A stretch of 39,595 bases of DNA from a phage. Below the pieces are notes generated by a model. That model ran no database searches. It saw only the letters and a list, made by a program, of their open reading frames with translations, and was not told where the DNA came from. The stretch lies in the sequence record PZ544513.1. One strand, written 5' to 3'. Below, piece after piece: positions 1-39,595 of the stretch. Positions within the stretch are counted from its first letter, which is position 1; each line of letters begins with the position of its first letter. A program made the position numbers and the translations under genes.

Positions 1-1731
1 ATGACTGCACGTATGAAGTCAGACTTCGTGTTCTTCCTGTTCGTCCTGTGGAAAGCTCTGTCGCTCCCAGTCCCGACTCGCTGTCAGATTGACATGGCGA
101 AGAAACTATCGGCTGGGGACAACAGGCGCTTCATCCTACAGGCGTTCCGTGGTATAGGGAAGTCCTTCATTACGTGTGCCTTCGTTGTCTGGAAGCTATG
201 GAACAACCCAGACTTGAAGTTCATGATTGTGTCGGCCTCAAAGGAGCGAGCCGATGCTAACTCCATCTTCATCAAGCGAATCATCGACCTCATGCCTCAG
301 CTTCAGGAACTCAAACCTAAGCAGGGACAGCGAGATGCGGTTATTAGCTTCGACGTGGGACCTGCCAAGCCAGACCACTCACCTTCGGTTAAGTCCGTTG
401 GTATCACTGGTCAGTTGACTGGTAGTCGTGCTGACATCCTGATTGCCGATGACGTGGAGGTTCCGAACAACTCAGCGACTCAGGCTGCACGAGACCGTCT
501 ATCAGAGCTTGTGAAAGAGTTCGACGCTATCCTGAAGCCGGGAGGTACGATCATCTATCTGGGTACTCCTCAGAACGAGATGACCCTGTACCGTGAGCTG
601 GAAGGTCGTGGGTACACCACTACTATCTGGCCCGCTCGTTATCCACGCGACAGGAAGGACTGGCAGTCTTACGGCGACCGTCTGGCTCCTATGCTTCAGG
701 CAGAGCTGGAAGAGGACCCTGAGTCCTTCTACTGGCGTCCGACTGATGAAGTACGCTTCGATGATACGGACCTGAAGGAACGTGAGCTGTCCTACGGTAA
801 AGCTGGCTTCGCTCTACAGTTCATGCTTAACCCGAACCTGAGTGATGCCGAGAAGTACCCTCTTAAGCTCCGTGACCTTATCGTAGCCGACTTGGACCCA
901 GCGTCCAGCCCAATGGTCTACCAATGGTTGCCGAACCCTCAGAACAAGCGTGAGGACGTTCCTAACGTTGGACTCATGGGTGACTCGTACCACACGTATC
1001 AGACTGTAGGTTCTGCCTTCAGCTCATACACCCAGAAGATTCTGGTCATTGACCCTAGTGGTCGTGGTAAGGATGAAACTGGATATGCGGTACTGTACCA
1101 GCTCAACGGCTACATCTTCGCTATGGAAGTTGGTGGTATGCGTGGTGGTTATGAAGACTCTACGCTGGAAGCCTTGGCTAAGATTGGTCGTAAGTGGAGG
1201 GTAAACGAATACGTCATTGAGGGTAACTTCGGTGATGGTATGTACCTTGAGCTATTCAAGCCTGTATCGGCCCGTATCCATCCTGCGGCTGTAACTGAAG
1301 TGAAGAGTAAGGGTCAGAAAGAACTACGCATCTGTGACGTTCTGGAGCCTATCATGGGGTCTCACAGACTTATCGTTAACGCTGCTGCTATCGTCCAAGA
1401 CTACCAGACAGCCTCTGACAAGGATGGTGTTCGTAACCCTATCTACTCTCTATTCTATCAGATGACACGTATCTCTCGTGAGCGTGGAGCCTTGGCACAC
1501 GATGACCGACTTGATGCGCTGGCTATCGGTGTACAGTTCTTCGTTGAGTCGATGGCTAAGGATGCCAACAAAGGCGAACGTGAAGTCACTGAGGAATGGC
1601 TGGAGGAACAGATGGAGAACCCACGGAAAGGCTTCGAGTCCATCCACACTGAGTTCTGGGACAATGGGGTCCGGGTAACTCACGATACGGACGACGAGCT
1701 TGGACTAGGGTCATACGTTACGTTCCACTAG
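1..1731 (+). CDS. 19: Large terminase subunit (T7 gp19-like), 5-prime truncated by the window edge; the start lies at 39563..39595
   Basis: 576-aa ORF colinear with recalled T7 gp19 ([30 protein letters not shown] Walker A-like, [26 protein letters not shown]); reading frame is open to window position 1 and continuous with the ORF starting at 39563. Confidence 0.93.
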
Positions 1732-1825
1732 CTGAATGAATAACTATAGGTGAAAGCTGCATGAATAAGCAGTTAGTAACCTATAGTTACTACCAGTCTA
1801 ACATACTGTTTTACAAGGAGTTTGG

Positions 1826-1848
1826 ACTTAACTATCACTATAGGGAAG
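1826..1848 (+). promoter_or_regulatory. Phage RNAP promoter (phi-OR-like) cTTAACTATCACTATAGGGAAG, +1 near 1843
   Basis: Matches the 11-member promoter family of this genome and the T7 promoter core CACTATAGGGAGA; lies downstream of gene 19 near the right genome end, as phi-OR does in T7. Confidence 0.7.
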
Positions 1849-2028
1849 ACCCCCGGTTACTTATAGTATTACTGTAGTGAATATACATATGCAGACTTTA
1901 TGCAAGACCTTAGGAGGCAGACTCCGAGTTCTTACCTAAGGCTTGCACAGATGGAAGGAGGGTGATATTAATCATAATCCCTCCAATACAGATAGTCACC
2001 GACCATAGATACAGGAGGTATGTAGCAT

Positions 2029-2187
2029 ATGGCAAAGACCAAAGCTGTACTTAAAGCTCTGGCGACCAATCGAGCTACATACAGGTTTCTTGCTGCTGTT
2101 CTACTTGCTGCTGGCGTTACTGCTGGAAGTCAGTGGGTCGGGTGGGTCGAGACTCTCGTATGTTCTCTGGTGTCTGAGTGTCGTTAA
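2029..2187 (+). CDS. Small hydrophobic protein (52 aa), gene 19.5-like by position
   Basis: ATG at 2029 preceded by AGGAGG (2013-2018); 52 codons, stop TAA 2185-2187; hydrophobic core LAAVLLAAGVTAG; lies between gene 19 and the terminal repeat; not in the ORF track because under 60 aa. Confidence 0.4.
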   Translation: MAKTKAVLKALATNRATYRFLAAVLLAAGVTAGSQWVGWVETLVCSLVSECR

Positions 2188-2437
2188 CGCCGTAATGGTA
2201 ACAATCAACGAAAGTAAGACCTAAGGTCAGTTCATAGCTGACGCTACTCTACTGACCTTAGCTACTGTAGTCAAGGACTTTAGGTAACACCTTAAAAGAA
2301 GCTCACTTAGGGTCATCCTACTTATTGGTCTATCCTAGTGTCGCCTGACCTACGGTCCTTGACCTACAGTAGCTGGTTCCTAAGGAGGGACGATGAGTTT
2401 TTGACCAAAAGTTTGAGACCACATCTCACAGTTCAAG

Positions 2438-2586
2438 AACATCAAGTCTCCCCCATAGGCCTCTTTCAGTCCAGACCAAAGGCCCTACCCCAGTCTATCA
2501 TAAGGTTGGACCGATGGTCAAGACTTCAGGTCAACGATAGGTTGTGGCTATGGCTTAGGGAAGGACGATAGGTTGGGACTATGGGT
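2438..2586. repeat. Direct terminal repeat, copy 1 (right genome end), 149 bp
   Basis: 2438-2586 is identical to 2588-2736 by direct reading (period 150 bp, one spacer base at 2587); T7-like genomes carry direct terminal repeats of about 150-230 bp. Confidence 0.8.
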
Positions 2587-2587
2587 A

Positions 2588-2736
2588 AACATCAAGTCTC
2601 CCCCATAGGCCTCTTTCAGTCCAGACCAAAGGCCCTACCCCAGTCTATCATAAGGTTGGACCGATGGTCAAGACTTCAGGTCAACGATAGGTTGTGGCTA
2701 TGGCTTAGGGAAGGACGATAGGTTGGGACTATGGGT
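2588..2736. repeat. Direct terminal repeat, copy 2 (left genome end), 149 bp
   Basis: Exact tandem copy of 2438-2586; followed by short-repeat array and host-type promoters as at the T7 left end. Confidence 0.8.
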
Positions 2737-2959
2737 CTGTCTTTGAGTCTCTATCTGTATCAGACCTTGAGTCACTACCTACAGTCTAACTACCTACAGT
2801 CATCGACCATCGGTAATGCCGCTACCTACAGTCATCGACCTACGGTTAATAGACACAAGGATATAGACTTAAGGTCTAATACATGTTAGTCAAAGACTAT
2901 ATCCTCTTAGTCACTATGGGGCCGACGATAGCTTAATCAATATTATTTAAGATTACCTA

Positions 2960-2989
2960 TTGACTACAGGTCCAGACTATGGCTTAATA
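2960..2989 (+). promoter_or_regulatory. Putative host sigma70 early promoter (TTGACT, 17 nt spacer, CTTAAT), weak -10
   Basis: -35 TTGACT at 2960-2965 with an AT-rich upstream tract; located between the terminal repeat and the first early gene, like T7 A1-A3. Confidence 0.25.
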
Positions 2990-3100
2990 GCTTCCGTCAA
3001 CACGACACGGCAACAACCGGATAGTGAAGACGCCGGGTCATCCCGGTTAAGTAGACAGCCTGATAAGTCATACGAACAACAGGCAGATGACAGAAAGTAG

Positions 3101-3130
3101 TTGACAAGATGTACCGACTTAAAGTAGTAT
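3101..3130 (+). promoter_or_regulatory. Putative host sigma70 early promoter (TTGACA, 18 nt spacer, TAGTAT)
   Basis: TTGACA 3101-3106, TAGTAT 3125-3130 followed by GTACCACAT, reminiscent of T7 A2/A3 early promoters; correct position and orientation for early transcription. Confidence 0.45.
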
Positions 3131-3243
3131 GTACCACATCAACACGAAACAACGGTGACGACCAACACTGAAACGGTCTACCTGAAGTCCTCTGACTGAA
3201 GGGAATGCTCTTTAACAATCTGGATAAACTCTTAATGTGCGCC

Positions 3244-3310
3244 GACAGTGATTAACTACAGGGTCTTTGAGTCTACATCTGAAGGCCCTGACTGATAGTC
3301 ACTAGCAACC
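3244..3310 (+). other. Putative RNase III processing hairpin, early-region repeat copy A
   Basis: About 66-nt element CGACAGTGATTAACTACAGGGTC...GGCCCTGACTGATAGTCACTA with imperfect inverted symmetry (AGTGA/TCACT and CAGGG/CCCTG stems with internal loop); three copies, each immediately upstream of an early gene. Confidence 0.5.
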
Positions 3311-3324
3311 TAAGAGGATTCATT

Positions 3325-3603
3325 ATGAGACTGAACAAAGCTACAGCAGAAGCCTTTCGCAAGGAGCTTGAATCAAGATTATTGTGTGGAGTGGCGGAAG
3401 GAGCCGCTCGATATAAAGAGAATGGTCTAACGTTCAAGCGCTTTATGTGGGATTGCTATCACGGAGTGGGCCATAAAAAGTCGCAGGAAATAATCACCAG
3501 CAACAATGCGGAAGTGCAAGTGATAGGAGGATACATGGCTAACGTGAAGGATTCACACATAGAGACAATGCTTAAGAATGCACTTAAAGATGTAGCCTAC
3601 TAG
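3325..3603 (+). CDS. Hypothetical early protein (92 aa), first gene behind the host promoters
   Basis: ORF with RBS AAGAGGA 8 nt upstream of ATG; preceded by repeat copy A; no recognisable motif. Confidence 0.6.
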   Translation: MRLNKATAEAFRKELESRLLCGVAEGAARYKENGLTFKRFMWDCYHGVGHKKSQEIITSNNAEVQVIGGYMANVKDSHIETMLKNALKDVAY

Positions 3604-3658
3604 TGATTAACTACAGGTCGTTAGACTGATAGCGGCCTGACTGATAGTCACTAACACA
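3601..3658 (+). other. Putative RNase III processing hairpin, early-region repeat copy B (diverged)
   Basis: TAGTGATTAACTACAGG...CCTGACTGATAGTCACTAACA shares both flanks with copies A and C; immediately upstream of the ocr homolog. Confidence 0.45.
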
Positions 3659-3683
3659 TAATTAACTTTGAGAGGATATAACT

Positions 3684-4190
3684 ATGGAACGTAATGCTAA
3701 CGCATACTATGAGCTGCTGGCTGCAACCGTTGAGGCATTTATCGAGCGTATTCAGTACGACCACCTGACTCAAGATGATGACTACAGCGATGCGCTGCAT
3801 GAGGTCGTAGACGGTCAGGTTCCACACTATTACCACGAGATTTTTACGGTGATGGCTGCTGATGGTATAGACCACGAGTTCGAAGACTCTGGGCTGATGC
3901 CTGAAACCAAGGACGTAACGCGTATCCTACAAGCTCGCATCTATGAGGCGCTTTATAACGATGTGTCTAATAGCTTGGATGTAGTCTGGTTTGAGGATGA
4001 AGAGGCAGAAGAAGAGGATGAATATTGGGTAGTTGACGCTAAAACAGACGCAATAATTGTGCAAGCTGTAGCTCTTGAGGTCGCTACTGCATGTACCAAG
4101 GTTAACTATGCGGCAGGTCGCCACCTGAAGGTGGAAGACATCAATGATAACGTAGTGTTCGACCCTGCGGCTGAGGACTGCGAGCGATGA
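3684..4190 (+). CDS. ocr: Ocr-like DNA-mimic anti-restriction protein (T7 gp0.3 homolog) with a C-terminal extension of about 50 aa
   Basis: Core [43 protein letters not shown] is near-identical to recalled T7 Ocr ([43 protein letters not shown]); acidic; 168 aa versus 117 aa in T7. Confidence 0.88.
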
Positions 4191-4357
4191 TAACTTACGG
4201 TTTATGCCAGCACCACGTCACCAACGCCCGACTTATGGTCAAGACCGGGCGGTTAACCCATGATGAGACTATGCGTCTCCTGAAGGTGGTCTACAAGCGC
4301 CGCAAGCGCATACACGACAGTTTGCACGCTGAGGATAACCAACAATGCTCCAGATAA
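4187..4357 (+). CDS. Hypothetical small basic early protein (56 aa)
   Basis: ATG at 4187 overlaps the ocr stop (ATGA); 56 codons to TAA 4355-4357; under the ORF-track size cutoff. Confidence 0.25.
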
Positions 4358-4422
4358 CTTATAGCAGCGAACAAGCGTTCTACGACGGGTGCTACGAGAT
4401 GATGAAGCGCGATACTTGCTAG

Positions 4423-4488
4423 CGACAGTGATTAACTACAGGGTCTTTGAGTCTACATCTGAAGGCCCTGACTGATAGCCACTAACAA
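4423..4488 (+). other. Putative RNase III processing hairpin, early-region repeat copy C
   Basis: Identical to copy A except 2 positions over 66 nt; immediately upstream of the ORF at 4503. Confidence 0.5.
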
Positions 4489-4502
4489 CTGAGAGGACAG
4501 AT

Positions 4503-4730
4503 ATGAACACAATCACTGGTGCCATAGCCAAAGGTTTTCGAGCAATTTTCAGTGAATCGCAAGAAGTATGCACCAATCATAAATTCGTACTTTCTTGCGT
4601 AGTAGGGGACGAGTTTGACGGATTCGATAAACTGGTGGTTTGCGACCATTGTGGACAAGAGGCTATCCAACGCTCAAACGGTAAATTTGAATTAATAGAC
4701 GATAGCCTTACAGAAGGAGACGGCGAGTAA
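4503..4730 (+). CDS. Hypothetical early protein (75 aa), possible Cys-rich zinc-binding motif
   Basis: ORF with RBS GAGAGGA; contains C-x8-C ... CDHC cysteine pairs; no homolog recognised. Confidence 0.6.
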   Translation: MNTITGAIAKGFRAIFSESQEVCTNHKFVLSCVVGDEFDGFDKLVVCDHCGQEAIQRSNGKFELIDDSLTEGDGE

Positions 4731-4862
4731 CCTAGATAAACAGGAGAGAACCAAATCGTAGCTTGACCATAACGCTGACAGGTGGATACTGAGTGATAGA
4801 CGAGAGGCCGTCGAATGATAGGTGGCCTCAAAGATTATCACTTGAATTAATAGGAGTTAACT

Positions 4863-4952
4863 ATGAGTGTGGGATATTGGGTCTGCCTAGCGCCAGTTAT
4901 CTGGATGATAGGCTATGGGTTATACGACTGTATTAAACGGAAATCACTATGA
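4863..4952 (+). CDS. Hypothetical small membrane peptide (29 aa)
   Basis: ATG 4863 preceded by TAGGAG; hydrophobic WVCLAPVIWMIGYGLY; stop overlaps the next ATG (ATGA at 4949-4952). Confidence 0.3.
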   Translation: MSVGYWVCLAPVIWMIGYGLYDCIKRKSL

Positions 4953-5146
4953 GTATTGCACTATTGATAGCCATAGGCTATGGACTTATCGCATACGTGC
5001 TGGTGAGAGACATCAACAAGGCACGTAAAGTCTATAAATTCAACTATGTACGTATGGTCCGCTGGACTGTACGTCAACCTAACGGACGATTCCTGCGCAA
5101 TTTAGCGAACGTCTGGGATATAGCAACTCTTGGGAGCAAACTGTAA
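4949..5146 (+). CDS. Hypothetical early membrane protein (65 aa)
   Basis: N-terminal hydrophobic segment IALLIAIGYGLIAYVLV followed by basic tail; translationally coupled to neighbours. Confidence 0.55.
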   Translation: MSIALLIAIGYGLIAYVLVRDINKARKVYKFNYVRMVRWTVRQPNGRFLRNLANVWDIATLGSKL

Positions 5147-5472
5147 TGAACAAGTCATACGGGATTAATCTGGTACACTCTATGGACGCAGAAATGAACA
5201 TGTTAAGCCTACTGGCTACCGGGTATCGTCACGGAACGTCAAGTCACACCGCACGTCAACAGCAGGAGAGGGACCGTGTACTACAGGCGCGACTCCGGGC
5301 AGAGGGCCATAAGTCCGAACTGATGTGTCTGGCGTATGGCGGACGACCGATCACTGACGATGGTAAACTTCTGGTATCAGGCTGGAAGGCGATAGACCAA
5401 CGGTCAACCATCAAGCACACGACTCACGGTGACTTCAGCCATCTCCACGCTAACCCACTGATATGCAAGTGA
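5146..5472 (+). CDS. Hypothetical early protein (108 aa); sits where T7 has gene 0.7 but has no kinase motifs
   Basis: ORF starts at TAATG overlap with the previous gene; no recognisable domain. Confidence 0.55.
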   Translation: MNKSYGINLVHSMDAEMNMLSLLATGYRHGTSSHTARQQQERDRVLQARLRAEGHKSELMCLAYGGRPITDDGKLLVSGWKAIDQRSTIKHTTHGDFSHLHANPLICK

Positions 5473-5477
5473 TTATG

Positions 5478-5500
5478 ACTTAACTATCACTATAGGACTC
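5478..5500 (+). promoter_or_regulatory. Phage RNAP promoter-like sequence upstream of the RNA polymerase gene (ACTTAACTATCACTATAGGACTC)
   Basis: Full match to the promoter family core except GGAC instead of GGGA at +1..+4; about 70 bp upstream of gene 1. Confidence 0.5.
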
Positions 5501-5569
5501 AAGGTCTAAGACTCCAAGTGAAAGACCAAAGAGACTTTAAGTGAAAGACTAATAACAAGGACTTTAAGT

Positions 5570-8251
5570 ATGAGCGTCATCTCTATTGACAAACACGACT
5601 TCTCTGATGTGTCGAACGCCATTGAGCCGTTTAACCTGCTGGCTGACCACTACGGGCAAGACCTTGCAGTCAAACAGCTTCAGCTTGAGCATGAGGCCTA
5701 CACTGAAGGTGAGCGACGTTTCATCAAGAACCTTGAGCGTCAGACCGAGCGAGGGGAACTGGCAGACAATCAGGTCGCCAAGCCTTTGATGCAGACTCTG
5801 GTTCCTAAGATTGCGCAAGCCGTCAAGGAGTGGCACGAAGGTCCAGACGGGAAGCTGTCAACCTCACGTCCGAGCGTAGCGTTCACCATGTTAAGCACTG
5901 AAGAGAAGGCCGTCAAGGACCGCTCTCTTCGCATCTCCTGCGAGTCTGCTGCGGTTATCATACTGAAGGTCATCCTCTCCAAGCTGGTCAAGCCTGAAGG
6001 TATACCGATTACACCGATGGCCTCCGCGATAGGTCGCACACTTGAGGATGAAATCCGATTCGGTCGCATTCGTGACAAGGAGAAGGAGCACTTCAAGAAG
6101 GCGATAGCTGATAACCTGAACAAGAGAGCCGGGGCATCATACAAGAAAGCCTACATGCAAGCGGTCGAGACATCCATGCTGGAGCAAGGCCAACTAGAAG
6201 ATGCGTGGGGAACTTGGAGTCCGACCGAGGCTGTCCACGTTGGAATCAAGATGCTGGAGATTGTCATACAGTCAACACAACTGGTCGAGCTTAAGCGTTA
6301 CGGTGCTGGCAATGCAGCGGCTGACGTTGAGATGGTCCACCTGTCAGACTTCTGGGTCAAGAAGATGGCACAACGAGGATTCAGCCTTGCGGGTATCGCC
6401 CCAGTCTACCAGCCTTGCGTCGTTCCGCCTAAGCCGTGGACTGGTGTCGTAGGCGGTGGGTATTGGGCCAAAGGTCGAAGACCATTGCCACTGATTCGCT
6501 TAGGGTCTAAGTCTGCGGTAGCACGTTATGAAGACGTATACATGCCTGAAGTCTATGAAGCTGTGAATATCATCCAGAATACACCTTGGAAAGTGAACAA
6601 GAAGGTATTGGACGTGGTGAACAGGGTCGAGAAGCTGAACAACACGCCTATTAATGACATCCCTCAGATGGAACCGCTGAAGCCTGAGGACTATGCTGGT
6701 GAAACCGAGGAGGAACTCAAGGCATGGAAGAAGGCTGCTGCTGGTATCTATCGCCGCGAGAAGGCCAGACAGTCACGCAGATTATCACTGAGCTTTATCG
6801 TTAACCAAGCAAACAAGTTCTCTCAGTTCAAGGCCATCTGGTTCCCGTACAACATGGATTGGCGAGGTCGTGTCTACGCTGTCCCGATGTTCAACCCTCA
6901 GGGTAACGACATGCAGAAGGGGCTCCTGACTCTGGCAGTCGGCAAGCCTATTGGTGCTGACGGTTTCAAATGGCTGAAGGTCCACGGTGCAAACTGTGCG
7001 GGTGTCGATAAAGTCACCTTCGATGAGCGCATCAAGTGGGTGGAAGACAACCACGAAAACATCATGGCTGCTGCTAAGGCACCGATGGATAGCATTGAGT
7101 GGTGGGGCAAGTTAGACTCTCCGTTCTGCTTCCTAGCGTTCTGCTTCGAGTATGCTGGCGTAATGCACCACGGCTTGTCTTACTCCTGCTCGCTGCCGAT
7201 AGCGTTCGATGGGTCCTGCTCTGGGATTCAGCACTTCAGCGCTATGCTTCGCGACCACATCGGTGGACATGCAGTAAACCTGACGCCATCCGGTAAGGTC
7301 CAAGACATCTACCGCATCGTGTCTGACCGCATTGAGGAGGAGCTTAAAGTCCTACTGGTTAACGGTACGGACAACGAGATGGTAACTCACGAGGACAAGA
7401 AAACTGGTGAGATTACCGAGCGTCTCAAGCTGGGGACACGAGAGCTTGCCCGTCAGTGGCTGACCTACGGTATGTCACGAAAGGTCACTAAGCGTTCGGT
7501 CATGACTCTGGCCTACGGGTCGAAAGAGTACGGCTTCGCAGACCAAGTTTACGAGGACATCGTGATGCCAGCGATTGACTCAGGGTCTGGCGCTATGTTC
7601 ACTGAACCAAGCCAAGCATCTCGCTTCATGGCTAAGATGATTTGGGAAGCTGTGAGTGTGACCGTAGTTGCTGCGGTTGACGCGATGAAATGGCTTCAGG
7701 GTGCTGCCAAGCTGCTTGCTGCTGAAGTGAAGGACAAGAAGACTGGAGAAATCCTGAAGCCTTGTCTTCCGGTACACTGGGTCACACCTGATGGTTTCCC
7801 TGTCTGGCAGGAATACCGAAAGAAGGACACCACTCGTCTGAACCTGATGTTCTTAGGGTCATTCAACCTTCAGCCTACCGTCAACAAAGGCACGAAGAAA
7901 GAGCTGGACAAGCACAAGCAGGAGTCAGGCATTAGCCCGAACTTCGTCCACTCACAAGATGGTAGCCACCTCCGCAAGACTGTAGTCCACACGCACCGCA
8001 AATATGGCGTGATGTCATTCGCAGTGATTCACGATAGCTTCGGGACCATCCCGGCTGACGCTGAGTATCTGTTCCGTGGAGTCCGTGAGACGATGGTCGA
8101 GACCTACCGCGACAACGATGTGCTGCTTGACTTCTACGAGCAGTTTGAATACCAGCTTCACGAGAGCCAGAGAGACAAGTTGCCTGAGCTTCCTAAGAAA
8201 GGTAAACTGAATATCGAAGACATCTTGTCTTCAGACTTTGCATTCGCTTAA
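5570..8251 (+). CDS. 1: Single-subunit DNA-directed RNA polymerase (T7 gp1 family)
   Basis: 893 aa; colinear with T7/T3 RNAP throughout (PMFQPCVVPPKPWTG, FPYNMDWRGRVYAVPMFNPQGNDM, AFCFEYAGV.HHGLSY, DGSCSGIQHFSAMLRD, NFVHSQDGSHLRKTVV, IHDSFGTIPADA, C-terminal DFAFA). Confidence 0.98.
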   Translation: MSVISIDKHDFSDVSNAIEPFNLLADHYGQDLAVKQLQLEHEAYTEGERRFIKNLERQTERGELADNQVAKPLMQTLVPKIAQAVKEWHEGPDGKLSTSRPSVAFTMLSTEEKAVKDRSLRISCESAAVIILKVILSKLVKPEGIPITPMASAIGRTLEDEIRFGRIRDKEKEHFKKAIADNLNKRAGASYKKAYMQAVETSMLEQGQLEDAWGTWSPTEAVHVGIKMLEIVIQSTQLVELKRYGAGNAAADVEMVHLSDFWVKKMAQRGFSLAGIAPVYQPCVVPPKPWTGVVGGGYWAKGRRPLPLIRLGSKSAVARYEDVYMPEVYEAVNIIQNTPWKVNKKVLDVVNRVEKLNNTPINDIPQMEPLKPEDYAGETEEELKAWKKAAAGIYRREKARQSRRLSLSFIVNQANKFSQFKAIWFPYNMDWRGRVYAVPMFNPQGNDMQKGLLTLAVGKPIGADGFKWLKVHGANCAGVDKVTFDERIKWVEDNHENIMAAAKAPMDSIEWWGKLDSPFCFLAFCFEYAGVMHHGLSYSCSLPIAFDGSCSGIQHFSAMLRDHIGGHAVNLTPSGKVQDIYRIVSDRIEEELKVLLVNGTDNEMVTHEDKKTGEITERLKLGTRELARQWLTYGMSRKVTKRSVMTLAYGSKEYGFADQVYEDIVMPAIDSGSGAMFTEPSQASRFMAKMIWEAVSVTVVAAVDAMKWLQGAAKLLAAEVKDKKTGEILKPCLPVHWVTPDGFPVWQEYRKKDTTRLNLMFLGSFNLQPTVNKGTKKELDKHKQESGISPNFVHSQDGSHLRKTVVHTHRKYGVMSFAVIHDSFGTIPADAEYLFRGVRETMVETYRDNDVLLDFYEQFEYQLHESQRDKLPELPKKGKLNIEDILSSDFAFA

Positions 8252-8266
8252 CAACAGGAGAAGTAT

Positions 8267-8497
8267 ATGTCAATGAAACTTGTAGCACACAACAGGGTAT
8301 TCAACGATGGGTCGGGACGTTGCCATGTAGAGCTGACTTATAAGGATTTAATCATTCTCCGAGACAGATTACAGTCGGGTGTGACTGGGTGGATTCAACC
8401 TAACGAGTACAACCTTATAGCTTCGATTGATGAAGTTCTTAACGCGTGGATGGAAGACGAGCGCATTCAGTATCCGTCATTCCCTCTAATTAGATAA
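8267..8497 (+). CDS. Hypothetical protein (76 aa)
   Basis: ORF with RBS GGAGAAG directly after gene 1; no T7 counterpart recognised. Confidence 0.5.
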   Translation: MSMKLVAHNRVFNDGSGRCHVELTYKDLIILRDRLQSGVTGWIQPNEYNLIASIDEVLNAWMEDERIQYPSFPLIR

Positions 8498-8507
8498 GGA
8501 GAGAGTT

Positions 8508-8723
8508 ATGAAATTTGCACACAAGCATACTGGCGTTAATGGTGGGACTCAAATCGTGACCGTAACAGAACACAACGGCAAGGGTCTGGTGAAGACCACG
8601 GTCATCCCTACCGAGATGTCCAAGCAGCTTAACATCCCGTTCAAGACTCTTGTATATCTGGTCGAGTCCAGCCACGAGAAGTACCTGAAGGACGCAGTGT
8701 CCAAGCTGGAGCAGGCCAAATGA
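8508..8723 (+). CDS. Hypothetical protein (71 aa)
   Basis: ORF with RBS AAGGAGAGAG; no T7 counterpart recognised. Confidence 0.5.
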   Translation: MKFAHKHTGVNGGTQIVTVTEHNGKGLVKTTVIPTEMSKQLNIPFKTLVYLVESSHEKYLKDAVSKLEQAK

Positions 8724-8798
8724 CAGACATACAGTTACTGGCCCTGTGGCTGGGAGCACTCGCAGTATTCACTTTAATCCAACGCAGAAGAGGTTAAC

Positions 8799-8821
8799 CC
8801 TAAACTATCACTATAGGCTTA
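8799..8821 (+). promoter_or_regulatory. Phage RNAP promoter (phi1.1-like) CTAAACTATCACTATAGGCTT
   Basis: Member of the conserved promoter family; +1 near 8816. Confidence 0.7.
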
Positions 8822-8860
8822 GACTCAAGGTCATGACTCAAAGTCGTGGCCTTCATGATT
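8821..8860 (+). other. Conserved leader hairpin AGACTCAAGGTCA-loop-TGGCCTT (putative RNase III site, R1.1-like position)
   Basis: 7-bp stem AAGGTCA/TGGCCTT (one G-U pair) with conserved flanks; one of 3 copies at 8821, 16046 and 39024. Confidence 0.45.
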
Positions 8861-8894
8861 AACCCTAAATAAACACTACTGGAGATTTAACCGT

Positions 8895-9074
8895 ATGTAT
8901 CAGAACACTATCAACTTCGAGCGCATCCGTGAACGTCAGCAGACTGAAGGTTACATCCCTAAGGGCCGCAAGCTGAACAAGACTAAACGTGGCGGTGGTA
9001 TCAAAGGCGCTTTCAGAAACGCTGAAGGTAAAGACTCTCTGGTCAACCAAGAGAAATACTTCGTAGGAGCATAA
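8895..9074 (+). CDS. 1.1: gp1.1-like small basic protein (59 aa)
   Basis: ATG 8895 with RBS GGAGA; contains KGRKLNKTKR matching recalled T7 gp1.1; under the ORF-track size cutoff. Confidence 0.55.
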   Translation: MYQNTINFERIRERQQTEGYIPKGRKLNKTKRGGGIKGAFRNAEGKDSLVNQEKYFVGA

Positions 9075-9078
9075 CTCT

Positions 9079-9342
9079 ATGGGCCGACTTTATAGTGGCA
9101 ACATCAACGCTTTCAGAGCAGCGTGTAACAGGCTTTATCAGTTAGACTTCTGCGTGATACAGCAGGACTGGTACGACGCGCATCTTCGGAAAGAGTGCAT
9201 GAGACTTCAAGTCGAGGACCGAGCTGGTAACATCTTCGCGCTTGAGACCTTCGCACACTACGATGAAGACGTGCTGTATAATACCGCAACCGACTACCTC
9301 AACGGTCTCGCTGACCATCTCGACACATGGAGCAAAGAATAA
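9079..9342 (+). CDS. 1.2: Inhibitor of host dGTP triphosphohydrolase (T7 gp1.2 homolog)
   Basis: MGRLYSGNINAFRAA..LYQLDF.VI..DWYDAH.RKEC.RL..EDR.GN ... YDEDVLYN..TDYLN closely tracks recalled T7 gp1.2 (MGRLYSGNLAAFKAA...). Confidence 0.85.
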   Translation: MGRLYSGNINAFRAACNRLYQLDFCVIQQDWYDAHLRKECMRLQVEDRAGNIFALETFAHYDEDVLYNTATDYLNGLADHLDTWSKE

Positions 9343-10430
9343 TGACAACTATCAAAACTAACCCTCACCGCGCTGTAGATTACTCTGAGTCTGGAATTAA
9401 GAAGGCACTGGAAGCAGCCGGGTCTCTGGAAGCTGAAGTGAAGTACGATGGTGTGCGCCTGAACCTCCTGGTACTGCGTGAAGGTGAGACCTACTGGCTT
9501 AGCCGCGAGTCGAAACCTCTACCAGCCTTGGAGTGGATGAACTCTGAGTTAGGTAATGCGTGGACCCAAGCTGACTGGCGATGGTTCCTGCGTCAATCCG
9601 GCTACGAAGGTGTGGGCATGATGATTGATGGCGAGGTCATGGTCAAAGGTGTAGACTTCAACACCTCCTCAGGTCTCATCCGAACGAAGTGGCTCAAGCC
9701 TAACAACGAGGAGTTCGCTGAATACTATTCGCCGGCGACTGGTGGAAAGAAGCTCCCGTTCTGGGGATCCCGGTCACGACTTCAGGTTGTGGTATATGGC
9801 GTTGTCGATATGACAACCATAGCAGACCCGAAAGCAGAAGGTCCTATCCATAGCGTAACCCGCCTGAAGGCTGAAGCTATCGTCCCTCTCCTCCAGAAAT
9901 ACTTCCCGGAAATCGACTGGGTTCTGTCTGAGTCACACACGGTCTATGACCTTGAGTCGCTCAACTCCCTGTACGAACAGAAGCGTCTGGAAGGACATGA
10001 GGGTCTGGTAGTCAAGGACCCACTGGGTAAGTACAAGCGTGGCAAGAAGTCTGGCATGTGGAAAATGAAGCCTGAGGAGACCATCGACGGGACCGTGTGT
10101 GGCCTCGTGTGGGGGACTCCTGGTAAGGCTAACGAAGGTAAGGTCATCGGCTTTGAGGTTCTACTGGAGGATGGCATGGTGGTCAACGCCTGTGGTCTGA
10201 CTGAAGAACAGAAGGACGAGTTTACGGCTAAGGTCAAGGAGGACACGCTTGCTGCGGTTGGCATCTTTGCGCCGTACGGCATTGGTGGTAACGAACCTTG
10301 CTTCGATAACCCATACGAAGGCTGGCAGTGTGAAGTCCTCTTCATGGAGAGGTTCCCTGATGGCTCCCTTCGTCACCCCAGCTTCAAGTGCTGGCGTGGA
10401 ACCGAAGACAACCCAACGGTGAAGTCATGA
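9342..10430 (+). CDS. 1.3: ATP-dependent DNA ligase (T7 gp1.3 homolog)
   Basis: Start MTTIKTNPH aligns with T7 ligase MMNIKTNPF; adenylation motif KYDGVR; EGHEGLVVKDP, KRGKKSGMWKMKPE, SLRHPSF; ATG overlaps the gp1.2 stop (TAATG). Confidence 0.95.
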   Translation: MTTIKTNPHRAVDYSESGIKKALEAAGSLEAEVKYDGVRLNLLVLREGETYWLSRESKPLPALEWMNSELGNAWTQADWRWFLRQSGYEGVGMMIDGEVMVKGVDFNTSSGLIRTKWLKPNNEEFAEYYSPATGGKKLPFWGSRSRLQVVVYGVVDMTTIADPKAEGPIHSVTRLKAEAIVPLLQKYFPEIDWVLSESHTVYDLESLNSLYEQKRLEGHEGLVVKDPLGKYKRGKKSGMWKMKPEETIDGTVCGLVWGTPGKANEGKVIGFEVLLEDGMVVNACGLTEEQKDEFTAKVKEDTLAAVGIFAPYGIGGNEPCFDNPYEGWQCEVLFMERFPDGSLRHPSFKCWRGTEDNPTVKS

Positions 10431-10606
10431 GTACACAACTTTATATCAACATAGCAAGTGGTCAACTCTACGCTGTGGTAAATGGCGAGCTGTGGTATCG
10501 TAAACTCAAGAAGTGGGCCAAGTCCTACTACGATGAAGAGACAATATCAACCATGAGTAATCGCTACCGTAAGGCTGCTAAGGTGAACAACTTTAAGATG
10601 CGTTAA
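10427..10606 (+). CDS. Hypothetical protein (59 aa), gene 1.4-1.6-like position
   Basis: ATG 10427 overlaps the ligase stop (ATGA); the ORF-track start at 10388 is in the same frame but inside the ligase gene. Confidence 0.45.
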   Translation: MSTQLYINIASGQLYAVVNGELWYRKLKKWAKSYYDEETISTMSNRYRKAAKVNNFKMR

Positions 10607-10609
10607 CGT

Positions 10610-10650
10610 CAACCCAGTGGTCTTAGGACTGCTGGGTTTCTTTGCTTCTG
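10610..10650 (+). terminator. Putative early terminator (TE-like) hairpin AACCCAGTGGTC..GACTGCTGGGTT followed by a U-rich tract
   Basis: Stem of about 11 bp followed by TCTTTGCTTCT; position matches the T7 TE terminator after gene 1.3. Confidence 0.4.
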
Positions 10651-10665
10651 GGCCACCAGCTAGAC

Positions 10666-10688
10666 CCTAAGCTATCACTATAGGACAA
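10666..10688 (+). promoter_or_regulatory. Phage RNAP promoter CCTAAGCTATCACTATAGGACAA
   Basis: Promoter family member with one upstream substitution (AAGCT for AAACT). Confidence 0.65.
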
Positions 10689-10714
10689 CCCTAACCGACC
10701 AAAGGAGAAACCTT

Positions 10715-10969
10715 ATGTCTAAAAACTTAATGTTCAACCGATCTACTCGAAGCTTCCACCTGTCGCATAGCCCATTCAGCTTCCATAAAGCTAATCAACC
10801 ATTACCCCGCTTTGGTAAGACAGTGGCTCTGTCTCCAGCAGTTCATGCGCTAGTCACCCGCAAGTCTATGCTGAAGGCTATGGATAAAGAACAAGTTGAT
10901 GTGCCTGTGGTCATTACAAAATGGCCTCGCATTAAGCTGGCACTTCTGGTAATTAAGGAGGCGCTCTGA
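10715..10969 (+). CDS. Hypothetical protein (84 aa)
   Basis: ORF with RBS AAAGGAGA; function unknown. Confidence 0.55.
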   Translation: MSKNLMFNRSTRSFHLSHSPFSFHKANQPLPRFGKTVALSPAVHALVTRKSMLKAMDKEQVDVPVVITKWPRIKLALLVIKEAL

Positions 10970-11301
10970 TGACATACTGTGATAGCACCACATACTGTGA
11001 AGCGTGTAATGGTGACGACCGCTTCCCGCACGTTGGTAAACTTGTAGGTAACAAACTACAAGAAATTGATGACGTCCGCAAGCCGTCCCACTATCAGGTC
11101 TTTGATAGCGTGGAATCCATTGAGATTATCGCACGGTCAATGACTGTGAGTGAGTTCCGTGGGTTCTGCATGGGTAACGTCCTGAAGTATCGACTCCGGG
11201 CTGGTAAGAAGTCCGAACTGGCTACTATGGAGAAGGACCTGAACAAAGCATCCTTCTATCAGAAGCTGTTCGACTTGCATAAAGGTAAGTGCTATGCTTA
11301 A
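10969..11301 (+). CDS. Hypothetical protein, possibly gp1.7-related (DUF3310-like, KPSHYQ motif)
   Basis: 110 aa with KPSHYQV...IEIIA...GNVLKYRLRAGKK pattern recalled from the DUF3310 / T7 gene 1.7 family; ATG overlaps the upstream stop (ATGA). Confidence 0.5.
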   Translation: MTYCDSTTYCEACNGDDRFPHVGKLVGNKLQEIDDVRKPSHYQVFDSVESIEIIARSMTVSEFRGFCMGNVLKYRLRAGKKSELATMEKDLNKASFYQKLFDLHKGKCYA

Positions 11302-11381
11302 TGATATTGTGTATTACTGTGTAGTATGCGCCGGAGTTGGAGCACTAATCCTTTTAATATATTGGGCCATAGAGGTGTAAT

Positions 11382-11480
11382 ATGGAAAAGCCGAGTGAGT
11401 GGTGCGAGCGTAAATTTGAGGAGACAGGTAACGTCGATTACCTTCAGCTCTACAACTTATGGAAGGAGCGTGGTCTATGA
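11382..11480 (+). CDS. Hypothetical small protein (32 aa), gene 1.8-like position
   Basis: ATG 11382 after AGAGGTG; stop overlaps the gp2 start (ATGA). Confidence 0.3.
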
Positions 11481-11635
11481 CTGACGTAGAGAAGAAGTAC
11501 ATCGTGGAGCTTGAGGGTCGCATTCAGTCCTTCGAGGTTCCGGTGTACGCAAAGTCTCTTGAAGAGGCTACCCTGAAGTCCCAAGAGTATGAGGACGCTG
11601 GGTTTGTGGTCGGACGGATTCGCCCTGAGACCTAA
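11477..11635 (+). CDS. 2: Inhibitor of host RNA polymerase (T7 gp2 homolog)
   Basis: 52 aa; [14 protein letters not shown]...[11 protein letters not shown] matches recalled T7 gp2 (SFEVPIYAETLDEA...AGFEVTRVRP); RBS GGAAGGAG. Confidence 0.75.
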
Positions 11636-11653
11636 ACTATCACTGTAGGACAG
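11631..11653 (+). promoter_or_regulatory. Phage RNAP promoter (phi2.5-like) CCTAAACTATCACTGTAGGACAG
   Basis: Promoter family member with A to G at -3 (CACTGTAGG). Confidence 0.6.
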
Positions 11654-11692
11654 ACGTCCAGTTCGTAACTTTAAATTAGGAGATTTACACCA

Positions 11693-12391
11693 ATGGCTAA
11701 AGAGCAACTGAAGACTTTCACCACTCCGGTAGCTGGTATCGTTGAGCCTTACGCATGGCTGAACAAAGCAGACACCAAGTTTAATGAACGTGGTGAGCAT
11801 AAGGTTAACCTGACATTCGACCTGAGCAACCCGAAGGTCCGTAAGATGATTGATGTCTTACAGAAGATTCACGACGATGCGTATGCGAAAGCACTCGCAG
11901 ACCACGAGAAGAACCCACCTCAGGTTCAGCGTGGCAAGAAGCCTATTGAACCACGAGAGGGCGACATGCCGTGGATTGAGAATGGTGACGGTACTGTTAC
12001 CCTGAAGTTTAAATGCTTCGCGTCTTACCTGAAGGATGGTAAGTCAGAGCCTATCGTATTACGGTTCTACGACACCGATGCTAAGTTAATCCGTGACGTC
12101 CCGAATATTGGCGCTGGCTCCAAACTGAAGGTCAAGTTCAAAGTCCTGCCGTTCAAGTGGAACGCTGCGACTGGTGCAAGCGTTAAGCTCCAGCTTGAGT
12201 CCTGCCTTCTGGTAGAACTGAAGGAGTGGAAAGGTGATGGTACTGGTGGCGATGGCGGCTGGGGTGATGATGAAGACCTCGGTACTGGCTACAAAGCATC
12301 AACCGATGGTGACTTCGGGTCTGATGACTTCGGTGACGATGGTTACGAAGGTGGTGACGACTCCAACTCTGGTGGCGATTACGACTTCTAA
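11693..12391 (+). CDS. 2.5: Single-stranded DNA-binding protein (T7 gp2.5 homolog)
   Basis: 232 aa with OB-fold-like N-terminal half and Gly/Asp-rich acidic tail ending in the aromatic residue F (..GGDYDF), the hallmark of gp2.5. Confidence 0.92.
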   Translation: MAKEQLKTFTTPVAGIVEPYAWLNKADTKFNERGEHKVNLTFDLSNPKVRKMIDVLQKIHDDAYAKALADHEKNPPQVQRGKKPIEPREGDMPWIENGDGTVTLKFKCFASYLKDGKSEPIVLRFYDTDAKLIRDVPNIGAGSKLKVKFKVLPFKWNAATGASVKLQLESCLLVELKEWKGDGTGGDGGWGDDEDLGTGYKASTDGDFGSDDFGDDGYEGGDDSNSGGDYDF

Positions 12392-12843
12392 TGGCCCAAT
12401 GGTCTGCAAAACGGGGGCACTCTGTGGGTGCCTACCGCTCTGGACTTGAAGCCAAGAACCAGCAGTGGCTGGAACAGAACGGCGTCAAAGCGGAGTACGA
12501 AAGCCATTATATCAACTATGTGATTCCGGCTTCCGACCACAAGTACACACCAGATTTTATCCTTCCCAACGGTATCATCGTGGAGACCAAAGGTATCTTC
12601 GATAGTGATGACCGTAAGAAGCACCTTCTGGTACGAGAACAGCACCCAGAGTTAGACATCCGGTTCGTGTTCTCAAGTTCCCGCTCCAAGCTATACAAAG
12701 GGTCTCCGACCACGTATGGCGCATGGTGCGAAAAGAACGGCTATAAGTATGCCGATAAGTTCATCCCGGTTGAGTGGCTCCGAGAGGCGACTGTACGTCT
12801 GCCTTCAGGTATACTCATCCCCAAGAAGAAAGGAGTTAAGTGA
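12391..12843 (+). CDS. 3: Endonuclease I, Holliday junction resolvase (T7 gp3 homolog)
   Basis: VIPASDHKYTPDFILPNGIIVETKGIFDSDDRKKHLLVREQHPELDIRFVFSSSRSKLYKGSPTTYG matches recalled T7 gp3 almost residue for residue. Confidence 0.96.
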   Translation: MAQWSAKRGHSVGAYRSGLEAKNQQWLEQNGVKAEYESHYINYVIPASDHKYTPDFILPNGIIVETKGIFDSDDRKKHLLVREQHPELDIRFVFSSSRSKLYKGSPTTYGAWCEKNGYKYADKFIPVEWLREATVRLPSGILIPKKKGVK

Positions 12844-13334
12844 TGAGCAAGAAGTTTAAACTGTTAGTAGATGCGCATGGCTGGCCTAGTGGGACTATAG
12901 TTACCAAGTGTGAGAATGACCCCGTACCAGATTCAAGAATGACCCTAGTTGAGTGCCAGACTCCAGGCGCATACAAACATGGGTCTAACGGCTGCAATAC
13001 TCAGCCTGAGGGTATGTGGGGAGCATGGGTCCTTAATTGGAAACTTGAGGAAATCAAGCCGGAAGAGAAACTCACTGGTGTCCAAACCACTCAAGTCCTG
13101 CCAGCTTCGAGCGTACCGCCTGTGACTTTGAAGCGTGAAGTCCTGACCATCGACAAGATTGGTGTAGGCCAGACGTTCATCGTCCATGGAAAGCCTGAAG
13201 AAGTTTACGTGAAGATTAGCAACTCACACGTCTTCAACCATAAGCATCTCCAGATGCACACCACGGACGCACAACGCTTCACCCAGCACCTGAATCTGGT
13301 TGTCGTAGAATTGGTGGTGTACAATGGTAAGTAA
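12843..13334 (+). CDS. Hypothetical accessory protein (163 aa) inserted between endonuclease I and lysozyme
   Basis: ORF with RBS AAAGGAG, start overlapping the gp3 stop and end overlapping the lysozyme start; T7 has no gene at this junction. Confidence 0.6.
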   Translation: MSKKFKLLVDAHGWPSGTIVTKCENDPVPDSRMTLVECQTPGAYKHGSNGCNTQPEGMWGAWVLNWKLEEIKPEEKLTGVQTTQVLPASSVPPVTLKREVLTIDKIGVGQTFIVHGKPEEVYVKISNSHVFNHKHLQMHTTDAQRFTQHLNLVVVELVVYNGK

Positions 13335-13782
13335 GGTACAGTTCAATCCACGGTCCCGGACCGACGCTATCTTCATTCACTGTTCGGCTACCAAGCCAGA
13401 GATGGACATCGGGGTAGAGACCATCCGTATGTGGCACAAGCAGCAAGGCTGGCTGGACGTAGGCTACCACTTTATCATCAAGCGCGATGGTACTGTGGAA
13501 GAGGGACGCCCTGTCAATGTCGTAGGGTCACACGTTAAGGACTGGAACTCACGGTCTGTAGGCGTCTGCCTTGTAGGTGGAATTGACGCTAAGGGCAAGT
13601 TTGAAGCTAACTTCACTCCAGCCCAGATGAACTCCCTGCGCAACAAGCTGGCTGACCTGAAGGACTTGTATCCTCAGGCAGAAATCAAGGCTCACCACGA
13701 TGTAGCACCAAAGGCTTGCCCAAGTTTCGACTTGCAGCGCTGGCTTAACACTAACGAACTGGTCACTTCCGACCGAGGCTAA
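13324..13782 (+). CDS. 3.5: N-acetylmuramoyl-L-alanine amidase / T7 lysozyme (gp3.5 homolog)
   Basis: FIHCSATKP, WLDVGYHFIIKRDGTVEEGR, GVCLVGGIDAKGKFEANFTPAQM, HHDVAPKACPSFDL, C-terminal ELVTSDRG, all colinear with T7 gp3.5. Confidence 0.97.
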   Translation: MVSKVQFNPRSRTDAIFIHCSATKPEMDIGVETIRMWHKQQGWLDVGYHFIIKRDGTVEEGRPVNVVGSHVKDWNSRSVGVCLVGGIDAKGKFEANFTPAQMNSLRNKLADLKDLYPQAEIKAHHDVAPKACPSFDLQRWLNTNELVTSDRG

Positions 13783-13796
13783 TAAGGAGAATTAAC

Positions 13797-14009
13797 ATGA
13801 TTAAACTTATTGAATTTCTGGGTCGTCTGGTTGTGCGTGGCTATTCTCGTGCTGCGAGTGTGGAACGAAAAGTCGCATCTGCTGCGGCTAAAGGTGCGGA
13901 AGCGGCTGCTGCGGAAGCGGATAGTCTGCGCATCAAGTCTCTGGACGCTGGCCTACGTGCCAAAGGTCTTGACAAGAAAGCCGAGCAACTGAAAGGCTTC
14001 TTCAGCTAA
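13797..14009 (+). CDS. Hypothetical protein (70 aa), Ala/Lys-rich with hydrophobic N-terminus
   Basis: ORF with RBS AAGGAGA 7 nt upstream. Confidence 0.5.
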   Translation: MIKLIEFLGRLVVRGYSRAASVERKVASAAAKGAEAAAAEADSLRIKSLDAGLRAKGLDKKAEQLKGFFS

Positions 14010-14027
14010 ACTATCACCTTAGGGATG
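14005..14027 (+). promoter_or_regulatory. Phage RNAP promoter variant GCTAAACTATCACCTTAGGGATG
   Basis: Promoter family member with two substitutions in the -4/-2 region (CACCTTAGGGA). Confidence 0.5.
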
Positions 14028-14072
14028 AGACCACGGGTCTTGTCCCTTTGTTCGCATTTGAGATTAAGAAAT

Positions 14073-14152
14073 GTCTCCATAGCTCAAACGGTAGAGCGGC
14101 GGGTCGTGATGGCCTATTGCGATTAGGGTTCGAATCCCCCGTGGAGACGCCA
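14073..14152 (+). ncRNA. tRNA-like element (canonical D-arm, T-loop and 7-bp acceptor stem but non-canonical anticodon arm)
   Basis: GTCTCCA..TGGAGAC acceptor stem, D-arm TAGCTCAAACGGTAGAGC, T-loop GGTTCGAATCC, 3-prime GCCA; anticodon stem pairs poorly in every register I tried. Confidence 0.4.
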
Positions 14153-14163
14153 CTAAGGAGTGA

Positions 14164-16043
<1,880 letters not shown>

Positions 16044-16045
16044 GT

Positions 16046-16090
16046 CTAGACTCAAGGTCATTCATAGCGAGTGGCCTTTATGATTAGACT
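16046..16090 (+). other. Conserved leader hairpin AGACTCAAGGTCA-loop-TGGCCTT (putative RNase III site, R4.7-like position)
   Basis: Second copy of the hairpin family; immediately upstream of the DNA polymerase gene. Confidence 0.45.
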
Positions 16091-16107
16091 AAAGCGGAGG
16101 ATTAACC

Positions 16108-18279
16108 ATGTTTGACCTTAAGAGTATCTGGGGTTCTGACATCGAGACCAACGGTCTCCTTGATACAGTCTCCCAGTTTCACTGTGGGGTCCTGATTAAC
16201 GCCGAGTCGAATGAGACCCTTAAGTATGGGGTAGCTCCGATGGTCGGTATCGTCGGCGGCTTCAAAGAGTATGTTCATAAAGTGGAAGAGATTGCCGCAT
16301 CACCTGATGGTATGCTGGTATTCCATAACGGTATCAACTATGACGTCCCGGCTATAGACAAGCTGAAGCGTTTGTACTTTGGGAAACGCTTTAACTTCCC
16401 GAAACATAAGATGATTGATACCTTGGTGCTGGGACGCTTGATGTATCCAAACATTAAGTTCTCAGACATGGGCGCGGTGAAAGCTGGTCGTCTGCCACCT
16501 AAGATGATGGGACGCCAGTCTCTTGAGGCTTGGGGCTATCGTCTCGGTGAGATGAAAGGTGAGTACAAACACGATTACGTTGCCAAGTGCAAGGCTGAAG
16601 GTATCGAATATAAGGCTGGGGACGAATGGTTGTTCCCGTCTCAGGAGATGCTGGACTATAACGTTCAAGACGTTGTGGTCACACTGGCGTTGTTCAAGAA
16701 GTTCCTGACTGACAAGTATTACTTCCAGTCTGAACAGTTCGCTTTCGACCAGATTTATGCGTTGCGTCTGGAACATGATGCTGCGTGGACCTGTGCGAAG
16801 ATGGAGCGTAATGGCTATCCGATGAACACCGAGATGGTCGAAGGCTTATATCGTGAACTCACTGTCAAACGAGCAGAGTTGCTGGACAAGCTGCGTTCGA
16901 CTTTCGGTAGCTGGTACGCACCAAAGGGAGGCAAGGAGTTCTTCAGGCATCCACGGACAGGTAAGGACCTTCCGAAGTATCCGAGGGTCGTGTATCCTAA
17001 GGTCGGTGGCATCTTTAAGAAGCCGAAGAACAAAGCTCAACGCTTAGGTCTTGAACCTTGTGAACGCGATACGCGAGACACGATGGAAGGAGCACCATTC
17101 ACGCCAATCACTTACGTTGAGTTTAATCCGGGAAGCGGAGACCACTTAGCGAAAGTCCTGATGGAGCGTGGCTGGGAGCCTGTTGACTTCACTGACACCG
17201 GGAAACCTGTAGTCGATGACGAGACGTTGGAACACGTTAAGTTACCAGACGCAGAGGCTCAGGCTTGCGTAGAGCTGGTCCGTGAGTATCTGGTAGTCCA
17301 GAAGCGCATCGGTCAGGCGGCTGAAGGTAAGAACGCATGGTTGAAACTTGTAGGTCCAGACGGACGTATGCACGGCTCAATAAACCCATGCGGGGCAGTA
17401 ACCGGACGTGCGACCCATAGTTCACCAAACATGGCTCAGGTCCCGGCTAACGGTGCTCCATATGGTGAGACTTGCCGTGGTGCTTTCGGTGCAGCGTGGA
17501 ACAAGAAGGACGGTAAGCCAGACCCTTGGATTCAAGTTGGTGTGGATGCCTCAGGTCTTGAGCTTCGTTGTCTTGGGAACAGAGCGGCTCCGTTTGATGG
17601 TGGTGCATATGCGAAGACTGTGGTAGAAGGTGACATCCACTGGGCCAACGCAGTAAACGCTGGGTTAGCACCTAACGTCCAACGCGATAAGTCTAACCAC
17701 GACCATGAGGCTTTCCGTAACAACGCTAAGACGTTCATCTACGCGTTCCTGTATGGTGCAGGGGCCGCTAAGATTGGACTGATAGTAGGCGGTGGTAAGA
17801 AGGAAGGTTCAGCGCTCATGAAGAAATTCATTGAGGGTACACCAGCTATCAAGGACCTCAGGGAAGCTGTAAGTAATACGTTAATCTCAGACTCTAAGTG
17901 GGTGGACGGAGAGAACATCGTTAAATGGAAACGCCGTTGGTTGCGTGGACTCGATGGTCGCCGTATACACATACGGTCTCCACACTCAGCACTGAACGCA
18001 TTACTTCAAGGTGATGGTGCGGTAGTATGTAAGCACTGGATTGTTGAGACTGAACGTATGCTCGAAGAGGCCGGGTATGTCCACGGCTGGGAAGGAGACT
18101 TTGCGTACATGGCATGGGTCCACGACGAATTGCAGATTGCAGCTCGGAACATGGAGATTGCCGAAGATATTCGCAGGATTGCTCAACTTGCTATGCGTAA
18201 GGTGGGTGAGTTCTATAACTTTAAATGTGTCCTTGATACTGAAGGTAAGCTTGGACCAACTTGGAAGGAGTGTCACTAA
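16108..18279 (+). CDS. 5: DNA polymerase (T7 gp5 homolog, family A)
   Basis: 723 aa; N-terminal 3-prime to 5-prime exonuclease motif (DIETNGL), polymerase motifs (KTFIYAFLYGAG, VHDEL), colinear with T7 gp5. Confidence 0.97.
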   Translation: MFDLKSIWGSDIETNGLLDTVSQFHCGVLINAESNETLKYGVAPMVGIVGGFKEYVHKVEEIAASPDGMLVFHNGINYDVPAIDKLKRLYFGKRFNFPKHKMIDTLVLGRLMYPNIKFSDMGAVKAGRLPPKMMGRQSLEAWGYRLGEMKGEYKHDYVAKCKAEGIEYKAGDEWLFPSQEMLDYNVQDVVVTLALFKKFLTDKYYFQSEQFAFDQIYALRLEHDAAWTCAKMERNGYPMNTEMVEGLYRELTVKRAELLDKLRSTFGSWYAPKGGKEFFRHPRTGKDLPKYPRVVYPKVGGIFKKPKNKAQRLGLEPCERDTRDTMEGAPFTPITYVEFNPGSGDHLAKVLMERGWEPVDFTDTGKPVVDDETLEHVKLPDAEAQACVELVREYLVVQKRIGQAAEGKNAWLKLVGPDGRMHGSINPCGAVTGRATHSSPNMAQVPANGAPYGETCRGAFGAAWNKKDGKPDPWIQVGVDASGLELRCLGNRAAPFDGGAYAKTVVEGDIHWANAVNAGLAPNVQRDKSNHDHEAFRNNAKTFIYAFLYGAGAAKIGLIVGGGKKEGSALMKKFIEGTPAIKDLREAVSNTLISDSKWVDGENIVKWKRRWLRGLDGRRIHIRSPHSALNALLQGDGAVVCKHWIVETERMLEEAGYVHGWEGDFAYMAWVHDELQIAARNMEIAEDIRRIAQLAMRKVGEFYNFKCVLDTEGKLGPTWKECH

Positions 18280-18563
18280 TGGCTATTACTAAACGTATTC
18301 GTGTGAGTTTTGATCTGAAGATGGTTGCTAACTCAAAGGAAGAAGATACCATGTGTCGCCAACTGGCTGATATGACTAAAGCCTACGCTGAGGGTGAGAA
18401 GCTGGATGGTCTTCAGTTGGCTCTGGTCAAAACCGCAATCGAGTCAGGCCCTGAGTCTGCCCTTGAAATTGCCCTCAAGAAGACCATCAAGGAGAAGCTG
18501 GTAGACGACTTTGGTTATGGCCAGTTCGGAGTATCTAACCTGCGATTCGAGGTCAAGCAATGA
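18279..18563 (+). CDS. 5.5: gp5.5-like protein (H-NS-binding protein homolog)
   Basis: MAITKRIRVSFDL aligns with recalled T7 gp5.5 MAMTKKFKVSFDV; ATG overlaps the polymerase stop (TAATG). Confidence 0.65.
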   Translation: MAITKRIRVSFDLKMVANSKEEDTMCRQLADMTKAYAEGEKLDGLQLALVKTAIESGPESALEIALKKTIKEKLVDDFGYGQFGVSNLRFEVKQ

Positions 18564-18769
18564 GTGAATACTTACGGGTCCTAGCGGCCCTTAAGTCCTG
18601 CCCGAAGACCTTCCAGTCCAACTATGTGCGCAACAACGCTGCACTTGTGGCTGAGGCTGCGAGTCGTGGACATCTAAGCTGCCTGTCTATGGATGGGCGT
18701 AACAACGGTGCGTGGGAGATTACCGCTGCTGGCACCAAGTTCCTGAACCAACACGGAGGATGCCTGTGA
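18560..18769 (+). CDS. 5.7: gp5.7 homolog
   Basis: MSEYLRVLAALKSCPKTFQSNYVRNNAALVAEAASRGHLSCLSMDGRNNGAWEITAAGTKFL is near-identical to recalled T7 gp5.7. Confidence 0.85.
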   Translation: MSEYLRVLAALKSCPKTFQSNYVRNNAALVAEAASRGHLSCLSMDGRNNGAWEITAAGTKFLNQHGGCL

Positions 18770-19632
18770 GCGAAAAGAAAATAGCTCTGGTGCTAGACGG
18801 TGACTACTTAGTGTTCTCTTCTATGGCTGCTGCCGAGGACGAGACAGACTGGGGTGATGGCATATGGACCCTTATCTGCGACCATGAGAAGGCTCGTCGT
18901 ATCCTTGAGAACACCATCGCTGAAATCGTTAAGAAGCGTAAGGCGTGGAAAGACGCTAAGATTGTGATGTGCTTTACTGACGATAACAACTGGCGTAAGG
19001 ACGTGCTACCTACCTATAAGGCCAATCGTAAAGGTTCCCGCAAGCCTGTAGGTTACAAGAAGTTCGTAGCCGAAGTGATGGCTGACCCACGGTTCAACAG
19101 CTTCCTGCGTCCTACGCTTGAAGGTGATGACTGTATGGGCATCATCGGGACCAGACCTCAGATTGTCGGCTGTGACCATGCGGTTCTGGTATCCTGCGAT
19201 AAGGACTTCAAGACCATCCCGAACTGTGAGTTCTTCTGGTTAACCACTGGTGAAATCCTGAGTCATACGACTGCTGAGGCAGACTACTGGCACATGGAGC
19301 AAACCATCAAGGGTGACACTACAGATGGATACGGTGGCATTCCGGGGATGGGTGAGGACACCACTCGTGCGTTCCTTGACGAGCCGTACTACTTCGTGCA
19401 GGAGAGCCGTGAGCTTAAGACTGGTAAGAACAAAGGCCAGATTAAGACTGAGTGGAAGAAGTATCCAAAGCGTGAAGACATGACGCTGTGGGACTGCATG
19501 GTGACTCTGGCTGCTAAAGCGGGGATGACCGAGGAGGAACTTCTGGTCCAAGCTCAGGTAGCTCGTATTTGTCGAGCCTCTGACTACGACCCTAAGTCAA
19601 AGGAGGTAATCCTGTGGACACCATCCATGTAA
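18760..19632 (+). CDS. 6: 5-prime to 3-prime exonuclease (T7 gp6 homolog)
   Basis: LVLDGDYLVF, CFTDDNNWRKDVLPTYKANRK, PVGY, LEGDDCMGIIG, VSCDKDFKTIPNC, TIKGDTTDGYGGIPGMG colinear with T7 gp6; start ambiguous (ATG 18760, or GTG 18766 with better-spaced RBS; ORF-track start 18712 lies deep in gene 5.7). Confidence 0.93.
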   Translation: MPVSEKKIALVLDGDYLVFSSMAAAEDETDWGDGIWTLICDHEKARRILENTIAEIVKKRKAWKDAKIVMCFTDDNNWRKDVLPTYKANRKGSRKPVGYKKFVAEVMADPRFNSFLRPTLEGDDCMGIIGTRPQIVGCDHAVLVSCDKDFKTIPNCEFFWLTTGEILSHTTAEADYWHMEQTIKGDTTDGYGGIPGMGEDTTRAFLDEPYYFVQESRELKTGKNKGQIKTEWKKYPKREDMTLWDCMVTLAAKAGMTEEELLVQAQVARICRASDYDPKSKEVILWTPSM

Positions 19633-19758
19633 TTTACTGGGCCGGACTTCTGGCCCTTTACTGCATGTACAAGTGGTTCGGGTCGAACAACCGCCCTAAA
19701 CACTGAGTCTAACCGATAGTCATATCCTATCAATCCAACAGTCATCCATAGGTGAAAT

Positions 19759-19781
19759 ACTAAACTATCACTATAGGGACT
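19759..19781 (+). promoter_or_regulatory. Phage RNAP promoter (phi6.5-like) CTAAACTATCACTATAGGGACT
   Basis: Consensus-class promoter. Confidence 0.75.
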
Positions 19782-19842
19782 TTAGGACCTAAGATATGAC
19801 TATAAGATAGACTTTAGTCTTAACTTAAAGAGGAGATTCAAG

Positions 19843-20115
19843 ATGGCGATTAATGCTATTGAAAACGTTGTTAAGCAGTTACAGGAAGAAAGACTTGATG
19901 TCCCTAACATCTCCCAGTCTGCCATCCAGTTCCTGCACGTACTGTTCAACGCAAGCTACGCTGAGAAGATGGGAGCTATCAGTCTCCTCAAGCAGCAGGG
20001 CTACAGCGATGCGTTCATTGCTGGGTTCATCAAGGGTCTCCAGTATTGTTCTGACACTCTCGACTCTGCGATTGCTATGCGTCGTGAGCTGAAAGATACC
20101 GTTCAGTTCGATTAA
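19843..20115 (+). CDS. Hypothetical protein, gene 6.5-like position
   Basis: 90 aa ORF with RBS AAAGAGGAGA. Confidence 0.6.
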   Translation: MAINAIENVVKQLQEERLDVPNISQSAIQFLHVLFNASYAEKMGAISLLKQQGYSDAFIAGFIKGLQYCSDTLDSAIAMRRELKDTVQFD

Positions 20116-20129
20116 CTGTAGGAGGGACT

Positions 20130-20354
20130 ATGTGTTTCAGTCCAAAGATTAGCACTCCGAAGCCTTCGGTCCAAGCACCTGAACCAGCACCTCTGAGTGA
20201 GGAAGTTGCGTCAGTTGACATCGGGGCTGAATCGGATGTGGACACCAACGAGACCAAAGGTATCAAAGACCTGAAGGTCAAGAAGGAGTCTGCACCTAAA
20301 GATAAATCGTCAGTGAGTCGCGCCATGCGAGCCTCTGGCGTAAACATGGGGTAA
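20130..20354 (+). CDS. 6.7: gp6.7 homolog (small virion-associated protein)
   Basis: MCFSPKISTPKP...PEPAPL matches the recalled T7 gp6.7 N-terminus MCFSPKIKTPK...VEPAPL. Confidence 0.75.
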   Translation: MCFSPKISTPKPSVQAPEPAPLSEEVASVDIGAESDVDTNETKGIKDLKVKKESAPKDKSSVSRAMRASGVNMG

Positions 20355-20358
20355 GACA

Positions 20359-20763
20359 ATGCTACCATATCTCAACTCACGCGAAGGTCGCCACATGTGC
20401 GCCTGTCGCCTCTGGGAAGACGGGCAGTATAACTTCAAGTCATTCGAGGACTTCAAGGCTCATACTTACCGTATGGCTGACGAGTTCGAAGGTGAAGAGT
20501 ACACAATCTACGATGTCTCAGGTCAACCAGTAGCGTATCTCTACATGCTGGCTACCGCATCTTGGCACCGACCGACTCCCGGTCTTGACCTTTCAATCGT
20601 CGCTATTCGTAGTGACTCTCAGTCCTCCCGCAAGGTTCTTGAGACTGTCAGGCACATCATAAACGAAGAATGCAAGCGTTGGGGTCTTGGCTGGTATTCT
20701 CGTGTCAAGCATGTTTCCGGGTCGGTAGACATCGTAACAACTAAGGAGATTAACCGTGGGTAA
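20359..20763 (+). CDS. gp7-like protein (gene 7 position)
   Basis: 134 aa ORF at the gene 7 position; identity not verified by motif. Confidence 0.6.
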   Translation: MLPYLNSREGRHMCACRLWEDGQYNFKSFEDFKAHTYRMADEFEGEEYTIYDVSGQPVAYLYMLATASWHRPTPGLDLSIVAIRSDSQSSRKVLETVRHIINEECKRWGLGWYSRVKHVSGSVDIVTTKEINRG

Positions 20764-21004
20764 ATCAATCAGTAAGGCTTTCAAGAAAGTGGTGAACAAT
20801 GCGTTGGGGACCGTTGGTCTAGGTAAGGACGATGCGCCTAAGGTTGTTGAGGCTCAGACCCCAGCAGCACCAGTGGAAGTACCGAACGACAAAGTGGAGG
20901 ATGTGGATACTGAAACAACCGCATCTGACGAGAAGAAAGTGAAGCGTTCCGGTAAGCGTAGCCTTCAGGTCTCTCGTACCTCTGGTGGCGGTATTTCTAT
21001 TTAA
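20756..21004 (+). CDS. 7.3: gp7.3 homolog (tail-associated protein)
   Basis: Lys-rich N-terminus and C-terminal ...SGKRSLQVSRTSGGGISI matching recalled T7 gp7.3 ...SLSVARSSGGGINI. Confidence 0.75.
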   Translation: MGKSISKAFKKVVNNALGTVGLGKDDAPKVVEAQTPAAPVEVPNDKVEDVDTETTASDEKKVKRSGKRSLQVSRTSGGGISI

Positions 21005-21015
21005 GGAGGTGACGA

Positions 21016-22584
21016 ATGGCTGAACGTGAAGGGTTCGCTGCTGAAGGAGCCAAAGCGGTCTATGACCGACTGAAGAACGGTAGACAGCCATATGAGACAC
21101 GCGCTCAGAACTGTGCTGCTGTCACTATCCCGTCACTGTTTCCTAAGGAGTCCGACAACTCGTCTACTGAGTACACCACTCCGTGGCAAGCTGTGGGTGC
21201 TCGCTGCTTGAACAACTTGGCTGCGAAGCTGATGTTGGCATTATTCCCTCAGTCACCGTGGATGCGACTTACAGTCTCCGAATATGAGGCAAAGACCTTG
21301 AGTCAGGACTCAGAGGCGGCTGCTCGTGTTGATGAAGGGCTGGCTATGGTCGAGCGTGTGTTGATGGCTTACATGGAGACTAACAGTTTCCGTGTCCCAT
21401 TATTCGAGGCGCTGAAGCAGCTTATCGTCTCAGGTAACTGCCTGCTCTACATCCCTCCTCCAGAACAAGGAACCTACAGCCCTATGCGAATGTACCGCTT
21501 AGTGTCCTACGTTGTTCAACGTGATGCTTTCGGTAACATCTTACAGATTGTGACTCTCGACAAGGTAGCGTTTAGTGCTCTACCGGAAGACGTGAAGTCT
21601 CAACTCAACGCAGACGACTATGAGCCTGACACCGAGCTTGAAGTGTATACGCACATCTACCGTCAGGACGACGAGTATCTGCGCTACGAGGAAGTGGAAG
21701 GCATTGAGGTGACAGGTACCGATGGTTCCTACCCGCTGACTGCATGTCCATACATCCCGGTACGAATGGTTCGACTGGATGGTGAAGACTACGGTCGTTC
21801 TTACTGCGAGGAGTATCTGGGTGACCTCAACTCGCTGGAGACGATTACAGAAGCTATCACAAAAATGGCTAAGGTAGCCTCCAAGGTGGTGGGCCTCGTT
21901 AACCCGAACGGTATCACGCAACCTAGACGTCTGAACAAGGCGGCTACAGGTGAGTTCGTGGCTGGTCGAGTTGAGGACATCAACTTCCTGCAACTGACGA
22001 AAGGTCAGGACTTTACGATTGCTAAGTCGGTGGCTGACGCTATCGAGCAACGTTTAGGCTGGGCCTTCCTTCTTAATAGTGCTGTTCAGCGTAATGCCGA
22101 GCGTGTCACTGCTGAAGAGATTCGTTATGTTGCTGGCGAACTGGAGGCGACCTTAGGTGGCGTGTACTCAGTACAGTCACAAGAGCTTCAGTTGCCTATC
22201 GTCCGTGTGCTGATGAACCAACTTCAGTCTGCTGGCATGATTCCAGACCTTCCGAAAGAAGCGGTAGAGCCTACGGTCTCCACTGGTCTGGAAGCGTTAG
22301 GTCGTGGTCAGGACTTAGAGAAGCTGACTCAGGCAGTCAACATGATGACCGGGCTACAGCCTCTACAACAGGACCCAGACATTAACTTGCCTACACTGAA
22401 GCTGCGACTGCTGAATGCCTTAGGCATTGACACCGCTGGTCTGCTACTGACTCAGGACGAGAAGTTGCAACGCATGGCTGAACAATCCGCTCAAGGAGCT
22501 GTGGTCAATGGTGCGTCTGCTGCTGGTGCTAACATGGGTGCCGCTGTGGGTCAGGGAGCTGGTGAGGACATGGCTCAAGCCTAA
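21016..22584 (+). CDS. 8: Head-to-tail connector / portal protein (T7 gp8 homolog)
   Basis: 522 aa, colinear with T7 gp8 (YETRAQNCA, PWQAVGARCLNNLAAKLMLALFP, YRLVSYVVQRDAFGN, RMVRLDGEDYGRSY, TAEEIRYVAGELE). Confidence 0.97.
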   Translation: MAEREGFAAEGAKAVYDRLKNGRQPYETRAQNCAAVTIPSLFPKESDNSSTEYTTPWQAVGARCLNNLAAKLMLALFPQSPWMRLTVSEYEAKTLSQDSEAAARVDEGLAMVERVLMAYMETNSFRVPLFEALKQLIVSGNCLLYIPPPEQGTYSPMRMYRLVSYVVQRDAFGNILQIVTLDKVAFSALPEDVKSQLNADDYEPDTELEVYTHIYRQDDEYLRYEEVEGIEVTGTDGSYPLTACPYIPVRMVRLDGEDYGRSYCEEYLGDLNSLETITEAITKMAKVASKVVGLVNPNGITQPRRLNKAATGEFVAGRVEDINFLQLTKGQDFTIAKSVADAIEQRLGWAFLLNSAVQRNAERVTAEEIRYVAGELEATLGGVYSVQSQELQLPIVRVLMNQLQSAGMIPDLPKEAVEPTVSTGLEALGRGQDLEKLTQAVNMMTGLQPLQQDPDINLPTLKLRLLNALGIDTAGLLLTQDEKLQRMAEQSAQGAVVNGASAAGANMGAAVGQGAGEDMAQA

Positions 22585-22602
22585 ACTATCACTATAGGAA
22601 CA
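22580..22602 (+). promoter_or_regulatory. Phage RNAP promoter (phi9-like) CTAAACTATCACTATAGGAACA followed by a leader stem-loop
   Basis: Promoter family member overlapping the gene 8 stop; transcript starts with GGAACAAC...GTTGTTCC inverted repeat. Confidence 0.7.
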
Positions 22603-22673
22603 ACGTCTGGTCTACAATTTGTAGGTTTCTAGTCCAGTTGTTCCTACCATTTCAATCAAAGGAGAATGACTCA

Positions 22674-23558
22674 ATGTCTCAATCAGTTTATGCCGAGTTC
22701 GGCGTTAGCTCTAATGCAATCACTGGTTCCGTTGAGGACCTGAACGAACACCAGAAGTCTATGCTTGAACAGGACGTAGCTGTTCGTGATGGCGATGACG
22801 CTATTACCTTCAAGCAACTGGAAGCCGAAAACGAAGAGGCGACCGAAGAAGACGAGAACGTCGAAGAGACGGAGGGTGCTGAAGACAACGAGTCCGATGA
22901 CGAAGAGTCTGAGACCGATGGTGAGCAGCCTGAGTTCATTGAACTGGGTGATGCACCGAAAGAGCTGACCGAAAGTGTCACCGCTCTGGATGAAAACGAA
23001 GCTGCATTTGACGACATGGTGTCTTCCGCTGTAGAAGCTGGCAAGGTCACTGCTGATGAAATTACCGCTATCAAGGCTGAATACGCCAAGGACGGTAAGC
23101 TGTCTGACGCATCCTACGCTAAGTTGCAGGAAGCAGGTTACACCAAGCGTTTCGTAGATTCGTTTGTCCGTGGTCAGGAAGCTCTGGCTGAACAGTATGC
23201 TGCTGGAGTGGTTCGCTACGCTGGTGGAGCTGAACAGTTTAACCGCATTCTGTCTCACCTTGAGTCAACCGACCCGTCAACTCGTGAGGCACTGGAAGCT
23301 GCTATCGTTCGTAAGGACATTTCGACTACCAAAGCTCTGCTGAATCTGGCTGGCAAGACTCTGGGTAAAGCTGTTGGTGTTAAACCTCAGCGTACCATCA
23401 CCACTCAGGCTAAACCTGTGGTCGCACCTAAGGCTCCTCAGACCGAAGCATTCAGCTCCAAGGCTGACATGATTAAGGCTATGAGTGACCCGCGATACCT
23501 TCGTGACGCTAAGTACACGATGGAAGTACGCGCTAAGGTAGCTGCCTCAAGCCTGTAG
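22674..23558 (+). CDS. 9: Capsid assembly (scaffolding) protein (T7 gp9 homolog)
   Basis: Start MSQSVYAEFGV aligns with T7 gp9 (..VYASFGV); acidic Glu/Asp-rich middle; C-terminal IKAMSDPRY conserved; RBS AAAGGAGA; ORF-track start 22638 is an upstream in-frame ATG. Confidence 0.93.
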   Translation: MSQSVYAEFGVSSNAITGSVEDLNEHQKSMLEQDVAVRDGDDAITFKQLEAENEEATEEDENVEETEGAEDNESDDEESETDGEQPEFIELGDAPKELTESVTALDENEAAFDDMVSSAVEAGKVTADEITAIKAEYAKDGKLSDASYAKLQEAGYTKRFVDSFVRGQEALAEQYAAGVVRYAGGAEQFNRILSHLESTDPSTREALEAAIVRKDISTTKALLNLAGKTLGKAVGVKPQRTITTQAKPVVAPKAPQTEAFSSKADMIKAMSDPRYLRDAKYTMEVRAKVAASSL

Positions 23559-23559
23559 G

Positions 23560-23582
23560 ACTAAACTATCACTATAGGGAGA
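23560..23582 (+). promoter_or_regulatory. Phage RNAP promoter (phi10-like, full consensus) CTAAACTATCACTATAGGGAGACC with leader stem-loop
   Basis: Only copy matching GGGAGA at +1..+6; transcript begins GGGAGACC...GGTTTCCC hairpin, as in the T7 gene 10 leader. Confidence 0.85.
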
Positions 23583-23684
23583 CCAAGAGACAGACTCAAG
23601 GTTTCCCTATTACTTCAGTCCATACGGATTGGGCGTACAGTAAGTAATAAACTTTATCTTTCAATTGAATAGGAGAATTATCAT

Positions 23685-24734
23685 ATGGCAAACGTTCCGG
23701 GTCAGAAAGTTGGTACAGACCAAGGTAAAGGCAAATCTGGTTCCGACGCTCTGGCGTTGTTCCTGAAGGTCTTTGCTGGTGAAGTCCTGACCGCATTCAC
23801 TCGCCGCTCTGTAACTGCTGACAAGCATATTGTCCGTACCATTCAGAACGGTAAGTCTGCTCAGTTCCCGGTCATGGGACGCACCTCTGGGGTGTATCTG
23901 GCTCCGGGTGAGCGACTGTCCGATAAGCGTAAAGGTATCAAACATACCGAGAAAGTGATTACCATTGATGGTCTGCTGACTGCCGATGTGATGATTTTCG
24001 ACATTGAAGACGCGATGAACCACTATGACGTGGCTGGCGAGTACTCCAACCAGTTGGGCGAAGCTCTGGCTATCGCTGCCGATGGTGCGGTACTGGCTGA
24101 GATGGCTATTCTGTGTAACCTACCGGCTGCATCTGATGAAAACATCGCTGGTCTTGGCAAAGCGTCTGTGCTGGAAGTTGGTACTAAAGCAGGCCTGAAC
24201 ACTCCGGCTAAGCTGGGTGAAGCAATCATCGGTCAACTGACCATTGCTCGTGCGAAGCTGACATCCAACTACGTTCCTGCTGGCGACCGTTACTTCTACA
24301 CCACGCCGGACAACTACTCTGCAATCCTCGCGGCTCTGATGCCGAACGCTGCTAACTATGCTGCGCTGATTGACCCAGAGACTGGTAACATCCGTAACGT
24401 AATGGGCTTCGTGGTTGTTGAAGTTCCACACTTGACTCAGGGTGGTGCTGGGGAAACTCGTGGTGCCGATGGTATCACTATTGCGACTGGTCAGAAGCAC
24501 GCCTTCCCAGCTACTGCTACTGGTGATGTTAAAGTTGCTCTGGACAACGTTGTGGGCCTGTTCTCTCACCGTTCTGCTGTAGGTACTGTTAAGCTGCGTG
24601 ACTTGGCGCTGGAACGTGACCGTGACGTCGATGCTCAGGGCGACCTGATTGTTGGTAAGTACGCTATGGGTCACGGTGGTCTGCGTCCAGAAGCAGCAGG
24701 CGCACTGGTTTTCACAGCGGCGTCAGCGGGTTAA
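23685..24734 (+). CDS. 10A: Major capsid protein 10A (T7 gp10A homolog)
   Basis: 349 aa, colinear with T7 gp10A (LALFLKVF.GEVLTAF, KSAQFPV, EKVITIDGLLTADV, AILAALMPNAANYAALIDPE, VGTVKLRDLALER, KYAMGHGGLRPEAAGA). Confidence 0.98.
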   Translation: MANVPGQKVGTDQGKGKSGSDALALFLKVFAGEVLTAFTRRSVTADKHIVRTIQNGKSAQFPVMGRTSGVYLAPGERLSDKRKGIKHTEKVITIDGLLTADVMIFDIEDAMNHYDVAGEYSNQLGEALAIAADGAVLAEMAILCNLPAASDENIAGLGKASVLEVGTKAGLNTPAKLGEAIIGQLTIARAKLTSNYVPAGDRYFYTTPDNYSAILAALMPNAANYAALIDPETGNIRNVMGFVVVEVPHLTQGGAGETRGADGITIATGQKHAFPATATGDVKVALDNVVGLFSHRSAVGTVKLRDLALERDRDVDAQGDLIVGKYAMGHGGLRPEAAGALVFTAASAG

Positions 24735-24997
24735 CGACCTTTAAGGCCCTCTCTACAGAGGGTCCTACCTTAGAGACGTATAGTTCTACGGTGGGAACCA
24801 GCCTGAAGGTTGACTTCCCTGAGCTTTCAGATGTGACCGATTGGTCGCTGCTTGAGGTGACTACGCCTGATGGTGTTAGCTACTCCCGTAGAACCAACAG
24901 TCTCTACTTCAAGGCCACCTCTGGCGTGGAAGGTCTGGTGATTGTTGGGTATGACGGTACGCCTGTGCGTTCCTTCAACGTATCTTTCACAAACTAA
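23685..24997 (+). CDS. 10B: Minor capsid protein 10B, predicted product of a programmed -1 ribosomal frameshift at GGTTTTC (24707-24713)
   Basis: The -1 frame is open from upstream of the slip site to TAA at 24995-24997 (94 extra codons); the heptamer G GTT TTC has the same shape as the T7 gene 10 slip site. Confidence 0.6.
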
Positions 24998-25001
24998 TTG
25001 A

Positions 25002-25043
25002 AACCCCTTGGGTGCCTTCGGGTGCTTGAGGGGTTTTTTTTGC
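25002..25043 (+). terminator. T-phi-like intrinsic terminator for phage RNAP
   Basis: AACCCCTTGGGTGCCTTCGGGTGCTTGAGGGGTTTTTTTTG: G/C-rich hairpin plus U-run, closely resembling T7 T-phi (AACCCCTTGGGGCCTCTAAACGGGTCTTGAGGGGTTTTTTG) at the same position after the capsid gene. Confidence 0.9.
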
Positions 25044-25056
25044 TTAAGGAGGGACT

Positions 25057-25146
25057 ATGTTCCTTATTTACACAGGGTTAGCACTATTCGTCTTATTCTG
25101 GGCGTACCTGCTGCCCAGCTCACCGTCTAGCCCCTATGACCGCTAA
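25057..25146 (+). CDS. Hypothetical small membrane peptide (29 aa) between T-phi and gene 11
   Basis: ATG 25057 with RBS AAGGAGG (25046-25052); hydrophobic FLIYTGLALFVLFWAYLL; under the ORF-track size cutoff. Confidence 0.3.
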   Translation: MFLIYTGLALFVLFWAYLLPSSPSSPYDR

Positions 25147-25157
25147 GGAGTAAACCT

Positions 25158-25724
25158 ATGTCTCAATACATTCCACTTAATGCTAACGATGACTTAGATG
25201 CCATCAACGATATGTTAGCTGCTATTGGTGAACCAGCAGTCCTACAGCTTGACGAAGGTAACGCTGACGTCTCGAACGCTCAACGTATCCTGCATCGTGT
25301 TAATCGTCAGGTCCAAGCTAAAGGCTGGAACTTTAACATCAACGAAGCTGCTGTCCTGACGCCTGATGTCCAAGACAACAGGATTCGATTCCTGCCGTCT
25401 TACCTTCGGGTCATGACTGCTGGGGCCACCAGCTACTACAGCAACATGGGTGGATACCTATACGACCTGTCCACTCAGTCAACCACTTTCACCGACCCTA
25501 TAACGGTAGAGCTTGTTGAGATGAAACCGTTCTCGGAGATGCCTGTGGTATTCAGGGACTACATCGTTACCAAGGCCAGCCGTGAGTTCAACGCTAAGTT
25601 CTTCGGTAGCCCAGAGTCTGAACTGTACCTTCGTGAGCAGGAATCAGAACTCTATCAGCAGGTCATGGAATACGAGATGGACACTGGTCGCTACAACATG
25701 ATGTCCGACATCGGGAGGGACTAA
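25158..25724 (+). CDS. 11: Tail tubular protein A (T7 gp11 homolog)
   Basis: 188 aa; A..DL.AIND.LA.IGEP, RIL.R.NRQ.Q..GW.FNI, YIVTKASREFN..FFG.PE, YEMD.G.YNM colinear with T7 gp11. Confidence 0.95.
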   Translation: MSQYIPLNANDDLDAINDMLAAIGEPAVLQLDEGNADVSNAQRILHRVNRQVQAKGWNFNINEAAVLTPDVQDNRIRFLPSYLRVMTAGATSYYSNMGGYLYDLSTQSTTFTDPITVELVEMKPFSEMPVVFRDYIVTKASREFNAKFFGSPESELYLREQESELYQQVMEYEMDTGRYNMMSDIGRD

Positions 25725-25951
25725 TGGCTAGTCACAACCTGAAGATTCACCGCCAGCACTTTGGTCCGGTACAACTAGGTCTAAAGACAGCAGAGCTGAG
25801 ACTTAACGACCGGGACTTTAAGGTTGGCGACTGGCTTATCCTGAATGAGTGGGACAACGGGTATACTGGACAACAGGTAGCACGTAAGGTTGTCCACATT
25901 GCTGACGTTGGTGACATCGCTGAGGGATACGTCCTAATGAGTATGATTTAA
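25724..25951 (+). CDS. Small ASCH/DUF3850-like protein (75 aa) inserted between tail tubular genes A and B
   Basis: LKIHRQHFGPVQLGLKTAELRLNDRDFKVGDWLILNEW...YTGQQVARKVVHIADV...GYVLMSM resembles the recalled DUF3850 pattern; ATG overlaps the gp11 stop (TAATG); T7 has no gene here. Confidence 0.6.
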   Translation: MASHNLKIHRQHFGPVQLGLKTAELRLNDRDFKVGDWLILNEWDNGYTGQQVARKVVHIADVGDIAEGYVLMSMI

Positions 25952-25960
25952 GGAGGGCCT

Positions 25961-28318
25961 ATGCCACTAATTACTCAATCAATCAAGAACCTTAAAGGTG
26001 GCATTAGCCAGCAGCCAGACATCCTGAGGTTCTCGGACCAAGGCGAGGAACAGGTAAACTGCTGGTCATCAGAGAGTGATGGCCTACAGAAGCGTCCACC
26101 TACAGTCTTCAAGAGACGTCTTAACATCGACGTTGGGAGCAACCCTAAGTTCCACCTGATTAACCGTGACGAGCATGAGCAGTATTACATCGTGTTCAAC
26201 GGGTCAAACATTCAGGTAGTTGACTTGAGTGGTAATCAATACTCAGTTTCCGGTGCGGTAGATTACGTTAAGTCGTCCAACCCGCGAGATGACATCCGTG
26301 TCGTTACTGTTGCAGACTATACGTTCGTCGTTAACCGTAAGGTTGTCGTTAAAGGTGGAAGCGATAAGTCACACTCTGGTTATAATCGTAAAGCACGCGC
26401 TTTAATTAACCTGCGCGGTGGACAGTATGGTCGCACCCTTAAGGTCGGAATCAACGGTGGAGTTAAGGTCTCGCATAAGCTGCCAGCAGGTAATGATGCC
26501 GAGAATGACCCACCTAAGGTGGACGCTCAAGCCATTGGTGCAGCTCTGAGAGACCTTCTTGTTGCTGCCTATCCTACCTTCACGTTCGACCTTGGGTCTG
26601 GCTTCCTGCTAATCACAGCTCCTTCAGGGACCGACATTAACTCAGTGGAGACTGAGGATGGATACGCTAACCAGCTAATCAGCCCAGTCCTCGACACGGT
26701 GCAAACAATCTCTAAGTTGCCTCTTGCGGCTCCAAATGGGTACATCATTAAGATTCAAGGTGAGACCAACAGTAGCGCCGATGAATATTACGTGATGTAC
26801 GACTCCAACACTAAGACGTGGAAGGAGACAGTAGAGCCGGGAGTGGTCACTGGGTTCGATAACACCACAATGCCACATGCTCTGGTGAGACAATCTGACG
26901 GCTCCTTTGAGTTCAAGACTCTGGACTGGTCCAAGCGTGGTGCTGGTAATGATGACACAAACCCTATGCCTAGCTTCGTGGATGCCACGATTAACGATGT
27001 GTTCTTCTACAGGAACAGGCTGGGGTTCTTGTCAGGTGAGAACGTAATCATGAGCCGTTCAGCCAGCTACTTTGCGTTCTTCCCTAAGAGTGTGGCGACA
27101 CTGAGTGATGATGACCCTATTGATGTAGCTGTAAGTCACCCTAGAATCTCAATACTTAAGTATGCCGTTCCGTTTAGCGAGCAGCTACTACTTTGGTCTG
27201 ATGAGGTTCAGTTTGTGATGACAAGCTCTGGGGTCCTTACCTCGAAGTCTATCCAGCTTGATGTAGGCTCAGAGTTTGCCTTAGGTGACAATGCCAGACC
27301 GTTCGCTGTAGGACGCTCAGTCTTCTTCTCAGCTCCTCGTGGGTCATTCACCAGCATTAAGAGATACTTCGCTGTAGCTGATGTGTCTGATGTGAAGGAT
27401 GCCGATGATACAACTGGTCACGTACTGTCCTACATCCCTAACGGGGTGTTTGATATTCAAGGTACAGGGACTGAGAACTACATCTGCGTCAACTCTACAG
27501 GTGCATACAACCGTATCTACATCTACAAGTTCTTGTTTAAGGATGGCGTACAGCTTCAAGCCTCTTGGTCACACTGGGAGTTCCCTAAAGCTGATAAGAT
27601 TCTGGCATCTGCTTCCATTGGCTCTACCATGTTCATTGTTCGTCAGCACCAAGGCGGCGTGGACCTTGAGCACCTTAAGTTCATCAAGGAGGCAACTGAC
27701 TTTCCGTCAGAGCCGTATAGACTCCACGTTGACTCCAAGGTGTCTATGGTCATCCCAATTGGCTCGTTTAATGCTGACACATATAAGACTACGGTTGACA
27801 TTGGTGCTGCTTATGGTGGTAATGCCCCTTCTCCCGGTCGGTACTATCTGATTGACAGTCAGGGTGCTTATTTGGACCTTGGGGACTTGACCAGTATCTC
27901 TACTGTGATTACCCTCAACGGCGATTGGTCAGGACGTACAGTGTTCATCGGGAGGCCCTATCTGATGTCCTACAAGTTCTCACGGTTCCTGATTAAGATT
28001 GAAGATGATAGTGGCACCCAGTCTGAAGACACTGGTCGTCTACAGCTTCGTCGGGCTTGGGTCAACTACAAGGACACTGGCGCTCTGAGACTCATTGTCA
28101 GAAACGGTGAGCGAGAGTTCGTTAACACCTTTAATGGGTACACCCTTGGTCAGCAGACCATAGGGACTACTAACATTGGTGACGGGCAGTATCGCTTCGC
28201 TATGAATGGTAACGCATTGACCACGAGTCTAACCTTAGAGTCCGACTATCCTACCCCAGTGTCAATCGTTGGGTGTGGCTGGGAGGCGTCATACGCTAAG
28301 AAAGCTCGTTCCGTTTAA
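25961..28318 (+). CDS. 12: Tail tubular protein B (T7 gp12 homolog)
   Basis: 785 aa ORF at the conserved position and of the expected size, RBS AAGGAGGG. Confidence 0.92.
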   Translation: MPLITQSIKNLKGGISQQPDILRFSDQGEEQVNCWSSESDGLQKRPPTVFKRRLNIDVGSNPKFHLINRDEHEQYYIVFNGSNIQVVDLSGNQYSVSGAVDYVKSSNPRDDIRVVTVADYTFVVNRKVVVKGGSDKSHSGYNRKARALINLRGGQYGRTLKVGINGGVKVSHKLPAGNDAENDPPKVDAQAIGAALRDLLVAAYPTFTFDLGSGFLLITAPSGTDINSVETEDGYANQLISPVLDTVQTISKLPLAAPNGYIIKIQGETNSSADEYYVMYDSNTKTWKETVEPGVVTGFDNTTMPHALVRQSDGSFEFKTLDWSKRGAGNDDTNPMPSFVDATINDVFFYRNRLGFLSGENVIMSRSASYFAFFPKSVATLSDDDPIDVAVSHPRISILKYAVPFSEQLLLWSDEVQFVMTSSGVLTSKSIQLDVGSEFALGDNARPFAVGRSVFFSAPRGSFTSIKRYFAVADVSDVKDADDTTGHVLSYIPNGVFDIQGTGTENYICVNSTGAYNRIYIYKFLFKDGVQLQASWSHWEFPKADKILASASIGSTMFIVRQHQGGVDLEHLKFIKEATDFPSEPYRLHVDSKVSMVIPIGSFNADTYKTTVDIGAAYGGNAPSPGRYYLIDSQGAYLDLGDLTSISTVITLNGDWSGRTVFIGRPYLMSYKFSRFLIKIEDDSGTQSEDTGRLQLRRAWVNYKDTGALRLIVRNGEREFVNTFNGYTLGQQTIGTTNIGDGQYRFAMNGNALTTSLTLESDYPTPVSIVGCGWEASYAKKARSV

Positions 28319-28342
28319 CTTATTGAAGGGCCTATAGATTTA

Positions 28343-28365
28343 CCTTAACTATCACTATAGGGACT
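28343..28365 (+). promoter_or_regulatory. Phage RNAP promoter (phi13-like) CCTTAACTATCACTATAGGGACT embedded in a 12-bp perfect inverted repeat
   Basis: Promoter family member; flanked by AAGGGCCTATAG (28326-28337) and CTATAGGCCCTT (28364-28375). Confidence 0.7.
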
Positions 28366-28404
28366 ATAGGCCCTTTAAGTTATAATACTTTAATAGGAGA
28401 CTTT

Positions 28405-28875
28405 ATGTATATTCGTAAAGCTACTGAACCCGATGTCCACCACTTTCTATGGAATCTTTCGGCAGATGATGTTAATGAGTGCAAAGCAAACTACGGGTCA
28501 ACCGTGGGTCTCTCTGAAAGACTGCTTAAGCACCTATCTCCGTCATCTGTGGTTTTAACGAACGGTGTAGGCGAAGTGTTTGCCTATGGTGGAAACCAAG
28601 GGGATAACGTATGGTTCTTGACTTCCGGTCTTGTCTATAAGCTGAGACCTAAAGAGAAGCGAGAGTTCATGAAGCGTATCTCTGAGTACAGGGACTTAAT
28701 GTTAGACCAATACGGGACCATCTGGAACTACGTGTGGTCAGGCAATAAGTCTCACATTAAATTCTTGAAGTTGCTTGGGGCTAAATTCCATGATGATTGG
28801 ACTGTCAGCCCGGTAACTGGTGAGCGTTTTCAATTATTCACTATCTCTAAGGAGGACGTATGTGTGAACCCGTAA
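28405..28875 (+). CDS. Internal virion protein (gene 13 position)
   Basis: 156 aa ORF with RBS TAGGAGA, immediately after the phi13-like promoter. Confidence 0.75.
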   Translation: MYIRKATEPDVHHFLWNLSADDVNECKANYGSTVGLSERLLKHLSPSSVVLTNGVGEVFAYGGNQGDNVWFLTSGLVYKLRPKEKREFMKRISEYRDLMLDQYGTIWNYVWSGNKSHIKFLKLLGAKFHDDWTVSPVTGERFQLFTISKEDVCVNP

Positions 28876-29447
28876 GTATCGGCATGGGTATCATGGCTGT
28901 AGCCGGGGCCACTATGTCCGCATCCCAGCAGGCCAAGGCCGAAGGTGCAGCAATTGACGCTCAGAACCGACAGGCTCAGGAAATGGTTAAGCAGATGAAC
29001 TACTCTGACGCCAACCTGAGGATGCAGGAGCGAGACCTGAAGGAGCAGCAGATGGCTGAACTGACAGAGACCACGCTCAACGGTATCCGAAATCAGGGTA
29101 TGGTACGAGCTGCGGTGGCTGAGTCCGGTCTGGAAGGTAACTCTATGGACAGGATTGAACGTCAAGTCGAAGGGGATACAGTCAAGGAGCGAGCAGGGAT
29201 TACAGAAAGTTACAACCGCGACTATGCGGCTATCTTCGGGAACCGTATCGCCAACATTGAGAACACCAAGTCTGCTATCCGTGGTCAGGGTAAAATTATC
29301 AAGACCAGCCCACTGGCTCATGCACTTAATGTTGCAAGCGCCGGGATGCAGGGGTACGCTGCTGGTAAGTCAATCTCTGGGGCATCAAGCTCTGGTGGTG
29401 CTGCACAGATTAGTGCTGCTAAAGGCACACCTACAGGTCATAGCTAA
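28860..29447 (+). CDS. 14: Internal virion protein B (T7 gp14 homolog)
   Basis: 195 aa, begins MC like T7 gp14, Ala/Gln-rich, ..EGNSMDRIERQ..E..RD similar to T7 gp14 (..EGSSMDRIKRV). Confidence 0.88.
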   Translation: MCEPVSIGMGIMAVAGATMSASQQAKAEGAAIDAQNRQAQEMVKQMNYSDANLRMQERDLKEQQMAELTETTLNGIRNQGMVRAAVAESGLEGNSMDRIERQVEGDTVKERAGITESYNRDYAAIFGNRIANIENTKSAIRGQGKIIKTSPLAHALNVASAGMQGYAAGKSISGASSSGGAAQISAAKGTPTGHS

Positions 29448-29458
29448 GAGGAGGACTA

Positions 29459-31741
29459 ATGGCTAGTAATATTGAATCAGCTCTGGCTAATCGGACTATG
29501 GGTCGCGGCAGAGCGCCGGGTAAAACTATCGCCGTAAACTATCAAGCAGCCAACGTTCAGGCTCCGACTGGGGACTCCGGGCTGGCTCGTGCATTGACTA
29601 ACTTCGTTGAGTCTGGGACAGGATTGTACAAGCAGTTCAAGGACGATGAGAAGACCAGAGCTGACGAGCGGTCTAACGAGATTATCCGTAAGTTGACACC
29701 TCAGCAGAGACGTGAGGCTATCCAGAACGGCACATTGCTGTATCAGGATGACCCTTACGCTATGGAAGCACTTCGAGTCAAGACTGGTCGTAATGCTGCC
29801 TTTGCCGTAGACGACGAGATTAACGTTAAGATTCAGAATGGTGAGTTCCGCACACGTCAGGAAATGGAAGAATATCGACACCAGCGACTTCAGGATGCCG
29901 CTAAGTCATATGCCGAAGAGGCGGGTATTAACCCTACCGACGAGTTCTTCCAGCGTGGATTCAACGATAACATCACGGACCGAAACATCGCTATCTATGG
30001 GTCTTTCAATAAGTATTTCAGCAAGCAGTCTGAAGAGACAGCAATGTTGAACACTCGTATTGAGATGAACTCATTCCTGAACGATGGGGACCTGATGCGT
30101 TCGCCTGAGTCTGGAAAGACCTTCATGGCCTACCTTCGGGATGGACTAACGACTGCAGCTATCCCTTCGGACCAGCGAGCACGAGAGGTCATTACCCAGA
30201 CGGTACGTGACGCAATCCAGAAGTCTGGAGGCTCAAACTTCCTACAGCAAGTTCGAGGCGAGCGAATCACCCTTAACGGTGTGGATGCTACAGTCGAAGA
30301 GATTGTAGGACCTGATGTCTTCAACGCTGCTATTGTTGAGGCACAGGGCACTGAGTACAAGCTGGTGGCTAAGTATCAGGAAGACTTGGCTTTAGGCGTT
30401 CAGTCTGCGATTCTTCAGGATGACCCGACCATCGGTCTGGCCCAGATTCAGAAACTCAAGGAGCAGAACAACCTGCTTCAACCGGGTGAAGAACTCACGC
30501 CTCAGCGTCAGATGCTTATTAATGCCGAAGCCAGCTTGCTTGAAGCGGTCAAGCGTAAGTCTGCTGAACAGGCGAAGGAGAACACTAAGTTAATCCAGAC
30601 CCAGAACAAGCAACTGGTCATTGACCAAGTGTATCAGCGACGTCTGGCTGGGGACAACGTGTCCACCAACTATGAGGACCTTCCTGTCTCTGACGCTACA
30701 GGTGAGTTCAAGCGTTCAGATATGAACAACTACGCGTCTGCCAAGCTACAGCAGATTGACCAGATGGACATCCCTGAGGCTGCTAAGGACGCTCAGAAGG
30801 TGGCATTGTTAAGAGCTGACACTAACAACGGTCCATTCCGTAATGCCTTCCAGACGCTGACTCAGGACGCTGCTGGTGAGTGGCAAGCTGCGGTCATCCG
30901 TGGACAGTACGACCCAGACAAGATGAAACGCTTCGAGTCTCTTCGTCGTGCCTACACTCAGGACCCTTCAAGTTTCGCTGCTCTGTATCCTGACCAAGCT
31001 CAGTTGTTCTCTACGTTCGACCAGATGGACAAGATGGGTCTGGACCCTCAGACGATGATTGAAGCCGATAAGCAAGCTGCAAGTCAAAGCCGTGAGATGC
31101 GCATGGAGTCAGACAAGGCGTGGCAGGAGTTGAAGAACGACTCTCGGAATAAGGACCTTTCGCGTCTTCCTACGTCTCTGGACGCAAGTGCTCGTAAGGT
31201 CTGGGACTCATGGTACTACCGTACAGGTAACGCTGATGCTGCAACTCAGCAGACTCAACGATGGCTGAATGAAAATACCGTAACGTTCCAGTCTGAAGGT
31301 TCTGACGGTAAGTCCATCGGCATGGTGTCAAAGCACCAGCTTATGGTCGGGGATAACCCAGAGTCGTGGCAGGTTGGTCGAGACATTATCGACACCGCTC
31401 GTAAGCAGCTCATTAAGGCCAACCCTTGGGTAGTGAACTCTCAGTTGTCCGTTGTTGAACAGAACGGCTCTATCTTCCTCCAAGACGCTACAGGGACTAT
31501 TCGTATTCGCTACGATAAAGAACTTGTAGGTAAACTCTACCGCGAACAACAGCAGAAGGCACAAGATGCCGCATACGCTCAGGCAGAACGTGACGCTAAC
31601 AAGCGCGCGCGTATCGTCGGGACTAAAGCTGCTGGTGACAAACGTCGAGCTGACCGAGAGGCCAACATCGAGAAGCGCGGAGGGATGTACAATGACGTCT
31701 CATTGGAGGGTATCGCAAACGTACTAATCGGTAAGGAGTAA
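29459..31741 (+). CDS. 15: Internal virion protein C (T7 gp15 homolog)
   Basis: 760 aa, largely alpha-helical Gln/Ala-rich protein at the conserved position (T7 gp15 is 747 aa). Confidence 0.9.
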   Translation: MASNIESALANRTMGRGRAPGKTIAVNYQAANVQAPTGDSGLARALTNFVESGTGLYKQFKDDEKTRADERSNEIIRKLTPQQRREAIQNGTLLYQDDPYAMEALRVKTGRNAAFAVDDEINVKIQNGEFRTRQEMEEYRHQRLQDAAKSYAEEAGINPTDEFFQRGFNDNITDRNIAIYGSFNKYFSKQSEETAMLNTRIEMNSFLNDGDLMRSPESGKTFMAYLRDGLTTAAIPSDQRAREVITQTVRDAIQKSGGSNFLQQVRGERITLNGVDATVEEIVGPDVFNAAIVEAQGTEYKLVAKYQEDLALGVQSAILQDDPTIGLAQIQKLKEQNNLLQPGEELTPQRQMLINAEASLLEAVKRKSAEQAKENTKLIQTQNKQLVIDQVYQRRLAGDNVSTNYEDLPVSDATGEFKRSDMNNYASAKLQQIDQMDIPEAAKDAQKVALLRADTNNGPFRNAFQTLTQDAAGEWQAAVIRGQYDPDKMKRFESLRRAYTQDPSSFAALYPDQAQLFSTFDQMDKMGLDPQTMIEADKQAASQSREMRMESDKAWQELKNDSRNKDLSRLPTSLDASARKVWDSWYYRTGNADAATQQTQRWLNENTVTFQSEGSDGKSIGMVSKHQLMVGDNPESWQVGRDIIDTARKQLIKANPWVVNSQLSVVEQNGSIFLQDATGTIRIRYDKELVGKLYREQQQKAQDAAYAQAERDANKRARIVGTKAAGDKRRADREANIEKRGGMYNDVSLEGIANVLIGKE

Positions 31742-31745
31742 CATA

Positions 31746-34700
31746 ATGGCGACTCGTGGTATTCGCAATAACAATCCGGGTAACATCCGGGTAAGTAAGG
31801 ACCAATGGGAAGGAATGACTGGAGATGATGGCGCATTCGTCACCTTCGATAGTCCAGAGTCTGGCGTCCGAGCTTTAGGTAAAAACCTGCTGTCCTACGG
31901 TCGCCAAGGTTATGATTCCATCGAGAAGATTATCAACAGATGGGCACCTCCTAACGAGAACGACACTAAGGCTTATATTGACTCAGTGGTGGCTGCAACT
32001 GGTATTCCAGCTACACAGAGTCTCGACCTATCGGACCCTGACACCCTGTCTTCTCTGGCACAAGCTATCAGCTTCCATGAGACAGGCTCACGGTACGACC
32101 CTGAAGTCTATCAGAAGGGAGTCGCACGGGCACTCAACGGCATTAGCCCAAAGACTCCACCAGTAAGCGCTAACGTATTTGACGCACTCACGGAAGGACT
32201 CAAGGCTAAACCTAAAGTAGCTCTGGGTGAGAACCTTCCGACCGCTGCTGGTCTGAACATTGAGGGTCAAGCACCTGAATCTCCCAACGAATCGTTCGGT
32301 GAGATGTTCTATAAGGCTACTGGAGAGACCATGCAGGAGCAAGAGGACCGCTCTACGTGGTTCGGTTTCGGTGCGGCTACAGAAGCTGAAGTGAAGAACT
32401 CTATGGTCGGCGTGGCTATACGAGCTGGTCAGACTGAGGACTCACTGGATGTCATTGGCGATGTGTTCAACCCAACCAGATGGAACAACCATAAGTGGTC
32501 TCGTGAGGAGCTAGACCAGATTCGTAACGCTGGGGTTTTGCCTCAGTATTACGGAGTCATTACTGGTGGCTCTCCTCAGAACCTGACCGAGCTTATTAAC
32601 TTGGCGCTTGAGAACCAGAAGTTGGACCAAGAGAAGGCCAAGGCTGGGACTGGTGCTCAACTGGCGGCTGGTGTGATTGGTGCTGGCGTGGACCCTCTGA
32701 CCTACGTTCCTATTGCTGGGCAGGTAGGTAAAGGTGGTAAGCTAGTCAACAAGATGTTCACTGTGGCTGCTCAGTCTGGTGCTCTGGCTGGGGCATCCGA
32801 GATTGCTCGAACCTCAGTTGCTGGTGGGGACGCTCATGTTGCTGAAGCTATCCTTGGTGGCGCTCTCTTCGGTGGTGGCATGACTGCTATCGCTGATGGA
32901 CTAGGCAGAGCCTTAGGTCGCAACACTAATGAGTTTGCTGGTCCAGCTACACGTTTGGAAGCTCGTGAGACAGCTCGTAACGTTGATGGTCAGGACCTGT
33001 CCCGTCTCCCTATTCAGGAAGGTGAGCAGACCTTTAGTCATCAAGGCGTTAAGTTCGCTGACGTTCCGAATGAGCCGGGAAGTGTACGATTAGAAGACGG
33101 TTCAATCCTGATTGGTGAGAACCCTCTGAACCCTAAGACACGTCAAGTCTTTGACGAAGTGATTGAGCCGGAACGTGCCGCTGCTGGTGTGAACCTTGGT
33201 GGACTTACCGAGATTGGCCTGAAGCTGCTTCGGTCTGAGAACCCTGAGATTCGTGGAGTAGCTGCTGACTTAGTGCGTTCACCTACTGGTATGCAGTCTG
33301 GGGCCTCAGGTAAAATCGGGACAACTGCGTCAGACGTGTTCGAGAGACTTCGTTCTGTGGACCATCGGTTCTACAACGACATCGACGATGCGGTTACTGA
33401 GGCACTAAAGGACCCGTACTTCCAGACTGCATTCTGGCGAGACTCTGGCGCATTCCGTCAGGACATCTACCAGCGTGTGTCTATGGCTATCGAAGATGGT
33501 AGCGGAAACCTGAAGGCTGAACTGACTCCGGGAGAACTGAAAGTCTATGACCTACTGAAGAACCAGTTCGACGCCAAGCGTGAGATGATGGAGAACCCAG
33601 CGATGTTTGGTCGTCCAGACGCTCAGTCTATCTTTCCGGGTAGCCGCTTCAAGGGAACCTACGTCCCTCATGTGTATAGCAAACAGATGAAGGAGCTGTA
33701 CATCAAGGAGCTTGGGAGTCCAGAGGCGTTGCAGGAGGCCATCAAGAAGTCATGGTTGACCAGCTATGCGTCTCGACCTGAAGTCAAGAAACGCGTGGAC
33801 GAGGCACTTTTAGAGGCTGACCCTACGTTGACTCCAGAAGGACTTGCGGCTGCGGTCGATAAGTACGCCAACGATAAGGCTTATGGTATCTCTCACACCG
33901 AGCAGTTCGAGCGTTCATCCGTAATGGAGGAGAACATCAACGGGCTGGTGGGTCTGGAGAACAACAGCTTCCTTGAGGCTCGTAACCTGTTCGATAGCGA
34001 TATGTCAATCGTTCTTCCTAACGGTCAGACCTTCAGTGTCAACAACCTGCGTGAGTGGGACATGGACAAGATTGTCCCGGCCTACAACCGTCGAGTTAAT
34101 GGTGATATTGCTATCATGGCTGGTACAGGCAAGACCACGAAGGAAATGAAGGACTTAGTTGAGACCATGATGAACAAGGCTGGCGATGACGGAAAGTTGA
34201 AAGGTGAAGTATCTACCTTACGTGACACCCTGAAGATTCTCACTGGTCGTGCTCGACGTGATGGTGCTGATGATGCGGCCTTCGCTACCGTGATGCGCAT
34301 GATGACAGACCTATCGTTCTTCGCTAAGAATGCCTACATGGGTGTTCAGAACTTAACGGAGATTGGTGGTATGCTGGCTCGTGGTAACGTTCGTGCACTG
34401 CTACACGGAGTACCGATGTTCCGTGACCTAGCCTTCCGTAACAAGAAGGTCGGGGCCTCGGAGATTAAGGACCTGCATAATGTTATCTTCGGTAAAGAAT
34501 TAGACGACTCAATCCGTCCGTCTAAACAGGATGTTATCGACCGTCTGCGATCTTACAGTGACCTTAGTCGTGGTACAGCTACAGCTCTGGGGACTGCTAA
34601 GTATTACACTGGTGAACTTGTAGTACGCTCTCCGTTCACTAAAGTCCTCAACGGTACGACCAACTACCTGTTAGATGCTGGACGTCAAGGCTTCCTGTCT

Positions 34701-35633
34701 GACATAGTGGAGCATAGCCTGACTGGTAGTAAGCGTAAGTTCGATGACCGCTGGCTGAAGACCGCTGGTATATCTGACGAGCAGTGGAGTGGAATTAAGT
34801 CCCTAATCCGTGAGTCAGTGACTCGTGGGCCAGACGGGAAGTACACCATCAAGGATAAGAAGGCGTTCAGTCAGGACCCAAGGGCTATGGACCTGTGGCG
34901 TATGGGTGACACCATCGCTGACGAGACGTTACTCCGGCCTCATAAGCTGTCAAACATGGACGCCAAGGCTTATGGTCCTCTCGCTAAGACTGTCCTTCAG
35001 TTTAAGAACTTCGTCATCAAGTCTATCAATGGGAGAACCATGCGAACCTTCTATAACGCCACGAAGAACAACAGAGCGATTGACGCTGCACTGTCGACCG
35101 TGATGTCTATGGGTCTGGCTGGTATCTACTACATGGCTCAGGCGCATGTCAAGGCTTATGCTATGCAGGATGGTCGAGACCGTGACTACCTTAAGCAAGC
35201 TCTGGACCCAACGATGATTGGCTATGCGGCCCTGTCCCGTAGTTCACATCTTGGTGGCCCACTTGGGGTAGCTAACATTCTGGGAGGCATCGCTGGATAT
35301 GAGGACACTAAGATGCTCCGTTCGTCTATCCTACCTCGTTCTCCTACAGAGAAGCCTGAGCGTGCCATCGCGTATGGTGCAGCTACAAGTGACCCTGTGA
35401 TGAATGTTGTTGGTAACTTCTTGGAGCAGGTTCCAGCTTTCGGATATGCTGCTAACGTTGGCGCTTCGGCTTACAACTTGGCTGGCTACCTCAAGGCTGA
35501 TACTCGTGTCAACGAGCGTGACTACATGACCGGGATGTATAATACGTTCCGTGAACTGGTTCCGAACGACCCCATTACCCAGAAGCTGCTGCTTGGAACG
35601 TTTGAGGAGCAAGGCATCCACATCAAGGACTAA
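31746..35633 (+). CDS. 16: Internal virion protein D (T7 gp16 homolog), ejection/cell-wall-penetrating protein
   Basis: 1295 aa; long stretches colinear with T7 gp16 (DLVRSPTGMQSGASGK, ENPAMFG, GTYVPHVY, DKAYGISHTEQF, NNSFLEARNLFDSD, RRVNGDIAIMAGTGKTTKE, TNYLLDAGRQG, FSQDPRAMDLWR, NNRAIDAALS). Confidence 0.96.
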   Translation: MATRGIRNNNPGNIRVSKDQWEGMTGDDGAFVTFDSPESGVRALGKNLLSYGRQGYDSIEKIINRWAPPNENDTKAYIDSVVAATGIPATQSLDLSDPDTLSSLAQAISFHETGSRYDPEVYQKGVARALNGISPKTPPVSANVFDALTEGLKAKPKVALGENLPTAAGLNIEGQAPESPNESFGEMFYKATGETMQEQEDRSTWFGFGAATEAEVKNSMVGVAIRAGQTEDSLDVIGDVFNPTRWNNHKWSREELDQIRNAGVLPQYYGVITGGSPQNLTELINLALENQKLDQEKAKAGTGAQLAAGVIGAGVDPLTYVPIAGQVGKGGKLVNKMFTVAAQSGALAGASEIARTSVAGGDAHVAEAILGGALFGGGMTAIADGLGRALGRNTNEFAGPATRLEARETARNVDGQDLSRLPIQEGEQTFSHQGVKFADVPNEPGSVRLEDGSILIGENPLNPKTRQVFDEVIEPERAAAGVNLGGLTEIGLKLLRSENPEIRGVAADLVRSPTGMQSGASGKIGTTASDVFERLRSVDHRFYNDIDDAVTEALKDPYFQTAFWRDSGAFRQDIYQRVSMAIEDGSGNLKAELTPGELKVYDLLKNQFDAKREMMENPAMFGRPDAQSIFPGSRFKGTYVPHVYSKQMKELYIKELGSPEALQEAIKKSWLTSYASRPEVKKRVDEALLEADPTLTPEGLAAAVDKYANDKAYGISHTEQFERSSVMEENINGLVGLENNSFLEARNLFDSDMSIVLPNGQTFSVNNLREWDMDKIVPAYNRRVNGDIAIMAGTGKTTKEMKDLVETMMNKAGDDGKLKGEVSTLRDTLKILTGRARRDGADDAAFATVMRMMTDLSFFAKNAYMGVQNLTEIGGMLARGNVRALLHGVPMFRDLAFRNKKVGASEIKDLHNVIFGKELDDSIRPSKQDVIDRLRSYSDLSRGTATALGTAKYYTGELVVRSPFTKVLNGTTNYLLDAGRQGFLSDIVEHSLTGSKRKFDDRWLKTAGISDEQWSGIKSLIRESVTRGPDGKYTIKDKKAFSQDPRAMDLWRMGDTIADETLLRPHKLSNMDAKAYGPLAKTVLQFKNFVIKSINGRTMRTFYNATKNNRAIDAALSTVMSMGLAGIYYMAQAHVKAYAMQDGRDRDYLKQALDPTMIGYAALSRSSHLGGPLGVANILGGIAGYEDTKMLRSSILPRSPTEKPERAIAYGAATSDPVMNVVGNFLEQVPAFGYAANVGASAYNLAGYLKADTRVNERDYMTGMYNTFRELVPNDPITQKLLLGTFEEQGIHIKD

Positions 35634-35651
35634 ACTATCACTATAGGAAAC
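35629..35651 (+). promoter_or_regulatory. Phage RNAP promoter (phi17-like) CTAAACTATCACTATAGGAAACT
   Basis: Promoter family member overlapping the gene 16 stop. Confidence 0.7.
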
Positions 35652-35697
35652 TGGAGGCGCTACCATAGGTCTCCATTTAAATCACAAAGGAGGCATA

Positions 35698-38229
35698 ATG
35701 TCCACGATTACACAATTCCCTTCAGGAAACACTCAGTACAGGATTGAGTTCGACTACCTAGCCAGAACGTTTGTTGTTGTTACGCTGGTGAATAGCTCTA
35801 ACCCTACCCTGAACCGTGTACTGGAAGTTGGTCGAGATTACCGATTCCTTAATCCAACGATGATTGAGATGTTGGTTGACCAATCAGGTTTCGACATAGT
35901 TCGTATTCACCGTCAGACTGGAACTGACTTAGTGGTAGATTTCAGGAATGGCTCAGTGTTGACAGCTAGTGACCTGACCAATTCAGAGCTTCAGGCTATC
36001 CATATTGCAGAAGAAGGTCGAGACCAAACGGTTGACTTAGCGAAGGAATATGCCGATGCTGCTGGTAGCTCTGCTGGCAACGCTAAGGATAGCGAGGACG
36101 AAGCACGCCGAATCGCTGCGAGTATCAGGGAAGCTGGTCTAATTGGCTATATTACCCGTCGCTCCTTCGAGAAAGGCTACAACGTTACAACATGGAGCGA
36201 GGTCCTGCTATGGGAAGAGGATGGTGATTATTACCGCTGGGATGGTACGCTTCCAAAGAACGTTCCTGCTGGTTCAACTCCTGAAACTTCCGGTGGGATT
36301 GGATTAGGTGCGTGGGTTAGTGTTGGTGATGCTGCTTTAAGAAGTCAGATTTCAAACCCGGAAGGGGCAATACTCTACCCGGAATTGCAGATGGCAAGAT
36401 GGCGTGATGAGGGTGATGTTCGAGGCTGGGGTGCTAAAGGGGATGGTGTAACAGATAGTACGGAGAATATAGCTGCTTCACTAAATTCTCAAAAAGCTGT
36501 CGTAGCATCAGAAGGTGTATTCTCTAGTTCTGGTATTAATAGTAATTACTGTAACTTAGACGGTAGAGGTAGTGGCGTGCTAAGTCACCGTTCCAGTACA
36601 GGTAACTACTTAGTATTTAACAATCCACGTACAGGTCGCTTAAGTAATATTACGGTAGAAAGTAATAAGGCGACTGATACAACTCAGGGACATCAGGTAT
36701 CTCTTGCCGGTGGAAGTGATGTTACTGTAAGTGACGTTAACTTCTCAAACGTTAAAGGTACTGGTTTAAGTTTAATCGCATACCCTAATGATGCGCCACC
36801 TGATGGACTTATGATTAAAGGCATTCGAGGTAGCTATTCCGGATATGCTACTAATAAGGTAGCAGGATGCGTACTTGCTGACTCATCAGTTAACTCCCTC
36901 ATAGATAACGTCATTGCTAAGAACTACCCTCAGTTCGGAGCAGTAGAGTTGAAAGGTACAGCCAGTTACAACATAGTAAGTAATGTTATAGGGGCAGATT
37001 GCCAGCATGTAACTTACAACGGCACTGAAGGGCCAATAGCTCCTTCTAATAACCTTATCAAGGGGGTGATGGCTAATAACCCTAAGTATGCAGCGGTTGT
37101 TGCAGGCAAAGGAAGTACGAACTTAATCTCAGACGTGCTCGTAGATTACTCAACTTCTGATGCTAGGCAGGCTCATGGTGTTACCGTAGAAGGGTCTGAT
37201 AACGTCATAAATAATGTGCTTATGTCAGGATGTGATGGTACTAACTCTTTAGGACAAGGGCAGGCTGCTACAATTGCACGCTTTATAGGTACAGCTAATA
37301 ACAACTATGCGTCTGTATTTCCTAGCTACAGTGCTACAGGTGTTATTACTTTCGAATCCGGCTCTACCCGTAACTTCGTAGAGGTAAAGCACCCTGGAAG
37401 GAGGAACGACCTTCTCAGTTCTGCTAGTACTATTGACGGTGCAGCTACTATTGACGGCACTAATAATAGTAACGTAGTGCACGCACCCGCCTTAGGGCAG
37501 TACATAGGTAGTATGTCAGGTAGGTTCGAATGGAGGATTAAGTCCATGTCACTCCCTTCAGGCGTTCTTACTTCTGCTGATAAGTACAGAATGCTTGGTG
37601 ATGGTGCTGTATCATTAGCTTTAGGTGGGGGTACTTCTTCTCAAGTTCGCCTATTTACTTCTGATGGTACTTCTCGGACAGTGTCCCTAACCAACGGTAA
37701 CGTGCGTCTTTCTACCAGTAGCACAGGCTATTTGCAGTTAGGTGCTGATGCAATGACCCCAGATAGTACTGGTACATACTCATTAGGTTCCGCCAGTCGA
37801 GCATGGTCTGGCGGTTTTACTCAAGCAGCATTCACTGTTACCTCAGATGCTCGGTGTAAAACAGAACCTCTTACTATCTCAGATGCCTTACTGGATGCTT
37901 GGTCTGAAGTTGACTTTGTGCAGTTTCAGTATTTGGATCGTGTTGAGGAGAAGGGTGCAGACTCAGCTAGATGGCACTTTGGCATCATAGCTCAGCGAGC
38001 TAAGGAGGCTTTCGAACGTCACGGTATAGATGCACATCGCTATGGCTTCTTATGCTTCGACAGTTGGGATGATGTATACGAGGAAGATGCCAATGGCTCT
38101 CGTAGACTGATTACACCAGCAGGTTCCCGCTACGGTATTCGTTACGAGGAAGTACTGATATTAGAGGCTGCGTTGATGCGGCGGACTATTAAGCGTATGC
38201 AGGAAGCATTAGCTGTTATGTCTAAGTGA
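35698..38229 (+). CDS. 17: Tail fiber / tailspike: T7 gp17-like N-terminal adaptor, central putative beta-helix enzymatic domain, C-terminal S74-type intramolecular chaperone
   Basis: N-terminal 150 aa colinear with T7 gp17 (F.YLAR.FVVVTL, DYRF, LRAYDL / LTASDL, IHIAEE.RD); C-terminus SDARCKTEP...WHFGIIAQRAKEAF resembles recalled chaperone-of-endosialidase autoproteolytic domains; AT-rich middle. Confidence 0.9.
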   Translation: MSTITQFPSGNTQYRIEFDYLARTFVVVTLVNSSNPTLNRVLEVGRDYRFLNPTMIEMLVDQSGFDIVRIHRQTGTDLVVDFRNGSVLTASDLTNSELQAIHIAEEGRDQTVDLAKEYADAAGSSAGNAKDSEDEARRIAASIREAGLIGYITRRSFEKGYNVTTWSEVLLWEEDGDYYRWDGTLPKNVPAGSTPETSGGIGLGAWVSVGDAALRSQISNPEGAILYPELQMARWRDEGDVRGWGAKGDGVTDSTENIAASLNSQKAVVASEGVFSSSGINSNYCNLDGRGSGVLSHRSSTGNYLVFNNPRTGRLSNITVESNKATDTTQGHQVSLAGGSDVTVSDVNFSNVKGTGLSLIAYPNDAPPDGLMIKGIRGSYSGYATNKVAGCVLADSSVNSLIDNVIAKNYPQFGAVELKGTASYNIVSNVIGADCQHVTYNGTEGPIAPSNNLIKGVMANNPKYAAVVAGKGSTNLISDVLVDYSTSDARQAHGVTVEGSDNVINNVLMSGCDGTNSLGQGQAATIARFIGTANNNYASVFPSYSATGVITFESGSTRNFVEVKHPGRRNDLLSSASTIDGAATIDGTNNSNVVHAPALGQYIGSMSGRFEWRIKSMSLPSGVLTSADKYRMLGDGAVSLALGGGTSSQVRLFTSDGTSRTVSLTNGNVRLSTSSTGYLQLGADAMTPDSTGTYSLGSASRAWSGGFTQAAFTVTSDARCKTEPLTISDALLDAWSEVDFVQFQYLDRVEEKGADSARWHFGIIAQRAKEAFERHGIDAHRYGFLCFDSWDDVYEEDANGSRRLITPAGSRYGIRYEEVLILEAALMRRTIKRMQEALAVMSK

Positions 38230-38444
38230 GTAATACTGGTACGGTATTTTCGCACAATGAAATCGTTGAACACACTGACGAGGAGGGTAATGTCACTACT
38301 ACGGAAGAACCTGTATACACCGAGGTGGTTATTCACGAAGAGGGTGAGGAGTGGGGGGTGTTCGGCCTGACGGAATTTTCTTTGCTGAAGCCGCTTATCA
38401 GAGAAGAAACTGGAAAGAATCGAAGCCAGACTTTCTGCTCTTGA
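38226..38444 (+). CDS. Hypothetical acidic protein (72 aa, GTG start); doubtful
   Basis: GTG overlaps the gene 17 stop (GTGA); Glu-rich; no RBS; overlaps another candidate ORF (38351..38569). Confidence 0.25.
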   Translation: MSNTGTVFSHNEIVEHTDEEGNVTTTEEPVYTEVVIHEEGEEWGVFGLTEFSLLKPLIREETGKNRSQTFCS

Positions 38445-38565
38445 ACAGAAGTAATAAACAAAATCACTTTGCCATTAGGTTGGTGGGGGTAGAGACTAAC
38501 TACACGCTAACCAACGTATGTAACAACTTTGGGTCACGGACGACCCGCTTTAAACTGGAGGTTTT

Positions 38566-38760
38566 ATGATTGAGTTAGACTTCAAGAATGAGGTCCTTAA
38601 AGCCTCTCCTATCGTCGGGACCGCTGCGGCTGATGGTGCCAGTCGGTTCTTCTTCGGACTTACACTGAACGAATGGTTCTACGTTGCAGCTATCGCGTAC
38701 ACCGTTGTCCAGATTGGTGTGCTAGTCTACAAAACGATTAAAGGAGGTGGTAAAACATGA
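38566..38760 (+). CDS. 17.5: Type II holin (T7 gp17.5 homolog)
   Basis: ASPIVGTAAADGASRFFFGLTLNEWFYVAAIAYTVVQIG is near-identical to recalled T7 gp17.5; RBS CTGGAGG. Confidence 0.93.
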   Translation: MIELDFKNEVLKASPIVGTAAADGASRFFFGLTLNEWFYVAAIAYTVVQIGVLVYKTIKGGGKT

Positions 38761-39020
38761 CGCAGATGGACTTAGAGAAGTTCCTCTTGATGCTTGATAC
38801 TGAACGTGCTAGACTCATGCTGCAAGACCTGCGGGATGACTCTAAGCGTTCACCTCAGCTTTACAACGCCATTGAGAAGCTACTGGCTCGTCACAACTTC
38901 GTGCTAAGTAAGGTGTCTGTGGACGAGAAGACGCTGGCTGATATGGAGGCCCTGAACGCAGAGTACGATAAGGTGCTTTCAGCGACTGAGGATAATGACA
39001 CCGGGTATGGCGTTCAATAA
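38757..39020 (+). CDS. 18: Small terminase subunit (T7 gp18 homolog)
   Basis: 87 aa; LLMLDTERARLMLQDLRDDSKRSPQLYNAIEKLLARHNF aligns with recalled T7 gp18 (FLEMLDTAMAQRMLADLSDHERRSPQLYNAIDKLLDRHKF). Confidence 0.93.
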   Translation: MTQMDLEKFLLMLDTERARLMLQDLRDDSKRSPQLYNAIEKLLARHNFVLSKVSVDEKTLADMEALNAEYDKVLSATEDNDTGYGVQ

Positions 39021-39023
39021 GTG

Positions 39024-39066
39024 TTAGACTCAAGGTCATCGTCAGGTGGCCTTTATGGTTAACACT
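39024..39066 (+). other. Conserved leader hairpin AGACTCAAGGTCA-loop-TGGCCTT (putative RNase III site, R18.5-like position)
   Basis: Third copy of the hairpin family, between gene 18 and the spanin gene. Confidence 0.45.
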
Positions 39067-39116
39067 AACTAGTGGAGGAGGCTCTACGTGAAATCTGATA
39101 AACCGGGAGGGCAACT

Positions 39117-39566
39117 ATGCTCGAATTTTTAAAGAGAGCGGCTCCGTGGGTACTTGCAGCAGTGATGTTTGCTGGTGGCTACCACACCGCTAACAATAAG
39201 TGGGAGGCTAAGGTCAATGAAGAATACACCTCGAATCTTAAGGCATCGGAAGATACAAGGCTTGCTGTCCAAGCTGAAGTCAACAAAGTGTCCAAACGGT
39301 TTCAGGACGAAATGTCCTCGCTGGAAGGCAGCACTGATAGGATTATTGCTGACCTTCAGTCTGACAATAAGCGGTTGCGCATCCGAGTCAAACCAACGAG
39401 TGGAACCACGCAAAGTGACGGTCGATGCTTCATTGATGGTTACGCCGAACTTGACGAACGAGATGCTAAACGTCTTATCGCCATCGGAGTGAAAGGAGAC
39501 AAGTGGATTAAGGCCCTTCAAGACACTGTGAGAGCCTTACAGCAAGAGAAGGAGGTGACGCATTGA
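39117..39566 (+). CDS. 18.5: i-spanin Rz (T7 gp18.5 homolog)
   Basis: 149 aa; N-terminal transmembrane segment AAPWVLAAVMFAGGY followed by charged coiled-coil-like periplasmic domain; RBS GGGAGGG. Confidence 0.88.
   Translation: MLEFLKRAAPWVLAAVMFAGGYHTANNKWEAKVNEEYTSNLKASEDTRLAVQAEVNKVSKRFQDEMSSLEGSTDRIIADLQSDNKRLRIRVKPTSGTTQSDGRCFIDGYAELDERDAKRLIAIGVKGDKWIKALQDTVRALQQEKEVTH
39214..39492 (+). CDS. Putative o-spanin Rz1 (gp18.7-like) embedded in the +1 frame of Rz; start codon uncertain
   Basis: Embedded frame encodes ...RWKAALIGLLLTFSLTISGC with a lipobox (ISGC) and Cys at about 39376; no canonical start immediately upstream of the signal peptide, so the N-terminus is unresolved. Confidence 0.3.
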   Translation, partial: SMKNTPRILRHRKIQGLLSKLKSTKCPNGFRTKCPRWKAALIGLLLTFSLTISGCASESNQRVEPRKVTVDASLMVTPNLTNEMLNVLSPSE

Positions 39567-39595
39567 GTAAAGACTTAGTGGCGCGTCAGGCGCTA
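39563..39595 (+). CDS. 19: Large terminase subunit (gp19) 5-prime end; continues at window position 1
   Basis: TTG at 39563 preceded by GAAGGAGG (39548-39555); frame continues without stop to the window end and joins the frame of the ORF at 1..1731, giving [21 protein letters not shown]... which aligns with the recalled T7 gp19 N-terminus. Confidence 0.6.
   Translation, partial: MSKDLVARQAL

Follow-up and report, generated by a model that had tools for sequence, protein, structure and literature searches.

ASCH proteins carrying the GKTR or the GKER variant of the family motif were both reported to act in vitro as tRNA ac4C deacetylases, the Lys and the Glu of the motif being essential in TthASCH, EOLA1 and TRIP4-ASCH, while Tyr14 and Tyr81 of TthASCH position the nucleoside (bioRxiv 10.64898/2026.02.27.708502). 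The standing of GKER-type ASCH proteins as ac4C hydrolases is disputed; as cited in the same preprint, an opposing study found ZmASCH, EOLA1 and TRIP4 inactive on ac4C (bioRxiv 10.64898/2026.02.27.708502). For DUF3850, a subfamily of the ASCH/PUA-like beta-barrel superfamily, the literature on function yielded bioinformatic mentions only, and fusions of a ParB-CTPase with DUF3850 were described as enriched in phages (PMC12704722).

The locus described here encodes a minimal DUF3850 member of 75 aa in a Kayfunavirus genome. The window, by which we mean the whole 39,595-nt stretch of DNA analysed (PZ544513.1), is a circularly permuted T7-like genome, the landmark genes of which are given in Table 1 together with the features of the gene 11/12 junction. 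The identity, family and accessory status of the ORF, taken together, we regard as nearly certain. The feature itself is already known, as proteins up to 100% identical have been deposited, some of them in records labelled DUF3850 or RNA-binding, and since it is already annotated in public Kayfunavirus genomes its identification is correct but ordinary and of modest interest. New here are the history of the 11/12 junction in three states, the synonymous recoding that makes a ribosome-binding site, the secondary loss proposed for K1F, the low synonymous diversity of the inserted block and a testable connection with the deacetylase chemistry recently reported for ASCH proteins.

A DUF3850 gene coupled to gene 11

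The stop codon of gene 11 (TAA, 25722-25724) and the start codon of the ORF (ATG, 25724-25726) overlap by one base in GAC TAATG, and both the location between tail tubular genes A and B and the TAATG coupling given in the preliminary description are confirmed. The Shine-Dalgarno sequence of the ORF lies 5 nt 5' of its ATG and is written into the last codons of gene 11, while the stop codon of the ORF is followed by 9 nt with AAGGAGG (25950-25956) and then by the gene 12 ATG at 25961, the insert thus bringing a fresh Shine-Dalgarno sequence for gene 12. The same description had gene 12 directly after gene 11 in T7, but T7-type relatives have a short spacer there; a directly coupled 11/12 TAATG is seen only in secondary-deletion genomes such as K1F.

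Genes 11, DUF3850 and 12 all lie downstream of a T-phi-like terminator that follows gene 10 as in T7, and phage-promoter-like cores stand 5' of genes 10 and 13. A search for phage promoters 5' of gene 11 gave no match, nor was a promoter found inside the insert or a terminator between 25038 and 26400. With the terminator after gene 10 and promoter-like cores before genes 10 and 13, not before 11, the ORF is placed in the late 11-12 transcription unit and, to judge from its sequence, is a genuine, translated, stand-alone gene of the late (class III) transcript. It is not a chance ORF, as it has a Pfam match, a pN/pS of 0.17 across relatives and the same site in about 165 phage records.

Table 1. 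Landmark genes of the window and features of the 11/12 junction (positions in PZ544513.1)
Feature	Position	Strand	Basis
Terminase gene	1..1731		
RNA polymerase gene	5570..8251		
DNA polymerase gene	16108..18279		
Portal gene	21016..22584		
Capsid gene	23685..24734		
T-phi-like intrinsic terminator, 3' of gene 10	25000..25037	+	
Gene 11, tail tubular protein A, 188 aa	25158..25724	+	annotation of near-identical phages
Shine-Dalgarno GGGAGG of the ORF, gene 11 codons Gly-Arg (GGG AGG)	25713..25718	+	sequence and junction comparison
DUF3850/ASCH-fold ORF, 75 aa, stop codon included	25724..25951	+	Pfam, PHROG, 3IUW match, AlphaFold2 model
237-bp present/absent block: ORF plus 9-nt spacer with new gene 12 Shine-Dalgarno (AAGGAGG)	25724..25960	+	junction comparison
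ASCH octapeptide codons G19-L-K21-T-A-E24-L-R26 (GxKxxExR, GKER type)	25778..25801	+	alignment; residue roles from bioRxiv 10.64898/2026.02.27.708502
N28-D29-R30 codons, DUF3850-specific motif, near-invariant in the family	25805..25813	+	homologue alignments
Gene 12, tail tubular protein B, 785 aa	25961..28318	+	annotation of near-identical phages
Phage-promoter-like core CACTATAGGGACT, 5' of gene 13; downstream end of the 11-DUF3850-12 transcription unit	28353..28365	+	

Three other readings of the same DNA were rejected. Two antisense ORFs (25747..25917 and 25781..25897) both fall within the conserved sense ORF and have no independent support. A -1 frameshift fusion of gp11 with the DUF3850 protein, by analogy with 10A/10B, fails because upstream the -1 frame stays open over just 29 codons and a slippery heptamer is absent, and the fold z-score of -2.3 for an RNA element in the insert is unremarkable.

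Two observations concern the stretch upstream of gene 11. Between the T-phi-like terminator and gene 11, a 29-codon ORF (25057-25146) preceded by the Shine-Dalgarno sequence AAGGAGG encodes the strongly hydrophobic peptide MFLIYTGLALFVLFWAYLLPSSPSSPYDR; similar peptides occur at this position only in some relatives (L001, L003, L005, L013), and the ORF may be a second small accessory gene of the region. Gene 10 contains a T7-type frameshift site, GGTTTTC at 24707-24713, after which the -1 frame is open to a TAA at 24995-24997. Frameshifting there would yield a 10B product with an extension of about 94 aa that has no Pfam match and is variable among relatives, being present in 5 of 12 occupied-site and 8 of 8 empty-site genomes.

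The residue pattern on which membership of ASCH/DUF3850 had been proposed is read in the translation of the ORF, and the membership is upheld by profile searches. Pfam DUF3850 (PF12961) matches residues 4-73 over profile positions 2-76 of 77 with 70.1 bits (E 1.9e-19, gathering 22.9) and ASCH (PF04266, PUA-like clan) with 26.2 bits (E 1.4e-5, gathering 21.2), the best PHROG match is PHROG 986, annotated as RNA-binding protein (2.8e-35), and a search of NCBIfam with the 75-aa protein gave no match. The sole solved relative by sequence is PDB 3IUW (E 1.2e-10 with the single sequence, 4.2e-19 with the profile). An AlphaFold2 model built from 20 homologues (pLDDT 83) predicts the same fold as 3IUW, with the PUA-like beta-barrel common to characterised ASCH proteins.

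The family is very large. When 1.84 billion representatives were searched with a profile, 16,097 matches reached E<=1e-3 and 5,359 reached E<=1e-10; many matches have additional N- or C-terminal regions. The signature H4, K7, G19-x-K21-x-x-E24-x-R26-x-N28-D29-R30, G35-D36, E42, T48-G49 is present in full in the window protein, each residue being at least 90% conserved in 154 domain hits and fixed or almost fixed in 20 T7-like homologues. Within it, H4, K7, N28, D29, R30, G35, D36, E42 and G49 reach at least 97% in these hits from diverse representatives, whereas K21, E24 and R26 reach at least 98% and are invariant in the 20 T7-like homologues. The octapeptide belongs to the GKER type of ASCH motif, and K21 and E24 would be its Lys/Glu dyad. 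The predicted protein also has aromatics at positions 12/13 (H/F/Y12-F13, about 9 positions before the Lys) and a conserved Y69 near the C-terminus.

Distribution and history of the insertion

Over positions 25100-26400 the window shares 99.9% identity with Escherichia phage vB_EcoM_SHAK7854 and 94-99% with many Kayfunavirus genomes. Same-site copies are already present in other Kayfunavirus records, among them phiHAO1-1 (gp39), ST31, EFA-1 and vB_EcoP_FFK3, annotated as DUF3850 or hypothetical; the same-site genes of the genus have the same TAATG coupling and size, and many of their products are 96-100% identical to that of the window. A 477-bp junction probe matched about 218 GenBank phage records at no less than 80% identity, 165 of which are occupied in the sense of one match covering at least 80% of the probe, whereas in K1F, SH4 and IME278 the probe matches in two pieces and skips the ORF. 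In an independent IMG/VR sample the site is occupied in 14 of 24 genomes. As an optional accessory, the gene is carried by some three quarters of relatives; K1F, SH4, CR8 and about a quarter of relatives lack it.

Several of these records deserve comment in their own right. In OR594182, the UNVERIFIED record of vB_EcoM_SHAK7854, the feature table is about 2.57 kb off the register of its sequence, the DUF3850 gene being annotated at 23437-23664 and really located at 26008-26235. MT350292 (Enterococcus phage EFA-1, 40.7 kb) is labelled as a phage of Enterococcus faecalis. Its DUF3850 protein, encoded next to a gene annotated as tail tubular protein A, matches that of the window with 100% identity, and the host assignment of the record looks doubtful. 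In the ORF table of Enterobacter phage B1, a relative, two ORFs separate tail tubular proteins A and B, ORF40 of 75 aa and then the hypothetical ORF41 of 158 aa (PMC12785254), and it may be that the 11/12 junction takes further cargo or that gene 12 is split or mis-annotated there. The virion proteomics of phage B1 is uninformative as evidence, since only excised gel bands were analysed and gp11/gp12 themselves went undetected (PMC12785254).

Comparison of the junctions separates three states. In the ancestral empty state, gene 11 ends in ATC GGT CGA GAC TAA and is followed by TAGGAGGTGAT or TAGAGGAGGTGCT and the gene 12 ATG. In the occupied state, the Gly-Arg codons read GGG AGG or GGG AGA and form the Shine-Dalgarno sequence of the ORF; the downstream spacer is still ancestral in L014 and in Citrobacter phage CR44b, and is TAAGGAGGGCCT in the window type. 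The third state is found in K1F and in IMG/VR contig 2974604219, which retain the derived GGGAGG/GGGAGA codons and the TAATG, the ATG of which now starts gene 12. The 237-bp block is missing exactly from ATG to ATG in these two genomes, the flanks of which share 99% identity with occupied genomes. Synonymous recoding of GGT CGA as GGG AGG is confined to genomes in which the ORF is, or recently was, present. The third state is most simply read as a precise ATG-to-ATG deletion, by which K1F, the genome after which Kayfunavirus is named, would have lost the gene secondarily; with flanks this similar, such a deletion indicates that the gene is dispensable for a viable phage.

The DUF3850 gene is under purifying selection that is looser than for its neighbours, with pN/pS or dN/dS of 0.10-0.17 compared to 0.03-0.04 for gene 11 and about 0.055 for gene 12. 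Synonymous diversity behaves differently. Among 11 window-type genomes, pS is 0.089 for DUF3850 (25724-25951), 0.20-0.32 for gene 11 (25158-25721) and 0.21-0.24 for gene 12 (25961-26860), i.e., 2.3-3.5x lower in the DUF3850 gene, and of 55 genome pairs 50 have it below gene 11 as well as gene 12. The low pS suggests that the block spread more recently than its backbone, through a gene-specific sweep by recombination, nucleotide-level constraint being the other possible cause.

A divergent same-site allele is gene 11.05 of CR44b (22053-22277), annotated as RNA-binding protein. Its first 11 nt, ATGGCTAGTCA, are shared with the window gene, and its product is 45% identical to the window protein, whereas the flanking gp11 is 82% identical. 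In contrast to the window protein, which has all of these residues, the CR44b product lacks K7 and N28-D29-R30 and carries E24D, yet its ORF is intact, and loss of the putative site is thus tolerated in one lineage at least; gene 11.05 is either decaying or changed in function. The GenBank record of CR44b notes matches in mass spectrometry analysis for gp7.3, 8, 9, 10A, 11, 12, 14, 15, 16, 17 and 17.01, and this divergent allele has no such flag, which, as the absence of a note, speaks only indirectly against incorporation into the virion.

Possible functions

The reading that we put first, tentatively and with rather less than even confidence, is that the protein may be a small cytoplasmic hydrolase acting on modified cytidine or RNA. 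It would work in the cytoplasm of the infected cell through a canonical ASCH pocket and would not be a component of the virion or of tail assembly. In this scheme, Lys21 and Glu24 of GxKxxExR, aided by Arg26, H4, K7, N28-D29-R30, D36 and E42, would bind a modified cytidine, which might then be de-acylated or otherwise processed. Candidate substrates are a free nucleoside, a free nucleotide or an RNA residue such as ac4C34 of host elongator tRNA-Met, in parallel with the GKER ASCH proteins reported to deacetylate ac4C. Roughly a dozen near-invariant polar residues in 75 aa are more in keeping with an active site or a pocket for a specific ligand than with a generic surface for binding RNA.

The genomic contexts of homologues bear on the non-structural part of this reading. 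Homologues were found by tblastn in 561 phage records, and all annotated contexts examined lie outside structural modules: in Kagunavirus within an array of more than 10 tiny ORFs, in Tunavirus among hypothetical genes and a polynucleotide kinase, in Listeria phages between DnaD and SSB, and in P2-like phages as a 151-aa protein whose gene overlaps the stop of replication gene A in the A-to-portal interval (Yersinia phage vB_YpM_50, 2283-2738). Their presence in early or accessory gene arrays or replication modules and, indirectly, the unflagged 11.05 of CR44b argue for a non-structural role. The preliminary description had called a non-structural-looking gene in the late operon unusual; the late 11-12 unit and the probable non-structural role both stand. 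Fusion partners were discarded as a functional clue, since the Pfam partners are uninformative (DUF551 in 11, a dATP/dGTP pyrophosphohydrolase in 1, a LexA DNA-binding domain in 1 and an HTH in a few of the top 103 multidomain representatives) and the PHROG partners are all of "unknown function".

Against the hydrolase reading stand the disputed activity of GKER proteins, the absence of Thr24 and Glu74 of YqfB and the loss of K7, NDR and E24 in the CR44b allele; furthermore, removal of ac4C has no obvious benefit to a lytic phage. In its boldest form, which we consider a long shot, the protein would be the smallest active ASCH hydrolase and a phage RNA-modification eraser, which late in infection would strip host tRNA (ac4C34 of elongator tRNA-Met) or a nucleotide pool of ac4C or a related N4-acyl/modified cytidine. 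If true, such an eraser would adjust decoding or disable a host response based on nucleotides, an advantage by which the recent Kayfunavirus sweep would be explained.

Rather doubtful, although the first among the rivals, is a non-catalytic reader or binder. YTH, EVE and SRA domains read m6A or 5mC, and a PUA-like pocket could likewise bind RNA, ssDNA or a modified base without chemistry, modulating RNA stability or translation or masking a nucleic-acid feature. However, near-invariance of the Lys/Glu/Arg octapeptide and some ten more polar residues over thousands of sequences goes beyond what a reader pocket typically needs, the 75-aa protein has no extra nucleic-acid-binding surface, and the "RNA-binding" label of the databases is a transferred prediction.

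A role in counter-defence or inter-phage competition is unlikely, but it would account for the patchy, recently spreading distribution of a gene that not every member of the genus carries. In this case the pocket would sequester or degrade an immune molecule derived from a nucleotide, such as a cytidine-based signal or a chain terminator, or protect against a host system limited to some strains. The low pS relative to the flanks (50/55 pairs) is as expected for a recently swept accessory gene, and homologues sit in accessory-gene arrays of many unrelated phages as well as, in P2-like phages, between replication gene A and the portal gene, an interval that we take to be a hotspot for defence cargo in P2-like prophages. 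On the other hand, late expression fits early-acting immunity poorly, and PADLOC gave only an insignificant best match (E 0.0073, 14 bits, 34 residues) and nothing significant for the longer P2-like and fused homologues. The literature searched links neither ASCH nor DUF3850 to anti-defence. A co-occurrence screen of 148 window ORFs against the DUF3850 state in 22 related genomes (from IMG/VR pieces and K1F) found no partner gene that tracks DUF3850 independently of clade; the correlates are mostly short alternative-frame ORFs that follow clade divergence, so that phylogeny confounds the signal, and both secondary-loss genomes retain all of them.

That the gene is a selfish or neutral passenger, for instance a remnant cassette spreading by recombination, we hold to be quite improbable. 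The precise indel, the patchy distribution, the young apparent age and the CR44b copy that is degenerate at motif positions would all suit such an element, but only DUF3850 and ASCH were detected in the protein, with no nuclease domain (HNH, GIY-YIG, LAGLIDADG and similar) or other mobility domain, its pN/pS points to upheld protein-level constraint, and the family is large and well conserved. A tail-assembly chaperone or minor virion protein, suggested by the position between tail tubular genes A and B, is the least credible of all, as the gene is missing from K1F, SH4, CR8 and about a quarter of relatives and 11.05 of CR44b is unflagged.

Comparison with known systems

For experiments on this very large and uncharacterised phage family (more than 16,000 representative clusters), the locus is a convenient starting point, in the form of a bare 75-aa domain with an E. 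coli host. The K1F-type ATG-to-ATG deletion is a natural clean knockout, and assays for deacetylation of ac4C by ASCH proteins are available (bioRxiv 10.64898/2026.02.27.708502). In addition, the junction shows how a T7-like phage fits a new gene into a tightly coupled late operon, with recoded gene 11 codons and a replacement Shine-Dalgarno sequence for gene 12.

The structural genomics entry 3IUW ("activating signal cointegrator" NP_814290.1 of Enterococcus faecalis V583, 83 aa) is 32-41% identical to the window protein and has a Tyr in place of its H58; it comes from a bacterial genome, whereas the window gene stands in the late operon of a lytic T7-like phage. PHROG 986 is a 253-position profile with the DUF3850 part at 95-171, and the window protein is the bare domain. 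Likewise, the ParB-CTPase-DUF3850 fusions share the DUF3850 domain (PMC12704722), but the window protein has no ParB-like N-terminal module and parA is not adjacent to its gene.

The relation to E. coli YqfB, an ASCH N4-acetylcytidine amidohydrolase of 103 aa (PDB 9KYF), is weak (hhalign E 1e-3 over 38 columns). K21, T22 and R26 align with K21, T22 and R26 of YqfB, while E24 falls on T24, Glu in GKER against Thr in GKTR. The alignment stops at residue 49 and the window protein ends at 75, so that the Glu74 region of YqfB has no counterpart; lacking this region and Thr24, the window protein is not a strict YqfB-type enzyme. In the octapeptide it resembles the GKER-type ASCH proteins, i.e., Thermus TthASCH, human EOLA1 and the ASCH domain of TRIP4, which have GxKxxExR with the same Lys and Glu. 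These proteins are, however, 120-160 aa long and have extra helices, whereas the signature of NDR, H4, K7, D36 and E42 in the 75-aa window protein is specific to DUF3850.

Follow-up and report, generated by a model that had tools for sequence, protein, structure and literature searches.

The gene gp17 of this phage very probably (a probability of roughly 0.93) codes for the one receptor-binding tailspike of a T7-type phage from the K1F-like group (Kayfunavirus) with specificity for E. coli bearing the K5 capsule. Its domain content, the sequence identities, the breakpoints, the base composition and a gene relic downstream of it were observed directly in the window, by which we mean the whole stretch of 39,595 nucleotides that was analysed. 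The architecture of gp17 has already been described and structurally solved, is present in many sequenced phages, and is ordinary and already explained; a K5 lyase tailspike, a beta-helix fold, a self-cleaving chaperone and modular exchange are textbook receptor-binding-protein mosaicism and have little discovery value. The features of the locus are listed below, with the evidence used for them in brackets.

35629..35648 (+), predicted late phage-RNA-polymerase promoter 5' of gp17, CTAAACTATCACTATAGGAA (read directly)
35678-35684, AAGGAGG ribosome-binding site 3' of the gp17 promoter
35698..38229 (+), gp17 tailspike precursor, 843 aa, 90.1 kDa (ORF list, 9vvr_A, PHROG 14895)
35698..36330 (+), conserved virion anchor, aa 1-211 (PF03906, PF18668, Kayfunavirus comparison)
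36331..36456 (+), neck and left recombination zone, aa 212-253 (DNA alignment, blastn ends, sliding identity)
36457..37842 (+), K5 capsular polysaccharide (heparosan) lyase body, aa 254-715 (identity to 2x3h and K1-5 gp46)
37843..38229 (+), C-terminal intramolecular chaperone / Peptidase_S74, aa 716-843, 14.8 kDa, with the stop codon (PF13884)
38240..38454 (+), K1F-type endosialidase relic (pseudogene), last 71 codons and stop (blastn, alignments, three-frame translation)

The ORF proposed by the sequence-only reading was recomputed at the same coordinates and strand and yields 843 aa, and PHROG 14895 'tail spike protein' matches it over aa 209-843 with 1304.7 bits. The genes around the cassette follow the T7-type order gp16 - gp17 - holin - gp18 - gp18.5, which is the Kayfunavirus context. 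The element upstream of gp17 belongs to a promoter-like family, (T/A)AACTATCACTATAGG, of which at least 11 copies are found across the window; we take it to be a promoter from its likeness to T7-type promoters. A scan of positions 35500-38800 for sigma-70 promoters and intrinsic terminators gave counts no higher than the shuffled expectation.

The N-terminal part of gp17 contains the Phage_T7_tail domain (PF03906, Pfam) at aa 10-115 (57.2 bits, cut-off 25.2, E=2e-15), followed by a charged linker and by a second Pfam domain, Tail_spike_N (PF18668), at aa 156-211 (E=1e-18). The solved N-terminal chains of T7 gp17 (7boz, 8dsp and 8e4g) match aa 6-116. The T7 adaptor previously assigned to the first 150 aa or so is therefore present, but its length was misjudged, as the conserved anchor covers aa 1-211, or extends to aa 253 when compared to K1F, and the Tail_spike_N domain inside it had been overlooked. 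No T7 fibre match was found past aa 116, in agreement with the claim that the rest of gp17 is unrelated to the T7 fibre. The window protein thus has the N-terminal tail-attachment domain of the T7 gp17 tail fibre (aa 6-116) but not its shaft, pyramid and tip domain, and a predicted enzymatic spike stands in the place of the LPS-binding fibre. The same anchor is found at 93-97% identity in Kayfunaviruses with other spikes (Escherichia, Salmonella, Enterobacter, Klebsiella, Hafnia and Providencia), in which the homology to the window gp17 ends at gene nt 633-657.

The body of the protein was assigned by comparison with the crystallised KflA (PDB 2x3h, 'K5 LYASE'), which matches gp17 with E=4.4e-293. 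Over aa 242-716 the identity is 96.0%; from aa 276 it rises to 98.2%, with 8 substitutions up to aa 716 (H332Q, L357F, V388A, G521R, A523T, N589S, L642V and S695A). Residue numbers in gp17 are those of KflA plus 211. The full-length structure 9vvr_A, 'Tail spike protein', is 95.5% identical across all 843 gp17 residues (no publication that cites PDB 9VVR turned up in a literature search), and the lyase DNA is 96.5% identical to K1-5 gp46 'K5 lyase'. KflA is a trimer, in which a lyase part built as a single-stranded beta-helix precedes a triple-stranded beta-helix (PMC8822698; PMC3594737). Judging from its identity to 2x3h and 9vvr, gp17 would form a right-handed parallel beta-helix trimer with an intertwined triple-stranded region, the lyase body consisting of the right-handed beta-helix and then of the C-terminal intertwined stalk. 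The Pfam pectate-lyase-like match is weak by itself (E=0.0081, below cut-off), and it is the identity to KflA that upholds the beta-helix depolymerase predicted earlier. In aa 254-715, 42.2% of the residues are Gly, Ser, Asn or Thr; the other long ORFs of the window have 24.2%. This richness had been attributed to repeats, but Tandem Repeats Finder returned zero repeats over 35600-38600, so that the 'repeats' are compositional and structural rather than sequence repeats.

The glycan-degrading module that had been proposed to target a capsule or an O-antigen is supported by these identities, and its predicted target can be narrowed to one capsule. The comparison supports a lyase acting by beta-elimination, not a hydrolase, and specifically the K5 (heparosan) capsule as its likely substrate. 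The K5-lyase fold might nevertheless have been kept while the specificity drifted, or the spike might bind without cleaving. The 8 body substitutions leave some room for this, as do a patch at 37598-37997, which is recombinant between K5-lyase alleles and nearer to K1-5 than to the K5-lyase Kayfunavirus relatives, and the host range of the nearest phages, which amounts to 13-61% of UPEC panels (PMC8614997). However, the enzyme to which the body is 98% identical has been shown to act as a K5 lyase, the exchanged residues are conservative and spread out, and the same allele family is found in K5-specific phages of three groups, which makes such a change highly improbable.

The C-terminus had been described as resembling a self-cleaving chaperone from about 37840 to 38229, and Peptidase_S74 (PF13884, Pfam) indeed begins at nt 37843 (aa 716-776, 54 bits against a gathering cut-off of 22, E=2.1e-14). 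The solved chaperone domains 3gud, 3gw6, 7y5s, 6eu4 and 4uw8 also match the gp17 C-terminus, with E=2e-23 to 9e-11. An alignment with endoNF (S911/K916) and K1-5 endoNE shows no variation at Thr715, Ser716 and Lys721. Catalytic roles have been described for the endoNF dyad Ser911/Lys916 (PMC8326128), with a parallel in T5 pb1 (PMC4690869), and by this likeness Ser716 would be the nucleophile and Lys721 the general base. The 2x3h chain terminates in ...FTVTS, its last residue being gp17 Ser716, and K1-5 ORF46, of 67 kDa, has a mature form of 52 kDa according to a review table (PMC5380687), both being indirect signs that the domain is released by autoproteolysis. Arg701, the sole nearby Arg, lies 15 residues before Ser716; the folding sensor of endoNF, Arg897, lies 14 residues before its Ser, and the two are one column apart in both HMMER and MAFFT alignments.

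At least 80% of gp17 is found at ~95-98% identity in 16 phage records, nearly all of them Kayfunavirus or 40-kb Escherichia phages, and 14 of them carry the whole gene. Loose et al. 2021 (PMC8614997) described Kayfunaviruses that share 99.3-99.4% identity with the window over 25 kb, and gave CDS 002 the name 'K5 lyase'. The architecture and length of gp17 are also those of PDB 9vvr and of the K5-lyase Kayfunaviruses vB_EcoP-22664UKE3-2, 101120B2, PM129-139, AN24P4, AN17P1, ZG49, IME177 and R1, whose genes are likewise located between gp16 and the holin gene (94.9-98.1% nt identity) and show allelic differences only. The K5 lyase genes of K1-5, K5 and Vectrevirus match gp17 gene nt 762-2517 at 97-98%. 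KflA of coliphage K5A and gp46 of K1-5 (Vectrevirus, SP6-like) are the same gene, with beta-helix, stalk and S74 chaperone (96.5-97.8% nt identity over 36451-38233, 98.2% aa identity from aa 276). However, they have 632 aa, and their short N-terminus (~40 aa) attaches to an adaptor that is a protein of its own (PMC5380687), whereas in the window a gp17 anchor of the T7/K1F type, 253 aa long, forms one chain with the lyase body. There are also differences in the last five codons and in the 3' flank.

Two other phage groups share parts of the gene. K1F gp17 (endoNF) belongs to the same genus and occupies the same locus, its N-terminal 253 aa are 95-96% identical at the nt level, and it has the same succession of anchor, capsule depolymerase and S74 chaperone with a Ser/Lys dyad. 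Its distal module is a K1 polysialic-acid hydrolase, for 1064 aa in total, instead of the K5 heparosan lyase predicted here, and the two chaperone domains are merely ~35% identical. The K5 lyase of the Gamaleyaviruses UE-S5b, UE-M3 and UE-M6 (Schitoviridae, N4-like) has a body of 91.8% nt identity, and both the window neck at 36391-36456 and the 16 nt past the stop codon are of the Gamaleyavirus type, the 3' flank in UE-S5b having GTAATACTGGTACGGT in common with the window. The Gamaleyavirus gene differs in its N-terminal docking region and is preceded by an endosialidase gene; its 74-kb genome belongs to a different phage family.

The ends of these homologies are sharp and support horizontal acquisition of the distal module, as had been suggested. 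By blastn, homology to K1F covers 32032-36456 at 95.1%, stops, and resumes over 38240-39595 at 94.9%, and homology to the K5 lyase gp46 of K1-5 covers 36451-38233. The breakpoints relative to K1F are therefore at ~36391-36456 on the left and ~38233-38240 on the right. In the neck, the window equals K1F up to ~36390 and the K5 lyase of the Gamaleyavirus UE-S5b from ~36391, and a 23-nt block at 36434-36456 (..GGTGCTAAAGGGGATGGTGT, encoding GAKGDG) is common to K1F, UE-S5b and the window. The right junction falls on a 6-nt microhomology, TACGGT (38240-38245). The module start initially placed at 36250 lies ~80-200 nt upstream of the actual module boundaries. A search with gp17 across all complete E. 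coli genomes, for a prophage or an ElmA-like chromosomal origin, gave no match.

The base composition changes at about the same place. The cassette (36457-38239) has a GC content of 0.447, against 0.499 for the whole window, and is the lowest-GC span of its length (non-overlapping 1783-nt windows: minimum 0.4498, mean 0.499, sd 0.020); the lyase body has 0.44. The distal DNA is thus AT-richer, as had been seen by eye, and the computed composition is not uniform across the gene, but the onset is not at 36300: in 300-nt windows, GC goes from 0.50 (36100-36399) to 0.41 (36500-36799), the drop beginning at ~36400-36500. The value of the cassette is close to those of the K1-5 (0.445) and UE-S5b (0.434) flanks and unlike the 0.499 of the window genome. 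A low distal GC could also be a mere effect of a beta-helix rich in Asn, Ser, Thr and Gly, with no transfer involved, as these residues amount to 42% in aa 254-715 and the Asn codons (AAY) and Ser AGY codons are AT-rich. However, GC at third positions, which are largely unconstrained, is also low (0.345 in the cassette; gp16 has 0.532 and the N-terminal part of gp17 has 0.423), and the same DNA is found with sharp breakpoints in Vectrevirus, of another subfamily, at 96-98% identity and in Gamaleyavirus (Schitoviridae), of another family, at 92%. An origin of the low GC in amino-acid composition only is accordingly exceedingly improbable, and horizontal acquisition is retained. The first 200 nt of gp17 are likewise lowish in GC (0.44-0.45).

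The point at which K1F homology resumes, 38240, lies within K1F gp17, 214 nt before its stop codon. The three-frame translation of this relic, TVFSHNEIVEHTDEEGNVTTTEEPVYTEVVIHEEGEEWGV / VRPDGIFFAEAAYQRR / KLERIEARLSALEQK*, matches the K1F gp17 C-terminus, with frameshifts of +2 in the G-run 38353-38358 and of -1 in the A-run 38407-38409. Both frameshifts, being in homopolymer runs, could be sequencing errors, which would leave the status of the relic as a 5'-truncated fragment unchanged. An ORF at 38226-38444 (72 aa, with a GTG start overlapping the gp17 stop) was rejected as a gene, as it corresponds to the first reading frame of the relic continued past the first frameshift. The relic is complete in the window and in 101120B2, and partly or mostly deleted in 22664UKE3-2, SHAK7854, ZG49, PDP21P1 and R1. 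Its K1F-type endosialidase sequence indicates that the K5 lyase cassette probably replaced an endosialidase in place, of which a 3' fragment persists downstream.

The swap could have taken place in reverse, the K5-lyase form being ancestral in Kayfunavirus and the endosialidase having been gained later by K1F-type phages. The distal part of K1F gp17 (GC 0.446) is as AT-rich as the K5 cassette (0.447) and both look foreign against a backbone of 0.49-0.50, so that composition alone gives no direction. The relic does, however: in K5-lyase phages the lyase stop is immediately followed by a 5'-truncated, frameshifted endosialidase 3' end, which is collinear with the K1F intergenic region between gp17 and the holin gene and varies in its stage of deletion among K5-lyase Kayfunaviruses, as expected of decaying leftover DNA, whereas a K5-lyase remnant is absent from the same K1F interval in the alignment. 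The reverse order is therefore very unlikely, and replacement of the endosialidase by the K5 lyase remains the favoured course. The distal cassette (~36391/36457 to 38239) would have entered a K1F-like genome and displaced the endosialidase module, crossing over in the conserved neck on the left and, on the right, within the endosialidase chaperone domain at the 6-nt microhomology, so that the 215-nt relic stayed behind.

The activity of the enzyme, its self-cleavage, the stoichiometry and the sequence of events are inferred from characterised proteins that are nearly identical. Late transcription of gp17 would start from its own phage promoter (35629-35648), and the C-terminal S74 chaperone domain would guide the 90-kDa protomer into trimers. 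Once the stalk is folded, the Ser716/Lys721 dyad would cut the chain at Thr715/Ser716, releasing the 14.8-kDa chaperone and leaving a stable mature subunit of 75 kDa. The anchor (aa 1-211) would dock the trimer on the tail, presumably with six trimers per virion as in T7 gp17. The beta-helix body would then bind the K5 capsule (heparosan, GlcA-beta1,4-GlcNAc-alpha1,4) and cleave it by beta-elimination, allowing the phage to tunnel through to the outer membrane. In practice, this predicts a phage specific for K5-capsulated E. coli, such as many UPEC strains and Nissle 1917, and the naturally used junctions at aa 211/212, aa 232-253 and Thr715/Ser716 could guide tailspike engineering.

Live endosialidase genes in Kayfunavirus and Gamaleyavirus phages still have 96-99% identity to the relic, which could therefore serve as a ready homology arm. 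With odds that we put somewhat below even, the relic may be an undescribed molecular fossil that fixes both the K1-to-K5 direction and a double-crossover mechanism (neck on the left, TACGGT on the right) and that could act as an arm for a swap back. If so, together with the shared N-terminal anchor it would permit a return to K1 specificity during co-infection. As the trace of a probable switch from K1 to K5, the relic is clean and can be dated. A comparable leftover is the truncated kflA (ORF46) beside an active depolymerase in phage K1E, a trace of a serotype switch according to Clarke et al. 2000, as reported in PMC5380687. K1E, an SP6-like phage, gained an endosialidase, after which its K5 lyase was truncated, whereas the window is T7-like and its endosialidase appears to have been truncated by the K5 lyase.

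The gp17 feature falls within a single ORF of 843 aa, surrounded by genes in a T7-like order, with the large terminase gene at the start of the window:

31746-35633, gp16, internal virion protein of 1295 aa, upstream of gp17 (counterpart in relatives annotated as lytic transglycosylase)
35698-38229, + strand, gp17, tailspike gene
38566-38760, holin of 64 aa, downstream of gp17
38757-39020, gp18, downstream of gp17
39117-39566, gp18.5 spanin, downstream of gp17

Over its full length the gp17 product is 95.5% identical (38 differences) to PDB 9vvr_A, a 'Tail spike protein' of 843 aa, and its residues 242-716 are 96.0% identical to the K5 lyase KflA (PDB 2x3h), rising to 98.2% from aa 276. The glycan-degrading beta-helix module against a capsule or O-antigen that had been proposed from the sequence alone is thus borne out and can be specified as a K5 capsule lyase, although the pectate-lyase-like Pfam match at aa 241-356 is weak. 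KflA is described as a beta-helical lyase that forms trimers, its central helix being followed by a triple-stranded beta-helix, and its substrate is the K5 capsule, heparosan (PMC8822698, PMC3594737, PMC6966330). In the phage collection, at least 80% of the gp17 gene is found in 16 records (the whole gene in 14) at ~95-98% identity. Other K5 lyase genes match parts of it: those of K5, K1-5 and further Vectreviruses align over nt 762-2517 (97-98%), and those of the Gamaleyaviruses UE-S5b, UE-M3 and UE-M6, which are N4-like, over nt 615-2532 (~92%). A search of 5,426 complete E. coli genomes gave no match to the gene, in line with its occurrence in strictly lytic phages. The gp17 coding sequences of the closest phages are already named 'K5 lyase' (PMC8614997). 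Both the protein family, with its solved structures, and the phage genus to which gp17 belongs are known. In Escherichia phage ZG49 (NC_047777, 4001-7241), two neighbouring coding sequences are annotated 'tail spike'; blastn showed that window 37037-37746 is present there twice in tandem, splitting the K5 lyase gene, either through genuine duplication or through an error of assembly.

The N-terminus carries the T7-type anchor, as supposed, with Phage_T7_tail at aa 10-115 (Pfam, E=2e-15) and solved T7 gp17 N-terminal chains matching aa 6-116. It is, however, longer than the ~150 aa first assigned to it, as a Tail_spike_N domain at aa 156-211 (Pfam, E=1e-18) had been overlooked. Among Kayfunaviruses of Salmonella, Enterobacter, Klebsiella, Hafnia and Providencia, which bear other spikes, homology is limited to nt 1 to 633-657 of the gene and stops where this domain ends; this puts the conserved anchor at aa 1-211. 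Judged from these alignments, the exchangeable unit of gp17 begins at aa 212-253.

The joints of this unit were mapped by blastn of window 31000-39595. Homology to K1F, a Kayfunavirus whose gp17 is the endosialidase endoNF, covers 32032-36456 (95.1%) and 38240-39595 (94.9%), and K1-5 gp46, also a K5 lyase, covers 36451-38233 at 96.5%. On the left, the window is identical to K1F until ~36390 and follows a UE-S5b-type K5 lyase from ~36391 (98% in 36398-36517 windows); a 23-nt block at 36434-36456, encoding GAKGDG, is common to all sequences compared at this joint. On the right, the sequence reads GTAATACTGGTACGGT after the Gamaleyavirus K5 lyase gene, TACGGTATTTTC within K1F gp17 and GTAATACTGGTACGGTATTTTC in the window, and the crossover thus sits on a 6-nt microhomology, TACGGT. 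Within the cassette, 37598-37997 (aa 634-767) shows 6-12 differences per 100 nt from the nearest Kayfunavirus relatives but only 0-5 from K1-5 gp46, which points to gene conversion involving K5-lyase alleles from more than one phage genus.

GC content in 300-nt windows drops from 0.50 (36100-36399) to 0.41 (36500-36799), so that the AT-rich shift placed at ~36300 is real, with slightly displaced boundaries. Segment 36457-38239 has a GC content of 0.447 (genome, 0.499), below every same-length non-overlapping window, and a third-position GC of 0.345, versus 0.532 in gp16. Gly, Ser, Asn and Thr make up 42% of aa 254-715, versus 24% in other long ORFs; the proposed richness in these residues therefore holds, but no repeats were found at the sequence level in the gp17 region. 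The flanking DNA in the K1-5 (0.445) and UE-S5b (0.434) genomes equals the cassette in GC content, and the K1F gp17 endosialidase portion is as low (0.446); AT-richness is thus common to these mobile distal modules.

The K1F homology resuming at 38240 begins not after K1F gp17 but within that gene, 214 nt short of the stop codon. Three-frame translation from 38226 recovers the whole K1F gp17 C-terminus in three pieces, one per frame, TVFSHNEIVEHTDEEGNVTTTEEPVYTEVVIHEEGEEWGV, VRPDGIFFAEAAYQRR and KLERIEARLSALEQK*, the frame changing by +2 within the G-run 38353-38358 and by -1 within the A-run 38407-38409. The close relative 101120B2 has the same fragment with different homopolymer changes, in 22664UKE3-2 and SHAK7854 the stretch 38240-38408 is deleted between two ACTGG motifs, and roughly one third of the interval is all that remains in ZG49, PDP21P1 and R1. 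No K5-lyase remnant was found in the corresponding K1F interval. These sequences are most simply read as the in-place replacement of the endosialidase module in a K1F-like ancestor by a K5 lyase cassette flanked by Gamaleyavirus-like sequence. Phage K1E is the mirror case, having kept a truncated kflA after endosialidase gain (PMC5380687), whereas the window keeps a piece of endosialidase. The relic and the mapped junctions make a neat example, not a new finding.

Two 72-aa GTG-initiated ORFs listed by the ORF finder (38226-38444 and 38351-38569) are two frames of the relic plus intergenic sequence, and likely annotation artefacts. In one relative, a 55-aa 'tail fiber protein' is annotated in this fragment.

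At the C-terminus, Peptidase_S74 was found at aa 716-776 (Pfam, E=2.1e-14), starting at nt 37843, 3 bases from the ~37840 predicted for an S74-type chaperone. The chain of PDB 2x3h ends in FTVTS, exactly at Ser716. In an alignment of gp17, K1-5 gp46, K1F endoNF and K1-5 endoNE, Thr715, Ser716 and Lys721 are invariant and match the cleavage site and Ser911/Lys916 dyad of endoNF (PMC8326128); the endoNF folding-sensor Arg897 aligns one position off Arg701, the sole candidate in gp17. The same cleavage mechanism has been proposed for T5 pb1 (PMC4690869). Cleavage of the 90.1-kDa precursor is computed to yield a 75.3-kDa mature chain and a 14.8-kDa fragment; for the 632-aa homologue, a review table gives 67 kDa, and 52 kDa once mature (PMC5380687). 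The sequence-only reading was upheld in all three testable respects and sharpened in four: a K5 capsule lyase, a two-domain anchor of 211-253 residues, defined breakpoints and a surviving relic of the displaced endosialidase.

Directly upstream of gp17, a phage promoter motif, CTAAACTATCACTATAGG, lies at 35629-35648 and an AAGGAGG ribosome-binding site precedes the ATG. The motif family, with consensus (T/A)AACTATCACT(A/G)TAGG, has at least 11 copies in the window and probably represents the promoters read by the phage RNA polymerase; the interval separating gp17 from the holin gene contains no copy.

Approximate starts of promoter-motif copies in the window
1827, 5479, 8800, 10667, 11632, 14006, 19760, 22581, 23561, 28344, 35630

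gp17 would be expressed from these upstream signals. By analogy with near-identical, experimentally characterised proteins, the precursor would then trimerise with the aid of the S74 domain, which would remove itself; the anchor would dock the spike onto the tail, as in T7 and K1F, and the beta-helix would bind heparosan and cleave it by beta-elimination, opening a path through the K5 capsule.

The first 25 kb of the window are 99.3-99.4% identical to Kayfunaviruses vB_EcoP-PM129/131/137/139, 22664UKE3-2 and 101120B2; judged by this identity and the gene layout, the window is a complete K1F-like phage genome in rotated form. A 149-nt sequence occurs in two perfect head-to-tail copies at 2438-2586 and 2588-2736, separated by 1 base, which are 92.7-94.6% identical to the 178-nt direct terminal repeat present at both K1F ends. 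The window therefore looks like a rotated linear genome including both terminal repeats, in which rotation put the terminase gene first and the physical ends would lie at ~2586/2588. In the closest relatives, 22664UKE3-2 and 101120B2, gp18.5 and the large terminase gene are separated by a gene of 438 nt for an HNH homing endonuclease, and TerL has 588 aa. The window lacks this HNH insertion: its gap (39567-39595 joined to 1) is only 29 nt and its TerL has 576 aa, both as in K1F. A direct repeat of 67 nt (97% identical) is found in the early region at 3243-3309 and 4423-4489, spaced by 1180 nt, and its 3' part (CCTGACTGATAGTCACTA) recurs as a shorter third copy at 3636-3656.

Follow-up and report, generated by a model that had tools for sequence, protein, structure and literature searches.

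What occupies the interval between the tailspike gene (gene 17) and the holin gene (gene 17.5) of this phage, and is either of the two short open reading frames (ORFs) found there a gene? The window, by which we mean the whole 39,595-nt stretch of DNA that was analysed (PZ544513.1), belongs to a K1F-like member of the T7 group, genus Kayfunavirus, and its nearest database records are Kayfunavirus genomes that are 97.5-98.7% identical to it across the region. Gene 17 is a single ORF of 843 aa (35698-38229) whose TGA stop lies at 38227-38229, and the ATG of the holin gene is at 38566, leaving a gap of 336 nt (38230-38565). The original prediction had described a gap of about 330 bp with two overlapping, doubtful ORFs, and this description proved accurate. 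The corresponding gap in K1F is smaller, at 133 nt, while the distance from gene 17 to the holin gene ranges from 0 to 440 nt among relatives with similar holins. The reading frames concerned are the following.

38226-38444, forward strand: ORF1, GTG start, 72 aa, acidic (pI 4.37)
38351-38569, forward strand: ORF2, GTG start, 72 aa, basic (pI 10.0)
38566-38760, forward strand: gene 17.5, class II holin of the T7 family (PF10746, E 2e-22; annotated as holin in relatives)

Our answer, which we hold with a probability of about 93%, is that the segment at 38240-38457 is a non-functional relic of a K1F-type endosialidase gene, that is, a recombination scar rather than a new gene.

Homology of the gap to K1F gene 17 and the make-up of the two ORFs

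When the locus was used in a similarity search, dozens of K1F-type phages matched it only from window position 38240 rightwards. In K1F, this match starts inside gene 17, 214 nt upstream of the stop codon, and it extends past the end of the gene into the K1F 17/17.5 spacer, with 96.9% identity over 255 nt. Across the part that lies within gene 17, window positions 38240-38457 differ from K1F positions 35642-35858 by one substitution and two homopolymer indels. The annotation of K1F (AM084414) describes gene 17 as an endosialidase (endoNF) precursor and assigns residues 911-1064 (35391-35852) to a C-terminal intramolecular chaperone domain (CTD) that is cleaved after folding. The matching K1F stretch translates as a peptide ending in TVFSHNEIVEHTDEEGNVTTTEEPVYTEVVIHEEGEEWGVRPDGIFFAEAAYQRRKLERIEARLSALEQK and a stop codon, and the window segment corresponds to the C-terminal 70 aa of this 154-aa domain.

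38240-38457, forward strand: probable relic (pseudogene fragment) of K1F-type gene 17, codons 995-1064 plus TAA TAA stops at 38452-38457
38353-38358, forward strand: first frameshift, a run of G6, +2 relative to G4 in K1F
38407-38409, forward strand: second frameshift, a run of A3, -1 relative to A4 in K1F

The three reading frames of the window carry successive pieces of the ancestral protein, with TVFSH...EEWG in frame 0, GVRPDGIFFAEAAYQRR in frame 2, and KLERIEARLSALEQK followed by both stop codons in frame 1. The G run at the first frameshift is G5 in the related phage 101120B1-2 and G4 in phage AN24P4, as it is in K1F. Since the two homopolymer indels spread the old frame over three frames, two apparently overlapping GTG ORFs arise, each of which also overlaps one neighbouring gene by 4 nt. 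ORF1 starts with a GTG that lies over the stop codon of gene 17, continues through 39 ancestral codons, and thereafter reads on out of frame. ORF2 is made up of 17 ancestral codons (those of the frame 2 piece), followed by out-of-frame read-on across the spacer until it terminates at a TGA that overlaps the holin ATG. A Pfam search returned no match for either ORF.

The lack of a convincing ribosome-binding site, which had been noted for both ORFs, holds for ORF1 only, as ORF2 does have a GAGGG 6 nt upstream of its GTG; these bases are part of the EEGEEW codons of the ancestral gene. It had further been supposed that at most one of the two ORFs was likely to be real. Judged from their sequences, both are artefacts made of pieces of the old gene 17 frame and frameshifted read-on, and neither is a gene, so that both could be removed from the annotation. 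Codon-usage scoring, which had been suggested as a check, would mark either frame as coding, since both include segments that used to be part of a gene.

The segment thus resembles the chaperone domain of K1F gene 17 nearly base for base, and the spacer and holin gene downstream of it are likewise collinear with K1F. It differs from the K1F gene in being a severed piece, comprising only the last 70 of 1064 codons, that sits behind the stop codon of another gene 17 in a different frame and is interrupted by two frameshifts. It also lacks the core of the chaperone fold: PF13884 (Peptidase_S74) had no Pfam match in either ORF, and this core covers CTD residues 5-61 in K1F, while the relic starts at CTD residue 85.

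Seven phages carry functional copies, i.e., a 1064-aa endosialidase gene; read in the gene 17 frame, 9 of the 12 sites that vary among them in this stretch are third codon positions, and an alignment of 72 columns (71 residues and the stop) has just 3 variable ones. Conservation of a frame with variation at synonymous sites, which had been suggested as the mark of a genuine ORF, was therefore found for the gene 17 frame, and there only where it is still part of an endosialidase gene, but for neither of the small ORFs. The relic itself shows a single substitution in 217 nt relative to K1F, which is too few to compare substitution patterns. Since it is nearly identical to K1F, divergence alone cannot show relaxed constraint, and the case rests on the indels described above and on the deletions seen in relatives.

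The live gene 17, its junctions and the proposed exchange

The intact gene upstream of the gap combines two sources, and the boundaries between them can be placed on the sequence.

35698-36456, forward strand: K1F-type 5' part of gene 17, the virion-attachment N-terminus, approximately aa 1-253 (from K1F identity and Pfam)
36421-38229, forward strand: K5 lyase (KflA-type) body with its own C-terminal chaperone domain and TGA stop (from identity to K1-5 gp46)
38230-38239, forward strand: 10 nt, GTAATACTGG, putative donor 3' flank carried with the K5 lyase cassette
38240-38245, forward strand: TACGGT microhomology at the right-hand joint, present in both the UE-S5b flank and K1F gene 17

On the left, window positions 35437-36456 align with K1F positions 32400-33419 over 1020 nt with 96.5% identity and no gaps. 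At the protein level, gene 17 aa 1-263 are 93.5% identical to K1F, and this N-terminal part matches the Pfam families Phage_T7_tail and Tail_spike_N. The remainder of the protein is of a different type, with aa 242-843 being 96% identical to aa 31-632 of K1-5 gp46 over 602 residues that include the chaperone domain, and with a Peptidase_S74 match at aa 716-776 (54 bits, Pfam). For the corresponding DNA, identity to the K5, K1-5, and 6949 lyase genes is 95-100%. By sequence identity, the adjacent live gene 17 is a predicted K5 lyase (KflA) tailspike, similar to the K5 lyase of phage K5 (Y10025) and to K1-5 gp46 throughout aa 242-843, chaperone domain included. In K1-5 and K5, the lyase forms a spike by itself and is attached to an adapter by a short N-terminal peptide (PMC6872550), whereas the lyase of the window is fused to a K1F/T7-type gene 17 N-terminus. 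A further difference from K1-5 and K5 is that the last five codons of the window lyase and its 3' flank are of the type found in UE-S5b, an N4-like phage.

The lyase sequence at 36600-38229 is closer to the Vectrevirus (SP6-like) phages K5, K1-5, and 6949 (95-100% identity per 100 nt) than to other kayfunaviruses with a K5 lyase (90-99%), with the exception of its last ~15 nt and the flank. This pattern suggests a later gene conversion between co-infecting K5 phages.

A three-way alignment places the left crossover near 36456, within a GAKGDGxTDDT motif that is common to both spikes; in 36421-36470, K1F and K1-5 have an identical 11-mer, ACTGATGATAC. At the right-hand joint, the last 15 nt of the lyase gene plus GTAATACTGGTACGGT are common to the window and the K5 lyase locus of the Gamaleyavirus UE-S5b. 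The 10-nt flank directly behind the lyase stop is likewise shared with the K5 lyase flank of UE-S5b, and it was found neither in K1F nor in the K5 lyase flanks of Vectrevirus phages. Similarity to each parent stops or begins at TACGGT, with identity to K1F starting there, as would be expected for illegitimate recombination at a 6-nt microhomology. Since the flank shared with UE-S5b ends exactly at this microhomology, we argue that the UE-S5b-type flank represents the donor state rather than a copy acquired from a kayfunavirus. The UE-S5b genome (73.8 kb; L005, 1-2146) has the same K5 lyase 3' end, including AVMSK and the stop codon, plus 16 nt of flank, and the occurrence of this 3' end in an N4-like phage indicates that the cassette moves between three unrelated podovirus groups.

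Since K1F gene 17 sequence lies on both sides of the lyase cassette, replacement of the interior of an endosialidase gene is the most economical interpretation. The ancestor would have been a K1F-like kayfunavirus whose gene 17 encoded a K1-capsule endosialidase, and the direction of the exchange would have been from K1 to K5. A double crossover would have substituted a K5-capsule lyase cassette for the interior of gene 17, approximately K1F codons 254-994, and the incoming cassette would have included the C-terminal chaperone domain and stop codon of the lyase along with a few bases of 3' flank. On the left, the crossover may have used the GAKGDGxTDDT motif of the two spikes, while the right crossover was probably illegitimate and would have used the TACGGT microhomology inside the old gene. 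Because the latter would have fallen inside the old gene, the end of that gene, i.e., its last 70 codons and double stop, would have been left downstream of the new stop codon and in a different frame.

By its position, this stub would be transcribed as part of the late unit that runs from the promoter at 35630-35647 into the holin gene. Having no start codon of its own and presumably no selective value, it would be decaying through slippage in homopolymer runs and through loss of DNA between short direct repeats. The extra ~228 nt had been called an insertion in the original prediction; on the reading given here, they are the residue of a replacement, and nothing was inserted. The same prediction had offered as an alternative that the segment could be the remnant of a swapped fiber module boundary, and it is this suggestion that the genome comparisons bear out.

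Exchanges of this kind are well documented. In T7/K1F-like and capsule-specific phages, the N-terminal anchor of the receptor-binding protein is conserved and the enzymatic part behind it is replaced, in some cases along with the chaperone that belongs to it (Latka et al. 2019, PMC6872550). The stub is a fresh instance of this known event, a receptor-binding-protein module swap, in that the anchor was kept, the enzymatic domain and chaperone were swapped, and the capsule specificity was, by prediction, changed. In contrast with the exchanges described in that work, the window keeps a datable stub, both of its junctions are resolved to the base, and its relatives form a series of decay states. 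The study behind the closest relatives mentions just "CDS 002 (K5 lyase)" (PMC8614997), and a literature search found no description of the stub or of the hairpin near gene 17.5 that is described below.

The locus would therefore be a molecular fossil of a host-range switch in which a K1-specific, K1F-like phage became K5-specific through a swap of the enzymatic body of its single tailspike. For engineering, it indicates where natural swaps were tolerated: on the left, within the GAKGDGxTDDT motif, and on the right, at any position downstream of the stop codon that the cassette brings along. The current understanding of phage evolution is unchanged by these findings, which illustrate what is already known.

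The phages K1E, K5, and K1-5 are SP6-like and have two spike slots. Truncated or leftover tail-protein ORFs reportedly lie beside their spike genes, and the stub resembles these in being the remnant of a second or former spike gene that adjoins the active one. It differs from them in being a 3' stub in the single gene 17 slot of a T7/K1F-like phage.

Relatives that share the junction

The interval from the gene 17 stop codon to the holin ATG was compared between the window and eight kayfunaviruses that have the same K5 lyase 3' end, giving nine phages in total. The left edge (GTAATACTGGTACGGTATTT...) is identical in all nine, and this points to a single ancestral event. Beyond the left edge, the gaps differ as follows.

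AN24P4: gap of 341 nt; old frame intact
101120B1-2: gap of 334 nt; one T lost, one G gained
Window: gap of 336 nt; two G gained, one A lost
ZG49, IME177, vB_EcoP-R1: gap of 104 nt; ~230 nt lost, with breakpoints at ACAC
22664UKE3-2, SHAK7854: gaps of 183 and 186 nt, respectively; ~150 nt (150-153) lost, with breakpoints between two ACTGG
Midid: gap of 130 nt; a third deletion, of ~206 nt

The relic thus exists in the K5-lyase kayfunaviruses with three different deletions between short repeats and with two other indel patterns. Absence of the segment from otherwise identical relatives had been put forward as informative, and it is largely missing in ZG49, IME177, vB_EcoP-R1, 22664UKE3-2, SHAK7854, and Midid, all of which have the same tailspike 3' end. 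Among these deletion variants, ZG49 and 22664UKE3-2 included, no ORF of at least 35 codons was found except for a 36-codon ORF in Midid. The full-length forms also differ in coding potential, since 101120B1-2 and AN24P4 are 98.7% and 97.5% identical, respectively, to window positions 38100-38700 and yet have different sets of ORFs. In the 101120B1-2 record, a 55-codon "tail fiber protein" is annotated on the relic; this call is the same artefact as the ORFs of the window. The series as a whole shows how fast, and by which lesions (homopolymer slippage and microhomology deletions), a small lytic genome sheds useless DNA.

Against the reading as a scar, full-length relics persist in at least 8 database records, six of which come from one breeding study. 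All of the relic indels, moreover, fall in homopolymers, where sequencing errors may account for part of them; if so, the relic of the window might have an intact frame like that of AN24P4.

A kayfunavirus from IMG/VR (L028, UViG_2974574648, 39747 nt; 1043-1200) has an unrelated beta-helix spike that lacks a chaperone domain. Its spike gene ends in its own stop codon plus 21 nt, after which a different, 38-nt piece of K1F chaperone-domain sequence is fused to the spacer. Since this scar is independent, endosialidase stubs have been left behind more than once. In four other relatives (L042, L044, L046, and L049), 343-440 nt separate the holin gene from the long ORF that precedes it, and the gap of L042 holds a terminator-like hairpin (AAACCCCGCTTTGGCGGGTTATTTTT); these gaps may be further scars or may contain small genes.

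The spacer, its hairpin and competing explanations

Between the relic and the holin gene lies sequence that is also found in K1F.

38458-38565, forward strand: ordinary K1F-like gene 17/17.5 spacer, 108 nt, collinear with K1F
38531-38546, forward strand: hairpin GGGTC-ACGGAC-GACCC, 10 nt upstream of the holin Shine-Dalgarno sequence
38557-38561, forward strand: holin Shine-Dalgarno sequence GGAGG, in the conserved ~40-nt core

A ~23-nt unit of the spacer is present in one copy in the window and in two copies in K1F, and close relatives that retain the spacer keep only its last ~40 nt. The hairpin at 38531-38546 is present in every deletion variant. More distant relatives retain the loop A[A/C]GGAN but have altered stems in which the changes compensate each other (TGGTC/GACCA, AGTCC/GGACT, AGACC/GGTCT, and TACC/GGTA). 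When 15 distinct sequences were compared, pairing was preserved in 91% of cells, versus 19-53% in slid controls, with 5 of the 6 pairs showing changes on both sides. The hairpin lies upstream of the holin ribosome-binding site in several groups of T7-like phages. The fold of the whole spacer was not remarkable (z = -1.76).

By this covariation, the hairpin looks like a real element that may affect holin translation or mRNA stability. A more specific role, as an undescribed cis-element that acts on holin translation and lysis timing or serves as a site of mRNA processing or stability, is a tentative proposal that we consider somewhat unlikely. We would say the same of a separate idea, that the stub and the conserved spacer could serve as a homology arm easing a swap back to the former spike.

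The gap was also searched for signals of transcription. A phage promoter consensus derived from the window's own repeats (CTWAACTATCACTATAGG) was scanned with up to 3 mismatches allowed and gave 11 sites in the window, none of which lies in 38230-38565; the nearest, at 35630-35647, is just upstream of gene 17. Neither a sigma-70 promoter (-35/-10 hexamers) nor an intrinsic terminator (GC-rich hairpin followed by a T run) was found in the gap, the only terminator-like match being inside the holin gene at 38627-38645, and Rfam returned no match at E ≤ 1 in 38000-38800.

With these data, other explanations of the segment can be weighed. That ORF1 or ORF2 is a genuine small gene of this phage might be thought from the fact that both span 72 codons of the coding strand and adjoin neighbouring genes in a manner that looks like coupling, and from the GAGGG in front of ORF2. 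We regard this as extremely improbable, since each ORF is a fragment of the K1F gene 17 frame with frameshifted read-on, 101120B1-2 and AN24P4 have neither of them in this form, six relatives that share the spike have lost the region, and neither ORF matches Pfam. It is also very unlikely that an intact relic is translated by GTGA stop-start coupling to yield a chaperone piece of ~75 aa that is still useful, e.g., for trimer assembly in trans. Such a role would fit the unbroken 75-codon frame of AN24P4, which runs from a GTG overlapping the gene 17 TGA, and the nearly unchanged state of the relic relative to K1F. However, the frame is broken in both the window and 101120B1-2, and three different deletions remove the relic from relatives that were isolated as viable phages. 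Moreover, the piece lacks the Peptidase_S74 core, and the K5 lyase has a complete chaperone domain of its own. Where the relic is intact, as in AN24P4, low-level translation of a 75-aa peptide via the GTGA overlap might nonetheless take place.

The extra segment could instead be a noncoding regulatory element, such as a promoter, terminator, or processing site, that separates gene 17 from the genes for lysis and packaging. Its intergenic position, the variable-length spacers that many relatives have here, and the existence of a covarying hairpin at 38531-38546 are all compatible with such an element. The hairpin, however, belongs to the common spacer and lies outside the extra 228 nt, none of the 11 phage promoter sites falls in the gap, and the gap has no sigma-70 promoter, terminator pattern, or Rfam match. 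Since the extra part is, in addition, homologous to coding sequence and dispensable in relatives, we consider a regulatory function very unlikely. Finally, homopolymer-length differences of the kind present here are typical of sequencing error, and one could ask if reads of a K5 phage and of a K1F-like phage were wrongly joined here, which would make the segment a chimera of the assembly or an artefact of sequencing. The chance of this is close to negligible, because the same junction appears in independent records from different accession series, which also differ in country or study wherever one is given (China, Australia, and a separate phage-breeding study), and several of the records that share it carry further, distinct deletions.

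Some other features of the window were observed alongside this locus. The sequence is given in circularly permuted form and opens with the ATG of a 576-aa ORF (1-1731) at the position of gene 19 (large terminase). An HNH homing endonuclease gene, which the close relatives 101120B1-2 and 22664UKE3-2 carry between genes 18.5 and 19, is absent from the corresponding place in the window (39566-39595 and position 1). Two perfect tandem copies of a 149-nt sequence (2438-2586 and 2588-2736) resemble the joined left and right terminal repeats of a concatemer junction, and the physical ends of the genome are therefore probably near 2587. The early region contains a 67-nt repeat that is 97% identical between its two copies (3243-3309 and 4423-4489), as well as motifs of 16-21 nt at 3247-3262, 3602-3617, and 4427-4442.
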